The notes under the pieces: generated by a model | Databases searched by the model: none | Seen by the model: the letters and a program-made list of their open reading frames with translations, nothing else | Told to the model about the DNA's origin: nothing | Program-made: the position numbers and the translations under genes | Virus record (IMG/VR): IMGVR_UViG_2061766007_000738 | DNA: 64,000 nt | Reading direction: 5' to 3' (one strand) | Source: an uncultured virus (IMG/VR IMGVR_UViG_2061766007_000738) | Taxonomy: Duplodnaviria > Heunggongvirae > Uroviricota > Caudoviricetes | Shown here: piece by piece, positions 1-64,000 of the stretch | Position numbering within the stretch: the first letter of the stretch is position 1 | How the letters are laid out: every line of letters starts with the position of its first letter

Positions 1-67
1 CCGCCATCGGCGGCGGAGTACGTTAGCCCCGAGAATCCCCCATCCCTGTAGTGGGGGAGTATGTCAA
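1..67 (+). mobile_element. Right end (omega-RNA 3' part) of a second copy of the tnpB-only IS605-group element; body lies upstream of the window
   Basis: 1-67 closely matches 6022-6088 (GGCGGCGGAGTACG...GAGAATCCCCCATCC...GTGGGGGAGTATGTCAA), and the similarity stops exactly after TCAA. Confidence 0.88.
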
Positions 68-430
68 AACTCATACTAATACCTCCACGGTCCAAGTTTA
101 GTTACAGAAAAATACGGCCGGCGTACGCCCTCGTTCTCTCTAACCAGAGCAATCGCCAAACGAGTCCCCGGGTCATANNNNNNNNNNNNNNNNNNNNNNN
201 NNNNNNNNNNNNNNNNNNNNNNNNNNNNNNNNNNNNNNNNNNNNNNNNNNNNNNNNNNNNNNNNNNNNNNNNNNNNNNNNNNNNNNNNNACGATCAGTAT
301 CTACAACGATCTCTTCGAACTCGGTAACGAACACCCCTGCCTGTTTCTTGATGTCTGTCTCACATCCATACACCCAAGAGTATGGATAATCCGGATACGG
401 ATATTGGCGAACGCTCATATCCCGACCTCC

Positions 431-835
431 TTACAATTCTCCTCCGCCCACTTCTGAATGCGCTTGATGTCCTTGCACGAATACAGCAACACCCAGCCAC
501 NNNNNNNNNNNNNNNNNNNNNNNNNNNNNNNNNNNNNNNNNNNNNAGTCGATACGGGACGTCATTCTCCGCGTACATACTCAGAGCGCCTTTCATGTAAG
601 CACCCGGGAACACTGCGACCAAATCATGCGCCACGCTCTCCAAGTATTCACGAAAGTAATACCGAATTTCGCCGGAAAACGTAAGATCGATTACGGTATC
701 GTCAGACGCCTCGATCCGGTGTTCCCAATTCTTCAACTTAGGATGCTTATTGAAAAACTCCAGCACAGGCTCGAGCTGATCCGGGGAAGCGCAATACGCA
801 CGCAACGTCCCCCAAACACCTCCTTGATAAGACAT
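431..835 (-). CDS. Hypothetical phage protein
   Basis: ORF track; GGAGG-like site upstream; part of the packed minus-strand gene run. Confidence 0.65.
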   Translation of the reverse strand: MSYQGGVWGTLRAYCASPDQLEPVLEFFNKHPKLKNWEHRIEASDDTVIDLTFSGEIRYYFREYLESVAHDLVAVFPGAYMKGALSMYAENDVPYRXXXXXXXXXXXXXXXXWLGVAVFVQGHQAHSEVGGGEL

Positions 836-837
836 GG

Positions 838-1293
838 CTACTTCTCCTGACCAACGATTTTCACTTTACGCCCCAGCAATTTGCTGATCTCGTCCACCGT
901 GTACTCTTTCTCCGGAAGCACCTCCATGATCAAATACTTGGTCATATCTACCTGTCTGTAGTATTGATCCTTGGCGATCTTTACAATATCATCCGCGTTC
1001 GAAGCCTGATTACAACGGTTGATCGAATAAGCACGAACAGCACCGCACGTGTTGAGCGCGAACACCCCAGCATCGATACAGTACAAGCCCTGCCCGATCT
1101 CGCACGAGTTAAGGTATCGCGGAATGGTAATATTTTCCGATCCTCCGCGAACCCCATCCACGCGGATGATGTACCCCATACCGTTGCCAATGTAGAGCGC
1201 CCACTCTTTCCGATACTTGCTCCTGCAATGCTCATCCGGAAACTCCACATGAAGCAACGCGCCATTCGCCAGATTATTCCAATTTTTCAACAT
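838..1293 (-). CDS. Hypothetical phage protein with C-terminal KEYTVDEISKLLG motif
   Basis: ATG at 1293 after AGGAG; C-terminal motif shared with 19625-20206 and 32313-32702. Confidence 0.7.
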   Translation of the reverse strand: MLKNWNNLANGALLHVEFPDEHCRSKYRKEWALYIGNGMGYIIRVDGVRGGSENITIPRYLNSCEIGQGLYCIDAGVFALNTCGAVRAYSINRCNQASNADDIVKIAKDQYYRQVDMTKYLIMEVLPEKEYTVDEISKLLGRKVKIVGQEK

Positions 1294-1307
1294 TTTGTTT
1301 TCTCCTT

Positions 1308-1856
1308 TCAAACAGTAAATCCTGCTTCTTTCCTTGCCTGCTCCTGCTTGAGACAAGCTTCTTCATCGATCACCATCGTTACGCCATCGCGCTGAAGGGC
1401 GTCCTCCCACAAGTTGTGGTGCTCGCCGGAATCGTAAAAGTCATCTTCTTCCTCCGGCGTATTGAACTCAGGATACGTTGGTGAGTGCCGTTCGGGTACG
1501 AACTGATCGGTGAGCGTGTCCGAGGCGACATCGTAATGATACCTACCATAAATGTCCATCATCAGTTCTTCGTAGTCGATATCCAGTTCGACCACTTCCC
1601 CGAACTTCTGTAGCATTTCTAAGAACCGATAGGCTTGGTACTGCTCGAGCGACCATTTGACCCAACCGTTGAACGTCAGCGCGTTGCACTCCTCGTCGTA
1701 TCTGAGATCGACGTCCAAAAACCATTTAGCGTCGGTAATCGGAATATGCTTACCATCATGATCCTTGAGGACCTGCTGGAAATGCTCGAAAGCCTTATCC
1801 GCGTCTTCCTTTTTGCGGTAGGACGCGGTAGCTCCTACAAAACAACAGTTAGCCAT
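1308..1856 (-). CDS. Hypothetical phage protein
   Basis: ORF track; likely start MANCC after GGAG. Confidence 0.65.
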   Translation of the reverse strand: MANCCFVGATASYRKKEDADKAFEHFQQVLKDHDGKHIPITDAKWFLDVDLRYDEECNALTFNGWVKWSLEQYQAYRFLEMLQKFGEVVELDIDYEELMMDIYGRYHYDVASDTLTDQFVPERHSPTYPEFNTPEEEDDFYDSGEHHNLWEDALQRDGVTMVIDEEACLKQEQARKEAGFTV

Positions 1857-2838
1857 TTTCGCTCTCCATTGATACAAATACTCTCGCATGCGCAACCTCC
1901 CCGTCAAACCGAGGGTTTGCACTCATGCGGCACACCAAAGCGTCCTGCCAGCACGTTCCTAAAGTGACATCTCTATCCAGCGCATGCTTCAGTGCAACTT
2001 CATCACTATCCGCCTCGACATCTACCTTTACTTTGGCGGTCAACGACACCGAGTACTTCATCAATCCGCCAGCTCCTCCACGTCAGTGACCTGCACATCG
2101 AGGTCTACCGACCGGGCATCGGTACTCCCAAACACCTCCGCCGCGGTATTCCACGCGTCGTTTTCGTCCTCAGCGTCGAAATCCACTTCAAGCCATTCGG
2201 TCTGCTTGATGTATGCTCTGTATTTAGGCATATCACCACCCCTTATCGTCAATACAATGCCGTTTCAGCACCTCACGAACCGCCACCTCGGTGGCTTCCC
2301 ACTCATCGGCGTAGCCAAATGCAGGATGCATAACCGCCAGATACGCGTCATACAGTTCCTCTTGATGCTGCACGATGTAATCCCGGCCCTCAGACGGCAT
2401 GCCTTCCAGCGCGGCGTTGTCCTTGACATAGTCCTTGAAGAACTCTTCGGCTTTAGTTTTCTTCAGATCCTTAAGATCCTCCGGCTTTAACTCCTCGATC
2501 ATCTCGACTTCCTGCGAGACGTTGACGAGTTTGGGATTATCGATATAACCGAACTGCGCCACTGTCGAGGCCACCGCCTGACTCAGATCAGTACCCTCGA
2601 CTTCGAACTCATGCCACTCTGTACTACGAAGACGAACTTTATACTTAGGCATCTATCCTCTCCACTTTTGTAACCCACTCCGTAGGAAGAAGCGACGCCA
2701 ACTCATCCGCCCACTCACCGGGCGTATTGGCGGACTCTTCCTCTGNNNNNNNNNNNNNNNNNNNNNNNCCGCCGCGTCAACATCGAAATCACGACTAACC
2801 ACATGATCCCGCGTGATCCGTACACGATATCTAGGCAT
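1849..2838 (-). CDS. Four tandem small ORFs with related N-termini (DpnD/PcfM-like pattern)
   Basis: MKYSVSL..VEAD, MPKYRAYI..FDAE, MPKYKVRL..VEG, MPRYRVRI..VDAA; family name from recalled pattern only. Confidence 0.5.
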
Positions 2839-3583
2839 TTTACTCCTTTTTCAACAAGTCGATCAAGTCCTGCTCGGTCTTGGCGATATCCGCACCGCAC
2901 GCACCACAATAGAACGAGTTCCACTGATCGAAGTTGCTCTCGTCAACATAGGTATCCGCGTCTTCGAGCGGGTAAACCGANNNNNNNNNNNNNNNNNNCC
3001 GTGTTGGCAGTAACATCCGCACGCCACACACGCCGCACTCGAGCTTTCTTTCCGCAGTGCGGACAAGTAACCTCTATCGGAGTATCCGCGCGAATTATAC
3101 GGGAGTCGATCCTGCCAAAAATGTCCGACAAACAACGTAATATCTCCAACAAGTTCGTAGTGTTGCACTCGCGCAACTCGTCATAGTCGACATAATTCGC
3201 CGGAACTTCCAACACAACACGCAACGGAACCATCCGCTTTTCAGCTTTCTTCGACATAATTAAACGTCTCCATAATCATCATCTGGATCATACTCGGGAT
3301 CGACCGTCCACTCCATGCACTGGCATTCACCGGGAATGAAGTCCCGATACTGACCACAGCGAATCTTGTGGACGATCTCTTCCAACTCCGCAATCAACAC
3401 TTCCTCCGATTCCACAACGATCGGAGCCTCCATATCGAATTTATACATCAGCCTCGTAGCCCTCGTCGTAATTCAACATATCTTCCACTCCGCAGAGCCG
3501 CTCTTTCAGCTCGGCAAGCTCCACATCTTTCTGAAGCAGCAACTGAATCAGCTCCGCTCGACGTAACTTTGTGTAATTATTCA

Positions 3584-4331
3584 TCATTTCCTTTTACTCC
3601 CGCACAGCGGTTTAGGCGGTTTCAGTCCAACAGTCTTAAAAATCGCTTTGTACTTATTCTCAAGATCACGACTACACTTGGGGGACACGCCACAAGAGAA
3701 TCTATTGAAAGTCTGCTCAGAAAACGCTTTAACATATTCTCTAACNNNNNNNNNNNNNNNNNNNNNNNNTGTTCCAGCCACGGATCTTCCGACGGCACCG
3801 TCTCCGGGAAAGTATACAGCCCGGGCGCAATCATATCCGCCCTACAAGCGACGTGCCCCTCACGACACTTGATAAGCACTTCATTCTTGTATTTATGCTT
3901 CTGCACGTTACCAATCCCTCCCGATATGTTAGGAACCNNNNNNNNNNTTTGCCCTCCCAAGCGCTTCAAGACACCGTAAAAAGGGTAGACAAGTCTTATC
4001 GGCAATTCTTCCGGAAACGGAAGAATCACGAAAAGGCNNNNNNNNNNTCACGGACGCGGAGCGTCCTTCCCAAGACGTAGCCAAGTCGGGTAGAACCGTG
4101 GGTTACGACTTCGGAATGANNNNNNNNNNTGCCGTCCTCCTTGTAGAGCAACGTGTAGCCGATCTCGGCATACAGCCTGCCGCAGTCTGCGCCGTACACA
4201 TCCTCGAAACGACGTATGCGATGCTGATACTCTTCAGGAACATCGTGGTTGCGCTGAGCCTCTATTTCCTTCAAAGTGATTCTGCGCATCGCTCCGTTAT
4301 TTTCTTCATCACGAAGATAGTAAGTTTTCAT
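3584..4331 (-). CDS. Hypothetical phage protein (pieces joined across gaps and probable misplaced tnpB fragments)
   Basis: MKTYYLRD...KEDG | VPNISGG... | VREYVKAF... read as one protein if the N-bounded tnpB fragments are ignored. Confidence 0.45.
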
Positions 4332-4630
4332 GAGTCGTAGGGTCCTATTTTATGCACAACTATAGACGTTCGCTCAGCGCTATCTTGGAAAACCGCCAAC
4401 GACAAATGATCGTAAGGCTCGTAGGGCACCTTGATAGTCCATCGTTTCTGCGGCACGGCATACCACCCACCATGACAGATAAGCACCAATTTCGACATAT
4501 CCGGCACCAACTTCCGAAGCTTCTGCGGCATCGTGATATACCCGCAACGAGTTACCTCGACTTCATCTCTCCACGGCTCCCAATAATCAACCGGATAGTC
4601 TCGGTCACGTTTCCATTTAACCCTCGACAT
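4328..4630 (-). CDS. Hypothetical phage protein
   Basis: ORF track; coupled to neighbours. Confidence 0.6.
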   Translation of the reverse strand: MSRVKWKRDRDYPVDYWEPWRDEVEVTRCGYITMPQKLRKLVPDMSKLVLICHGGWYAVPQKRWTIKVPYEPYDHLSLAVFQDSAERTSIVVHKIGPYDS

Positions 4631-4884
4631 TGTTTGCTCCTATCTCGTGATTACACGGCAACTTCATCAGATACTCGTAGAGTTTCCGACGGGCTTCGTA
4701 ACAGTCTGTGTTCTCAGGCAACAAATCTTCTGCACAATGACCGCAAAGATAGCGGAACGTGCGGGAATTACGCGGGTGTTCATCCCAGTCGTCAGAATCC
4801 TCGAAAGTCATCTGATAGTCGCCATTTACAATCTCCCCGGCGGAGAAAGCCGCTACCCTCGTGGTAGCGGATGAATCCGCCCAC

Positions 4885-4913
4885 TTGACATTTTTTCAAA
4901 TTCATGCTATATT
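4885..4913 (+). promoter_or_regulatory. Sigma70-type promoter of tnpB (probably leaderless mRNA)
   Basis: TTGACA-17 bp-TATATT with TG extension; ATG 6 nt downstream. Confidence 0.75.
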
Positions 4914-4919
4914 TTCCTC

Positions 4920-6047
4920 ATGTTAACTTTCAAGTACAAACTCTATTCTAATTCCAAACGTGGATATCTCGATGCACGCATCGACGCCTTCGGCGTCTTG
5001 TGGAATTATTGCATAGCGATGTACCGAAGGTACTACAAGTTGTATGGGAAGACTTTGAGTATGTATGCTTTGATGAAGCATATAACCAAAGTCAAGGGCA
5101 CTACGCATCCGTGGATGCGTGAGCTTCCTTCGCAAGCGGTGCAAGATGTGGTCTTCCGGGTGGACAAGTCTTATCGGCAATTCTTCCGGAAACGGAAGAA
5201 TCACGAAAAGGCACGTCCACCCAAGTTCCGTTCGATCAAGAAGTACCGTTCGTTTACCTTGACACAAGCCGGTTACGGCTTGTGCGGTAACAAAGTACGC
5301 ATCGGTACTCATCGCTACGGTTTTCATCTTTCCCGACCGATTGTCGGGAAGGTGAAAACCCTCACCGTGAAGAGAGACGCCGTAGGCGACTTGTGGATCG
5401 TCGTGGCTACGGACGCGGAGCGCCCTTTCCAAGACGTAGCCAAGTCGGGTAGAACCGTGGGTTACGACTTCGGAATGAAAACATTCCTCGTCTCCACCGA
5501 TCACCAAGACGTCGAGGCACCTCTCTTTTTGCAACAAGCTTCGACGAAGCTCCGAAGAGCTTCCCGAAGCGTGAGTCGCAAAAAGCGCGGATCCCACAAC
5601 CGGAAGAAAGCTTTGCAACGCAAAGCAAGGATCGAAAGGAAGATCACCAATCAACGTAGTGACTTCCAATGGAAGCTCGCACATAAGCTCCTTCGGAGCT
5701 ATGATGTGCTTTGCTTCGAAGACCTCGATCTTCAAGGAATCGCAAAGCGATTCGGCAAGAAGATCACCGAGTACTCCTTCGGGGAGTTCCTTGGTCGACT
5801 CGACTACTTGGCGCTTGTCTATGACAAGCAAGTAGTCAAGGTCGACCGGTGGTTCCCCTCTTCCAAGTTGTGTAGTAGTTGCGGATACAAGAAACAAGAT
5901 CTTCAACTCCGTGATCGCGCGTGGGTATGTCCCTCTTGTGGCGCGAGCCACAATCGGGACTACAACGCCGCGCTCAATATCTTACGGGAAGGGACATCTT
6001 CCTTGGGTAGTACTCGTAAGGCCGCCGCCGGCGGCGGAGTACGCTAG
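4920..6047 (+). CDS. tnpB: TnpB RNA-guided endonuclease
   Basis: N-terminal TFKYKLY; RuvC motifs VGYDFG, CFEDL, NRDYNAALNI; zinc finger CSSCG...CPSCG. Confidence 0.95.
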   Translation: MLTFKYKLYSNSKRGYLDARIDAFGVLWNYCIAMYRRYYKLYGKTLSMYALMKHITKVKGTTHPWMRELPSQAVQDVVFRVDKSYRQFFRKRKNHEKARPPKFRSIKKYRSFTLTQAGYGLCGNKVRIGTHRYGFHLSRPIVGKVKTLTVKRDAVGDLWIVVATDAERPFQDVAKSGRTVGYDFGMKTFLVSTDHQDVEAPLFLQQASTKLRRASRSVSRKKRGSHNRKKALQRKARIERKITNQRSDFQWKLAHKLLRSYDVLCFEDLDLQGIAKRFGKKITEYSFGEFLGRLDYLALVYDKQVVKVDRWFPSSKLCSSCGYKKQDLQLRDRAWVCPSCGASHNRDYNAALNILREGTSSLGSTRKAAAGGGVR

Positions 6048-6108
6048 TCCCGAGAATCCCCCATCCTAGTGGTGGGGGAGTATGTCAAACAAAACTTGCG
6101 CCACTCCT
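5985..6108 (+). ncRNA. Putative omega-RNA (reRNA) scaffold plus guide ACAAAACTTGCGCCACTCCT; 5' boundary approximate
   Basis: Established TnpB biology: scaffold overlaps the tnpB 3' end and right end, and the flank becomes the guide; scaffold conserved with 1-67. Confidence 0.65.
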
Positions 6109-6482
6109 GCTGAAATTTGCGATTCAGACTGTTTGGGCACTGCAACAGCCAATCGATGTCCTCACGATCCATCTCCCCGGTAGTCGCACCGTATTCGATA
6201 CGAAACTTTCCATAATCGGCTTCTTCGATGACATAGCCCTCAACCATAGCCCCGAATTCCTCGCAGAGGTGGATAAGTATTTGCTCAAGCACCTCATCGA
6301 AATCACTGTTCAGCTCGTCCCCACAGAACTGCGTGGCAATAATCCGATAGTCGCCCTCACTGTTGTCCCAACCGAACCAGCCGTCGGTATCCCACTTTTC
6401 GAGCTCCCGCTCAACCATGTATTCCGGAACATCTTTCGGAATCTTGACCTTGAGATCACCACTAACAAATGCACTCATGTTC

Positions 6483-7225
6483 TCACCCCATGTACTCGAT
6501 ACTGTCGTGTTCGCTTAGCGACTCACCCAGAAGTTGCGCAGCGCAGTCCGGGCAAAGCCACTCCTGTCCACCACCCGCAAACTTGTGCAAATACACCGCG
6601 TCGGCGCCGACGAGACACGTGCCGCAACTTGAACACTCCTCCGTGCAGTCATCGGGAATATCATCGGCGTAACGATAGACCTGTTCAGGACCGCGAAAGT
6701 CGTCATAGAAGAAGCCCTGAGCAGGGTCGGCTTCCGGTTCCTTCCCGACAAATTCCCGCCAGTTCTCCGGATCCTCCAACAACAACGGAGATTCGTAGAA
6801 GTGTTCACTGAATGCCAACCGAATGCCCGCAGAGCNNNNNNNNNNGAGGAAGATCACCAATCAACGTAGTGATTTCCAATGGAAGCTCGCACACAAGCTC
6901 CTTCGGAGCTATGATGTGCTTTGCTTTGAAGACCTCGATCTTCAAGGAATCGCGAAGCGATTCGGCAAGAAGATCACCGAGTACTCCTTCGGGGAGTTCC
7001 TTGGNNNNNNNNNNACTCCGACTTATCTGGTTCAAGATTGTTCAATTCCGCAACAAGCTCGTAGAAGTCCTTCCCACCAAACACGCCGTACCCCTCGTAG
7101 TCATCTTCGGGGTACAGCGTACCGTCCCGCGGGTCTACCATGTACACAGTAAACGTCTCCCGCGGGGAATACCGGTTGGCTATCGACCTGTGTGTGTCCT
7201 GCGTATACCAGCTGAAAAATCCCAT
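6483..7225 (-). CDS. Hypothetical phage protein (joined across a probable misplaced tnpB fragment)
   Basis: MGFFSWYTQD...EPDKSE | SAGIRLAF...; C-terminal CxxC pairs. Confidence 0.55.
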
Positions 7226-7495
7226 ATTGTCCTCCAAAAACAACAAGGGCGCAGAATGCTTTCGCACCCCGCGCCCAACTCAACTATCGCGGCAGATTAG
7301 ACCACGAACTTATTCAAAAGATAATCTCGATGATCTACCAACCACTTTTCCCACTGTTCGCGGGTCATTCCATTAGGTGCGTACACCGTATCCGCCATGT
7401 CATCGAACTCTTTGCATTTATTAGCCAACAACAGCAGGTTCACCACATCCATGGCACGTAGATTGTGAGACTTAAAGTCCGCAATAGAACCTTCA

Positions 7496-8122
7496 TCAAT
7501 TACCTTCATTACCCTTTTCCGCCTCCTGTGCAATTTTCAACGCCTCAGGATCCAACACGATGTCAAACTCGGCATCACTGCTCAAACACCTGCCACCTTG
7601 CGACCAACGAAACACTCCGAGCGTTTCCCACGAATCGCAGTTATTGTCATTAGTCCAATCGTAATGATAGGTTTCAAGCATGTCTTCCATCAGATCGGAG
7701 TCTTCCGTATCGACATTGAGTTGTTCCATCCACCAGTTCCAGAACCGCTTGAAGTCCTCCGGACGTTCACGTTCGAGCGTACTCAAAGCGCTCTGAAAGT
7801 CTTCTACACCCGAGTGATCCCAGTCTCCGGGAAACACCGCATTGTAATCTTGCTTCTCTTCCTCCCAGACACGCTCCGACCACTCTTCAAGACTGTCTTC
7901 AGTAGCGTCACACGCGACAGAATCCTTCCACAAGTCTTTGTAATACTCGCAGATATCTCCGTCGAGCATGCGTTGAATTTCCGTTGGAGTATACAAATAC
8001 ATACCGGATCCGGTCGCACCATGAAGCTCCGACGAATATTCGAACACATCATCAAGGATGAATACATCACCATCCTTGATGCCGATAATTCGATTATACT
8101 GCTGACGCTTTGTTTCAGACAT
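7496..8122 (-). CDS. Hypothetical acidic phage protein
   Basis: 208 aa ORF, coupled to neighbours. Confidence 0.7.
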   Translation of the reverse strand: MSETKRQQYNRIIGIKDGDVFILDDVFEYSSELHGATGSGMYLYTPTEIQRMLDGDICEYYKDLWKDSVACDATEDSLEEWSERVWEEEKQDYNAVFPGDWDHSGVEDFQSALSTLERERPEDFKRFWNWWMEQLNVDTEDSDLMEDMLETYHYDWTNDNNCDSWETLGVFRWSQGGRCLSSDAEFDIVLDPEALKIAQEAEKGNEGN

Positions 8123-8588
8123 CTTTCTTCTCCCGCACTATTTTGCTGTTTCGCCAGTCAGAAGCATCGTACTCGCCAATATACTGGGCGGCATCCGCCC
8201 CCCACGAGTATTCACCCGCGTAGACGTCTTCGGGATTACAAGTATACCAGTAGGCATCGCCATCGCTATCGACAGCCGCGCAAGTAGCATTCGGCGGACA
8301 ATTCGGATCATCGAATACGGACTGATCGAGTTTTCTAAGGGGTTCGTCATCCGCGTCATCCTCGTCATCAGACATATCCAGATCCAGTGTCTTTACAAGC
8401 CAATCCTCCTCAAATCGCAGAAGATCGTCGACAGTTACTTCATTGATGTACTCTCCATCGGACGCCTCCAGCAAGGCTTCAAAGTCACCGAGTTTGCCCT
8501 GATCGCAAATGCGCTGGAACAACTCTGCGCCATCGGGATGTGGCTCATATGTGGACCACCCCAATTCCTTATATAGAACCATTCTCAA
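8115..8588 (-). CDS. Hypothetical phage protein
   Basis: ORF track; motif CAAVDSDGDAYWY resembles CAVINPDGKAYWC in the 35.2-35.4 kb ORF. Confidence 0.65.
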   Translation of the reverse strand: MRMVLYKELGWSTYEPHPDGAELFQRICDQGKLGDFEALLEASDGEYINEVTVDDLLRFEEDWLVKTLDLDMSDDEDDADDEPLRKLDQSVFDDPNCPPNATCAAVDSDGDAYWYTCNPEDVYAGEYSWGADAAQYIGEYDASDWRNSKIVREKKDV

Positions 8589-9040
8589 AATCCCTTAGAT
8601 CGATCAACCAGCATCAACGGCCACGCAAGACATTTGGCGTAATACCGCAGCCAATGATCGCGCACCTTAGCACGATGTTCCTCCGGAGTGTCACTATATT
8701 TCAGATAGAACACCCACGCCGCCACCAAACAATATGCACCAATAATCCAACTCACTTTTCCTCTTCCTTTCCAAACACACTTTCATAGGCACTGTCGGGA
8801 TCCTCCGCGATAGCCGTAAAAGCCTTCATGATTTCCCGAGTCAACGCCGTCGCCACGATTTCCTGAAGCTTCTCAGAACACTCCAGCCCGATGTCAGCCG
8901 GAGTGAACCGCTCAGTAAAATCCTTGTACTCACCCATTTTCTGACAAATCATCGTCGTCACATAAGTCTGCACAGCCGCCGAGAAGGTTTCGGTGAATAC
9001 CTCCGAAGCCTTGATCGACAGATGCACACAAGTCGATCCA

Positions 9041-9381
9041 TCATCGTTTTTCTTCGTTACTTGTTGCATGAAAACCCTTCGCCTTTCCTATCTTTTTGAC
9101 TTTAGTGGGATATGACAACCGGTAATCTGACTCGATTGGATGATCCCAGACGTCATCGCGGTAACCTTTGTAGCCCTTTTCGTACGCATCCACCCGTGCA
9201 TCGAACTGCACAATATCTCCGGGTTTCAACCCCAGCTTCGCAAAACCCTTGGTTTTGTTGAACCAGAGATGATCGGTTACGACCCTATCTGTACCCGCCA
9301 AGCGTACATCCAACAACACAAGCGTTTCGATCGGACCCTTATAACCATTTTTCCAACCGAAACGCTCAAATATTCCAACAA
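9041..9381 (-). CDS. Hypothetical phage protein (start in gap)
   Basis: FERFGWKNGYKG...TDHLWF...VQFDARV, globular-looking sequence. Confidence 0.6.
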
Positions 9382-9451
9382 ANNNNNNNNNNNNNNNNNN
9401 NNNNNNNNNNNNNNNNNNNNNNNNNNNNNNNNNNNNNNNNNNNNNNNNNNN

Positions 9452-11188
9452 CCGGTAACCCATCCTGCGCCAATGTAGTCCTTGAACCGCACCACCGAGC
9501 GCTGATAGGCCCACGGGCTGAAGTGATCCACGAAATCGAACAAATACGCGCAATCCTTACCCGGGCACAGCCGCGAAAGCCGACCGGGGATCTGCGTACT
9601 CGAGATCTTCGATGTTTCACCGTCAGCTCTGATGAGGTACTTCAAATGCACGAAGTTCACACCTTCCGAGAAGATGTTGGTCGCTATCAACTTCTTCAGC
9701 TCGCCGCTTTCAAACCTTTTCCGAATATCGGCGATGCCCTTTGCGTTCATCCTATACTGCGTCATGTCGATGCCAGATATATTGCGATCGACCATCTGCG
9801 GGGCACCACACGGTGAGCCGTCCATCTGTAGCCAATCGGTGAACATGCGCGGGAAGCTCACGAGCTCACCCGTCCGATTAACCGGTACAAACGTCATCTC
9901 ACCTTTATCATCTGCAACTACAATGAAGTTACCCCAATCTCTTGTAGCCACAAATGTTCCCGGAAAATGTTGCTCAAACCCTACTCGTTCCATCCACAGT
10001 GCATTCGACCACGTATGTCCGGAAACCTCCAAACGTTCAAAAGCATAGGAATCCATGCCCGTAAGCGCAGTGGTAAACCACGACACGGTACCCCTGGATT
10101 TATGCACTGCCTGCACCGTTTTGGGTGCGTTCTCCTCCGTCCAAGCTCGATTGCGCTTGACCTTCACCCCGTTTCCACCATGACACACGGTAAACTCCGG
10201 TAGAAGTTGATGCAACCGCACAGCATGCTCGAAGGTGCTTACCATGATGAGACACTGCTCGTCTTCTGGGAGACTCTTCGCCACATCCGCGATCTGCTGG
10301 TTACGCCCGTAGTTGCAGATATAGTTGAGCTTCTTATCCAGCATCATCGAATCGGTGACTTGCCGTTCTTTGGCGCGACACGGAAGCATGATCGCCTTGA
10401 TGGGAACAACAAGGTTGTGCTCAACCGCTTCTTGATAGGTAGCCTCCGTGATTACGTCGCCAAATAACCCCTTGATCAAAGCCTCTGCCTTGTCCCCCNN
10501 NNNNNNNNNNNNNNNNNNNNNNNNNNTTGTTCATCAGTAGCTCGGTGATCTGATTATTTCCGCAGTTGTGGACTTCATCGAACAGTAGTATGTCACAAGT
10601 CCTGACCTGTGATCGGAGGATAGATTTGGTCGTGGACACCTGTATTCGTTTGGTTTCCTCATCCGCCTTAGTACCTGCTTTGATAAGCCCTACCTGTGAT
10701 TTGCCGTGGACGGCAACAAGGTTTTCATACAACGAAGACACTACCGAAGCGGCCTCCGTGCAGATCACGAACTTGGCGTTGGGATACAATATCGTTAACA
10801 CCTTGATAACAAATGACTTGCCCCATCCGCAACTACACTTGATGATACCCTTGTCGTGCTCCGTGATCGCCTTTATGCAATCATCTTGCTTGAAACGGAA
10901 GTGGACATCCAGCGCACCCGGGTCAGTATCATACGCGTGTTCCGGAATCTCGCGCAGATCAAGATACTTCACCTCGATCCCTTTGGACTTCGCCATGCGT
11001 ATGACATCGTCAAGAAACCCTGCGGCAAAATAGCCGCCCGGATCACCCTCCGGTCTGGTGTAAAGGTGCTCGGTGTAGGTTTCCCGTACACCGTCCACAT
11101 ACCTCACCAGCTTCGTTTTCAACAGCGCCGACAACCATGGTTGCCACTTATCAACATGAATCAGCGCTTTTACTCTCAATAGTTCCAT
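9452..11188 (-). CDS. Superfamily 2 (UvsW-like) DNA helicase; frame changes across gap, stop in gap
   Basis: Walker A CGWGKS, DEVH, motif V FSEGVN, motif VI QIPGRLSR. Confidence 0.85.
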
Positions 11189-11890
11189 TGGAGAATAACT
11201 CCGATTGAATAGTAGTTTTTCTACAAGCCAACGCGCACTTGTCCTTACCTAGATGGCAATCGGTACACGCTATACCCGCATAGGAACAGTCCTTCTTCTT
11301 ACGAAGTTGACAGAGTTCCTTGTTCTTACGCTTCTCGCTGTCGGTGGCACTCCACCCGATGATGCTGAAAGCATCTCGATCGGTTTCACCCAAATGGACA
11401 TGCGCATACATCGAACACAGCTCCCGCGGTATCAAAACCTCCAACTCCTTGATCCTTTTACGCAGACCAATCGCACAGAAGATTTTCTTAAGTTGCCAAT
11501 AGGGCACTTTGAACACCATTATGCGACCGGCATACTGCGTAGTCATGACCAGCACCTCAAGATAGACAGAAAAATGTCCGGGAGTCTCCTCCCGGACATC
11601 NNNNNNNNNNCGCCCACGTATTCGGCAAGTCTTCCTGCAAGTCCTGCAAAGACACCTCCCGCCCTTGAAAGTTCGGGAGGTAGTGCATGATCGCCAAAGA
11701 CAATCTGAATAGATTGAACGCGTTTATCTTGAGGGGCAAAAGTTGCGAAAGCATCGCTTTCGTTGTAGCGTAAGGCACCTGACATTTATCCCGCAGGAAG
11801 ATACAAAAATCTTCACAATTCTGCGTGGTCAGTGCATTCTTACCCTGCAAGTGTGTGCGGATGACTTTCGCAACTTTTACAGCGGTCTGC

Positions 11891-12907
11891 TCAGTTCTGC
11901 GGATCGAGAAGGGAAGCGGGAGTTGTGCCTTCAGGCATTTCGACTTTCCGCAAACATTCACCATGTTCCTGCAACGTCCTATGGATTNNNNNNNNNNNNC
12001 GCATGTGCACCGCGGCAAAATCCGCAAGCACCTCCCGGTACACTTCCTCGGTTTCGGGATCACCAATGATGTAGTCTTCCTGCTCAAAGGCACGGTCGAG
12101 CATCGCCAGCGAATCAAGATTCACACGAGTGTAATAGTCCCGGATCTTCGACAGCGACAACTTAGCCTGAGACAACGCGATCTCCGCACGTTGCTTGTTC
12201 TCAGACTTGGTGTGCTTACCGTCATCCGACAGCTCCTTATTAGCAGTCTTCTTCCGATCTGCGAGAAGCGCGTCAACAACACCGGAACCCGGAGCTTCTT
12301 CGTCATAGTCAAGTTCGACATCCTCACAGGAGTTATGCACCTCATGATGCTCCACATCGATCTCGACATTTTCATCCGCATCGACATCGACGACCTCCCG
12401 AATATCAGGCGCCATCGACNNNNNNNNNNCCATCTCGGTCAACACCTTGTCGAAAGCCTCCGAACCGCGGATGCCTTCGAAGTCATTGGTCTTGAGACGG
12501 AACTTCATCTCGGAAAGAGCCTGCTCACCGAACTGCTGTTCGATGGACGGGAATCTGAGGATGAGCTTGTACGGAATATGACCAAGTTCGTCCACCTCAC
12601 CGGGTTGGAGAATCTTAGTAAGCGCACGATAACGGAACGCCGTAGCTCTCGAAATACCAATGGCTTCCGCCAACTTCTCAGTCGTCATACCATTGTACTT
12701 CTTCTCGAGCAACGTCGCATCAAATGCCATGCCGAGGTAGTACGCCGTATACAGCGCAGCCCGGTTACACGTCACCAGCACGCTCTGCAAGCATTTAATA
12801 AGCTCATCAACCGAAGCACAATCCTGAATGGGGTTGCGCTCGAGCAACAGCGACAGATTCATCTTCCGCGCAGGAAGATTGTCCGAATAGGTTTTTACTT
12901 CAAGCAT
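11891..12907 (-). CDS. Hypothetical protein with helix-turn-helix
   Basis: MTTEKLAEAIGISRATAFRY HTH pattern. Confidence 0.6.
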   Translation of the reverse strand: MLEVKTYSDNLPARKMNLSLLLERNPIQDCASVDELIKCLQSVLVTCNRAALYTAYYLGMAFDATLLEKKYNGMTTEKLAEAIGISRATAFRYRALTKILQPGEVDELGHIPYKLILRFPSIEQQFGEQALSEMKFRLKTNDFEGIRGSEAFDKVLTEMXXXXSMAPDIREVVDVDADENVEIDVEHHEVHNSCEDVELDYDEEAPGSGVVDALLADRKKTANKELSDDGKHTKSENKQRAEIALSQAKLSLSKIRDYYTRVNLDSLAMLDRAFEQEDYIIGDPETEEVYREVLADFAAVHMXXXXXIHRTLQEHGECLRKVEMPEGTTPASLLDPQN

Positions 12908-13406
12908 CGATTTTTCTTTCCGCCCACTGGCTGAGGGGCTCTATGGTTATGTTGTTTTTACCGGACTGCTGCGCCGGAATGCAGATGTAGGTGCCCTGCG
13001 TGGGAACACCGGTATTGTGCATCACCCAAACACCAAGTCGATTGAGTTTGAACAGCACCACGACTTTCCCGTTATTCTCGGGATTCATCAGCAGTCTGCC
13101 GAACTCTTTCCAGACTTTGGTGGTTCGCAGCTTCTCGCTCAAGACTTGATTAGCTTTGAGGATAGGGCTGGGGACNNNNNNNNNNNNNNNNNNNNNNNNN
13201 NNNNNNNNNNNNNNNNNNNNNNNNNNNNNNNNNNNNNNCACGGGTTTATCCACCATCTCCTTATCAATGGTGAGCCATTGATTGAGTCGCGTCGGCGTGG
13301 GGAGTTGCTTTGATAGCACCTTCAGCAATTCCTTGGCTTCGCGATACTCTTCCGCGTCCTTGATGGTCTGTTCGACACCACCAAGATGCTTGAACGGCAA
13401 GTTCAT
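12900..13406 (-). CDS. Hypothetical phage protein
   Basis: ORF track; coupled to neighbours. Confidence 0.6.
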   Translation of the reverse strand: MNLPFKHLGGVEQTIKDAEEYREAKELLKVLSKQLPTPTRLNQWLTIDKEMVDKPVXXXXXXXXXXXXXXXXXXXXXVPSPILKANQVLSEKLRTTKVWKEFGRLLMNPENNGKVVVLFKLNRLGVWVMHNTGVPTQGTYICIPAQQSGKNNITIEPLSQWAERKIDA

Positions 13407-14577
13407 TCGTCCTCATCCTCCATCTTTGCCAATTTCTTCGCATCGAAGAACCAGCCCTGATCGTAAAGCTCCTCGAGCGTTTTGTAGCGCATGATCTGAT
13501 GGATGTTTCGGAAGCGCAGAAGTCTACCCGCATCGGCGTACAGTGCCGNNNNNNNNNNNNNNNNNNNNNNNNNNNCTTCAGACCGAGGATATCGTCACTG
13601 TAGAGTCCCTTTTCCGTACACGCCTTAACCGCGCAGACATCCTGCTTCGCCAACTCGGTCTTCAATATCCGATCACTGGTGAGCAGCTCCGCATCCGCGG
13701 CATCCCAATCGATATACACTCGATCCGAATCGTCGTCCTTACCCCGATACACGATCTCGGGATAGATTTGACGACCCATCGGGCCATTAGTGTTCGATTT
13801 GGTGGTAAGCTGAAGAATGGACCGGGAGGAACCAACCTGCTCGATGCGCTTACGAGTCTTCACGAGAATTCGATAGGATTCGTAATACTTGATGGCTTTG
13901 CCGCCGCCACATCNNNNNNNNNNNNNNNNNNNNNNNNNNNNNNNNNNNNNNNNNCGAGCGTGATTGACCATCACCAGCGCCACCGGCATGTCTTGGATCA
14001 TCGACATGAAGGTGCCAAGATAGGTGCGCCAGAGCCCCGCTTCGATCGCATAGTTCCGCGCCGCAGATCCAGTGGATTCGGTAGATTCCACGGTATTCTC
14101 GGAAAGAACCCGAACGGAATCCACATCGATACACCCAAGAACAAGATTCTTCTTCCGTGTATCTTCACGGATCTGCTTGGCGAATGCGGTCATCGCGACC
14201 TGTGCGGGTTCCAGCACAGTCGTCCGAGCCTGCTGGAGACGAGCGTACTGATCCTGAAGCATACGCTTGAACAGCGGCACATTCAACTTGTTCTCGGTTT
14301 CCACCAATAGCGCGTCACCACCAAGGTCGAGGAAGAACCGCTTCAGCCAGTCGATCGCAAGAGTCGACTTGCCGTTCTTCTCCTCCCCGAACAAGTGATA
14401 CAGCCTGCTCAGCAAGAAAACATTCGAGCACAGAAGGTACTCGAGAGCGATCGAATTGAGCGGCGGACCACCGTAATAGCGATCCGCCTCCGTCATGCTC
14501 TCAATGCACACTCCTGCCTTCTCTGCCTTCTTGCGCTGGGTGGCGTTCAACGCCACCGGCTTGAATTCCAAAGGCAT
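13403..14577 (-). CDS. RecA/UvsX-like recombinase
   Basis: P-loop GEEKNGKST, IDVDSV, VNH, GGGKAIKYYES; true C-terminus in another frame after the gap. Confidence 0.85.
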
Positions 14578-14587
14578 TCGCTATTCC

Positions 14588-15835
14588 TCACTTTCCATAC
14601 TTCTTGACGATCTCGGCAACCGCGGAATCTGAACTCGACTGNNNNNNNNNNNNNNNNNNNNNNNNNNNNNNNNNNNNNNNNNNNNNNNNNNNNNNNNNNN
14701 NNNNNNNNNNNNNNNNNNNNNNNNNNNNNNGCGGAGTCACCGGCGGAACATACGCCGCAGGCTGTCCGTAGTTCATGGGGATGCTGTCGTGGTTGACCTG
14801 CGCGGCGGGCGTGGTCACGCCGAACCTCTCAGCCCACTCGGGATCCTTAAGCGCGGCATTGCGCACTTCCGGAGGAATCAGCTCGTTGTAACGGCTGTNN
14901 NNNNNNNNNNNNNNNNNNNNNNNNNNNNNNNNNNNNNNNNNNNNNAAATCGATCTGTTGCTGAACGGTCATCAGCTCCAGCATCGACGCCATATCCTGAA
15001 AAGCTCCGAGGTCTTCCCGAACCTTGGCAAAGTACTGCCCGACATCATTGGAGAAGAACTCCGCCAGCTTCTGGTTGAATTCCTGCGAATAACCGGGTTT
15101 CACCACAATAGCGGACTGATCGTTCGTCGGATCGCTCTTCGTGAACGACAGGAACGTCCCCTGCGGATGGAAGATCCCCGNNNNNNNNNNNNNNNNNTCT
15201 TTTCCGCATACTTGTTGCGCATCGCGTTCGTCGCCGATTTCTGCGAGATCAGCAGACACGCGCGCCACAGCACGCCGTTGACCGAAGACTTCGTTTCCAT
15301 GACCTTACCCTTGACACGCATCAGCGCACCCCGAATGAGAATGGACTCGGAAGCCATCTTCAAACCGATCTGACCTTTGCGGGCATTCTTAGCCCGCGCC
15401 AACGTCGGAGGACAAGGACGTCCGTCACCCTGATACTTGTCGGTCGGGATCAGCTTGTTCAGCGTCCGAACNNNNNNNNNNNNNNNNNNNNGAATACGAT
15501 CCTCATCCGCGGACTGATAATTGGCGATATCGGTGCAAAGGTCGATGAACTGCACACCGTCCTTGCCGACCCACGTCACCGTAGGAACACGGATGAAGGC
15601 GGGCGGGAAAATATTGTCTTCATAATCCCGAATCTGCTCGGCACTGAGACTCTCNNNNNNNNNNNNNNNNNNNNNNNNNNNNNNNNNNNNNNNNNNNNNN
15701 NNNNNNNNNNNNNNNNNNNNNNNNNNNNNNNNNNNNNNNNNNNNNNGCCGCGGCTTCCTTGAGGATGAAATTGGTACGCTTGAACGATCCACCGTTCGAT
15801 TCATATCCAGCATTCGGATTGTACAAACTCTGCAT
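14588..15835 (-). CDS. Replication-module protein, possibly ssDNA-binding (fragmented by gaps)
   Basis: Sits between polymerase and recombinase; function inferred from position only. Confidence 0.35.
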
Positions 15836-15854
15836 GATAATTACTCTTTCTTTG

Positions 15855-18403
15855 TTAAATTGCGACTTCAACCGGGATCAAATGTCCCTCTGCGTCAAAT
15901 GTTGGTTCGGCTGATTTAGACCATCTGGTCATGGCTTCGCCCTCTACTTTTATCAAGACCCCCGGCATCACGGATTTTACTCCGCGCACCATTAGATCTG
16001 CGTTTGTGCGATACACTTCATCCAGTGCATCGATGTCGACTTCAAAGATTAGCTCGTCATGGATAAATACGGTTATGATGAAACGTGGAGGAACACCGAG
16101 TTTCTTGGAGCGTTCNNNNNNNNNNNNNNNNNNNNNNNNNNNNNNNNNNNNNNNNNNNNNNNNNNNNNNNNNNNNNNNNNNNNNNNNNNNNNNNNCTTGA
16201 AAAGCTTAACCATTCGGTTTTCATCTTCCAAGATATTGCCCTGTTTATCCCTTAACAGCGTCTGTGGACCATTATCCGCGTATTCTACTTCCTCTTCTTC
16301 TAACCCATCTTCATCTGCCTCCTCTAATTCAGTGGCTTTGGTGCGTTCAAACGTGCTGGCAGGCACATACCCATNNNNNNNNNNNNNNNNNNNNNNNNNN
16401 NNNNNCGAATACCAGTCCTTAACGAGTTGCTCAACCTCATCTAACGTCATATCAAATCCTGCGTTACGGATATTGATATAGAACGTTCTGGCTTGCATTC
16501 CTCCGCCGAGTCCGAAGTTCGTAATTTTTGCTAGTCGTCTGGCGCTCTTACCTTTAGGATCTTCTTTATAGAACTNNNNNNNNNNNNNNNNNNNNNCTAA
16601 GTTGTAACCCTTTAATTTACCGTCACGATAGGCTGCAAACATCCCGTGCAAATCAAGATTATGATTAATTAAATCATACATTTTGCTATGCCCGAGAAAT
16701 AACTTACAGTGCTGTCCTAAAGCACAAAGTTCCTCCTGAGAGAAATCTATGGATAGCAACACTTTACCCTTCGCGGGTATGTACNNNNNNNNNNNNNNNN
16801 NNNNNNNNNNNNNNNNNNNNNNNNNNNNNNNNNNNNNNNNNTGCACTCTGCCGTCTGCTTCTACATATTTCAGCGTCACATAGGTCGAGAGCATCTTCTC
16901 AGCATGTTTGAACTTCCAATAGGACTCCAAGAACGGATCTTCGATTCCTTGGTCGTAGAACCTCCATGCTTCTTTGCCGGTGACCTGATAAACTATCAAA
17001 TCACTGACATCGATATCGCGTTGTTCGCGCTTTTCCTTCTTGGCGGCACGAGCTTCGGCAACCTTCACCTTGTTGATGTTCTTCTGAGCTGCGTCGGTAA
17101 GACGAAGTTCAAGACCCGGGTATTTTGCCTTTAGCGCCTTGACGTGATTCTGCAGAAACTTCTGCTGAGAGACGGGTTTGACGTCCTTCAACCAACCGCG
17201 GTTCAACTCATGGAGTTCTTTGAACTCTTTCTTGAGTTCTTCGTGAACTTCATCCCTGAGATAGTTGCGTTGCGGATCTCCGTTGGCTATCCGTTCTGAC
17301 GCGAGCAACGCCAGTATCTTCCAAGCATCACTACCTTTGGGTTTGGTTGCGCCCACGCCCTCCAAGCACTCGAGACATTCGATGTCTTCCATCAAGTGAT
17401 GAAGTGCTTCATCTACTTGCTGGAGCCACGGCTTCAGCTCCTTGGNNNNNNNNNNNNTCACCAGCAAATCTCGAACAGCCGCCCTGATCTCCGATATCGG
17501 AGATTTGTTCAGCACATGCCCATACGTCAGCAACGCCAAACCACGCCAAAACCACCGAGTAAAGTTTACCTGATCTCCTAGGATGGTTTCAACGTCTGTG
17601 GGTTCGATGCCGATGTTCTGACAAATGGTTTTGATGAAGTCGATACCCTTAAACCCCGTGTAATAGGTTTTTACGGGGTATCCAAAGGATTTGAGTCGTT
17701 GACCCTCCTCATCGAGAACCTTTTGCCACTCGGCTTGTTGCTGACGAACATAATCCTGATCGACGAGCATGCCGTTCTGACTGATCTCGGAGAGAACGAA
17801 CGCGGCACGAGCTTGGATGCTTTCCGTGGGCTGCCCTTGCAGGAGCTCCGCCAATTTGCAGGTCGCTATGGCGTCACATGCCATGTAGTGATACTGTTCA
17901 TCGGTGATCTGCTGCCCGCGCTTGAAGTTGAGGCGAACCGCCTCATCCTTGTCGAGTTGCACGCCAAGAAATTCCTGCGTCAGCATCTCCAACGTGAACC
18001 CCGGACGGAACCAACCCTTTGTTGAAATGCGATATGCCGGATAAGCCGCCTGAAGTTCCATCACTCGGTTCTCGCGATTCAACTCCGGGATCCAAACGTC
18101 CTTCCCCATGACCTTTTGATCAAAGGGACCGTTGAAGAACCCGAACTTGACATTAGGATTCTTCAATAGGAAAGCCAGTTGATAACGATCGAAGTTCTGC
18201 CATTCGCAGAGTTGCACCTGATTGCCGGAGCATGCTCCAAAGAGCACTAAGGGCGGCGTGGTGTAATTGTTCTGTATCAACTCGGTTTCAGTATCGATAC
18301 CGCACACCGAACCTTTACAGACCATTACATCATCACCAGGCTCCCAGAGCTCCCAATCGTAGTGCACGCCTGCGAAATCGATTTGGCCTCGCTTTTTAGC
18401 CAC
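15855..18403 (-). CDS. polA: Family A DNA polymerase with 3'-5' exonuclease
   Basis: Exo I GIDTET, Exo III YMACDA; motif A IDFSQEEL; motif B RRLAKITNFG; motif C FIHDEL in the post-gap frame. Confidence 0.92.
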
Positions 18404-19451
18404 GCGGCCACCTCCTTTCCATGCGTCTTAAGCATATCACCCGGATCTTTGCCCTCCGGAGGAAATGCCAATTTCACCGACTTGAACGCACCCTGAATTT
18501 CGAGACGCATCGCGTCCTCTCTTGCGCAGTTCAGCGCTTCAGGATCATCCAAGTCGGGAACGATAATGATGTGCTTGCCGAAGCACTGTTGGGTCAGCAG
18601 CTGGGTCTGTGCACCCGACAAGGTTTTACCAAATCGTGCTACGGCTTGTTTGCCGATCGCCCACACATCCGTAACGCCTTCCACGATGAACACGGTNNNN
18701 NNNNNNNNNAGATTGTAGAGCGCCCAAGCCTTCTTGATACCGTGCGGAAACCAATACTTCGGATAAGGTTTCAACCCGTCCGGATTCAGTTCTACGTGCC
18801 CGTCGGGTTCACCGTTCAACGGAACAAGTCGTCCCTGCCAAAACCAGTAATCGCCGTTCTGCTCGACCGGGATCACCAATATCGGATGCTGGAACTTGCC
18901 GTACCTCGNNNNNNNNNNNNNNNNNNNNNCAGATCAAATCCGCGTTTCTGCAGATAGCTCGTGACGTTGCGCGGAGTAGTAGGACTGAGCAAAGACTGCG
19001 CATCCTGCGGAAACAAGCACTGGTTCGCCAACTCGTTTCCGGTGAACTCGTCGGAAGGTTGGATCGCTTCCTCCGGGATCTCCACCATCTTACCGATAGC
19101 TTCCCGCAGGCTGTTGATGACCTTCTGCCGATGCTCCCTGTTCGCCATGCACTCTTCATTGAAACAGCGTAACAGCCTATCACTGCAGTGGTAACGACAA
19201 TTTGACTGAACAAATTCCGTGTCCCACATATGTGATACGTAGAGCCGCTGACGCGTGTCTCCGCAGAACGGACAACTGACAGCGTACTGCTCGCCGCCAC
19301 GGGTGCATGACGAAGGCAGGTCTTGTGTACGCGGAACAAACGAATATTCCGCATACACATTGACCAACCGGCAAGGTTCACCCTCGTTGATAATCTTCGG
19401 AGTTTCCCCGAAGACCTGCTTCATGGCATGATACAGCCTAGAATTCCGCAT
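18325..19451 (-). CDS. DNA primase (zinc finger + TOPRIM)
   Basis: CPFCGD...RCFNEEC; FIVEGVTD; VPDLDD; KDPGD. Confidence 0.88.
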
Positions 19452-19624
19452 CGAGGTCTTCCAGCCATTTGTTGACAGCATCGGGAACGAACGGCTTCTG
19501 AAGAAGCTTCAACATCTCCTTCGGACCGATATCCCGGTTGGTTTCGCACTCCACCGCAATCAACGCCTCATGGATCTCTGTGAGAAGTCGTGAAAGCTGT
19601 TCATCGGTGCATTGACGTATCTTT

Positions 19625-20206
19625 TCAGCGACGGTCATTTCCCACCACCTTTACTTCGTAACCCAACGCCTTGGAGATCTCATCCACAGTCATTTCCTTC
19701 ACGGAATTCTCGCGTTTCCAGATCCGCCACTTTTCGGGACGATACTCAACAAGCTCCACTAATTCACCATCCCCGAATATATTGGTACCGTCATCACTCC
19801 TATATATCTCCCCAATGCGATTATGATCAAGACACACGGCACGCTGGGTGAGCGTTTGATCGTTAATCAAATACCCCCAGATCCCGTTTTCAGCGCTATT
19901 GATGACCAGCACCCACCGACCATCGTCACAATGCACCACGTCTCCCGCCTTCAACACCGGCAGGTTATTGTTTNNNNNNNNNNNNNNNNNNNNNNNNNNN
20001 NNTCCTTTCTCTCTTGCAAACTCCTCGATCGTTGCATCATCTGCACAAAAAATGCAGTCTGAGCAGTCTATTTCGTGACACCCCCACTCACTGCCAATAG
20101 GCGCAAACTTTCCCCAGCAGCAAACCTGCCTAAGTTGTTCCGCCGTGTCACAGCAGTCCGCAGGCTCGTGATGTCTCGGAACTTTGTATCCTTTGAAGGT
20201 TTCCAT
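19625..20206 (-). CDS. Hypothetical phage protein with KEMTVDEISKALG tail
   Basis: ORF track; shared motif. Confidence 0.7.
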   Translation of the reverse strand: METFKGYKVPRHHEPADCCDTAEQLRQVCCWGKFAPIGSEWGCHEIDCSDCIFCADDATIEEFAREKGXXXXXXXXXXNNNLPVLKAGDVVHCDDGRWVLVINSAENGIWGYLINDQTLTQRAVCLDHNRIGEIYRSDDGTNIFGDGELVELVEYRPEKWRIWKRENSVKEMTVDEISKALGYEVKVVGNDRR

Positions 20207-20209
20207 TTC

Positions 20210-21683
20210 TTAATAACTCTCCTGCATAAACGCGTCGGCGCTCCCTTCCGGAGGCACATACAGCGTTTCACCTTTTGCTACTTTCTTTCCGGACACGCCG
20301 ATCAACTCGCGCATAGGTTGAAACTGCCCCTTGGCATTAAGGGCATATTCGCCTTCCTCGCACTCCGTGATCCTTGCATGTCCGCCATCGATTTTCGCCA
20401 TGAGATACTTACCGGATACCATCATCCGCGCCTTCGGCGCACCCATCCACGCTACTTGCAGCCCATCGTCGAACTTAGTTGCTGTCCCCAGTACCAAGCA
20501 AGACTCAAGATCATTGGCAAACGCCCGATACTTATCCGCATTGTTCTTACCGGGTTTGAACCCCGGCTCACGATTCTGCGCTTCGGTGTCAGTCTGGTGC
20601 AAATAGAACGCCGACATATTGTTGGCTCGGAAGAAGGTGTTCAGCGTCGCTTTAAGATCCTCCGCCTTCATATAGAATCCGGCATTGTCACTCTCGCTGC
20701 CGCGCATGAAGTCCAGCACCAGCTTACCCAACCAGTCGATAATGACGAACTGCGGAATAAACCCGGTGTCCATCACTTTCTGGATGATTTCCACGACCTC
20801 ATTGGAAGCACGATTGGTCTTAGCGGTCTTATCCGCGGTGGACACACACCGTATCCTATCCCAAACCGGCTTCAGATCTCTGATCCTTTGGATGACCGCG
20901 GGATCGATATCCTTCATACCCTTACCAATGAACGTAGACAACGGCAAGTTGGTCATATAGGAATACATACGGTTGGTAATATCACCGGAGATGGTCTGCT
21001 CGGTCTGGATCAACAGCGTGTTGTATTTCCTAATCGCCAAGTTACATTGTAACATGTTGGCTATCATGGACTTTCCACCGCCCGAAGGTCCGAGTATCCC
21101 GGTATGTTCGCCAAGCGCAATCCCACCCGCCAACAGCTTATCTATGATAGATACTCCTGTAGGCGTACGCGGTTTCTCAGTCAGCAGCTCTTCCATGTCT
21201 TCCAGCGGATTCCACACGCGGATCTCATCCTTGGGATTAGTGCGTATAGTGCCTATAGCGGAATTGTAAGCCGCGATGGCTTTCTCCATGTCCTGCATAG
21301 TCCGCGGCTGTGACACGGTTTCCTGTAGAGCACGAACCGCACGTGCTTGCAATGTCTCATCCAACAACCTGAGACAAAGCGTCTCCGTAAACATATTGGA
21401 TTCGTCCAATTGCTGCAGAAGTTCCGCATACTGCTTACGAAGCTCGGGATCACCCGGTGAAAGACGACTATAGTGCTGCGCCAACATCTTCATCAGATAC
21501 GACGGCTTGACCTGCACATCGGCTCTGATAAGAACGCTCAGCAATCCTTCCATGGAATGGCAGGCGCTTCGTTGCGTCTCCAATATCCGTTCAAAGCGAT
21601 CCACCAATGCCACATACTTCTTTCGGACNNNNNNNNNNNNNNNNNNNNNNNNCTGTGGCTTTTTCAAGTGCAAGCTGATTCAT
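20210..21683 (-). CDS. DnaB-like replicative helicase
   Basis: TGVSIIDKLLAGG, GPSGGGKS, TEQ, IIDW, HQ, KAR. Confidence 0.85.
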
Positions 21684-22214
21684 CACAAGTCCTCCCAAAG
21701 TGATGGCATAAGTTTCTGCGCATTCTCGCCATAAGCGAAGAACAGATACGGATTCGCTCGAAGCTCATTGATCGCCTTGAGGATCATGTCGTCGGAAAGC
21801 AGGAACTCCATCGACTTCTCCTGCGCGGCTATGTAGCGATAAAGCAGACTAATGGAGAGCACCGGCTGAAGTAGTAGATCGTTCAGCGGTGTTATTTCCA
21901 ATTCGGCGGCAAAATTCGCTACATCGAGTTCCGCGGTCAGCTTCGCCTCCTTTGCCATGTCAGGATATTGCCCCTGAAACGTGTCTATGTTTTCCTCCTT
22001 CAACACCGAAGTCGGATAGAACACATAGCTGATGCCCTTTTCNNNNNNNNNNNNNNNNCGGGGGCTGGCGGTGTTCCGGAACATCTACGGGACAACCCCG
22101 ATAACGGAGCGGAGCCAATTGGGAGAGCCTTTCCGAGATTTTTCTGAGATCCCAAGACGAAGGAACGCTGCCAAGCGTCAACCTGGCAGCGTTCTCAACT
22201 CTTCGTTCGAACAT
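21683..22214 (-). CDS. Hypothetical phage protein (gap-split)
   Basis: ORF fragments either side of a gap. Confidence 0.5.
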
Positions 22215-22600
22215 GACTGCCGACTACTCGACTTTGATCTTCCGCTTCTTGGTCGGTTTATCGGTGGGGAGACCGTCAGCAATGCGCCGAACACCCTCGA
22301 CAAGCCGTTCGNNNNNNNNNNNNNNNNNNNNNNNNNNNNACGATTCTCACCGTATCATCATTCTCATCGTCCGGAGACTCTCCGTCCTCCGGCAGGATCT
22401 CGCGCGCCTTCTCGCAGCGCTTGCAATCACAGGCGTCGTCGAGTTCGTCATCCTCGTCATCGAGTTCGATGTCACCCTTGCTGGCGAGCATGACTGCCCA
22501 AATAGCGTTCTCGATCTTCGGGCGGATCTCCTCGATGACCATATCCACGAACTCGCACAGCCCATCCCGTTCTTCCTTGTTGGGAAACTTGATCTTCATC

Positions 22601-23080
22601 TCAAACCCTTTCTATACTTCTCGGCAGAGTACCGACTGCCACATGAATTCCCGGTACTTTTCCAAACGCCTTCTGGGATGCGGACCACGCTACCTGCGCG
22701 TCGTCACCCCACAGCACCCCGGTGAAGGCATCGAACAAACCTTTGTTAAGGTTGTCGTTCACATCCGGCTTCGTCTCCTTGAATATCAGCCCGCCGCGCT
22801 CGATCAACTCACGATCGGGCTTACGGAACGACTTCAATGGAGCGAACACGTACACGATCTCAACCCACAACGGACCCTCAAGCGGTTTCCAACTCGGAGG
22901 AAGCTGTTTAAAGGTCTCGGACTTCACAAGCAACTTCCACTCTTTATTGGCCTTGGGTTGAAACGTCTGCACGTAGCCACCGCGAGACGCGAACCGGACA
23001 CTTTGAATAGCCTTCGGTTGAATGTCGAGACGAAACTCAACCGAAGGTTTTCGTTCTATGTTCTGCGCAATGAGCATCAC
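22601..23080 (-). CDS. rusA: RusA-like Holliday junction resolvase
   Basis: KPDVNDNLNKGLFDAFTGVLWGDDAQV signature. Confidence 0.88.
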   Translation of the reverse strand: MMLIAQNIERKPSVEFRLDIQPKAIQSVRFASRGGYVQTFQPKANKEWKLLVKSETFKQLPPSWKPLEGPLWVEIVYVFAPLKSFRKPDRELIERGGLIFKETKPDVNDNLNKGLFDAFTGVLWGDDAQVAWSASQKAFGKVPGIHVAVGTLPRSIERV

Positions 23081-23550
23081 TGCTGCTCGATGGCGTATCC
23101 GACCTTGATCATGTCGGCCGCATGCTTCTGCTCGGTAGTAAGAATGTCCACTACCAAGTTATTGACCATCGCCGCTTCCCGGCCGCCTTCTTTGGTAGNN
23201 NNNNNNNNNNNTCAATCGCACCCTGCTCGGCCTCCAGAAGTTGTTTCGCCAAGATAGCAGTATCTCTGTTATCGTCAACCTGCGGCGGGGCCGGAGTCGG
23301 ATTGAGCTGCTCGATCTCGGAAAGCGTGAACGGAAGTTCACCACCCAAGCTATCCAACAGATCGGCGATGCTTTCCGCATGTTCGAGCTCTTCGTCACGA
23401 TGCTCTTCGCACTCGGAAACCAGATAATTGCGCGCTTTGCCCAAAGCAGCGATTCGTGCCCACTCATACTGCCACGCGGCGCAGATCTCCGCGCAATAGG
23501 CGCGAACCAACATCTCAAAGATGGCCCCATCCAGCCCGGCAGCCTCTTCC
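23077..23550 (-). CDS. Ferritin/Dps-like diiron protein (start in gap)
   Basis: AYCAE..QY, EELEHA, EAEQGAI, EQKH ligand pattern. Confidence 0.7.
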
Positions 23551-23689
23551 NNNNNNNNNNNNNNNNNNNNNNNNNNNNNNNNNNNNNNNNNNNNNNNNNN
23601 NNNNNNNNNNNNNNNNNNNNNNNNNNNNNNNNNNNNNNNNNNNNNNNNNNNNNNNNNNNNNNNNNNNNNNNNNNNNNNNNNNNNNNNNG

Positions 23690-24405
23690 AGCCTTCTTCA
23701 ACGCTTCGTTGTTCACTATTCTTCAATTCCTCTTTTATTTCAGCGATGACCTTCATCGCTTCCTTGCACTGATCCTCGTCGAACTTGGCAACATGACATG
23801 CCGCCTTAGTCAGACCCATTTTTTGACGCAGTCTATAATATACCGCGTCGCGTTTAAGATTTCCAGTTTTCCAAAGCTGATCCATCTCTCCGTGGAGTTC
23901 GTGCCGGAGCTTACGGAGTGTCCCTCGTGCGACAAAACCCATTGCGGCGGNNNNNNNNNNNNNNNNNNNNNNNNNNNNNNNNGTAATACCCTACCTTGAG
24001 TTCCGTCGGCACCTTGCAGTAAGGGCACAACTCACCTTTCATAATGAGTTGTTCGGGGGTGAGTTTCCCGGAACCCGGCTTTACCTTGTAGTAATCCCGA
24101 TCCCGTTCCAAAATATCCCAACCTGCATTGAGGAACATGTGTTCCAACAGATTGAGTTCCTCCCCCGTAAGTTGCCCGGTAGGTACCGTGGCGAACACCG
24201 GCTTAGTCACGTCCGACAGATGCTGGCTGATCGCGTACAGCAAGTTCTTATAAAAAATCCGCAGCGACTTCCCCAACNNNNNNNNNNNNNNNNNNNNNNN
24301 NNNNNNNNNNNNNNNNNCGGATCGCAACATCGCGATCAGCGTTGGAACCTTATTTGCCGACAACACCACCGGTAGATTCGTCTTTCTGGGCATTGTCAGC
24401 TTCAT
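23690..24405 (-). CDS. Zinc-finger protein (DUF3268-like C-terminal domain)
   Basis: CPYC...LRKLRHELH..DQLWK...R..YYRL...CHVAKFD..QC. Confidence 0.6.
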
Positions 24406-26200
24406 CTCTTATGGTTTGAACCTTTTCCTTGACCCTTTTATACATGTTATTCAATTCATCCAACATGTGTGGGTACTCCTTATCCAGCGGCTTGGTACTA
24501 AGACCATGAACCTCCGGAAAGAACTTCTTGTTCACCGGATCATAAGACGTATAATAGTGACCATATCTGTTCAAAATGATGGTCACCATTCTGGCATCCG
24601 CCTTACCTCCAATGCGAAACATGTACGCCACACACCCTTTATTCAGTTTTACCGGAAGTTTGTAGACATTCCGGTTGTTTTCAAAAATGTGATGCAACTC
24701 CACTGCCAGTGCGATGGCTTCATCTTCCTGTAGAACGAATTCCTTGTCCTCCGTCCGCGGGAGATAAGTCACCGTGCCGGTATCCGTGTTGAGCGTGAAT
24801 TGCAACCCGAGATCGTGCCTATGGGCAATCCGCAACGCCCTGCCGAACAAATAACCCCAATCCGCCAGCGAAGAATTCTTCAGCTCCCGAAGCATATCGC
24901 CGTTGATCTCGAGTTTCTTTCCGCCCATCGCCAAATAACTTTTAGCCATTCTGTTCCACCTGTTCAATGATCTGATCCAGCAATTGACGAAGAGTCCGAA
25001 GCGACAACAACAGGTCCGGTTGCGGCTTTGCGGCCGGTTGTCGCTGTGCTTCGAGGTAGTTGGTGAATTTGTCATACCACCCCAGCACCGCGTCTGACCA
25101 CAGATTGTCGGTAAGGACTTTTTCGTACTCCTCATCCGTCTGCGGATTCTCCGCGCCTATCGTCAACACCATCGTCTGGATGTTGGCAGGCACATTCTCA
25201 GCCTGCGCCCACTCGGACACCTTTTGACCAAGAACGGCTATCTTGTCGTCAGAGAGCATCTGGATCCGCCCCCCATAAGTTCAACTCGGCAAGATCGTTG
25301 ACCACCGCCTTCTGCGTTTCGGGTTTCAGCTTGTCCCACACCGCCAGCATTGCGAAGTATCGGAAGACACCGTTGCCGCCCATAACCGTGGGCATTTCCC
25401 GAAGCCCGTTCTTCATTGCTATCGCATACGCAAGCAGTGAAAAGAAGAAGAACCGATCCTGAACCTTGCGCATAGCCTCCGGGTATTCCGCGTACAATAT
25501 TTTAAGACGTTCACTGATTTTGAACGCTGTACGGGAATAATCGCCCTCTTTGTCGGGCATCTCAGCGTAGAGAATGGGAAGTACCTGCTTAAGGATTATT
25601 TCGGAGAACGCGTCCACCACCTCATCCGGGTACTCGCTTTCGAGGTCGTTAATGGCCACCGACAGCAGACACGGGAACAGATTTCCAATATCTGCCGCAG
25701 GTGTNNNNNNNNNNNNNNNNNNNNNNNNNNNNNNNNNNNNNNNNNNNNNNNNNNNNNNNNNNNNNNNNNNNNNNCGAACGCCTTCATCAGCTCTTTCAAC
25801 GAGTCCTTCATGATCACCCCCTGAATAGCTTGTTCAACGTGGCGTATTTGACCGTGACGTAGACGGGAAGCCTTCTTACCAAGTCGGCAATGATTCTTGC
25901 GCCAAACTCATCGCGATCGATACCGACCAATTGCACAGTCTTGTGCAGGTCTTTGGTCTGATCTCCGATGAAGTCATCGAGATTATCCACCAGTTTCTTG
26001 ACCGCTCGATCACCTTGTGTGGTAGTCTGCACGAAGATTCGATCCGCGAGGTCGGTGTCTATGCAGTGCATGACGCGCTCACTCGGGAACCTCGGATTTT
26101 GCGCATCAATACTATACAGAATATACATTCCACCCCACCATAATACAAGCCCTTTCCTTATGAATTTGACTTTTACCCGACAGCCATGTATATTAGCCAT
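24350..26200 (-). CDS. Run of about five hypothetical ORFs
   Basis: Overlapping start/stop coupling (24350-24949, 24942-25259, 25249-25659, ~25600-25817, 25814-26200). Confidence 0.55.
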
Positions 26201-26216
26201 CGGTTGTTCGCGTTAT

Positions 26217-26245
26217 AGGATAGCACGCGAAAATAGCAAAGTCAA
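26217..26245 (-). promoter_or_regulatory. Sigma70-type promoter upstream of the replication gene run
   Basis: Minus strand TTGACT-17 bp-TATCCT with TG extension. Confidence 0.6.
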
Positions 26246-26271
26246 GGGCTTTTTGAAAGAAAAATCGAAAA

Positions 26272-26766
26272 ATGTTATGTTTTTCCTTCACTGATGGGAA
26301 ATTGACCCCCGGAATCGACTCCAGAGACTTCTATTGCCCGATGTTATCGGGAACGATAGAACGAGCCTCGATACGAGTCGTAACTGGTGGTTCTTGGGAT
26401 TTGCATACTCTGACGGACGCGATCAAGGCGGACAACCCTCACGCGTTCCTGTGCTGTCTGATCGAACTGATACCCGAGACAGGTAACGAATCTTCGGTAT
26501 TTCCGAAAGAAACTTGCCTACTGTCTATTGAGAGCAAGGAAGTTAAAGAATCCCCCGCCGACCACAGCGTACTGTTCGCCAGCGAGGGACTTCGCAGACT
26601 CTACGGGTGCCGACCCGATCAGACCTTCCTACGAATAGGCGACAAGCAGATCATCAACGACAAGGGTAAGCTCAAATTAGTGAAAGCACCACCGCTTGCC
26701 GAACAGATCAGCGATCCTTATCACCAGTATCAGGGTCAGAATATCGCCGTCCTTGAGCTTCTTTGA
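26272..26766 (+). CDS. Hypothetical protein (divergent)
   Basis: 164 aa ORF filling a gap between minus-strand genes. Confidence 0.55.
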   Translation: MLCFSFTDGKLTPGIDSRDFYCPMLSGTIERASIRVVTGGSWDLHTLTDAIKADNPHAFLCCLIELIPETGNESSVFPKETCLLSIESKEVKESPADHSVLFASEGLRRLYGCRPDQTFLRIGDKQIINDKGKLKLVKAPPLAEQISDPYHQYQGQNIAVLELL

Positions 26767-26998
26767 CCAACCCCACGACGAACGCCCGCACCCACTGAAG
26801 ATCGGCTATCTGCTGTCTGGCGAGCTCCAGCGCCTTATCCACATCCTGCAACAGCTTGTTAGGTTTGCTGAGGTTGTCAACAAACAGCGAAGGCGTCCCT
26901 TGGACGCTGTAGGCCTGAAGATCGCCGACATCGTTCAGAGTGATGCTGGCATTGTTGAGCTTGTAACGACCATCAAAAAATTCCTCGAACTGCATAAT

Positions 26999-27631
26999 CT
27001 ACTCCTTTTCTGATTCCAATTCCTTCCGCAGAAATCTCCGAACAGCCTCCGCGATCATCTTAGCACGAACTACGGCATAGATAGAATCACGGAACTGCCC
27101 GCGAAACACGTTCACCATTCCGGCCAAGTTTGTCAACGAGCCGGATCGACCCTGATAGCGGTTGGTCGGCAGCATCTTCCACAACGCATCGCCGGAACGA
27201 ATGCCGGAAGCATATTTCACCGACGCAAGGCGACCAACGTCAACGACTTCAATATCGCGCCCGAGAAAAATATCGAAGCGCTCATCAAGTTGCTCAAACA
27301 CCGGACGAAGCCACTGCTCGGTATTGGTTCCGAATAATACCGTATGTTCGGTCGACCATGGCGTCATGAACTGCCGAACAGCGGTTCCTACCGGAAGTTC
27401 CGTGTTGATCTTGAATTCAGGAAGATTCTCGAACTCTTTCGTTTTCTGATTGATGTCCGAGAAATAAGATTCCTGAAGCTCGTCGGTTCCGATATTCACC
27501 GTCACCAACCCGCGGACAACATCCTCTTCCGGCTCCAAGGCATTGGCGACCACCACCACGGCAAACATGTTGTCCAAGGACAACTCGCCAGCGAAGCACT
27601 CGTCCAGCTTTTCCAATAATGTTGCCATCAA
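26999..27631 (-). CDS. Hypothetical phage protein
   Basis: 210 aa ORF. Confidence 0.65.
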   Translation of the reverse strand: MMATLLEKLDECFAGELSLDNMFAVVVVANALEPEEDVVRGLVTVNIGTDELQESYFSDINQKTKEFENLPEFKINTELPVGTAVRQFMTPWSTEHTVLFGTNTEQWLRPVFEQLDERFDIFLGRDIEVVDVGRLASVKYASGIRSGDALWKMLPTNRYQGRSGSLTNLAGMVNVFRGQFRDSIYAVVRAKMIAEAVRRFLRKELESEKE

Positions 27632-29758
27632 TCACCCATAGATATAGCAAGGACTTCTTTCGTCGTTGACTTCTTCCGAGGCACGTTCGTCCAAGAACTG
27701 CAGAATATCCCAGTCGGAATCGTAATTGATTTCGGAAATCCCTTCGGTGTATTTGAGCCACTTCTTCCAACAGCGCTCGAACAATCGGTTGGATCCGTCA
27801 AAATGACGATTGAAATCTTTCTTAGTCCAGCGCTCACCATTAGGCCCGGGATATGTTTTATACATCACCACGCCTCCAGATGAACGTACTCGAAGTTGGG
27901 GTCACTGCTATCGACCAGCGTCTTGACGAAGTCTTTGATTTCCGCCGCATGATCCCCTAGATCGGCAACTTCAATGAACTTCAACATATCCGGTTTGTAG
28001 AATTCCCACCACGTCGCGTTATCGTCATAGCTGATGAAATCAAAGCCGCGGTCAGTAAGCTCCCCGTTAATATTATAGCCGATCATTGCTTCGCGCAACC
28101 AACCAAGACGCTGTTCAAAGTCATCGAAGGTGACGGCACCGCCCCATTCCACATCATATTTAGACGCAATATGGACCTTATAACTCATCTTCACTCATCT
28201 CCGCCCTCAAAACTTTTCAAATCGGGGTCGGTAATAATATGTTTGGTCACAACGACACACTCCGGCTGTTGAGAGGATCCTTCGGATTATAACCATAAGG
28301 AAGATGATCCGGATCAGGCGCTACGGTGATCGGTTCAGGGAACGGCCAGTCACTCGGACCGCACGGATACTTTATTGGCTCCTCCCGATAACCCGGAATG
28401 GGNNNNNNNNNNNNNNNNNNNNNNNNNNNNNNNNNNNNNNNNNNNNNNNNNNCGATGAGCACCAACAACTTCTCCACAACAATGTCTTCTTTCACTTCAC
28501 ACGCTCCTTAAAACTTTTCGGAGTATCGACAGCAACCGACGCCTTTTGAACACGCTGATAATGTTCTATAAGTTGTTTTCGATTCAACACCACCACATCA
28601 GAATCGTCGAATAAGATCGTCATACAACAGACCACTATCGCCACATTATANNNNNNNNNNNNNNNNNNNNNNNNNNNNNNNNNNNNNNNNNNNNNNNNNN
28701 NNNNNNNNNNNNNNNNNNNNNNNNNNNNNNNNNNNNNNNNNNNNNNNNNNNNNNNNNNNNNNNNNNNNNNNNNNNNNNNNNNNNNNNNNNNNNNNNNNNN
28801 NNNNNNNNNNNNNNNNNNNNNNNNNNNNNNNNNNNNNNNNNNNNNNNNNNNNNNNNNNNNNNNNNNNNNNNNNNNNNNNNNNNNNNNNNNNNNNNNNNNN
28901 NNNNNNNNNNNNNNNNNNNNNNNNNNNNNNNNNNNNNNNNNNNNNNNNNNNNNNNNNNNNNNNNNNNNNNNNNNNNNNNNNNNNNNNNCGAAAACATTTT
29001 TGTTTCAAAGGACACTGGTGGTTTCCACAATGACAATAATCATGATTCATACGCAATTCACCACAGTCTTAATACCATGCACCCGATAATTCTTTATACC
29101 CGCTCGGCGGAGTGCTTCCCGGAGGGTCTCCTCATCAAAATCCGGTTTCCAGTCAGGGTCGGCCTGTAGTGCGTCAACGATCTCATCCAACTCAACATAC
29201 TTAATCTCCGGAACATCCTCCAAGATCTCTACCGGAAAACAACCGTTGTTGCACTCGAGTATCACGAATTCCGAAACTGGTTCAATAATGCCGTCTATGG
29301 GCGGGCGCATATAACGAATTTCATGTTCAGTGAATTCGGTGTATCCCGCAGTAACCCAACCGTCGGTATTCGACCAGTACAGTGGTTCCGGAACATCCCC
29401 AGTCTCGTCTACAACACAAATATTACGATACCTATACTTCACAAGCTATTCTCCGTACTTCTTAATCAAGAGTGAATCCTCCGTAGTCGTCATCATGCTA
29501 CAAAGATCATCCCACACACGATCCAACTCTTCTGCGGAACAGAGTTCGACGTTGCCGTAGGCGTACTCGGCATAGTAATCCGGCAGATTGCGCTTCAAAT
29601 ATTCGCGCAAATACTCCCCAGATCTCCCACGCCTGTGATAAACCTCGGCCACATCCATACCGTCGTTAACCGCAATCTCGTGGTTCTTCTCCTGAAGATA
29701 GAGCAAAAACCACCCGAGGAACGCCGACGCTTCGGTCAATATCTTATACCGCCCATTT

Positions 29759-30757
29759 TTATCGACCCGCCCGAACAGCATCATCTTTCTTCTCTTTCTT
29801 CTCCTTTTTCTCCAATTTCTTTTTCATCGGATGAATTTCCTTCAGCACATCAACCCACAGGTCTTTTCCGCATCCCCAGATGCTCTGGACAGAGTAGCCC
29901 TGTTCGCCGTCATAGCCGTACCAACGGATATACCGTAACGGCAACTTGACATCATGCGACAATTTGATGTTCAGCAAGCTACCGCCACCATCCCAAGGGT
30001 TATACAGCCCGCAGGTAACGCCCCTGTCGAGAACGATATACCCGCGACCGCGACTCTGGCGAGAATAATATTTGACAGTGCCTGCTTCTTCTTGTTTGAA
30101 CGCCCTTCTCAGTTCAAACCATTCCCGCAAGGTCATTGACACCAAAAACACCACCTCATTCATCATGTTGGGAGCATTTTCGATTTCCTCGACAACCGAC
30201 CGCAAGAACTTATCTTCCGGATAACCGTCCTGTGCTTTGAGCGCTTTAACGGTCTCCGACTTCTTGTAGCCTTGCTGTCGAACGAGCCACAACAACGACG
30301 AATCTTCACTGAAGGTGGTGCTATCTTGGTACCAATAACTGCGGATCGGCGTGTTCAGCGTGAAGTCGTAGTTACAGTCCCCTGTGTCAAGAACAAGGTT
30401 GACGCAGATGTCCTGATCGAGGAAGTGACCCTCGTCGTAGTCGACATAACCACCCATGAGATCGAATACATCTCGGACCGCCTCCTCATCGAGATCATCA
30501 ACCACGCCGCGCTCTACGAGATTCTTAGCAACCTCACAGCACATGTCGTAGTCAATAGACACGTCTGCCGTGATATCGGTGATCCAAGAATAGAACTCAA
30601 GTTCCGGATCGTCCGACGACAGAAACTTCTCGACCAACGAGTCGTCGAGTTCGTCGCGATAATCCCAATACCACCTAAGATACGGTCTACCATCCTTGTC
30701 ACGAAGACAGAGACTGCGAATCTCGTCCTCGATTTCCTCTCGAAGTTCCGGCGTCAT
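29759..30757 (-). CDS. Hypothetical phage protein
   Basis: ~330 aa ORF, ATG after GGAGG. Confidence 0.7.
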   Translation of the reverse strand: MTPELREEIEDEIRSLCLRDKDGRPYLRWYWDYRDELDDSLVEKFLSSDDPELEFYSWITDITADVSIDYDMCCEVAKNLVERGVVDDLDEEAVRDVFDLMGGYVDYDEGHFLDQDICVNLVLDTGDCNYDFTLNTPIRSYWYQDSTTFSEDSSLLWLVRQQGYKKSETVKALKAQDGYPEDKFLRSVVEEIENAPNMMNEVVFLVSMTLREWFELRRAFKQEEAGTVKYYSRQSRGRGYIVLDRGVTCGLYNPWDGGGSLLNIKLSHDVKLPLRYIRWYGYDGEQGYSVQSIWGCGKDLWVDVLKEIHPMKKKLEKKEKKEKKDDAVRAGR

Positions 30758-32312
30758 TCCAACCCTCCCAAAAGCACAAGTTTCGCGCCACAACTGACGC
30801 ACCGACCGTCTCCGACGAGTGCCTGCCCGCCACACACGGGACAGCGTTCCGCGTCACAACCCGGATGATGGAACGATCCCTTGACAGCATTGCAGTCGTG
30901 GCAGTGGGTCACATCGATCTCCCCATAGAAATCTCCGGGTTCTCCGACCTTAGCGGCAACAAGGATAGTGTCGTGTTTATTCACGAACCCGTGCGGACGA
31001 CACCCATGATCCGGAGTCATTTCCTGCCGACAAAACTCACACGTGGCAAATTCAGACATCTTTTAATTCCTTTCGTTTAATTCCTACAAAGGGAAAACCC
31101 CGGTCCTCCGATTGTTGGGAAGGTGCCGGTAATGATTCCAACAAGTTCCGTAATTCCTCCCGAGATAGCCGAACAGTTAACGTCTCACCCGGAGGTTTTG
31201 CGACCGTTCCCTGCATTGCACATTCGGCTAAGAAGCTCTGCCGCTGCATCGTATGAACTCCTGTGATTTGAAGATCCTGCACCCGCGGATGCGGCGCAAA
31301 CCTTCGCCAACTTCTCCGCGGCATCCTCGTAGCCCTTTTGGAAAGCTTGGCGCAGGAGATTCTTGATCCCCCGCGCCTTCAGCTTCACCACCTCGTCGTC
31401 CGGCTTGTCCAGACCCGGATTACGGGCAAGTACAGCCTGTAAGAACTGATCCTCGGTCATCAAGACACCTCGTCAAAGTCGACCTCTTCCCAGTAAACAA
31501 TACGATCGCTGAACCGCTCGAGCGTTTTGACAATCCGCGTAAACAGCAAACCGGGACTTCCCGGAACGGGTTTAGACACTTCAAGGCGTATGTCTTCGTA
31601 CGTGGCTTGAATCTCATCAATGGATACTGGAGTCTTCCACCAATAATAACNNNNNNNNNNNNNNNNNNNNNCTCGAACAGGACAGTGGCCTCACTAACCC
31701 ACCAGCAATTGTCCTTTTTGCAACGCTCCTCGATCGCATCAACGATCCTTCCCAAATACTCTTCGCGTTCGGTGTTATCCAGAAAGCAGCCCTTGAACGG
31801 ATCTTCGGTAAACTCATGCTCGAAAATACGAAAATGCGTGCTCATAGAGCATCCGCCGATATCCGCAGTCAGCACACCGTGTCGCAAACGTACATAAGCA
31901 ATGCGCCCACCAGACTGGCTGTAGACATCGTACTGCTCGGGACACGCCAAGCAAGTGAGCACAAAGTTATAACCATTGAGCTGCATGATCCCTCCTTAAT
32001 TGTTGAATGCGTCTTCACACCACTCCTCCAAATACGCACGAATACACGCGTCGATATCCGGAGTATAATCATCCGCATAGCTTTCGAATTCGTACTTCTC
32101 GGCTATGCCTTCCATGATCTCATCGATCTGCTCCTTGGTAAGCTCATCCGCGGGAATCGATTTGTATTCATACAATGGGTGCGGGTCTTCTTCACAAACT
32201 TCGTTCTCTTCGTCCATGAATTCCCGTACTTCCTCATATATGGGACGCACATGGCAGTCCCACATGATGAGTTCCGCGATCTCGATATTCTGCGTTTCCG
32301 GGTTGTACTTAA

Positions 32313-32702
32313 TCANNNNNNNNNNNNNNNNNNNNNNNNNNNCACGGTCATCTCTCGCACAGCCTCCGGAGGTTTCTTCCAGATAGGATTGTCGCGCAAC
32401 CGCAGATGCTTCTTCAGGACTGCCAAAACCATCGGATCCCCAATATTGGTCAAACCTGTATCGGCATATATCGCCGCAATATCCGGATCGGAGAAGTGCC
32501 GAACGCCCTGAACCCCGACCAGATCCACGACTGCAAAGTATTGCAACGCATACCCAGTGTGTCTTCCTTCCGCCGTATCCGCCAAATACATGACCGGCGT
32601 ATGATCTCTGTCTGACATCTCGCAGATCATGCCGGGACGCAGTTTCGGAAAAAGTTCGGGTTCAACTCCGTCGAGATCATAACCTTTGAAATGTTTAGGC
32701 AT
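32313..32702 (-). CDS. Hypothetical phage protein, paralogous to 19625-20206
   Basis: FKGY N-terminus and REMTV tail. Confidence 0.6.
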   Translation of the reverse strand: MPKHFKGYDLDGVEPELFPKLRPGMICEMSDRDHTPVMYLADTAEGRHTGYALQYFAVVDLVGVQGVRHFSDPDIAAIYADTGLTNIGDPMVLAVLKKHLRLRDNPIWKKPPEAVREMTVXXXXXXXXX

Positions 32703-32713
32703 AATCTTTTCTC

Positions 32714-34710
32714 CTACAAATTGAAAACTTTGTTACTCACCGCCGTCAACAAATGGTCATGCGTAGGCACCACCAAATAGGTTCCTTCGGTCTTTGCACG
32801 ATCGTTCAACACCGACAGCAACCCCGCCAACAATTCCCGACTCTGCTCATCGAGGCAGGTCGACGGCTCATCGAGAACCACAAACGGGAAACTCGCTCCC
32901 AACACGCGACCGAACGCCAACCGCGTAATGATCGCCGCCACGTACTTCTGACCTCCCGACAGATACCTTACATCAATGCCGTCCCGCATATCCGTTCGAT
33001 ATCTGATGGCTCCGGAATCTTCGATATAAATCCCATACGGGAATTCAAAGATCTTGGAGCAAGTGGCGATCTCCTTGTTCAACTTCTTCAGCGTATTCTG
33101 CAGAAGCAGCCTTTGGAGCTGACCTTTGGAGAGAAGCTCGCGCACCGACCGCAGAATCTCCGCACGATGCTGAAAAGCCTCCGCCTTATCCTTGTCGTCG
33201 AGGAGTTGCTGAAGAGACTTCTCGTTATCGTTGCGATAGTCCTGCATGTTGGAGAGTTGCACCTTTGCGGATTTCAACTGCGCATCAAGCGTATTGCACT
33301 GCTCAAGGCGCTGAGTCCACATCGAATATTCTTCCGCAGAGATCATCTGATCATTGGCATGTTCGCTCAACCAAACCTCAGACCTCTCTTTGGTCTGTTG
33401 TGCGACGCCCAAATCGAACTTCAGACGATCGACTTCAGCCTGAGCCAACGAAACCCGCTCCGTATCCTCGGCAAGTGCCTTCAACTCATCCATCGACAAC
33501 TTGTCGGCACCTTCCGGCATCTCGCAGTCTTCTTCGAGCGTGCGTTCAGCCTGCTGAAGTTCGATGCGAAGCTTCTCAGCCTCCTTGTCGGCTTCGATCC
33601 TTGCCGATAGGAACTGCTTGAGCTGCGCTTCGTCGGTGTCGAGTGTCTCGAACTGCTTACCGAGTTCATCAAGTTGCTGCTTGATGAGTTCCGGATCATG
33701 CGCGCGCAGAAGATCGATACAGGGTTTTCCACCGGTAAGCGGGCACACACCTGTATCGAGATTAAGGCGCTTCAGCAGATCGGCTCGTTCTATTTCCATC
33801 TTCGCACGCTGTGCACTGATGCCATTAAGTGCCGTNNNNNNNNNNNNNNNNNNNNNNNNNNNNNNNNNNNNNNNNNNNNNNNNNNNNNNNNNNNNNNCGC
33901 ACGAGTCACCTTGCACCGCGCATAGGTATGAAGATGCTGAAGTTTGGTCATGAGCTTGGTAGCTGTGTCCAGCGGCTCCGTCAGCTCATCGATCTTCGCC
34001 TGCGCCTTCTGTAGATTGTCTTCGTGCACCGACCGAACGCTGTCGAGGGTGCGGGAAAGCTGCTTTCGACACTCATCAGCATCCGCCGGAAGTTCCGAGA
34101 TCGATTTCTCGAGATCCTGCGATTGCTGGCGAAGTTCCGACAACTTGGTGTCGGNNNNNNNNNNNNNNNNNNNNNNNNNNNNNNNNNNNNNNNGCGTTTC
34201 CGCCAGCACCTTATAGATCGCGGCGCGACACTGTTCAAGCTTGTCGAACCCGAAGACTCTGGATAGCAGCGCTAACCGATTGGCATCGGTGGCATCGAAC
34301 AAGTCGGTTGCCCGGAGTTGCGCTGAAAAGAAGACATCCTTCAAAATCGAAGAATTTTCAATTCCGAACAATTGGAACAGTCTGGAATTTATATCTCCTT
34401 TCTTGGTAAGCACTTCTCCGTCTTTAAGCGTCAACTTATGTGTGACGCCCGCTGATTTTATGGTGCGCTCGATAGCGTAGTCTTCAGCCTCAAGCCGCAC
34501 CACAGCTTTTCCGTCGAANNNNNNNNNNNNNNNNNNNNNNNNNNNNNCGACGTTTCTGCCGTCGATCGTTTCACCAGTCAACGCAAAGAACAGCGCATCC
34601 ACGATGGTGGACTTGCCGGAACCGTTGGGACCCACCAGAGAAGTGAGCCCCGGTTCCAAGACAAGGTCGACATCATCAAGAATGCCGTAATTAGTTATTT
34701 TCAGTCGCAA
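32714..34710 (-). CDS. SbcC/Rad50-like (gp46-like) ATPase
   Basis: GPNGSGKST, coiled coil with CPLTGGKPC hook, LSGGQ, VVLDEP, THD. Confidence 0.9.
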
Positions 34711-35168
34711 TCCTCAGACCTTTCAAATTTGGGAAGATCGACCAAGCCGCTGAGCTCGGTGAGCTTCACTCCACGCTTGGCAACCTCCTCATTGTGGATA
34801 ATAGCCATCAAATTGAATGCCGCTGCAGCAAGATGATCCTCATCGTGTAGACCCTGAGAAAATTTGGTGAGGTGCCGCATCAGCGATGCATAACACCTCG
34901 AGTTGGGAATACCTTTCGCCCAATTCCACTCAGCATACTTGATGGCACCCTTACGCATATGCTCACCAAGCCGCTCAAGGAAGAATGGGCTGATAAGATC
35001 GGGTCGAGGTTTATCTCCAGCATCATCGCGGACGGCACCCGTATCAAACGATTCACGCCGACCGGAGTCCGGGAGACCGGAATCACGAGTGCGCAGATAG
35101 TCGACTTGCGAACTGATGTAATCGTGGGGGTCCGCAGGTTCAACCCAAGCGTCTTCGCGAAGAACCAT
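34701..35168 (-). CDS. DUF5664 / dATP-dGTP diphosphohydrolase-like protein
   Basis: [14 protein letters not shown]...GAIKY..WNWAKGI...SLMRHL...HLAAAAFN. Confidence 0.8.
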
Positions 35169-35584
35169 GCTGTNNNNNNNNNNNNNNNNNNNNNNNNNNN
35201 NNNNNNNNGCTCGGAGCTATCCAAGTGACGAACATTGTCAGCGGCGAAATGTGTCAATGTCCACGTGTGTGCCAGAACTGACGGACTACTATCATCGGGC
35301 ACAAGACCCACGGTTCGACACCAATACGCCTTACCATCCGGATTAATCACCGCGCACTGCGCCCAACCCGGGCAATTCTTGTATCCGAACACAGAACGCG
35401 TCAACTTCTTCAACTTCTTTTCTTTAGTCATTTCAAATATTCCTTAACATCAACGCGCTCCGTATCCACACCTAAAATGCGATCGCAGTGACGGCACCGG
35501 ATCTCAACAACACCCCACCAACAGCGACCGTCAATACGCTCATGTCTGTTAAGAACATGGCAACAAAACCAAATCTTAAGTCGT

Positions 35585-36705
35585 TCAAACATTTTCCAAG
35601 TACTCCTTTACGATTTCAACCGGTGCGTCCGTAGTTATCAACGACCGCACCAACCCAAGTTCAACCTCCCGGTCCTTGTCTTCCTCCGACAAGAGCTGCG
35701 AAGCGGCGCCCACCATGTCATCCACAGTAGTGGTCTCCGACAGCTCCACCGACANNNNNNNNNNNNNNNNNNACCGGATATAGCGCACCCGATCATCCTT
35801 CCGAAGACAATCATTTTCGTAGTCCTCGGGAACATAGACGATCATGGGCGTCTCCGCCGTACAACAGTCGTCGACTTTGATCAGATCTTCCTTGCCGGGT
35901 TCCAGCACCGCGGCAGGTCTCTTCGGCACCGGCAACGTCTCGAGATTGGCGTTGTCGATGTCGAACGTCCCGTTACCGCAATAGTCGGCCTCCCACCACA
36001 TCAAAAAGGGCTGTGCCGACAACAGTTCGGTACGGGATCTCATAGGAGTCAAAATGCCCGGAGAGATCAAATACCTCTCCCCCACCCCTTCGGGTGTGGG
36101 AGCAAGTCCCACTATCTCGCTATCGTAAGGAGGCTTCCCCACCCGAAGGGGTGGGGAATTCTTCGTGTTTACCTCCGACGCGACACACGCCGTCAGATGG
36201 GTATCGCCAATAAAATTTACCGGAGTAACAAAGTCCTCCAGCAGCAGCTGAGGAACGTCAAAAGCGCTCAGATCGGCAAACGCCCGACAGGACTGATGGG
36301 TAAGAGTGATCTGCGCGGACTGATGCTGAAGCCACTCGCGCACCTCGTCGAAGTNNNNNNNNNNNNNNNNNNNNNNTGCCCATCAGCGGTTCCACATCCA
36401 ACCTAACCACACCCTCGAGCGATTCGAGGACATGGTGACTCCCGGGATCGTGATTGCCGTTGATGACGCCTGTGGGTTTTCCCAGCACCCCCAGTACATC
36501 CAGCAGCTCGAAGAACTTCGCCACATCACCCTGAGAGATTCGTGGAGAATTGAAGGTGNNNNNNNNNNNNNNNNNNNNNNNNNNNNTCGAACTTCGGCTT
36601 TTCCATCCGTTTGAGCTCACAGATGGTGAAATCCAGATCTTCGTAATCCTTCGCCCAAGGGGTATTCGAAGCGATGTGAAGATCACTCAGAATGAGAAAA
36701 CGCAT
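35585..36705 (-). CDS. SbcD/Mre11-like (gp47-like) metallophosphoesterase nuclease
   Basis: MRFLILSDLH, GNHD, THQ, GDTH, SPG; next to SbcC-like gene. Confidence 0.85.
36078..36159. repeat. Twin GC-rich hairpins in inverted orientation inside the SbcD-like gene
   Basis: CCCCACCCCTTCGGGTGTGGGA ... TTCCCCACCCGAAGGGGTGGGGAA. Confidence 0.75.
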
Positions 36706-37200
36706 TTTTAAGCCCTTTCCAGCTCGATTGATATCAAATGGGTAAAACTACCCTACCTAAACCGTAACTCGCGCCNNNNNNNNNNNNNNNNNNNNNNNNN
36801 NNNNNNNNNNNNNNNNNNNNNNNNNNNNNNNNNNNNNNNNNNNNNNNNNNNNNNNNNNNNNNNNNNNNNNNNNNNNNNNNNNNNNNNNNNNNNNNNNNNN
36901 NNNNNNNNNNNNNNNNNNNNNNNNNNNNNNNNNNNNNNNNNNNNNNNNNNNNNNNNNNNNNNNNNNNNNNNNNNNNAGAAAAGCCTGAAAGATTGGTGAT
37001 GACTGATGGAGATCCTTTCTGGGTTGATTGCGGCATTGGAATATAGCAACTGAAAAAAATACCGGCAAGAAATTTCGATCGCTTTTCGGGTAGGATGCGT
37101 CAGGAATCGAGCGCAGCGAGACCCGTAGGGNNNNNNNNNNNNNNNNNNNNNNNNNNNNNNNNNNNNNNNNNNNNNNNNNNNNNNNNNNNNNNNCTCTCGC

Positions 37201-37349
37201 GTACGCACGTAAAATAGATTCCCCAGCACACAGTAAGATATCTCGTATCACTACGTAGTAGTGATCGTTTCCGAGTATTCCACGTAGTGGAATATAAACT
37301 CGAGATATCTTTACGTGTGCACTAGTAATAATTTTAGGTGATACTAGTG
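37201..37349. other. Nested inverted-repeat (branched hairpin) non-coding element, candidate replication origin
   Basis: 11 bp outer stem enclosing two 8 bp hairpins with GTA triloops, plus a further 8 bp inverted repeat. Confidence 0.55.
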
Positions 37350-37492
37350 AGTAGTAATCCTAGAAAGTGTTATTTGTGTTCTTACGCGAATATAAACACT
37401 ACCTCTATATTAAGGAAGGGGTGTGGGGGAACCATTCCGTTTACCTATTTGTTTACCTCTGGCTGAACATTTTAGTTTTTATCCAAAAACGC

Positions 37493-37521
37493 TTGACAAC
37501 CCACACTTTCAGCGCTATATT
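37493..37521 (+). promoter_or_regulatory. Sigma70-type promoter of the second tnpB (probably leaderless)
   Basis: TTGACA-17 bp-TATATT; ATG at 37529. Confidence 0.75.
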
Positions 37522-37528
37522 CTTACTC

Positions 37529-38731
37529 ATGCAGCGCCTAATTTATCGATCAGCCAAATTCCGGGTATACCCCAGTAAACAGCAGGACGCACACCTTCGT
37601 CATCTGTTGGAGGTGGGTTGCACTGTTCACAATTTGTGCCTGTACCGTCTGCGGAAACAGTTGGCGCGTGATAAATGTGTTCTGCCGCTAGAAAATTCTA
37701 AACGCTGGTCGAAAAAGAAACACTTCCAACAATACTACCAGCAATTGCCGACGTGGTTTCAAACGGGTGTTATCCGTGCTGCCGACCGTCAGTTTTTCGC
37801 CACACTGCGTGATGGTGTGCCGCACTTTCGTCCGAAGGTTCCCACACGCTACCACTCCATAGACATCAGCGCCGGTTTTCCGATTATCGGTGGCAAGCGC
37901 CTATACATCGGGGCTTTTGGTGGTCTGCGCATTAAACCGCACCGACCGCTCCCCAAAGACTGTCAGATCTATCAACAAACACTTTCTTTGGATGGCTCCG
38001 GACGCTGGTTCTACTTAGTTCGCTACTCTACCGTAATAGACATCCCTGAAAATACCGGGACTGCGGCTGTTGGCGTCGATGTCGGTTGCAGAACGTACGT
38101 CACTCTAAGTACCGGGGAAGCATTTGAGCACCCGCACTTTGGCAACAGCGTTCGCGAACGTATGCACGCACTGCATCGAGTACTCAAACACTCCTCCCCG
38201 GATAGCGCACGCTATCGTGTTGCCGATATAGAACTTCAGCGTATAGTGACCCGCCTGAAGGATCGGCAAAAGAACTTCATGCACCAACTCAGCCGACAGC
38301 TGGTGGACCGCTTCGACGTCATATGTGTTGAAGACTTGGACGTCAAGCGCATGTTGCAAAAAACTCGAACCAATTCTAAGCTATTCGACACAATCTTGGA
38401 CAGTCAATGGTCCACGTTCATCTCGATGCTGACTTACAAGGCTGAGAGTGCTGGTAAGAAAGTTATCCGAGTTCCGGCGTACCACACATCAAATCTCTGT
38501 TCGGGTTGTGGGGCAATGGTTGAGAAGACCCTGTCCGATCGTACCCACGTTTGTCCTCATTGCGGGTTGATACTGGACAGGGATCATAATGCAGCGTTAA
38601 ATATTTTGAAGCGAGGAACTCGCCAGGATACGGCCGTATCCGAAGTTGTACCCACAACAGTTCACAGAAGTGTAATTTCCTCAGCTCCCGATTCCACCAC
38701 GACTACAGAAGTAACTTACCTCTCCAAATAG
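37529..38731 (+). CDS. tnpB: Divergent TnpB-family nuclease without a recognisable IS left end
   Basis: KFRVYPSKQQ; RuvC VGVDVG, CVEDL, DRDHNAALNI; zinc finger CSGCG...CPHCG. Confidence 0.9.
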   Translation: MQRLIYRSAKFRVYPSKQQDAHLRHLLEVGCTVHNLCLYRLRKQLARDKCVLPLENSKRWSKKKHFQQYYQQLPTWFQTGVIRAADRQFFATLRDGVPHFRPKVPTRYHSIDISAGFPIIGGKRLYIGAFGGLRIKPHRPLPKDCQIYQQTLSLDGSGRWFYLVRYSTVIDIPENTGTAAVGVDVGCRTYVTLSTGEAFEHPHFGNSVRERMHALHRVLKHSSPDSARYRVADIELQRIVTRLKDRQKNFMHQLSRQLVDRFDVICVEDLDVKRMLQKTRTNSKLFDTILDSQWSTFISMLTYKAESAGKKVIRVPAYHTSNLCSGCGAMVEKTLSDRTHVCPHCGLILDRDHNAALNILKRGTRQDTAVSEVVPTTVHRSVISSAPDSTTTTEVTYLSK

Positions 38732-39225
38732 AACCGCGGTATCGATTCATTCACCAGACAGGCACTCAGTGAATCCCCTCCACCCAGTCGTTGCTGCATA
38801 TCGAGGGCGCGCTTCTGAATGACGCCGGACTTTTCCGTAAGCGTATATTCCAATTTCGCCCCATTCAGCACATCGGTAAGCCCATTCTGCTTCAGAACTT
38901 CACAGACCTTGGCAAAGGTTTCCCGTGGCATCTGCAGTTTGAAGTACCGCGCCACTTCCGGCAGCCTGCCTTGGTCGATAGCTTCGTTCAGTGCTTCGGA
39001 CTTCTCGCATGCCTTCTCATTCAATTTGATGCGTTCATCCCGTCTGACCTTCAGCTTGTGCTTGAAGCCTTCGAGATGCTTATCCCCCGGCATGTTCAGC
39101 AGATCAGGGAGTCCTTCTATGAGGGTCTGCCGGAATTCTTCCTTCTGCGCGGTCATAGCCTTCTCGGCGTCTGCGGCTTCCCAATACTGATCCACCACCT
39201 TCTTCAGTTCATCATTCAAATCCAT
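38716..39225 (-). CDS. Hypothetical phage protein
   Basis: 169 aa ORF after AAAGGA. Confidence 0.7.
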   Translation of the reverse strand: MDLNDELKKVVDQYWEAADAEKAMTAQKEEFRQTLIEGLPDLLNMPGDKHLEGFKHKLKVRRDERIKLNEKACEKSEALNEAIDQGRLPEVARYFKLQMPRETFAKVCEVLKQNGLTDVLNGAKLEYTLTEKSGVIQKRALDMQQRLGGGDSLSACLVNESIPRFYLER

Positions 39226-39242
39226 TTATCGATCCTTTCAAA

Positions 39243-39320
39243 GAAAAAAACTCCCGCAGACCGGTACCAACTGAGTAGAAACGGAAATATATAATTAACT
39301 CAGCCCAGTCTGCGGGAGTC
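39243..39320 (-). terminator. Terminator/attenuator-like hairpin
   Basis: 12 bp stem ACTCCCGCAGAC/GTCTGCGGGAGT, inner CTGAGT/ACTCAG, T-tract on the minus strand. Confidence 0.55.
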
Positions 39321-40253
39321 ACTAAAATTTTTACCGGATTCGGGCCTCTCATCGCGAAAGCAAGTTCGGCAGGGTCATCATACCCGTTTAGTTCCGATCG
39401 CGCTCAGAGAGCCCTTTCCGGCGATTTCAATCTCCATTCTCAAGTTTCTCGATGATCGTACAGATCACTGCGACGATCACACAAAACAACAACCCATCCG
39501 TGAACACGTCACCACCTCCGATGTCTGCGACGGTGGTAGTGGCGATGTCGTCCGTGGCTGTCGTCTTCTGTGAAGAAACTTCCGGCAAGATAGGCGAACA
39601 GCCCGATCAAAAACAGCGCGAATCCCATGGTTCACCCAAAGAACTGACTGAGAATCGACACTGTCGCCACTGCGAAGAAACTGAGAATAAAGCACCACAC
39701 GATTATCTCGAGTACGATCACAATACACCTCCGCGCTGTGAATAAGTGAGGTAACCGGAAAGATACGGTGTCTTCTTTCTCGGTGCAAATCCACAGGGAG
39801 GTTTCATCTTTTTCATTTCTCAAAACTGTGCATACGCTGCTCTCCAAAATTTTTTGTTGATTTTTAGCTTCGAGGTCTTGACATGGTTGACTTGACGTGA
39901 TATATTGATACTCGAAAGGAGTACCGGATGGACACCGACCAGCGGACATCACGCAAGCCTTTTCAGGCCAAGACACGTTTCATGAGGGACTTGCGCAGTT
40001 CCCTGAGTCACCACTATACACTCGGGGAGCTGTGGTCNNNNNNNNNNNNNACCGTCCGCCGTAGTCAGAGCAGTCCTCATCGACCTTTTGAACTCGCAGG
40101 GTTGGAAAGTCGACACCCGTGACTTTATCCGAAGTACCGCGGCTTCGAACCATCCCCTGTTTATCAATCTCAGGCTGTTGCGCCACAGCCTGGATCGAGA
40201 TACCTTGGAACTAACGTTTTTCGACGACCGGCACTACAAGAAAGGACATTCCA

Positions 40254-40908
40254 ATGCCGACCAAAAAGTCTAAGTCACAAACGGTAAAAGGCGAACCGCC
40301 TAAAAGGAAACTCACTGACGCCGAGATTGAAAAGATCAAAGCAATAGAAGAGGCTGAGAGACTCGAGAAGTTGCCCCCGCACGAAAGATTGCGGGAAATG
40401 GCAAAACGCAGAGTCGACTATGCCGATTCACTTATGCAGGTGACCTTTCCTACACTCAAGGCGATCAAACACGTCAATGGCGTCATCATGGTCATTGCCG
40501 ACAATACCGCCGCCATGAAGCAGGCCATAANNNNNNNNNNNNNNNNNNNNNNNNGCTTCTCATGCCGATGTAATGGCAGAGGCGGAGCGACGAAGAAACA
40601 AGACCACGCTGATGAGCGTGCGTACCTTTAAGCGGAACTTGTTGAATACTCTTCAGCTCTGCAATGGACGCGCCGAGATGTTCGGAGCGGGCACCGGAGG
40701 TGGTCAGCTGAAGGACATATACAACGAGGGTGTCGCCGCCATTCGGGAGGCCGAGAAGTTTTGGGCAAAAGAGAACAAGAACCTGACCAAGGAAGTCAAA
40801 GACTTCATGAATGGCGCGGGTGTCACTAATGACGAGTCCTCCTTTGCGCTTATTCTCGGGCCCGATTGGAAGCACAGCAACTTCCTTGATTCTGAAACCA
40901 AGAAATTG
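40254..40908 (+). CDS. Hypothetical protein (gap-split)
   Basis: MPTKKSK... continuing as ...MAEAERRRNK...; AAGGA upstream. Confidence 0.6.
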
Positions 40909-41001
40909 NNNNNNNNNNNNNNNNNNNNNNNNNNNNNNNNNNNNNNNNNNNNNNNNNNNNNNNNNNNNNNNNNNNNNNNNNNNNNNNNNNNNNNNNNNNN
41001 T

Positions 41002-42013
41002 CCGCGGAATGTTTCATTTCCTTATTGACCCGTTTCCGCAGACCTGTGACGGTCTTGGCGAGAAACTTCAGATCCTTGACTACTCCTTCGAGCGGGTTGT
41101 TGGGGATCTCAGCGAGCTGACGAAGGGTGTCCTCGAACACGTCGTCGATCGTGGGTTCGACAGCGTTTTCGGGCTGTTTCGGAGTCTCGTTTTCCACGTT
41201 TTCCGGCGCTTTTTCCGTCGTTTTGTCACATTTTTCCAGCGCCTCTTTAGCCTGTTCGATCGCCTTGACGACAGTCGTCGGCTTCTCGACTTCCGCGGGC
41301 TCAATCTTTTCCACCGTAGTGACTTCGGGCTGAGTAGCCTCTTCGACGACTTCGGNNNNNNNNNNNNNNNNNNNNNNNNNNNNNNNNNNNNNNNNNNNNN
41401 NNNNNNNNNNNNNNNNNNNNNNNNNNNNNNNNNNNNNNNNNNNNNNNNNNACGAGATCACGCCGCCGTAGGCGCTGTGGTTGAAAGCAACAACCGCTTGC
41501 GAACCGGATATCCATTCGAGGTTGATGATATCCGCGTTCAGTATCAGCTGTGCCACGCACGGCGTCAGAAAGAATCCGACGACGATACCTTGATCGGGGA
41601 TTCCTTCTTTGCTGGCGACGGTCAATCCATCGTGATTGATTACTACCGACGCCTTGCCGTCCGTGTACCCCAACACCCGTTTCGACCAGTTGATCCTTTT
41701 GAGATCTCCAGTGTCGATCTTTCCAGGGGCTGCCCATTTGTATTGGTTGAGCAGCTTCTCGGCGTTGAGCATCCCCAACTTGAGGTCATCGACCGGGTAA
41801 TTGTCTTTGCCCTCNNNNNNNNNNNNNNNNNACCGCGCCTTTTACAAAATGTTCCATGCCTTTGCTCGGGCAACATTCCCAAAGGTGCACACCACCCCAG
41901 CAAAAACCTCTACGGGCGACTTCACCCGTATCTAAAAAATATTGAGTGGCAGTGGTGTCTTCACTGCCGAACTCATTCAAGCTTTCGGCGAAGCATGCCA
42001 ATACATTAAACAT
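41002..42013 (-). CDS. Hypothetical protein with low-complexity E/P/K region (gap-split; stop probably in gap)
   Basis: Joined ORF fragments. Confidence 0.5.
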
Positions 42014-42227
42014 GCTTAGCCTCCAGCAACTTCTTCAGCGCATTGCGCCAAGCGTTGACGCAATCGTCCTGATGCTTTTGAATCTTTTCTTTTTGACTCA
42101 TTTTAAGAGTATCCCCATAAACAGGTTTGCGAGGTAGATTCCGAAACAGAACGCCGCGATGCCCAGCGACAACAGCATTCCGATTTTGGTTACTTGCTCG
42201 AGCTTGGTTAACATTTCCTTGTCCATT

Positions 42228-43018
42228 TCAATCCTCCTTCTGGAGACAGTCCACCAGATAGTATCTTGTTCCGTTGATCTCGCGGCTCTTCGATCCGTAA
42301 CGATCTCTAATCATTTCCACCTTTTTGGGGTCTGGATGGAATTGATCGAACCACTGCCGTGTTCTGCTCCAGATGAGATCATTCTCGTGGACACAAAACA
42401 CAGTATTGGCGGATCCCAACGCACATCGATCGTCTTTGTTGGGTACATGACGCGTCTCCACCCACCACAGTGCGAAGTTGCGAAGCTCGTCCATGTTCAC
42501 AAACCCGATCCTACCGAGTCTGTAGCTGTGGAGTTGCCCCAACACTATTGCATGATAGACCCGCTGACGTACCGCGGAGTCGGTGACGTTTATGTACCAC
42601 TCCACAGGCATAAATTTTTGCACAGCAGGGTCGTTGACCTTCTCGATCGCCACACGACACGCTTTGAGGTCTTTTGATCTNNNNNNNNNNNNNNNNNNGG
42701 GCGATATAGATCAAGGAAGTCGGGATCGAACCCCTCGGTGGAGATGCGTGCGGGTTTAACTTCGACAATCGGCAACTTCCCGCTTTTTAGCGCACTTCTC
42801 ATCGTTGACATACACACTTTGGTACGCGCAACAAGTTCCGCTACCGAAATAGTGCTGTCGATCTCGGGTGTCTCGCAATCTTCCTGCAAACCCTCTTCTG
42901 GATGCAGTGTGATTATCTTTTTGGGTTCTTCTTCTCCCGCGGCTTTTTCCTTAAGCGCCGCGTCGGCGTTGAGCCAACGCGTGAATGCTGTAAGGAGCTC
43001 CTCTAACTCTTTGGTCAT
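42228..43018 (-). CDS. Putative DNA-binding protein (gap-split)
   Basis: HTH-like ISVAELVARTKVCMSTMRSALKSGKL. Confidence 0.45.
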
Positions 43019-43725
43019 CTGATTTCCTCCAAGATTTTCAGTGCTTTGTCGATGGTGTTGAGCGCATCGGTCAAATCTTCGATCGCCGCTTCGCGGTCTC
43101 GAATGGAGCGCTTGCTTTGCAGAAAACGCACCACCGCGACATCATCGATCAGCGGCATCGTCGATTTGTATTGGATCCGCCGAAGNNNNNNNNNNNNNNN
43201 NNNNNNNNNNNNNNNNNNNNNNNNNNNNNNNNNNNNNNNCTCCCGCGAAAGCAAGGGCTCCCGCGGGATCTCCCTCGAATTTGCGTTTTACGTCACGCAA
43301 GCACATTTCGATGTATAGCATACTAACACCACAAAACGAAGGTTAACAACACCACAAGCGTCACCAACATCGCCATCATAGCGAAAGTCCTCCAGAATTC
43401 TTTCATTCCGTGATCCCCCAATACTTGCGGAAGCCCCAAAGGTAGCAATCGTAAGCTTTCTGCTGGTTTCCGGCGATTTCGTAGACGCTTCCGACGATGT
43501 CGGCACCAATTCTCATCAAAGTCTTCATTTTTGTTCCTTTCTTTTGTTTATGCTGTGGCGCAACGTGCGCCTACTTGTTGAAGTATTCGTCCCAAGCGTC
43601 CTGTTCCTGCTTCCATGTCCGCCAGAATCCGTAGATGAAGCTCAGACAGACAACGAAGAGAACGATTCCACCGACCAGCACAAGTTTCCAGATCATGTCG
43701 TGCTCTTTTTAGTTTTTGATGATTT

Positions 43726-44295
43726 CTATGTTGTGTTTAGTTTTCGAACTGGTTGCCGAACTCCGAGAGAATCTTCAATTGTTCCCGTCGCTCGCTTCCC
43801 CGAGCGGTCGCCCACGCTGCGGTCCACGTAACGTTCCTCGTGGCGGCATACGCCACAGCACACGCGGCCGCACGNNNNNNNNNNNNNNNNNNNNNNNNNN
43901 NNNNNNNNNNNNNNNNNNNNNNNNNNNNNNNNNNNNNNNNNNNNNNNNNNNNNNNNNNNNNNNNNNNNNNNNNNNNNNNNNNNNNNNNNNNNNNNNNCGC
44001 CGTTGGAGTAGCGTTCCGCTACGTCCAACGCGTCAAGGCTACGCTTGTCCTTCATCAAGTGCTGCACTCGCCGTGCGCACTTGACTGCGAAGAGACGCAA
44101 GTCGCGATCGCTCATCACGCCAGGTCGCGTTGCGACCCAAATCGCCCACTCCGCGCTGTGATCACCGGCTTCGCCGCTGAGAAGCGATGAGTAGCAGTCG
44201 CGCATGGTCTTAAACTTCCGCGCGAACCGCGCACCTTCAGCACATGCACGAAACTTGTGACAAAAAGCTTCGGTAGTCGTGTTTTCCATTTCCAT
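43726..44295 (-). CDS. Phage protein with Ala-rich repeat region
   Basis: DLRLFAVKCARRV...ALDVAERY followed by AAYA-type repeats. Confidence 0.6.
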   Translation of the reverse strand: MEMENTTTEAFCHKFRACAEGARFARKFKTMRDCYSSLLSGEAGDHSAEWAIWVATRPGVMSDRDLRLFAVKCARRVQHLMKDKRSLDALDVAERYSNGXXXXXXXXXXXXXXXXXXXXXXXXXXXXXXXXXXXXXXXXXXCGRVCCGVCRHEERYVDRSVGDRSGKRATGTIEDSLGVRQPVRKLNTT

Positions 44296-44305
44296 TCCTT
44301 TCTGT

Positions 44306-44773
44306 TTAGCCTTTGATCGGCAGATGTTCATACCGCTTCAATAGGTCATCGAGGTGTTCTTTCTGATTGCGAATTCTCTCGCGAGCAGCGTCGAAGACTT
44401 TCTGAAGTTCGTCGAACATCCGGTCTTTGATTTTCGTGCGTTTGCCAAAGTCGTCATCCAGCGGGTTATTTCCGGTATATCCGAAGGTTCCGCGAATGAG
44501 GATTATGGTCTGATTGTGGATCTTGTCCAGGGTTTTGAATACCTCGACATCTTGCGGCAACTTGTCCATGAGTACCGCGGCATGCCCGCGGTTTTCGTTC
44601 TCATACTCGATGCCGCGCTTCCCTTCGCGATAGCAGCTGTAACGAAGCTTCCACCACTTCGTAGTTTCAAGCTGTTCGTAGATCAGCGTCTCCGTGTCGA
44701 TGTCACCGGTCGGCAGATCATTTTCGTCGAGGTAGCAGATGTACTTGATTACTCTTTTGAATTCCATTTTCAA
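44306..44773 (-). CDS. Hypothetical phage protein
   Basis: ORF after AAAGGA. Confidence 0.65.
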   Translation of the reverse strand: MKMEFKRVIKYICYLDENDLPTGDIDTETLIYEQLETTKWWKLRYSCYREGKRGIEYENENRGHAAVLMDKLPQDVEVFKTLDKIHNQTIILIRGTFGYTGNNPLDDDFGKRTKIKDRMFDELQKVFDAARERIRNQKEHLDDLLKRYEHLPIKG

Positions 44774-44795
44774 TTCCTTTCAGTTTAGTTGTTGT

Positions 44796-44846
44796 TGTTT
44801 CGGCTAACGTTGCCTCATCAGCCGCACGGGATGGCCGTGCAGGACA
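44796..44846 (-). ncRNA. Type III hammerhead ribozyme
   Basis: UGUC / stem I CUGCACGG-CCAUC-CCGUGCGG / CUGAUGA / stem II GGC-AACGUUA-GCC / GAAACA. Confidence 0.78.
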
Positions 44847-44882
44847 GTGAGCAGTTTTCCGACAATGCTCAGGTCGCCCCCG

Positions 44883-45647
44883 CTAACAACCGAAGTCCAA
44901 GACCCCGTGCGTCTCGTTCCAAAGCTGGATTACGGCCTGCCGGCCTTTTTCGGTCCACTTGAGGTGTTCCCTCGTGCGGACTTCCTTGGTGTAGGGATCG
45001 GCGACATACGCATTGATCTGGTAGTCGCAAAGCCCCTTGCCGCAGATCTTGGAGGTCGGATAGTAGATCCGACCTTGCTTGTATATCCAATCTTGGGATA
45101 TCAAGAAGTCGTTGAGTTTCTGCGCCGAAACTCCGAGATGAACCCCGATTGACTTCACCGTGTGGAGATTCGTCGATGAAAGAACCTTCTCGGTGTACTC
45201 AGCCGCGGGTTTCAACTCGGCGATCTGCTTGTGAGCATTCTCCAGTCTCAGCTTGTAGTCGCTGATCGTGGCGTCGGCTACCTTTAGCGCCTTTGCCATG
45301 ATAACTTCCGGGGGATCTTCCGGCTTGGCAGCGATATATCNNNNNNNNNNNNNNNNNNNNNNNNNNNNNNNNNNNNNNNNNTCCGGTAGACGGCTTGCGC
45401 AAATCAGCCTGAGAAGATCGGATTCAGAAATGATTCGCGCTTCCTGAGTGCGACCGAGGTTGTCGATGATGGGGTAGTGCCGCGCTACCCCACGGCAGTG
45501 TCGCTTGACTGCATCGGTAGCGTTGGCATAACCAAGACGGTCGCAGACGTCTTTAGCCACCCAGAAGGTTTCTTTGTTTTCGTCCGTGACCGTTCTCACG
45601 GGTTGACCGTCGAATTGGAAGAGCTCCATTTCGTTGTTGTTTGCCAT
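44883..45647 (-). CDS. Phage antirepressor (BRO-N + KilA-C/ANT)
   Basis: FQFDGQPVRTV..WVAKDVCDRLGY; C-terminal SAQKLN..L...KWTEKGR. Confidence 0.9.
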   Translation of the reverse strand: MANNNEMELFQFDGQPVRTVTDENKETFWVAKDVCDRLGYANATDAVKRHCRGVARHYPIIDNLGRTQEARIISESDLLRLICASRLPXXXXXXXXXXXXXXXYIAAKPEDPPEVIMAKALKVADATISDYKLRLENAHKQIAELKPAAEYTEKVLSSTNLHTVKSIGVHLGVSAQKLNDFLISQDWIYKQGRIYYPTSKICGKGLCDYQINAYVADPYTKEVRTREHLKWTEKGRQAVIQLWNETHGVLDFGC

Positions 45648-45812
45648 TTTTCCATTCCTCTGTTAGGTTAATTGTTGTTGATGCGTGCAACCAAGTAGCG
45701 CCCACAAAGAACGCCAATTTGATTGCCAATGATTGCAGCACCCAATGCGAGTGCCACTTCGGTAAAGAGTTGCGTCATAAGGCAACCCTCCTATGTTAAG
45801 CACGCCTAAACA

Positions 45813-45853
45813 AAAATCCCGTAGTGGCTGCGTGCATTAACCACTACGGGATG
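45813..45853 (-). terminator. Terminator-like hairpin with potential loop pseudoknot (copy 1)
   Basis: ATCCCGTAGTGG-TTAATGCACGCAG-CCACTACGGGAT-TTTT. Confidence 0.65.
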
Positions 45854-45863
45854 TCTTTTTAAT

Positions 45864-45933
45864 TGGTGGAGCTGCCCGGTTTGACTCGGGGTGTAGCGAT
45901 CAAACGATCACTATCGAAAACTATTTCGACCCC
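45864..45933 (-). ncRNA. Miniature tmRNA tRNA-like-domain-like RNA (70 nt)
   Basis: 5' GGGGUCGAAAUAGUUUUCGA, 8 bp hairpin, degenerate T arm, 3' CAGCUCCACCA with G3-U70. Confidence 0.55.
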
Positions 45934-46358
45934 GCGGCTTCGTCCTTCAGAATACTTTCGACGTAGCGTACGACGCGCTCGTACTCGCGGCCTGATGTTT
46001 CGCTGTCCCGGTATGCCTTGGCAATTAGCTCTTCGCCCGTGCCGTAGAAACAGCCGACGCGCCACATGTTATTGGAACGTGTCCAGGTGAAATACCGTCC
46101 GCTGCTCCACCAATTTTTGAAAACGATGTAATCACGTATTCCGGCGACCCGCGCGTCGCCACAGACCTGCGCATCACCGTAAACAGCTGCATTACCGTAG
46201 ACCCACGCGTCGTCGGAGAGGTTGCTTTCCTGTTCGACCCAGCCGCCGCGATCGNNNNNNNNNNNNNNNNNNNNNNNNNNNNNNNNNNNNNNNATGATCC
46301 GATGCAGGATGTGCCCACCGACGCACAGCGTATCGTCCGTAAATTCAAATGTTTTCAT
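45921..46358 (-). CDS. Phage protein with VYGNA-type hexapeptide repeats
   Basis: GGWVEQESNLSDDAWVYGNAAVYGDAQVCGDARV; VGCFYGT. Confidence 0.8.
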   Translation of the reverse strand: MKTFEFTDDTLCVGGHILHRIXXXXXXXXXXXXXXDRGGWVEQESNLSDDAWVYGNAAVYGDAQVCGDARVAGIRDYIVFKNWWSSGRYFTWTRSNNMWRVGCFYGTGEELIAKAYRDSETSGREYERVVRYVESILKDEAAGSK

Positions 46359-46388
46359 TGGTTTTTCCTTTGGTTATTTTGGTTATTT

Positions 46389-46457
46389 TGGTGGATCTGC
46401 GGGGAGTCGAATCCCGCCGCAGAAAACTGCACTTCGGCTTTAATTTCCGCGGAAACC
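46389..46457 (-). ncRNA. Second miniature tmRNA/tRNA-like RNA (5' end in gap)
   Basis: GGUUUC, 9 bp stem CCGCGGAAA/UUUCUGCGG, CGGGAUUCGACUCCCCG T arm, CAGAUCCACCA. Confidence 0.55.
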
Positions 46458-47280
46458 NNNNNNNNNNNNNNNNNNNNNNNNNNNNNNNNNNNNNNNNNNN
46501 NNNNNNNNNNNNNNNNNNNNNNNNNNNNNNNNNNNNNNNNNNNNNNNNNNNNNNNNNNNNNNNNNNNNNNNNNNNNNNNNNNNNNNNNNNNNNNNNNNNN
46601 NNNNNNNNNNNNNNNNNNNNNNNNNNNNNNNNNNNNNNNNNNNNNNNNNNNNNNNNNNNNNNNNNNNNNNNNNNNNNNNNNNNNNNNNNNNNNNNNNNNN
46701 NNNNNNNNNNNNNNNNNNNNNNNNNNNNNNNNNNNNNNNNNNNNNNNNNNNNNNNNNNNNNNNNNNNNNNNNNNNNNNNNNNNNNNNNNNNNNNNNNNNN
46801 NNNNNNNNNNNNNNNNNNNNNNNNNNNNNNNNNNNNNNNNNNNNNNNNNNNNNNNNNNNNNNNNNNNNNNNNNNNNNNNNNNNNNNNNNNNNNNNNNNNN
46901 NNNNNNNNNNNNNNNNNNNNNNNNNNNNNNNNNNNNNNNNNNNNNNNNNNNNNNNNNNNNNNNNNNNNNNNNNNNNNNNNNNNNNNNNNNNNNNNNNNNN
47001 NNNNNNNNNNNNNNNNNNNNNNNNNNNNNNNNNNNNNNNNNNNNNNNNNNNNNNNNNNNNNNNNNNNNNNNNNNNNNNNNNNNNNNNNNNNNNNNNNNNN
47101 NNNNNNNNNNNNNNNNNNNNNNNNNNNNNNNNNNNNNNNNNNNNNNNNNNNNNNNNNNNNNNNNNNNNNNNNNNNNNNNNNNNNNNNNNNNNNNNNNAGC
47201 CGCCCACCAACGCCGCGCTGAGGATAATCAGCACTTCGATGATTTGAGCTGTCATCTCAAACCTCGTATGTTGCGCGCAC

Positions 47281-47327
47281 AAAAGAAAACCCCGTAGGAC
47301 TTGTGCGCATTAAGTCCTGCGGGGTTG
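47281..47327 (-). terminator. Terminator-like hairpin with potential loop pseudoknot (copy 2)
   Basis: AACCCCGCAGGACT-TAATGCGCACA-AGTCCTACGGGGTT-TTCTTTT. Confidence 0.65.
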
Positions 47328-47352
47328 TTTTATCCGAGCTAATTTTGCTCGG

Positions 47353-47387
47353 ACATGTATTATGCCCGAAAAACGCCCTATTTTAAG
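47353..47387 (-). promoter_or_regulatory. Repeated leftward promoter-like motif (copy 1)
   Basis: CTTAAA-17 bp-CATAATACATG, repeated at ~47787-47820. Confidence 0.55.
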
Positions 47388-47739
47388 GGCGAATCAGGTA
47401 CCATTCGAGGTCATGATCTTCGTTCTCTTTGACTACGATGATACGATCTTCTGCACCAAAAAAGCGCGGTAACGGCGTCGTTGGCAGCTGCCCATAATCG
47501 ATGTAGGCTTTTAGGACGCTATTGACGCGACTATTTCTCAGTCCTTCTATGATTGATGCACGCGCAAAACCCGAGGCGCGGCTGTCATCAAGATGATCGG
47601 ACCATTGTCTGTTGCGATACATTTGCACGATTTCTGCAACACCCACTTTCTGGATATACGGAAACGCGCCCCCGTTGTTGCAACCGTCCAGATTGTACAC
47701 CAACATAGACACATCGAGATTGTTGACCAAATATACCAT
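47383..47739 (-). CDS. Hypothetical early protein
   Basis: ORF after GGAGG. Confidence 0.7.
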   Translation of the reverse strand: MVYLVNNLDVSMLVYNLDGCNNGGAFPYIQKVGVAEIVQMYRNRQWSDHLDDSRASGFARASIIEGLRNSRVNSVLKAYIDYGQLPTTPLPRFFGAEDRIIVVKENEDHDLEWYLIRP

Positions 47740-47786
47740 TTTAGTCCTCCAAGTTGTTGATTTTGAACGGGATAAGATATCCCGAG

Positions 47787-47820
47787 CATGTATTATGCCT
47801 CAAAAATGCCCATTTTTAAG
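47787..47820 (-). promoter_or_regulatory. Repeated leftward promoter-like motif (copy 2)
   Basis: CTTAAA-17 bp-CATAATACATG. Confidence 0.55.
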
Positions 47821-48362
47821 CTATTTTTAGGCACTTTTAGGGGTGTTTTGGGCATATACGCCAAAGTGCAGAATTTGCCCTTTCAAACATCAGTAAGAGG
47901 TCATTTTTGAGCTATTATAGGCGTTTTTGGAGCTTAAGAGCTCATTTTTGAGCTATTACACGCATAACTCGCGATAAAATGCCATTTTCGAGGGCTAGCT
48001 CGAGTTTTAATCGGAGTTATGGCGATTTTGGGACTAAAAATGTCAAGTTTGTGGAAGACATTCCAAGAACTTGGCAAAATTGCCGAGTTTGAGGAGTTTG
48101 CACCCCAAATTTAAGAAAAATCATGTCGAATTTCTTAAAAATCGAGCTCAGAGTCAGAAAAGTGTCGGAAATAGTCGGTTTCTGTCGGGAAAAGTGTCAA
48201 AATATGCGAAAATCCCTATTAGAAGGGGATAAAACCCACTTTTAACACGGTTTTAACCCACATTAGCCCAGCGGGCGCTGCTTTGGTGAAATTTGAGGAT
48301 AAGCCCTTGAAAAACCGCTAAAATGGACTATATTGAGTGCGAATACTGCCGAAAGGACGCAC

Positions 48363-51300
48363 ATGAACGCAGAAAAGCTGATAAAAGAGACCGTAGAACG
48401 CATAAAAAGCGGTCAACTTACCGATTTTTCCCCATTGATAGCGCTTTTCCAGTATGAGCGCAAACCAATGACCTTAGACGGTCATTTTATGTTTTTGCCG
48501 TTGTTTTCGCTGGAAAGACCTAAATATATCTCCCTACAATCAGGTCGTCAGGTCTCTAAATCATTCACCTCAGCAGAAGTGAGTTTACTGACGACTGGAA
48601 TGATAGAGAGTTTCAACTCTATCTATATTGCGCCCAGATACGAGCAGATCAAGCGTTTTAATAGTCAGGTTCTGCACCCATTGATGAAGTCGTCTCCGGT
48701 AACGCCTTTGCTTATTGATAAGGAAGGATCTTATTCGATTGAGATGAAGTCTTTCCTGAACGGGAATTCATTAACATTGGCACATTCTTATCTAAATCCC
48801 GATTCTGTTCGTGGTTTGACTAACTGTGGCTCCCTGCAGGTTGATGAGTCCGTCCGCGGGGACACAAAAATTGCAATCTTTCACTTGACAGATTGCCAAG
48901 ATGGTGTATATTATATCTCGGATAGGCCGGAGATCGTTCCGATATCCGAGGTAAAACAAGGCGATATAGTGATGTCGTTCACCTCGGAAGGCTGTATATA
49001 CAGCCCGGTGGTGCGAGATGCGTCCTACCATGGGCGTAGAGCCGTATTTAAGGTTACTACGCAAAGTGGACGCAGTCTGTGTTGTACCGCCGACCACATG
49101 CTGCAGACTAATAAAGGCGGTATGCGATTATCAGAGTTAATCGAATATGCTTGTAACAGCAGAAATGGTGCGCGAGCAGGCGCAGAAGGATGGCATCAAC
49201 GAGATGGTGCTGAGTGCGATTGTGGGAACGATTCTGGGGGACGCGAATGTGCGGCGACCCCGTCCTTGGGGAAACGCGAACTCCGGTCTTCGGTGGAACC
49301 ACGGCCTGAAGCAGAAAGACTATTTGGAGTACAAAGCGAGCATATTATCCGGGCTCGTTACCCGTCCAGTATCCGTGAAGGAGAATCCCGGCTACGGGAA
49401 GTATTGGGCTGTGCTGACAACCAGGTCTTTGCGGACATTTACATTGCTTGCGTGGATGATCTATCCGGAAGAACGTGCTCCGAAGACTATAACCGCGGAG
49501 TTGTTGAAGCTAATAACCCACCCAATCGGGCTGGCGTGGTGGTTCGGGGACGACGGTTCCAGAAGCAAAGGATTAAACGGCGGATCCATTGCGACAAACG
49601 GCTTCACCGAGGAAGAAGTAGACTTGCTGAAGTCTTGGCTTGCGGCCGTCNNNNNNNNNNNNNNNNNNNNNNNNNNNNNNNNNNNNNNNNNNNNNNCTCC
49701 GGTAATATACTTGGATCGACTTGCATTTATAAAGTTATCAGAACTGGCACTGGAGTTTCTACCGGAGTCGATGCAGTACAAATTGGTACTTATCAAGAAA
49801 ACGTGCGCACATTGCGGAGCGGAGTNNNNNNNNNNNNNNNNNNNNNNNNNNNNNNNNNNNNNNNNNNNNNNNNNNNNNNNNNNNNNNNNNNNNNNNNNNN
49901 NNNNNNNNNNNNNCACGAGAAACACATTGCTTACGGAGCGGCGTATCGGGAGGCACATCGAGAAGAAATTCGCCAGAAGTCCCGCGACGCGTATGCGGCG
50001 ATGACACCGGAACAGCGCGAGCACAAAGCGCAGTATTGGAAAGATTATGTGGAGACCCATCGGGATCAGCGCAATGCAAAGCGTCGAGAACTGCGTGCGC
50101 GCAAGAAGGGCGACCCGGAGTACGAACGGAAGCTGAAGGAAGAGCGCCAACGCTACTATCAGCGAAAAAAGGCGGATCCAGTACGTCACGCGCACTTGTT
50201 GGAGCTGTCACGTGCAGCACGACAACGGCCCTCCCGGAAACAGCACGACTTGGAGTATCAACGCAAATACCGGGCGGAGCATCCGGAGGTATACACAGCG
50301 CAGAGAGCGCGTGCCGAGGCACGTCGAAAAGAGCGTATGCAAAACGATCCAGAATATCGGGAAAAACGCTTAGCACAAGAGCGAGAAATACAAGCGCGAC
50401 GGCGTGCGAAGAAACAGTTAAAAAAGACAACTTCGTCTACGACCGAATAATCACTATAGAATACGTCGGCGAGGAGGATGTCTATGACATCGAAGTAGTT
50501 GGTACACACAACTACATCCTCGCCAACGGAATATGCTCCTATAATTGCCAAGATATTAACCCCGATTTTCTCCCGGTTTTCGAATCCACGACTGACGCAT
50601 CTAAGTATGGATGTATACAGACGACGGGTACTCCTAAGACATCAGATACACTTCTTACATTGCAATTCAATAAATCGTCGCAGTGTCATTGGGCGATTAA
50701 ATGTCCGCATTGTGCTAAATGGAATATTGCCGCTATTGACGAACAACTTATAAAGATGATCGGCAAAGCAGGGCTCTCCTGCGCCTTCTGCGGAAAGATT
50801 CTTGACCCACGTACAGGTGGGTGGTTGCCGAAGTTCCCTGAGCGCCAGCGGTTCCACGCGGGCTATCACGTCCCGCAGATCATTCTTCCTATGCACTGCG
50901 AGAATCCGACCAAGTGGGCAGTACTAAGATCCCGACAGGCTGAGTGGACTCAAAGTAAGTTCTTCAATGAAGTGCTCGGGGTGGAGGCGGATCAAAGTGT
51001 TAAATTATTGACTGTTAATGACTTAGAGAAAGCTCAGGGTCCTTGGGAAAATTCCTTGGACAACGCCGCCAAGATGGCGAAGGAATTCACTACAGTGTTC
51101 GTCGGCGTGGACTGGTCGGGAGGCGGTGGTGGTTTCAGCCGTACCGCCATTTCGGTGATAGGGCATAGGAGCGGTCATCGGGATACTTGTGTGCTGTTCC
51201 TCGAAACTTTGCCGCATGGTCTGACTCCCGAAGAAGAAGCAGACCGCGTAGCCGCGGTATATGCACGTGTAGGCGCACAGATGCTCGCACACGACTATAC

Positions 51301-51771
51301 CGGTGCGGGGTTCGTACGCGAATCCGTTCTCTTGGGCAGACATCCTTATCTGCGGGACCACATCTATCCCTTCGCCTACGTATTCCGTACCGGCAAGCAG
51401 CTTGTAACCTACCAAGAATCCGGCAGCCGCAAAAGCGCTAACGTAGNNNNNNNNNNNTCAACTCCATTCGCTCCGGGTTGTTGCGCATTCCTAAATTCAA
51501 CCCGGCGAATCCCAAGGAGCCCATCTTGGAGATGCTGAACATCGTGGAGCGTCCGCAGGAATTCTCCAAAGCCTCCATCAAGGACGTGTATATTCTACAA
51601 CGAGCCGCGGGCAGATATGATGACGCCGCGCATGCGGTCAACATCGCCTATATCGCACAATGCGACTTGACGGAGGATTGGCCTAACTTCGCGATGGATC
51701 CCAAGTATGAGATGTCGGAAGCCGCTTTGAATGAACTTACGGGAGGTAGCGGAGAGGTAAGCGTGATCTAA
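48363..51771 (+). CDS. terL: Terminase large subunit, intein-containing
   Basis: Walker A GRQVSKS; Walker B LQVDE|CQD split by the intein; GTPKT; CPHC/CAFC; nuclease VGVDW and YDDAAHA. Confidence 0.9.
48849..50545 (+). mobile_element. Intein in terminase Walker B
   Basis: Block A SVRGDTKI, block B TADH, blocks F/G VYDIEVVGTHNYILANGICSYN followed by Cys+1. Confidence 0.9.
49147..50450 (+). CDS. LAGLIDADG homing endonuclease with Cys motif and long basic helical tail, in the +1 frame inside the intein
   Basis: AIVGTILGDA and LAWWFGDDGS motifs; own ATG; joined to the R/K/E-rich tail across the 49826-49913 gap by inference. Confidence 0.8.
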
Positions 51772-51958
51772 AGGTCGACAAGCTCGGTAATAACACCGCG
51801 GGTTTTGATCGCCACTTTACCGGTATAGCCGAGCTGTTTGAGATATCTTCCGTAACTTGCAGGCGTTGCGGGTCTTCCGCAACACGGTTTGCGTGAAGGA
51901 ACCCGAATACCTTTGGCACGAAGCTGACTTTCAATGACGCTGGAATCGATGACTTGTC

Positions 51959-51987
51959 TTGACATATTTGATATCCTGTGCTATACT
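51959..51987 (+). promoter_or_regulatory. Sigma70-type promoter
   Basis: TTGACA-17 bp-TATACT with TG extension. Confidence 0.75.
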
Positions 51988-52053
51988 GTAGTTCAAACGG
52001 GAAAGCTGCCGTTTATGATTTGCGCAAATCTAATATAGCCTAAAGAGGGCAAA

Positions 52054-53003
52054 ATGGACGATCTTATTTTTCAAGTTCCGGAATTCGTGAAGACTGCGAG
52101 TGCTTCCGACCTAGATCCCAATGCACCGGACGCGGTGCTGGTGGATGGGATGCGGATCGACACCCGTGCCGGTGCGTGGAAGGCCGGTGCAGAGCTTCGT
52201 AAGAAAGCATATGCCGGGGAGTACGTCAATCCTTGGTATAAAAGCGAAGTCAACAAGGCGTGCGATCTTTTCGGTATCACCAATGACGACTATGTCGCCA
52301 ACCCGCTGGAGTGTGACCATNNNNNNNNNNNNNNNNNNNNNNNTCTTCATCTCCGATGCCGACCAACTCAATAACAGCATCCAAGAACTTCTCATCAAGC
52401 GTGCGTCGCACCCGCTGGGGTTCTGCCGGGATTGCGCCAACAAGTTGCTGGATTGCGCCTATGGTCACAACTATGCGATGAATCGTAACGACGAGGTCGA
52501 TCTTCTGCGCCTTGCCGGTACCGCGCATTTCAATAAGGAAGCCGCGGGTATTGAGATTCGGNNNNNNNNNNNNNNNNNNNNNNNNNNNNNATGGGGACGA
52601 GGAATACGCTTCGCGGATGTATAAGCTCGCTTCGCTGGCAGACGAGATGCCCGAGAACAGCTCCACCATCCTCACGTCCACTGTCGCGGATGCGGTCGAC
52701 CTCTTCGACCAGCACTTCGGATTGCTCAACAAGCTCGCGTCGCTTGATATGCAACGCATCGAAGACGCCATCTACCTCACTGCCGAGGAAGCTTTGCAGA
52801 AAAGTGCTTCCGAGAAGGTCGCCATTGACGACGAACACGGTATTCCCAGAGGTCGGTTGATGGTCGAATCCACCCGGCAGCAAATGGCCAAGTGGGCTTC
52901 CATGCAGGGATACACCACCAGCACCGAAGCTGACGATATCGTTGACTGTGTGTCGGCGATGCCGTCGAGCCTTAGAGCCGACTTCTGCGAAATCTTTGCC
53001 TGA
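52054..53003 (+). CDS. Hypothetical, putative virion protein (gap-split)
   Basis: Joined fragments; recurring KTAS/KLAS/KSAS motifs; downstream of terL. Confidence 0.55.
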
Positions 53004-53011
53004 GGTAGGTT

Positions 53012-53620
53012 ATGAGCCAACTTCTGGCGGAAAAGACGGCGTTCGCTACCCCGCTGTTGCTTTATGCCTATGATTTGATCGGGGATGAGATCTTTGACCT
53101 CGAGCCCGAGACTATCGAGCAGATCCTAAAGCAGCAAAATCATAAAACGCTCCAACGCAACGTTGATAAAGTCAACGCGGCGTTGGGGCTTTTGACCACC
53201 AACCTCTTCTGGCAAGACCCCATCACCTTTGCGGTGACTTGTCGCACGCTTAATAGAAAGGCGCGCGTGAATGCCGCACCTCCCGATATCGAGGACGTGC
53301 TGTGGGGTATTACCGAGGCACGTTTGATCGTCGGTAACCCCGACGAGGAGAACGAACCCTTTTCCGACAGTATCAAGGCTTATATCCAGCAGCTCCTTAA
53401 AATGGCGGGNNNNNNNNNNNNNNNNNNNNNNNNNNNNNNNNNNNNNNNNNNNNNNNNNNNNNNNNNNNNNNNGTACGATAGTTCCCGCGAGCGGGTTGAC
53501 GATCTCGAACAGGGGCTGTCCACTAAAATGGCTACCATGCTCAAGCAAATCAAGGATCTGCGAATAAAGATCTCCGAAGAAGCCGCCAAAGACCTTGAAA
53601 AAATATTGGAGGGTCGTTAA
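53012..53620 (+). CDS. Hypothetical phage protein
   Basis: ORF after GAGGT. Confidence 0.7.
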   Translation: MSQLLAEKTAFATPLLLYAYDLIGDEIFDLEPETIEQILKQQNHKTLQRNVDKVNAALGLLTTNLFWQDPITFAVTCRTLNRKARVNAAPPDIEDVLWGITEARLIVGNPDEENEPFSDSIKAYIQQLLKMAXXXXXXXXXXXXXXXXXXXXXXYDSSRERVDDLEQGLSTKMATMLKQIKDLRIKISEEAAKDLEKILEGR

Positions 53621-54003
53621 TGCCCAGCATTACCGTACAAATCACGCTTGCCGGTCCTACGGAAGAAGGGGGCACTTGCGACGTCCTTTATCAGGTCATC
53701 GACACTGTTGATGTGGATCCCGCTATCTTCGTGGTCAAGAGTTATCCCCCCGCTTATCAAGGCGCGGATCGTCAGCTGATCTGGCAACACGTGGCCTATG
53801 CGGATGAGATGACAAATCTGTTGACCACTATCCAGAATGCCGGCACCGCGCAGATGATTCGTAAAGCGAACGCCAATGTGCGCTATCCCTCTTTACAGGC
53901 GGCTACNNNNNNNNNNNNNNNNNNNNNNNNNNCGCTTGGTAGACGAGCTTAATGCGCTCGAGATCTACAGCGAACCCATTATATTCACCATTACGAGCAC
54001 TGA
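53620..54003 (+). CDS. Hypothetical phage protein
   Basis: TAATG coupling; gap-split. Confidence 0.6.
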
Positions 54004-54009
54004 TTGAAA

Positions 54010-55873
54010 ATGCCGAACGATCGTAACTACGAAAATTATGCTGTCGCCTCCGGTGAATCCCTTTATGCGGTTCTGCTAAAAGAGGCAAACACTACCAGTC
54101 GCAACATCGTCTGCTACACCGGTTACTACATGGGTGGTACCCCGGTAATTTTGGATCCCAAGCCTTTTGACTTGGCGCGGGATTTGTCCACCGGAAATCT
54201 GTGGCAGTATACCGGCAGTGCGTGGGTAGCTCCGAGCTGGCAAACCTCGATCACGATCTGGCTCGGTGGTGCCACCACTGTCTGCGAGCGGTTAAAAGCC
54301 CCGGATACCAAAATACCGGATACCGTAACCGTGTATTACGGCACTGATGACGCCGTTCCTCCGGAGCTGGCGCTGAGTGCAGACGATTTGGTCATCAAGC
54401 ACGATGTCGGAAATTATAATCTCGAAGCCAATGTGATGCGCCGGGACGTTACCACTAATACGATGGTGGACGTGCCTTTCCCGGAGGGGTATATCGCCAC
54501 TACTGACGACGGAGATTGGACCGTCCTCAAAAACTTCACCCAGTGTGTCGGGTACGACTATGCGATGGTTTCGTTGGCATGGACTACCACTGCCGATGGN
54601 NNNNNNNNNNNNNNNNNNNNNNNNNNNNNNGTCGCCGAACTCATCGCCAGCGATATCGTCAGCGGCGCTTTGGTGGATTACCCGACATCGGGTGCCGTCG
54701 TTGACATGATCGACTCCGCTATTGGGAGCGGTGGTGATCTAAGCAATTATGTCACAAGCTCGGGGGTGTCTGCGATAGCCAGCAACATAGCGGTCACTAC
54801 GTTGCTCTCGGGCGGTCAAGCGGCTGTCGGCGATGTGTCTGNNNNNNNNNNNNNNNNNNGCCGACTTCGTGATGTCGAGTAAATCGCTTACTCTGGTAAG
54901 TTCCGGCGGCAGCTTCGTGTATCGCCCGGATAACTATCTTTGGGTTTCCACAGGCATCGACGGATATGGCGATATCTCCAACACACTGAACGCCCCCGAA
55001 GTGTCTGCTGGATTTTTCGCCACCTCCAGCGGCGGAGCGATAGTCGTTTCTGCAGTTGGAGTAACCGAATCCTTCCTAGAAGGGCCTGCTGATTCCACGG
55101 TAATTGACGGTCTTATCGCCAGCTCGACCGACGGGGGGAGAACGTGGACGTTCGGTGATGCGGGCATCTACTGGGGCACCAATGGAGAAGAGGTGGATGG
55201 CGAAGGCTGGTGTTACCCCGTTTGGGGTATCGGACGCTGCTGCGGAGCAGAGTTGCTGCAGGGCACGTTATCCGCGTCCGGAGCGCTGCTATCGAACACC
55301 GAGATCGATACCACCATCGGCGATTACCGCATCACTGCGACTTCCGGCGGCGTGGTCGTCTCCGGTACTGGCGCGAGCGTGGTGTTGAGCGGTGGGAAGA
55401 TAGAGATGCGGAATCTCGGCGGATGCGGCGTCATTGCAGATTCGGATGGTAACCTCGTACTCAATGGCGGCGACGTTTTGGGAATCAACGCGGAGCATGT
55501 GCTCATCGGCGGCAACATAACTGTCGAACTTGCCGCCAACAGTGTCACCGTCAACTCGCGCTCCGTCGCCACGCAGCTCGTTACCTCGACCATTACTGAT
55601 AGCTCGACGGCGTTTATTGCCGTGCTCTCCGGCGGCACGAGTTTAACTTATAGCACCCCCCTGTACCAAATGGATATTTCCCACGTCGTCAAGACGACCG
55701 AGGCGAGTTTCATCCACTTCACGCTCGACAGTGAGCCCGCGCCAACGCCGGTCGTCATCTCCGGCTATACCTTCGACTCCGGTAGGTTCGAGGCCGGCAA
55801 GGAGTACCTCGTCGGTTTCTTCGACGGCATGTGCGCCGTGAATGAAGTTACGTCGGGGGGCATCCTGCAGTGA
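54010..55873 (+). CDS. Putative tail fibre/structural protein (gap-split)
   Basis: S/G/T/V-rich, beta-rich composition; many SGG motifs. Confidence 0.55.
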
Positions 55874-56567
55874 GTGCCAGTTTCTTCATGCTGATGGCGG
55901 CGGGGGCGAAAAAGCTGNNNNNNNNNNNNNNNNNNNNNNNNNNNNNNNNNNNNNNNNNNNNNNNNNNNNNNNNNNNNNNNNNNNNNNNNNNNNNNNNNNN
56001 NNNNNNNNNNNNNNNNNNNNNNNNNNNNNNNNNNNNNNNNNNNNNNNNNNNNNNNNNNNNNNNNNNNNNNNNNNNNNNNNNNNNNNNNNNNNNNNNNNNN
56101 NNNNNNNNNNNNNNNNNNNNNNNNNNNNNNNNNNNNNNNNNNNNNNNNNNNNNNNNNNNNNNNNNNNNNNNNNNNNNNNNNNNNNNNNNNNNNNNNNNNN
56201 NNNNNNNNNNNNNNNNNNNNNNNNNNNNNNNNNNNNNNNNNNNNNNNNNNNNNNNNNNNNNNNNNNNNNNNNNNNNNNNNNNNNNNNNNNNNNNNNNNNN
56301 NNNNNNNNNNNNNNNNNNNNNNNNNNNNNNNNNNNNNNNNNNNNNNNNNNNNNNNNNNGGACTGGAATGACCGCCCGGCGATGTGCGACAATGTGAGCTG
56401 GCAGATGTTCTACAATCAGGGTACGGGCGAGTTTAATTACGCATAAGGAGGTGCAATATGTTGTGGATCAAAGCGGGCAGATTTACACGAGCGGCGGTAT
56501 CATTGAGTTGATGCGCTATGCAAGGTAACATACTCCATTCGGCAATATTGAGATAGCTCTAAAGATA

Positions 56568-57557
56568 ATGGCGAAGAAACTCCTGCTAATTAATGGTGGC
56601 GGGCAGTACGGGATCGTACCTGCCTATTTCCTCTCGTTGATCGAAGATTTCACCGGAGAAGATTTTCGAGAGCATATCGATTGTCTTTCCGGGTCGTCCA
56701 TCGGTGGTATTCTTTCCGCGATGTACGCCACCGGTACCCACCCTGGAAACATAAAACAAGTCTTCCCCTATGCTTGTAAGAAAATCTTCCAAAAGCGCTT
56801 TTTAGCCAAGGTAAACCCGCTCGCCGCCCCCAAGTACGACGATACCGAGCTACAGTCGTTTATTGACGGCTACATTAAACAGCGTACTATCGGAGATATC
56901 CATCGTATTTATCCGAAGCTGGACGTGTTCTTCGCTGGTTTGGATATTACTGACGATTCCTTTAAAGTGTGGGATAATATCACCGGCAAAGACGACAATG
57001 AACGTCTTAGCGAGATCTGTCGTATTACTTGCGCGGCGCCCACCTATTTTGATGGGGTGAATCGAAACGGTCACGCGATGGTCGATTGTGGGCTTATCGA
57101 GAACACGATGCTGATGACCACCACTATCGGGTATAAGACCAAGCGCGACGTGCCCTTTGAAGAAATGGATGTGCTGTTGCTGGGGACGGGGTTCCTGGTC
57201 GACGAAGAACCACTCGACTTCAAGAAGTACAGTGGTCTCAATCAACTCGGCATTCTCTTCAACCTCATCATCCCTTATGTCACGCAGAGTAATGAGCTTG
57301 CGTCCATTTTCTGGGCACGCGGGCTCGGGTTGCGTAATTTCTACTACTTCAATCCGGTGACTATACACGGCGAATTGGATGAGACGTCTTTGCTTCCGGA
57401 AGTGGAAAAGGACTGCCTGCAGTGGGATCAACGATTCATTCAAACATGGAAGAACTTCCTCTCTGACGAGAAGAAAGATTCTGTTAAGGATGTTCGCGAG
57501 TTGATTGTACTTCCCCCCAAGCAGGGCGAAGCCTACTACCGGAAGATAGAAGCATGA
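56568..57557 (+). CDS. Patatin-like phospholipase
   Basis: NGGGQYG, GSSIG nucleophile, CAAPTYF, DCG in place of DGG. Confidence 0.88.
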   Translation: MAKKLLLINGGGQYGIVPAYFLSLIEDFTGEDFREHIDCLSGSSIGGILSAMYATGTHPGNIKQVFPYACKKIFQKRFLAKVNPLAAPKYDDTELQSFIDGYIKQRTIGDIHRIYPKLDVFFAGLDITDDSFKVWDNITGKDDNERLSEICRITCAAPTYFDGVNRNGHAMVDCGLIENTMLMTTTIGYKTKRDVPFEEMDVLLLGTGFLVDEEPLDFKKYSGLNQLGILFNLIIPYVTQSNELASIFWARGLGLRNFYYFNPVTIHGELDETSLLPEVEKDCLQWDQRFIQTWKNFLSDEKKDSVKDVRELIVLPPKQGEAYYRKIEA

Positions 57558-57970
57558 ACCTCGTTGGTTTTGGTGTAGAAAGCGCACAACCCTATCTCGA
57601 TAAGCTTTTGGAGCTCGACGAATATTCCGACGAGAGCCACGAGTTAGTCTCACGAGTGCGACAACTTGTGCAAGAGGATAACGTAGTGCGTTATACTCTT
57701 CCGGGGTTGCCGGTGTGTTGGAAGTGCACGCTGAAACACGTCGGGCAGGCTTTGGGCTTTGCCGCTGAGTTGGAAGCGTACCCGGAGAGAATTGCTTGTG
57801 TAATAGGTGAATTGGGACATGCCTATCGGGAGTGCCCGGATAAAGATCTTGCGCAATATATCCGTGTGCTGTATCTAAGGATACTCGACACTGGTTGTGT
57901 AGAGGATATGACGGAGCTGCTGAAGCGTGTGGTGAAAGGCTGGAAGAGCTATTTACAAGAAGATAAATAG
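57554..57970 (+). CDS. Cys/His-motif hypothetical protein
   Basis: CWKCTLKHVGQA...GELGHA; paralog of 59876-60250. Confidence 0.65.
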   Translation: MNLVGFGVESAQPYLDKLLELDEYSDESHELVSRVRQLVQEDNVVRYTLPGLPVCWKCTLKHVGQALGFAAELEAYPERIACVIGELGHAYRECPDKDLAQYIRVLYLRILDTGCVEDMTELLKRVVKGWKSYLQEDK

Positions 57971-58755
57971 TCTTCCAATGCTTTATAGTTCATGTGACCC
58001 GGATCTGTGCAGTCCAGCTCGGGTACCGGGTCGATTCTTTTATAAAAGGGCGAGAAGTGATGGCGCTTGTAGAGGTGCAATACATGTCCGTGGTGTAGGC
58101 ATGTAGCCATGCAGAACGTTCCCGTATTTACTCCGACGAAACCGCGGCACTGTTTGATTACCGAGATAGCGTTCTCTACGGATGCTTCGAAGTCCCTGCA
58201 GGTATAGTTCACGAAAGAGGCTTNNNNNNNNNNGTTGCGGAACTGCACCTCGATCGGCGTGAATCCGGCTTCTTGTATTTTCCGCCAGATAATTGCGGCT
58301 AAACCTGGATTAAGACCTTTCGTAGGATCCGAGTTTACTTGGTATACGAATCCCATGCAGTCTTTTCGAAGTTGCAATTCCTTATTCCATTTGACGGGTT
58401 CCCACGTAAACTCCAGTTCTTTACTCCACGGTATGCCCAACTCGAACACTGCGCAGGCTTCCGGCTTACTTAGCGCGTATTTTCGGTTGCGACAAAAGTC
58501 TGGTGTTTCTGGGAAATGGATGTCGAACACCACGTCTACGGGAGCATCGGGGGTCTCTGCAAAATATTGTTGATCCGTATTGGGTTTGAGGTGCCATTCG
58601 ACTTCCGGGTGCAGTTCCTTCAAGCGCTGATACAAGGGTTGGAACATCACCATGTCGCCCAAGCCGTGGTTGTCAAACTTCACAAGGGCGCGCATTCCCG
58701 GTTTAAGATGATCCACAACGCGTTTGTCGGTAAATTGCGATATCACCGTAGACAT
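57949..58755 (-). CDS. GT9 (heptosyltransferase)-like glycosyltransferase
   Basis: HGLGDMVMFQP..LKELHP; FVGVNTG. Confidence 0.7.
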   Translation of the reverse strand: MSTVISQFTDKRVVDHLKPGMRALVKFDNHGLGDMVMFQPLYQRLKELHPEVEWHLKPNTDQQYFAETPDAPVDVVFDIHFPETPDFCRNRKYALSKPEACAVFELGIPWSKELEFTWEPVKWNKELQLRKDCMGFVYQVNSDPTKGLNPGLAAIIWRKIQEAGFTPIEVQFRNXXXXASFVNYTCRDFEASVENAISVIKQCRGFVGVNTGTFCMATCLHHGHVLHLYKRHHFSPFYKRIDPVPELDCTDPGHMNYKALEDYLSSCK

Positions 58756-59672
58756 CGTATCACATCCTCCGATTTGATGTCATAAATGCATTTAGCGAAG
58801 TATCTACCGTCTTCTCCACGTACAGCATTCGTGCATATCTCCGGCTTCCAGTTGACTACAGGTGGTAGCCACCTATTCCAGCAACCGAGCTCCGGCAACG
58901 TTTTATCACAACCACCCTGCAGATAATGCATGTTGGTATATTTTTCCCAGTAGGTATTCTCTCTACGTCCTGCGATCACGACGCACTTACGGTTGAGTCC
59001 GTCGGCGGCATTCAATGCCGCACAGAGGTGCATGGGGAAGCTGACACCGGTAATGACCGCGGATGCCTGTCGCATAAGACGTACGATGTCTCGCCCCGGA
59101 GTCTTGTCCAGCATATCCACCACCCCTTTAAGTGGTTGGTGGCTACCGGTCTGGGTTTCGCCTATTTGGACGACGAGGTACCTGTCGGATAGNNNNNNNN
59201 NNNNNNNNNNNNNNNNNNNNNNNTAATTATGCGGCCACTGCTTAATGGGAAAATCCGACTTAGACCCCGCATTAACCAATAGAATAGGTAGAACCACATC
59301 TTTGAGCAATGGTGTATCGTTTTCTCCGAGGTGTATATCAGGGTACGGGATTCCCCGTGTGATCTGAAAACCGAATTTACGTTCGAGGGAGCGATGAAAA
59401 GCGTAGATAAAATGTTCCCGTTCGGGTATATTTGGGTCTTGGTGTGGGGTTTTATAGCCAATATCAACCCGTTCGGGATTATCTTCAGGGTTTTGAGGGT
59501 TATTATATNNNNNNNNNNNNNNNNNNNNNNNNTCCCACAGCCACGGAAAGCGCGTATGAACGCCTATCTCAATATCAGGAAAGGTTTCATGCAGATCCCT
59601 CACCGCGGCGGTGAGCATCAGAATATCACCGGGGCACTGACGATTGATCAGTATCAGCTTTTTTGGCAGCAT
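58743..59672 (-). CDS. GT9 (heptosyltransferase)-like glycosyltransferase
   Basis: CPGDILMLTAAVRDL, KQWP, VVQIG, ITGVSFPMHLCAAL. Confidence 0.8.
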   Translation of the reverse strand: MLPKKLILINRQCPGDILMLTAAVRDLHETFPDIEIGVHTRFPWLWXXXXXXXXXYNNPQNPEDNPERVDIGYKTPHQDPNIPEREHFIYAFHRSLERKFGFQITRGIPYPDIHLGENDTPLLKDVVLPILLVNAGSKSDFPIKQWPHNXXXXXXXXXXXLSDRYLVVQIGETQTGSHQPLKGVVDMLDKTPGRDIVRLMRQASAVITGVSFPMHLCAALNAADGLNRKCVVIAGRRENTYWEKYTNMHYLQGGCDKTLPELGCWNRWLPPVVNWKPEICTNAVRGEDGRYFAKCIYDIKSEDVIRCLR

Positions 59673-59875
59673 CGAGGATCAAGCTTTCTAAATATTTGAG
59701 CATATCACTATCGGAAGCCGCATGGTTCTTCCAATTCATGGCGAATTGAATATCCACACCAAGCGCCATCAGTGAAATATAAGCACGCAACCGGTAGAAG
59801 TTGGTGTCGTAGCCTTGCGGGATTTCCTGCAAAAGGATGAGCGTGTAGCACGCACGTTCTAGATCGAACATGGTT

Positions 59876-60250
59876 TTACTTCTTTCGACACCCACAGCCA
59901 CCCGCGGTCTTTGTCGGCGTAGGCGCTTTGACAGGCTGTACGGTAGGGTTGTCAGTTTTTACCGGCTCTTTGAAATCGATAACCGCTTGTGTAAGGCTCT
60001 TCAACCTGCTTTTTATCTCATCGAGCGGCAGGCGGTAGTTGAGATACTCGTCTTGAGAGTCGAGGCGAAGTTGTCGGATCTGATTGGAGATTTGTTGGTC
60101 GTACTGGAGAAAATGATTGGCGGCGTGTACCAAATTTCCGCAATAATACGCCGGCGCCATTGAATCTTCGACGTCATCCAACGCCGTTAACGCCGCAGAC
60201 AGGTGTTTCAGCGTGCAAGCACGACATTTTTCGGTGTGCAGATCGATCAA
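59876..60250 (-). CDS. Cys/His-motif hypothetical protein
   Basis: CRACTLKHLSAA...GNLVHA; C-terminal GCGCRKK. Confidence 0.65.
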   Translation of the reverse strand: MIDLHTEKCRACTLKHLSAALTALDDVEDSMAPAYYCGNLVHAANHFLQYDQQISNQIRQLRLDSQDEYLNYRLPLDEIKSRLKSLTQAVIDFKEPVKTDNPTVQPVKAPTPTKTAGGCGCRKK

Positions 60251-60262
60251 TTGTTAATCCTT

Positions 60263-63200
60263 TCATATTCTCGGGAAAACGACATTAACAGTATCTCCGT
60301 CGGTAGTCCATGTCCCATCTGAGCGGAATGTCACTTTTTTGACGGTGCCCGCGCCGTATCCTCCAGTGGGTGCAGTAGTAACAACGCCAATAAACACGTC
60401 GCAAGCCGCACCACCACTGCCTCCGCCGCCACCTCCCCCTCNNNNNNNNNNNNNNNNNNNNNNNNNNNNNNNNNNNNNNNNNNNNNNNNNNNNNNNNNNN
60501 NNNNNNNNNNNNNNNNNNNNNNNNNNNNNNNNNNNNNNNNNNNNNNNNNNNNNNNNNNNNNNNNNNNNNNNNNNNNNNNNNNNNNNNNNNNNNNNATTAG
60601 CTGCGTCATACCAAGTAACCAGCGTGTACTCCGGGGTCGCCGTGTTGTATCCGGTCGTTGTACATATTTCCCCACCGCTGGTATTAATGCCGCCAGAGGT
60701 TACTCCGTTGGCTTTTATTACCCCGCCCGATATCTGATATACAGTGGGCGACCATATAGCTGTGACGTCTGCCGCAGTGAACTCGTATACTTGAAGTTGC
60801 TGATTGGATGGGTCGTAACTGGGGATATCCGCCTGCAGTTTGCCTATTGCCATCGGTGCGGCGTTTGCGGCGTACGTCGGAGGTGTAACCATAACATTAC
60901 CGACGTAGGTTGCGCTATTTATGATAATACAGGGATTACATAGTCCCGGTATCTGAAATATCGGACATGTAGAGCTCACGACAACACCTTGATGTTAATG
61001 TTACCGTCGATCGGGGNNNNNNNNNNCGGTTTCATCGGAAGTAATTCCGTTTGTCGTATTTTTATCCAACGTAAGTGTGTTACCTACAAGATTAAACGCG
61101 TATGCCGTGTTTACAGTTGCCCCCGAAACTGTAGGGGTATTGGTCAGGACACTTCCGGAGATCGGAATAGACCCGCCTNNNNNNNNNNNNNNNNNNNNTG
61201 CGTCTCAACTACGGTATCGAAAATAACATTAAATGGTTCGATTATTGCGGACATCCCTGTGGTCCAGCCCGTTACCTGCTCATTTACAAGCATGTAGAAA
61301 CCGGTGCTTTGTACAAACGTCCCATCACCCGCGCCGGAGGATATATGCGTCACATAATATATCAAGGGTTGGGTGCCGGTCACAATGTAGGTATGCGTGT
61401 TTGTGATGTATTTCAACGAGCTGCCGATAACATTGATGTACGGTACCAGTTTATGATAGTAGATATCTTTTGTTGGGTGCCGCCCGAGGAACAGCAACTC
61501 CTGTGTATTCTCTGACGTTTGAGAAACGCTGTATAATATCGTTTGACCGTGCTCTAAGGTTATGGGCGGATCATCGTCTTTATCCGATGCGTACCACGTC
61601 AGCAACAGATCAGAGATCCGGTTCGGGGTTTGTCGACTATCTGCGCCGGTTGCTACAAACACGGGTTGCGCTTGTTGATAAATGCTCACTGTACAAAATT
61701 CCCGTGGTTGCTTATAAGTACGGTATCACCGTTGGCGGCGATAACGATGTCCCCGATTCCTATATCTGACATAGGCACAAGTGCTAAGTGTCGACCGTTT
61801 AATATAACTGATTGGGAGCCAGCACAAACTGTCAGTGTACGCAAAAAGTTGGCGCCGCCTGTCTCGGTTCCCCCGGTGCCTGCAATATAATATTGATGAT
61901 TATCGTCCGCACGCAACTCCGTTCCCACCGGCAACACTATCTTGGTTATCGGATACGCGTCGGGTTCGTCATACAGGTAACTGCAACAGTTGATGTCCCA
62001 CACGAGCGTATCCGCATCCAGTGTGTGTATACGCGTGAGCGAACGCCGAAACACCGTTAAATCCGGAGGATTATCGTCACCATCGTTAAATAGTGAGGTT
62101 TTACCTTTCAAACATCCCGCATATTCTCCTGCAGGGGTATAAATATCGCCCACGCCGGAGGTTTGGTCAAAACGTACTACCCCCACCTCAGCCCCGGTGC
62201 TGTCCGCAATCCCCCACTCGGACTCAGAAATATAGGAAATATGGCACGGCAATACATATTTATCCGCGCTGTAAAATCTCCCCCCTAAGAACATCCCGCG
62301 TGGAATCTGTATGGTATCCGCGCGAAAAGTGCTCTGCGGCGTGAACGGAGATATTCCTGTAATAAAAGAGTTGGTCATCAACTGCTCACTATATCATGTA
62401 GTGCACTAAACTGATACCACAGCAACCCACCGGATACTGTTTCATACTCGGAGTTGAATCTTATGGTGCCGTCGAGAATGGGCGCCAGGTTTAATTTATA
62501 AGAACCCCCACTGCTGCTGGAAAACGCAACGTCAATCGGGCATGGTTGCATATAATTCGCAGGACTCAACGACGCTTCTATATAGTTATTATCTACACAG
62601 GACGGTGAATTTGTATTCAATCCGATCCGGGCACAAAGTCCGCCACCGCTGCTCACCACCCAGTCACCGCTATCCACGGTCCCACCGCTGCCTGTTAGAT
62701 AAAGGGTATACGCGCCTGTTGTATCGACAGAAGAACCGTTGATGTAATATATATGCTCGACATCCCTACTAATTATTTCCGAGGGTTGTGTGTCGTCGTA
62801 AAATGTCGCAGTACCTCCGGACGTAATCACACCGGCAGTAGTAGAGCTGTCGACGCTAAGATCCACTAGCGGCACAGAGACGTGGTCTCCGAGTTGTAGG
62901 TACGCCGCAGCTGCATGAGTTTGCGGAACGAACTGTATATATTTGGGATTAACCACGGCATCGGTGAGGTTGACGAGCACCTCGTCAGCTACCGGGGTCA
63001 GCATGACTGATCCNNNNNNNNNNNNNNNNNNNCGCTTCAACCGTCGGCTGAGTAGGGATGGACGCTTCCAAGGAGCAGAGAGGTGCATCCCCAAGTTTAA
63101 ATATCATACTCAGGCGGTTTCCGGTGCGGTTGTATTTTGCCAACCTGACCACTGTATCTGCATTGGGGGATGACGGCGCCCGGCAGGTGATGGATATCCC

Positions 63201-63868
63201 TTGAATATACCCGGTAGATACTTCGACACCATCCCGCCAAAGAGGCAGACCCAGTGAGTAACCGTTCAGTTGTGTATTAGCTAACAGCATCAGGTAGTAG
63301 TTATCCCTTTGATCGCGTAGGTTCTAAGTGTCTGCGTCGGTTTCTCTACACGCGAGGAGAGCAGACTGTCGTACCACACGGGTGTAACCGTATAGGTGTT
63401 ATAGTTATTCGTATCCACCTCATATCCGGAACTGTCGACGGATAGCAGATTAACGGCAAAACCGGTTGCGAAGTTCTGTGCCGCATAACCTAGCCCCTTA
63501 ACGTATCCGCCACCGCTACTGAGGGCGGGAACATATACACCGACCTGCCAGTGCCCGGAATTGAATTGTGTCAGCTCTTCGATATCGGAAATGATCGCCC
63601 CGGATGTATTTGCAGGGAGATGTAGTGGGTAGGTAGTTGCTGTGAGTGCATTGAACCCTTTAATGGAACCGCTGCCGGCACCGACCCCTGCACTCAGCAC
63701 AGTATACTTGGCATTGGCGTCTGTTCCCAAGAAGATTTTACTCGCAGACACAGTAGCGCCGGAAGNNNNNNNNNNNNNNNNNNNNAATGGGATGGGGTCT
63801 TGTCCGTTATAGGTTGCTTTATTGTTATCCAAGATGTCCGAGTCATTGGAGTTGATGGCGGTCCCCAT
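60263..63868 (-). CDS. Block of about five putative structural (tail/baseplate-like) genes
   Basis: Coupled ORFs 60263-60979, ~60976-61689, 61686-62381, 62378-63290, 63290-63868; T/S/G-rich. Confidence 0.5.
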
Positions 63869-64000
63869 ATAAAAAAGCAGGTATTTTTCCCAGTATCCAC
63901 CGTCTTGGACAGTACTGCTCGTGAAATCGATGTTGGCATAAGCAAGGAAACCGTGCGTATCGCATGTCGGATTACTCCACCCGACCGCTGCGGCGATGGA

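Follow-up and report, generated by a model that had tools for sequence, protein, structure and literature searches.

Two short RNA elements resembling the tRNA-like domain of tmRNA bracket a variable gene slot in an uncultured cattle-gut phage

Why would a phage carry two short RNA elements that look like the tRNA-like domain (TLD) of tmRNA, one at either edge of a protein gene? The locus lies in a 64-kb window, the whole stretch of DNA that we analysed, from an uncultured phage; the whole stretch was found only in sequencing runs of bovine gut metagenomes, and none of the 17 runs listed is an RNA run. The first-pass annotation had placed both elements on the minus strand, and at these positions the sequence reads as it described (Table 1). 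We propose that both are phage genes encoding tag-less, TLD-only mimics of tmRNA that compete with the host's own tmRNA for SmpB, and we give this reading a probability of about 0.6.

Table 1. Features of the locus, in minus-strand order (positions counted from the first letter of the window).
Feature	Position	Strand	Basis
Element 2, predicted TLD-only mini-tmRNA, visible 69 nt	46389..46457	−	RF00023, model R1, L084 homology
Left slot edge: spacer from element 2 CCA end to cargo start, including ribosome-binding stretch	46359..46388	−	
Cargo gene, 145-aa beta-solenoid protein	45921..46358	−	ORF, Pfam, PHROGs
Element 1, 70-nt reduced TLD-like RNA	45864..45933	−	sequence, fold, model R1
Intrinsic terminator directly past element 1: 14-bp stem, 9-nt loop, U tract	45808..45852	−	

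By PHROGs and Pfam, the window encodes its own DNA polymerase, primase, helicases, a UvsX-like recombinase and an SbcC-like protein, together with a large terminase split by an intein and two TnpB genes; neither an integrase nor SmpB was found among the 79 window ORFs (PHROGs on 79, Pfam on 78). Megablast of 24 kb of the window against phage records gave no match, blastn of the locus against phage records gave matches for the cargo gene alone, in Streptococcus phages, and tblastn with the window terminase reached at most 27% identity. IMG/VR yielded no relatives through the neighbouring 118-aa ORF or the terminase, and the 118-aa ORF had two relatives among 5.8 billion proteins searched. N runs number 81 in the window, and one of them spans the 5′ end of element 2, and parts of the stretch are without cover in runs X3–X6. 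Our comparison has a thin base of two relatives only: L084, a 3.6-kb contig that was found through the element 1 pattern and holds both elements, and the X5 contig (151 nt, depth 2).

The terminator is strong, folding at −27.3 kcal/mol (z −4.8), a value that none of 200 shuffles equalled, and is kept in L084; it is not listed by our terminator consensus scan, which caps loops at 8 nt. A promoter consensus scan gave counts within shuffle expectation. The cargo protein matches phrog_7964 at 1.3e-40 and, weakly, Pfam B_solenoid_ydck, being YdcK-repeat-like. Its gene runs into element 1, so that the last four codons, TAG stop included, fall inside the RNA element and the stop occupies element 1 positions 11–13. 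This overlap is missing in L084.

On its sequence, element 2 fits well into the TLD-only kind. It contains GGTTTC (the D-loop analogue GGUUUC, in the region UUGGUUUUC, for which the Rfam consensus is uGGaUUCGAC), continues into the P2 stem CGCGGAAA/TTTTCTGCG and the T arm CGGGA/TTCGACT/CCCCG, and ends with CAGATCCACCA. The GGUUUC stretch and the T arm with UUCGACU had been named by the first-pass annotation and are present in the window as claimed; the stem, given there as 9 bp, has 8 bp in the sequence and carries a 17-nt apical stub. The T loop is of 7 nt, and its closing pair is A53·C61 in the window and G53–C61 in L084. In the window the 3′ strand of the acceptor (CAGAUCC, followed by ACCA) is visible and the 5′ strand is N; the 81-nt homologue in L084 implies that the N run next to it covers about 11 further nt, the 5′ acceptor strand. 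A 5′ acceptor strand had been predicted for this gap, and such a strand is indeed present in L084, where GGGUCCG pairs with CGGAUCC in a perfect 7-bp acceptor with G3·U70, A73 and an encoded CCA. L084 differs from the CAGAUCC of the window at position 67 and has the matching C at position 6. No compensatory change was found in the P2 stem of either element among the window, L084 and X5. The 332 nt upstream of L084 element 2 fold no better than shuffles (z −0.99).

Searched as a short stretch (761 bases, with the 5′ end of the element cut by N), window element 2 matches the Rfam tmRNA model RF00023 at 19.9 bits (E 5.9e-6). The alignment skips 300 of the 374 model positions, in whose place 11 nt stand. 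The L084 copy reaches 50.7 bits (E 2.7e-18), above the gathering cut-off of 47 bits, and aligns to model positions 1–374 with the mRNA/pseudoknot part deleted. The match in the window emerges only when the short stretch is searched: the window as a whole gave no Rfam hit at gathering thresholds or at E ≤ 1, and the Rfam tRNA model found no match in the short stretches of both elements at E ≤ 10. The covariance-model check that had been suggested thus bears out the tmRNA affinity of element 2 on the short stretch. The suggested ARAGORN run made no call either, with no genes in the window and none in L084.

The layout of element 2 is typical of minis of the DS6A type, named here for the phage in which the kind was first reported. 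The DS6A mini, from a Mycobacterium phage (JN698994, 28478–28560; Hudson, Lau & Williams 2014, PMC4131195), is likewise phage-encoded and about 80 nt long, and its sequence, as described in the available text of that paper, is little beyond a TLD. The two have in common an acceptor with G3·U70, a D-loop analogue, a short P2 hairpin with a stub, a canonical T arm and no tag frame. DS6A scores 43.2 bits against RF00023 over model positions 1–374 with about 300 deleted, which is the same layout as in L084 element 2. DS6A has a single copy with a CUA end in a phage of an actinobacterial host, whereas here two diverged copies with CCA ends occur in an unrelated cattle-gut phage, and the minis here, unlike that of DS6A, flank a variable gene.

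Element 1 is a more reduced, diverged and weaker relative that appears partly degraded in the window phage. It starts with GGGGTCG, contains the hairpin TAGTGATC/GATCGCTA and ends with CAGCTCCACCA. The acceptor GGGGUCG/CAGCUCC spans 7 positions with G3·U70, U5·G68 and a C6×A67 mismatch, followed by the discriminator A and an encoded CCA; G3·U70, the single mismatch, the discriminator, the CCA and the 8-bp hairpin can be seen in the sequence just as the first-pass annotation had them. The middle consists of single-stranded AAAUAGUUUUCGA, which includes the D-loop analogue AAGAGUUUUCGA (UUUUCGA), then the 8-bp hairpin with its tetraloop, and then AC before the T stem. The T stem has 5 bp and its loop 6 nt (GUCGAA or GUCAAA); in the window the arm reads CCCGA/GUCAAA/CCGGG, with G at position 54 and A53·C61, and loop position 57 holds purines only (A in the window, G in X5 and L084). 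We count element 1 as TLD-like on this architecture, that is, the lack of a D stem and anticodon loop, the UUUUCGA analogue, the AC and the P2-type hairpin.

The window copy of element 1 has a minimum free energy of −24.2 kcal/mol (z −3.2), and this minimum-energy fold differs from the TLD fold. In the 69-nt L084 copy the acceptor, GGGGCUG/CAGCUCC-ACCA, is perfect, and the RNA folds at −30.8 kcal/mol (z −3.8) into a 7-bp acceptor, a 12-nt single strand, an 8-bp hairpin and a 5-bp T stem, which is the TLD topology and that of most other minis that we folded. The perfect 5′ strand of L084 element 1 is also seen in the X5 contig (reverse complement taken manually). RF00023 fails on both the window and L084 copies, and the best Rfam match is the 3′ piece of tmRNA_permuted, at 9.0 bits (E 3) in the window and 19.6 bits in L084. 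Element 1 differs from the DS6A mini in its 69–70 nt, its bare tetraloop hairpin, its 6-nt T loop and this failure of the Rfam model. Hence the description of both elements as TLD-only miniature tmRNAs holds well for element 2, whose L084 homologue passes RF00023, and less well for element 1, which keeps the parts in order, along with the features of alanine identity, and departs in the tmRNA model and the T loop.

Other readings of the elements were considered and set aside. A two-piece or permuted tmRNA was rejected because the CCA end of element 2 is not complementary to the 5′ strand of element 1. A tRNA-Ala cloverleaf was discarded as well, there being no ARAGORN or Rfam tRNA call and the middle hairpin having 8 bp capped by either a 4-nt loop or a 17-nt stub. 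The suggestion that the elements are decoys for anti-phage tRNA nucleases found nothing in its favour, as neither element has an anticodon loop.

We also built a model, R1, from 12 minis (10 from IMG/VR, L084 element 2 and DS6A). Run over the window and L084 with filters off, R1 finds only the two elements in each, and nothing else rises above 11.5 bits. The scores are 68.3 bits for L084 element 2, which is a training sequence, 40.6 bits for L084 element 1, 33.6 bits for window element 2 and 24.4 bits (E 0.003) for window element 1. In the controls, all 15 tRNA-Ala with the same acceptor stem scored 37.6–49.4 bits and other tRNAs 21–25 bits, so that under R1 the L084 copy of element 1 looks like an ordinary tRNA-Ala and the window copy like an unrelated tRNA. 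Since the tRNA-Ala controls score as high, R1 demonstrates an alanine-type acceptor and T arm and not a TLD as such; moreover, its acceptor columns were set by a pattern from element 1's own relative, and that part of the score is circular. Phage tRNA-Ala genes with a GGGGCUG/CAGCUCC stem do share the T arm and CCA with element 1 and fall in a similar R1 range, but they possess D and anticodon arms and are called by ARAGORN, whereas in the elements a P2-type hairpin replaces the anticodon arm and no call is made. Taken together, the RF00023 match of element 2, the two places found by R1 in 64 kb and the conservation in L084 establish that the two elements exceed chance and that both are real. 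Two further pattern matches, L080 and L083, lie inside coding sequence and are chance, and blastn of both L084 elements against phage records gave short tRNA-type T-arm matches or nothing.

The conservation is uneven along the locus. Between the window and L084, identity is 94.4% across 126 nt for element 1 with the terminator and 95.8% across 71 nt for element 2, while the neighbouring genes reach 90.3%, 82.3% and 77.1% and the genes between the elements are unrelated; the elements are the best-conserved alignable stretches. This bears on the reading that they are inert remnants, either host ssrA pieces captured at an att site or by imprecise excision, or decaying tRNA-Ala genes. Over its last 23 nt, element 2 matches without a difference the 3′ end of tmRNA in two low-GC Bacilli MAGs from animal gut (L081, L082). 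Exact patterns for the 3′ end of either element had no match in IMG/VR, nor did the 24-mer of element 2 among metagenome contigs. The tmRNA genes of the two MAGs begin with GGGUCUG, which corresponds to the acceptor strand predicted for element 2, and they contain the same TLD (5′ end GGGUCUG..GGUUUCGA, alanine identity pair and CCA). They are 367 nt long with a tag frame and pseudoknots by ARAGORN; in the phage elements, by contrast, P2 is closed after 8 bp and no mRNA-like domain follows, leaving total lengths of 69–81 nt with no resume codon, tag frame or pseudoknots.

An identity to a host ssrA 3′ end had been linked in the first-pass annotation to plain att-site remnants. Such an identity was found in part, over the 23 nt shared with the two Bacilli MAGs, but remnants of an att site are unlikely: an att core is a contiguous 3′ piece only, whereas here 5′ and 3′ halves are both present with a short closed hairpin between them, and the 79 scanned ORFs include no integrase and only the two TnpB genes. 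The damaged look of window element 1 (the acceptor mismatch and A53·C61) would also fit decay, and an integrase could sit beyond the window. Against this stand the conservation in L084, the lack of an anticodon arm and of any ARAGORN or Rfam tRNA call, and the phage's own polymerase, primase, helicases and recombinase. Given the two halves, the failure to find an integrase and the conservation, we rate inert remnants lowest of the three rival readings, and very improbable.

The conserved elements enclose a region that is not conserved. Homology to L084 ends 3–6 nt past the CCA of element 2 and is back at the 5′ end of element 1; between these points stand the beta-solenoid gene in the window, a 243-aa radical-SAM gene in L084 and nothing in the X5 contig. 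The break and resumption of homology and the different genes show that the element pair brackets a variable slot. The X5 case, in which the elements stand about 6 nt apart with the joint at 46388, comes from one contig at depth 2 with 80% likeness, and its empty slot is a lead, no proof.

The position at the slot edges also raises the question whether the elements are processing punctuation only, that is, RNase P and 3′-trimming signals that split an early transcript and protect its ends with no effect on trans-translation. Such punctuation of transcripts by tRNAs is known from organelles. The elements lie exactly at both edges of the protein gene with the terminator directly next, by score, element 1 does not stand out from a generic alanine-type acceptor with its T arm, and several of the IMG/VR minis among the matches listed sit inside tRNA arrays, where the same processing takes place. 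An RNase P substrate, however, needs no G3·U70, A73, encoded CCA or tmRNA-type D-loop analogue, and both elements keep all of these; element 2 fits the tmRNA model beyond a minihelix; and in the X5 contig there is no gene between the elements to be separated. We therefore regard punctuation alone as unlikely.

How, then, might tag-less mimics act on the host? In the reading we prefer, both elements would be transcribed with the leftward genes, the transcript stopping at the terminator past element 1, and would be excised in the manner of tRNAs, by RNase P at G1 and 3′ trimming to the encoded CCA. Host alanyl-tRNA synthetase would charge the RNAs through G3·U70 and A73, and the RNAs would bind SmpB and, once charged, EF-Tu. 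Lacking both a resume codon and a reading frame for the tag, the minis cannot complete trans-translation, and their competition for SmpB and stalled ribosomes would leave less tagging and degradation during infection. Precedent comes from the available text of PMC4131195, which states, citing Mao et al. 2009, that tmRNA is strongly inhibited by a TLD-like molecule, be it chargeable or not, and perhaps through titration of SmpB; PMC11915505 agrees.

The same features could instead serve a tag-less rescue, in which alanyl-minis with SmpB would take over the nascent chain and add no tag, phage proteins would escape proteolysis and another route would free the ribosomes. The retention of the alanine identity set and CCA agrees with this. 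To our knowledge, no route releases a ribosome when both a resume codon and a stop codon are lacking, which counts against such a rescue. A cellular parallel is offered by the CDS-less organelle tmRNAs, described in part in PMC11915505 from jakobid and oomycete mitochondria and, as forms of about 65 bp, from plastids of Mallomonadaceae. These too are by that description little beyond a TLD and have no tag frame, and the conserved mitochondrial and plastid forms, which co-occur with SmpB, are considered there probably still to aid incomplete mRNAs. They are cellular, co-occur with an SmpB that is imported and presumably aid rescue, whereas the elements here are viral and presumed to interfere. 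Furthermore, inhibition that is independent of charging, as reported in the available text of PMC4131195, points to titration. On balance tag-less rescue seems improbable to us, and we retain competition for SmpB as the preferred reading.

The overlap between the cargo gene and element 1 suggests a further, more speculative role. A cut at G1 of window element 1 would deprive the cargo message of its last three sense codons and its stop, and a cargo message that ends with no stop codon would be a substrate of trans-translation, the very system that the minis are proposed to inhibit. The two minis might then form a conserved docking frame for swaps of accessory genes in which tRNA-type maturation also controls the cargo, making a self-contained circuit of the kind proposed for Carsonella. 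In the smpB–ssrA overlap of Carsonella, as outlined in the available text of PMC4131195, the 5′ end of tmRNA is overlapped by the protein gene, and maturation of the RNA would leave a non-stop message. That case involves smpB and a full tmRNA, whereas in the window an unrelated cargo gene meets a tag-less mimic and the overlap is not found in L084. The circuit is conceivable, and we think it quite doubtful. The cargo gene is common in IMG/VR but shows no association with minis elsewhere: among 95 relatives of the cargo gene in IMG/VR, none adjoins a mini-tmRNA, and no tRNA or tmRNA was found at the 79 kept loci. Most of the 104 TCCACCA words at cargo-relative loci lay antisense to a motif that is conserved inside the gene, and the one R1 match at these loci (21.6 bits) was a tRNA-like stretch that lacks G3·U70; both were rejected.

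If the minis do block SmpB–tmRNA, they would constitute a compact, RNA-only viral off-switch for bacterial protein quality control. DS6A is the sole phage case of a tag-less tmRNA named in the available text of PMC4131195 and PMC11915505. New here are the cattle-gut lineage, the presence of two diverged copies in one phage, the 69–70-nt form and the link to a hot spot of gene swaps. Both ARAGORN and gathering-score Rfam were blank on this locus, and tag-less phage tmRNA mimics are probably missed by default annotation. A survey of 18,146 phage genomes, as far as the available portion of PMC9004378 describes it, counted tmRNAs by ARAGORN only.

Other members of the kind occur in IMG/VR. An acceptor-and-T-loop pattern matched at least 121 stretches; among the 121 matches listed, ARAGORN called 111 as tRNA-Ala and left 10 uncalled, and nine of these 10 hit RF00023 at 43–75 bits, with five of the nine listed minis above the cut-off of 47 and four below. 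A second pattern matched 45 stretches, four of which have no tRNA call and represent further minis; R1 gave 57.7–62.1 bits on three of the four.

Both elements, the reduced tRNA-like-domain RNA (element 1) and the mini-tmRNA consisting of that domain only (element 2), carry A at T-stem position 53 in the window, giving A53·C61, and their homologues in the related metagenome contig L084 have G53-C61. At this position of element 1, a 151-nt contig of depth 2 (X5) does not differ from the window. The identical change occupies the identical structural position in two diverged paralogues within one genome, and this parallel may reflect either chance or co-selection.

Features of the window and of related loci
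Feature	Location	Strand	Details
T-stem position 53, element 1	window 45886	-	L084 counterpart 2390
T-stem position 53, element 2	window 46414	-	L084 counterpart 3260 region
P2 apical loops compared	L084 3265-3285; L117; L212; L232; L140; L085 (DS6A)		
Stretch upstream of element 2	L084 3317-3648	-	332 nt, GC-rich
Small hydrophobic ORF	window 45668-45778	-	
Small hydrophobic ORF	window 47254 into N run	-	
YrlA sub-threshold matches	L140 803-924	-	
tRNA-like stretch	L042 3433-3510	+	
Large terminase gene split by intein	window 48333-51538	+	Hint, intein-splicing, GpA ATPase, phrog_675 matches
285-aa ORF inside large terminase gene	window 49147-50004		different frame
TnpB (IS605 OrfB / Cas12f-like TNB)	window 4920-6047	+	
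TnpB (IS605 OrfB / Cas12f-like TNB)	window 37367-38731	+	
Patatin-like phospholipase	window 56568-57557	+	Pfam 6.2e-22

In many independent phage mini-tmRNAs P2, the stem that replaces the anticodon arm, is capped by a similar short stub that resembles AAAGCCGAAGUGCA or AAGACCGCACGCGG, and the P2 stem beneath this stub varies. Element 2 and the L117 mini share the stub nearly letter for letter on differing stems, and element 1 has no such stub.

The L084 stretch upstream of element 2 is the counterpart of the N-masked part of the window. It contains no convincing ORF and no Rfam match, and its fold is not better than that of shuffled sequences.

The two small hydrophobic ORFs are each preceded by a strong terminator and begin similarly (MTQLFTEVALALGAAIIG... 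and MTAQIIEVLIILSAALVGG...); they resemble a pair of paralogues encoding membrane peptides. L084 lacks the ORF at 45668-45778.

At other loci, the Y RNA-like family YrlA is matched twice below its cut-off (36–39 bits; cut-off 69) beside a phage mini-tmRNA and several tRNAs in L140. In L042, a beta-solenoid cargo gene relative is followed after about 650 nt by the tRNA-like stretch, which has CCA and a T arm but pairs U3 with A70 (U3-A70); ARAGORN makes no call for it.

Within the split terminase gene, the Hint and intein-splicing matches come first, followed by those to GpA ATPase and the phrog_675 terminase. The patatin-like phospholipase gene sits amid rightward genes of the window.

Follow-up and report, generated by a model that had tools for sequence, protein, structure and literature searches.

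Canonical inteins carry their homing endonuclease in frame. Inteins with the endonuclease in a separate frame have also been described by the Gogarten lab (bioRxiv 10.1101/2025.01.02.630785 and 10.64898/2026.09.14.751524), with the first hint of such an arrangement being credited by Phillips et al. (10.64898/2026.09.14.751524) to Gorbalenya 1998. One of these is an intein of cyanobacterial dnaX whose LAGLIDADG homing endonuclease is encoded out of frame (Phillips, DeSimone and Gogarten, bioRxiv 10.64898/2026.09.14.751524). As presented in that preprint, it shares several features with the locus reported here, which lies in a 64,000-nucleotide stretch of DNA from an uncultured virus of the Caudoviricetes (IMG/VR IMGVR_UViG_2061766007_000738), the whole of which we call the window: a same-strand overlapping endonuclease ORF flanked by the N and C splicing regions; an intein frame giving a low-confidence linker, with the endonuclease frame under purifying selection; and the coexistence of intein-free and mini alleles. 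Its authors overlaid the dnaX endonuclease on I-WcaI (6X1J), likewise one of the two best fold matches for a modelled homologue of the window's endonuclease. The two systems differ in their host genes, a bacterial dnaX there as against a phage terminase here, and in the naming of the frame, a '+2 ORF' there and +1 here; moreover, the endonuclease of the window bears a zinc ribbon and a ~200-aa basic helical tail, unlike that of the dnaX intein as described.

For the non-canonical inteins of actinobacteriophages (Gosselin, Arsenault and Gogarten, 10.1101/2025.01.02.630785), the proposed origin is a free-standing endonuclease invading an intein. The same-strand out-of-frame case in the body of that account is endonuclease VII-like, in 'frame 3', whereas the LAGLIDADG and VSR-like cases are antisense. 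In contrast, the window presents a same-strand +1 I-SceI-like LAGLIDADG_2 endonuclease, in a rumen phage and in another terminase family, though the supplementary tables of that preprint might list further types. In the fractured genes (Dassa et al. 2009, PMC2677866), as described there, a free-standing-type endonuclease gene likewise separates the two intein halves in an essential gene, but in the window the halves share one uninterrupted frame through the endonuclease gene. The ShiLan-type HNH insertion in a phage methylase, as reported in PMC11855218, also hides an endonuclease ORF in a second frame of an insert through which the host frame stays open. It lacks a splicing domain and its insert is retained in the protein, whereas the insert in the window is flanked by intein blocks. 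The out-of-frame intein design is already known and the window adds another case to it. In the literature covered, no terminase intein was described with a same-strand +1 LAGLIDADG_2 endonuclease, though the supplements of the two preprints might include one.

The locus is made up of the following features, in window coordinates:

48363-48848, plus strand: N-extein of the terminase large subunit (GpA type), by translation 162 aa with Walker B ..VDE at its end.

48849-49146, plus strand: intein N-terminal splicing region, frame 0 (pos%3=0), with Ser1 and block B TADH, ending in ..RLSELIE.

48885-48912, plus strand: candidate sigma-70-like promoter, TTGACA, 16 nt, TATATT (11/12 consensus match; a lead only).

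49147-50450, plus strand: homing endonuclease gene in the +1 frame, with an I-SceI-like LAGLIDADG_2 core, a CxxC..CSxEC zinc ribbon and a ~200-aa basic helical tail.

49147-50425, plus strand: intein-frame read-through of the endonuclease gene, a stop-free, G/R/S/A/C-rich shifted-frame linker of ~433 aa.

49651-49696, no strand: run of 46 N, true length 55 letters, frame preserved.

49826-49913, no strand: run of 88 N, true length 101 letters, +1 mod 3.

50426-50545, plus strand: intein C-terminal splicing region DNFVYDRIITIEYVGEEDVYDIEVVGTHNYILANGICSYN, frame 2 by window numbering (pos%3=2).

50546-51771, plus strand: C-extein of the terminase, beginning CQDINPDF, collinear with an intein-free relative (P0011) and 87% identical to the nearest complete relative (P0161).

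The candidate promoter lies within the intein N region, ~235 nt 5' of the endonuclease ATG; it was recognized by consensus match, and the host may use another promoter type. Within the C-extein, an 11-N run (51447-51457) again moves the apparent frame, from 2 to 1.

The host gene encodes the GpA-type terminase large subunit of an uncultured rumen phage, and the intein at 48849-50545 splits it at the Walker B motif (DE|CQD). The intein-free relative P0011 (577 aa, 77% identity), which matches phrog_675, terminase large subunit, at 4.8e-43 as well as PF05876 GpA_ATPase, is collinear with the joined exteins, the join falling at residue 162; its junction reads ..TDEAQDVNPDF.., the counterpart in the window being ..VDE[intein]CQDINPDF... 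This comparison reveals a precise insertion in a conserved site of the host protein together with a collinear intein-free allele, as expected of inteins. Further, in a second sample one 969-nt contig links 48508 directly to 50687; this is consistent with an empty allele, because the 481 intervening letters of the contig equal, by arithmetic, 340 + 141 nt of extein without the intein.

Translation bears out the N and C blocks that the initial annotation had described as splitting Walker B, the N blocks sharing frame pos%3=0 with the N-extein and the C blocks frame pos%3=2 with the C-extein. The Ser1 codon (48849-48851) stands immediately 3' of ..VDE and opens S1-VRGD, with CTADH ~85 residues downstream, thus supplying both nucleophile and TxxH motif. 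At the other end, the blocks VYDIEV..THNY..SYN|C lead to a C-terminal Asn followed by Cys +1 (..ICSYN|CQD, 50545/50546), the penultimate residue of the intein being Tyr, where His is usual. Profile searches with Pfam gave partial matches: the N piece alone scored 20.6 bits for Hint and 15.9 for Intein_splicing, both under cut-off, and the C region covered model positions 114-155 of 155 of Intein_splicing at 29.7 bits, the scores of the window's intein pieces being 20.6 for Hint and 23.1 and 29.7 for Intein_splicing against curated cut-offs of 29.7 and 35.8. The N region can be aligned with its counterpart in the inteins of relatives, one of which (P0016) scores 36.2 in the intein profile search. 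An AlphaFold model of a relative's intein, translated in the intein frame, is uninformative on the HINT fold because its mean pLDDT is 36 (6 sequences), too poor for a fold search. Since a working terminase is needed, we infer that the precursor would undergo protein splicing.

The +1 frame between the splicing regions had been claimed to hold a gene of its own, with an ATG after a TAA, two LAGLIDADG motifs, a CAHC motif and a basic tail ending at 50450, and all of these were recovered. The ATG at 49147 is preceded in that frame by TAA 49138-49140, the LAGLIDADG motifs read ILGDANV and WWFGDDGS, and the stop, TAA 50448-50450, ends the tail; in the intein frame, the ATG sits in codons E-Y-A and the stop in R-I-I codons, among the first of the C region. 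The product, 441 aa at the corrected gap lengths, matches Pfam PF03161 LAGLIDADG_2 with E 1.6e-21 and 77.4 bits, the cut-off being 25, and its profile matches chains of I-SceI at E about 1e-12. Four homologues (P0007-P0010; 426-439 aa, 60-74% identity) are full length and share the ..SSTTE end, the acidic residues (Asp) of both LAGLIDADG motifs being invariant across them. The predicted structure of the 74%-identical homologue P0007 (pLDDT 76.9) has I-SceI and I-WcaI as its best fold matches, at E about 1e-10 (1.7e-10, TM 0.63-0.65 on target), which points to the fold of these monomeric PF03161 enzymes; they are group I intron-encoded and are without the zinc ribbon and long basic tail, unlike the endonuclease of the window. 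No family was found for the basic tail in Pfam or PHROGs, nor was there a clear Shine-Dalgarno sequence 5' of ATG 49147 in the window; relatives L020 and L102 present GGAGG and AAGGAG at the corresponding position. The endonuclease is likely to be translated separately from the terminase, from its own ATG, and its target would be the intein-free terminase allele.

As originally noted, the intein frame is without a stop in any sequenced base: among the visible letters, frame 0 is stop-free from 48303 to 50447 and frame 2 from 49733 to 51535. Across 388 visible endonuclease codons there are 0 intein-frame stops against 14.0 +/- 2.8 expected from 20,000 synonymous shuffles, in which the minimum was 4 stops and 0/20,000 reached zero; the same test on the exteins as controls gave 16 against 16.3 expected and 20 against 18.7 expected. 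The openness of the intein frame thus exceeds chance. The tested part of its translation (P0006) contains no endonuclease family, and the shifted-frame linker is probably disordered. What lies between the splicing regions is a same-strand endonuclease ORF in another frame, the arrangement that defines an out-of-frame case. This stop-free state of the whole shifted frame is left unexplained by programmed frameshifting, by which a +1 shift near 49140 and a -1 shift at A_AAA_AAG 50420-50426 would make a canonical in-frame fusion. The heptamer A AAA AAG does stand 8 codons 5' of the endonuclease stop in the phase of the tail, such that a -1 slip enters the intein C frame, and a second copy occurs at 50165-50171. 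Such heptamers follow from the Lys-Lys codons of a Lys-rich tail, relatives do not retain a slippery site at the tail end, and no +1 site is evident at 49140, making frameshifting a very improbable account.

In window numbering, the endonuclease frame appears to go from 1 to 0 only as a result of the 13 letters missing from the second N run. Contigs of public runs X1, X2 and X3 carry 9 extra letters at the 46-N run, while X1 record 2 and X2 record 6 show 101 letters where the window has 88 N. These corrections of +9 and +13 nt turn the nominal intein of 1697 nt, correctly noted before as not a multiple of 3, into one of 1719 nt, i.e., 573 codons; they also join endonuclease frame 1 to tail frame 0 and intein frame 0 to frame 2, as had been predicted of a 1-nt correction within 49826-49913. 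Alignments of the endonuclease homologues demand exactly 19 and 34 residues over the two gaps, matching the true lengths. In the intein frame, the nearest complete relative (P0161, an 1152-aa precursor) reads stop-free through the equivalents of both gaps, with 19 and 35 residues there. Judging by homology and length, the 55 and 101 gap letters of the window itself are probably stop-free in both frames as well.

These data weigh on two further explanations. In the first, assembly or sequencing indels have displaced a normal in-frame endonuclease, as might be suspected of a record that is a gapped scaffold with wrong N-run lengths. Independent contigs of the other sample show the junctions without the indels near 49147 and 50450 on which the initial reading would have fallen: X3 record 10 (48900-49175) spans 49140 and X4 record 19 (50376-50562) spans 50420-50450, each with 0 gaps. 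As the same offset recurs in 12/12 fetched loci that match the endonuclease profile, with 0/150 relatives in frame, and indels leave the stop avoidance unexplained, this explanation is refuted for practical purposes. In the second, a stop hidden in an N run would end the N half, with a free-standing endonuclease between the halves and trans-splicing of a fractured terminase. The gap letters are indeed known by length alone, fractured genes of such design have been reported (in PMC2677866, as outlined there) and in one relative (L028) the N and C parts occupy separate frames that overlap. However, rather than an N half closed by a stop and a C half with its own start, the window has 388 visible stop-free codons (0 stops against 14), for which a split intein gives no reason, and N and C frames that join exactly at the true gap lengths. 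P0161 is uninterrupted with identical spacing, as are 7 loci, and a split intein is hence very improbable. Separately, a canonical intein with an in-frame endonuclease was considered and rejected, 0/150 relatives matching the endonuclease profile in frame.

The read-through profile matches 39/150 representative relatives, and VHGRR, the overprint of LAGLIDADG motif 2, is invariant in 8/8 aligned precursors. The +1 offset of the endonuclease was found in 12/12 fetched loci matching the endonuclease profile, 7/12 of which (L016, L017, L018, L096, L020, L022 and L024, with L099 equal to L024) have a continuous precursor of 1089-1250 aa along with a +1-frame endonuclease ORF of 435-512 aa; in the overlap, the precursor frame of these seven has 0 stops against 7.9-26.1 expected, extending the stop avoidance to homologues as the initial annotation had advised examining. 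In L016, L017, L018 and L096, relatives with about 46% extein identity that fall outside the window's own lineage, extein differences fall on precursor codon position 3 (e.g., 7/0/68), whereas in the overlap position 1 leads (68/32/26, 100/39/35, 36/10/8, 63/17/11), corresponding to the third position of endonuclease codons. In these relatives, the endonuclease frame evolves under purifying selection, in line with the expectation set for homologues. Within the window's lineage, the endonuclease is 74% identical at the protein level against 39-54% for the read-through, values taken from different relatives, the latter being P0161, in which the flanks are 75% and 87% identical.

This conservation bears on whether the endonuclease gene is in disuse, with the intein fixed and the +1 ORF a relic yet to decay. 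Decay does occur in the family: in L021 and L097 the precursor remains open but the endonuclease is reduced to remnants of about 95 aa, and L019 has lost most of the endonuclease by deletion; the lack of a clear ribosome-binding site in the window points the same way. Against this, the 441-aa ORF is unbroken and retains both catalytic motifs, none of its four homologues (60-74% identity) is truncated, and the substitutions in relatives track the endonuclease codon phase. Further, because intein-free alleles coexist in the second sample, targets for homing exist. Thus, we consider disuse unlikely, albeit less so than frameshifting or a split intein. Taken together, stop avoidance, gap lengths, the second sample, conservation and codon phase lend support to the dual-coding reading with which the analysis began.

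To account for the observed two-frame anatomy, stop avoidance, conservation, purifying selection on the endonuclease frame in relatives and coexisting intein-free alleles, we propose, with a probability of about 80%, a non-canonical mobile intein, in which a read-through precursor yields spliced terminase and a separately made +1-frame endonuclease serves homing. Briefly, in this scheme a HINT splicing domain sits after the Walker B DE, and the ~1.3-kb gene of a free-standing-type endonuclease occupies the position of the canonical in-frame endonuclease domain. Ribosomes translating the terminase would pass through this gene in the intein frame, from which selection excludes stops, and their read-through would give the ~433-aa, probably disordered linker. 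Protein splicing would then excise the 573-aa intein and ligate ..VDE to CQD.., and thereby regenerate the ATPase. The endonuclease (441 aa), separately produced from ATG 49147, would cleave the DE/AQD site in terminase alleles that lack the intein, carried by co-infecting relatives, and repair of the cut allele would copy in the whole element.

More tentatively, the out-of-frame layout could be a stable state, favoured by selection, of a long-established intein lineage occupying Walker B of the terminase, since 39/150 cluster representatives are out of frame and 0/150 in frame; we regard this extension as doubtful. Were it true, the endonuclease would no longer be tied to the schedule and amount of late terminase production; its expression from its own signals, e.g., the candidate promoter at 48885-48912, could precede packaging, such that an early endonuclease could cut co-infecting intein-free genomes before they are packaged.

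The design was until recently known from a handful of examples, to which this case adds an endonuclease family, a terminase family, and uncultured phages of rumen and other metagenomes. The full, endonuclease-deleted, decayed, mini and empty (intein-free) alleles occur side by side in one gene family, making it suited to tests of the homing cycle. With regard to annotation, gene callers fail on the overlap, overlooking the endonuclease or breaking the terminase; therefore, surveys restricted to in-frame domains class such cases as large inteins without an endonuclease. If the proposed mechanism holds, the natural ~430-aa disordered linker would also indicate the length of unrelated chain that a HINT domain may accommodate between its two halves.

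Close counterparts of the window were scarce in the collections searched. There was no blastn match in the annotated phage collection; scans of viral contigs with the window's endonuclease or C-extein gave distant matches at best, or none, and the viral scan with the endonuclease alignment gave no match. In the protein collection, the window's endonuclease was absent at 92-294 aa, and no near-identical protein was found for its own precursor. Codon compatibility of P0007-P0010 with the precursors yielded no exact pair, the best value being 0.87. The metagenome scan returned only free-standing endonucleases at 24-29% identity, one locus (L004) having two in tandem.

The window belongs to the dsDNA genome of a large uncultured phage. 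The genes it contains include those for a DNA polymerase, DnaB-like helicase, UvsX-like recombinase, SbcC-like protein and anti-repressor, along with two transposase genes; DNA near-identical to it is contained in bovine gut metagenome runs. The transposase genes (4920-6044 and 37367-38728, both on the + strand) each match phrog_506 'transposase' (E 5.8e-92 and 2.2e-72), placing two copies of one transposase family within one phage window. Its terminase gene is interrupted at Walker B by an intein with the following layout (frames in window numbering):

48363: start of the terminase large subunit gene, GpA-type (family assigned from the intein-free relative P0011)
48849: intein start, after 162 terminase residues and directly behind Walker B ..VDE, opening with Ser1-VRGD.. 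and then block B TADH; N-extein and intein N region in frame 0
49147: ATG of the endonuclease ORF, just behind a TAA at 49138-49140; frame 1
50448-50450: stop of the basic tail that follows the second N run; frame 0
50546: CQDINPDF.., following the intein C-terminal region ..VYDIEVVGTHNYILANGICSYN; intein C region and C-extein in frame 2

At the corresponding site P0011, which matches phrog_675 (4.8e-43) and also PF05876, reads ..TDEAQDVNPDF.. without an intein; hence, the insertion is precise.

In the record, frame 0 is stop-free from 48303 to 50447, frame 1 from 49141 to 50001 and frame 2 from 49733 to 51535. Its N runs (81 in all) are not true to length, the terminase passing from apparent frame 2 to frame 1 at the 11-N run 51447-51457, and reading frames across any of them cannot be trusted. 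We took the true gap lengths, as numbers of letters only, from contigs of four public runs (X1-X4) aligned to the window: the 46-N run stands for 55 letters (9 extra in contigs of X1, X2 and X3) and the 88-N run for 101 (X1 record 2, X2 record 6). The latter gain of 13 letters, +1 modulo 3, exactly matches the 1-nt frame correction that the initial annotation had proposed for this gap. As a result, the endonuclease runs on from frame 1 into the tail in frame 0 and the intein from frame 0 into frame 2; the intein thus measures 1697 + 9 + 13 = 1719 nt, i.e., 573 codons, and the endonuclease 168 + 19 + 42 + 34 + 178 = 441 aa. Two independent checks concern these lengths. Four full-length endonuclease homologues (P0007-P0010; 426-439 aa, 60-74% identity) span the two gaps with exactly 19 and 34 residues, and the residues they have there complete a CxxC..CSxEC zinc ribbon, contributing its second half. 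Likewise, P0161, the nearest complete terminase precursor (1152 aa), has 19 and 35 residues at the gaps in the intein frame, with no stop. The frames and motifs noted from the sequence alone were borne out. Indel errors near 49147 and 50450, which had been raised as a way of putting the endonuclease in frame, are not seen in contigs of a second sample and study: X3 record 10 (48900-49175) and X4 record 19 (50376-50562) cross both visible frame junctions without an indel.

A match to PF03161 (E 1.6e-21; 77.4 bits, cut-off 25) identifies the frame-1 ORF as a LAGLIDADG_2 endonuclease, and the profile of its homologues matches I-SceI chains (E about 1e-12) and I-WcaI (6X1J; 1.7e-10). The AlphaFold model of P0007 (mean pLDDT 76.9) displays two alpha-beta-beta-alpha-beta-beta-alpha halves together with a small beta ribbon, located at the CxxC site, and long helices totalling about 190 residues, with I-SceI and I-WcaI as its best fold matches (E 1.7e-10 and 2.6e-10, TM 0.63-0.65 on target). 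The Asp of both LAGLIDADG motifs is invariant in the homologues; the tail matches no family in Pfam or PHROGs. The endonuclease ATG is formed from the intein codons GAA-TAT-GCT (E-Y-A), and in two related DNA loci, L020 and L022, the equivalent place likewise yields an ATG (GAG-CAT-GAA and GAA-CAT-GTC) with a stop two codons upstream. At the other end, the endonuclease stop sits among the conserved codons that open the intein C region, a position that accounts for the conserved ..SSTTE end of the homologues. There is no clear Shine-Dalgarno sequence upstream of the ATG in the window. A sigma-70-like promoter match (48885-48912, + strand, 11 of 12: TTGACA, 16 nt, TATATT), situated within the intein N region some 235 nt before this ATG, is a candidate offering only a lead. 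Two A_AAA_AAG heptamers (50165-50171 and 50420-50426) are in phase with the tail frame, and a -1 slip at either would lead into the open intein frame; we regard them as by-products of Lys-Lys codons.

The intein frame is kept clear of stops. When the 388 visible endonuclease codons are shuffled among synonyms, 14.0 +/- 2.8 intein-frame stops are expected against 0 observed, the fewest in 20,000 shuffles being 4. The other off-frame of the endonuclease has 19 stops against 21.7 expected, and the same test on the window exteins, as a control, gave 16 against 16.3 and 20 against 18.7. Among 99 related loci for which DNA was obtained, the endonuclease profile matches + strand ORFs in 12, each time in the +1 frame with respect to the terminase match. 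Seven are intact (L016, L017, L018, L096, L020, L022, and L024 with its equal L099), combining a continuous precursor of 1089-1250 aa with an endonuclease ORF of 435-512 aa; the stop avoidance that the initial annotation would have sought in homologues recurs in their precursor frames, with 0 stops against 7.9-26.1 expected (shuffle minimum 2-14, 2000 shuffles each).

The other loci that match the endonuclease profile differ in what they retain. In L021 and L097 the precursor is open and the endonuclease is reduced to remnants of about 95 aa. L019 (1438-4008), with an extein 94% identical to that of L016, has lost most of the endonuclease gene by a deletion in the precursor frame, leaving an intein of intermediate size. 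In L028 (1429-4685), the N and C parts lie in different, overlapping frames: the N-extein, intein N region and read-through terminate in a stop at 3291, an ORF from 3084 encodes the intein C region together with the C-extein, and the endonuclease ORF (2153-3124) is without the long tail, a zinc-ribbon-like stretch lying in frame 0; this locus may be a split form or carry a frameshift error. L102 (908-3468), on a MAG contig, encodes a 395-aa free-standing homologue with AAGGAG upstream, placed before a truncated terminase C-terminal fragment and with no intein halves beside it; its shifted frame has 16 stops against 20.5 expected, the endonuclease here not being inside an intact intein. The rest of the 99 loci have mostly 1.0-1.75 kb matches, the size of an intein-free gene.

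At the protein level, HMMER was run against 1.84 billion cluster representatives, with the read-through, intein C region and C-extein as the query, and listed 150 terminases, including intein-free forms of about 560-630 aa (e.g., P0011, 77% identity), mini-intein carriers (e.g., P0014, 756 aa) and many precursors of 1000-1300 aa. Pfam was applied to 25 of the 49 relatives of at least 900 aa: in eight, a canonical intein with an in-frame LAGLIDADG_3 domain occupies a second site further upstream. Of the other 17, none shows an endonuclease family, and nine (P0015, P0016, P0017, P0021, P0026, P0033, P0056, P0059, P0061) have an intein match that itself spans or abuts the Walker B insertion. In an alignment of eight Walker-B precursors, VHGRR is invariant in the low-complexity middle; LAGLIDADG motif 2, WF(G/M)DDG, gives this sequence when read in the shifted frame. 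A profile of this middle matches 39 of the 150 terminases at E <= 1e-3; the endonuclease profile matches none of the 150 in frame. The second site, near the GRQVxK Walker A in L021, holds in-frame LAGLIDADG_3 inteins in L021, P0027, P0039, P0046, P0053, P0055, P0060, P0062 and P0070, and some proteins of the family have inteins at both sites.

Pairwise codon-phase comparison of L016, L017, L018 and L096 answers the question of purifying selection on the +1 frame in the affirmative for these relatives. Differences in the exteins concentrate on precursor codon position 3 (e.g., 7/0/68, 4/0/56) and those in the overlap on position 1, i.e., endonuclease position 3 (68/32/26, 100/39/35, 36/10/8, 63/17/11). 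Thus, the endonuclease amino-acid sequence is conserved, and the read-through may vary freely so long as no stop arises. For the window lineage there are protein identities only, taken from different relatives: the endonuclease is 74% identical to P0007, and the read-through 39-54% identical to P0161, with flanks at 75% and 87%. In the intein N region, L016 and L017 are 35% different (exteins 3-6%), and L017 and L018 are identical (exteins about 5% different), a mosaicism which suggests exchange or recombination of intein parts between phages.

The dual-coding interpretation is thus supported by stop avoidance, conservation and the phase of selection in relatives, and we advance the following as the best-supported model. 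Ribosomes making the terminase would stay in the intein frame throughout the endonuclease gene; protein splicing would then excise the 573-aa intein with its shifted-frame linker of roughly 433 aa. The endonuclease would be translated separately from 49147 and would home the element into empty DE/AQD sites, its probable target.

Inteins with a separate-frame endonuclease are already in print (bioRxiv 10.1101/2025.01.02.630785; 10.64898/2026.09.14.751524). Among actinobacteriophage inteins are cases with an endonuclease VII-like gene in 'frame 3' and with antisense LAGLIDADG and VSR-like genes, many of them in terminases (bioRxiv 10.1101/2025.01.02.630785). In the dnaX intein of cyanobacteria the LAGLIDADG gene is out of frame, with the same kind of frame-specific selection evidence as here, and the authors of that study trace the idea to Gorbalenya 1998 (bioRxiv 10.64898/2026.09.14.751524). 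The ShiLan element (PMC11855218) has a related hidden HNH without splicing domains. Literature searches, with the preprints consulted in their main text, turned up no account of a terminase intein that holds an I-SceI-like LAGLIDADG_2 gene on the same strand in the +1 frame. The design is known and rare, and the window adds another case; its main value lies in how broad and old this lineage is and in the complete range of homing-cycle stages available.

An empty and an occupied allele may also meet within one sample. One 969-nt contig of the second sample matches 48300-48508 and then 50687-50763, with 481 unmatched letters between, the number given by 340 nt of N-extein and 141 nt of C-extein if no intein intervenes; contigs lying inside the intein also occur in this sample. 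Judged by these lengths, an intein-free allele of a diverged relative probably coexists there with the intein. Finally, a contig of X1 (record 3) and X2 (record 7) matches only the junction of intein end and extein start (50519-50557); its flanks differ and read like another L020-type terminase intein, so that the probable source sample of the window seems to contain a further phage with an intein.
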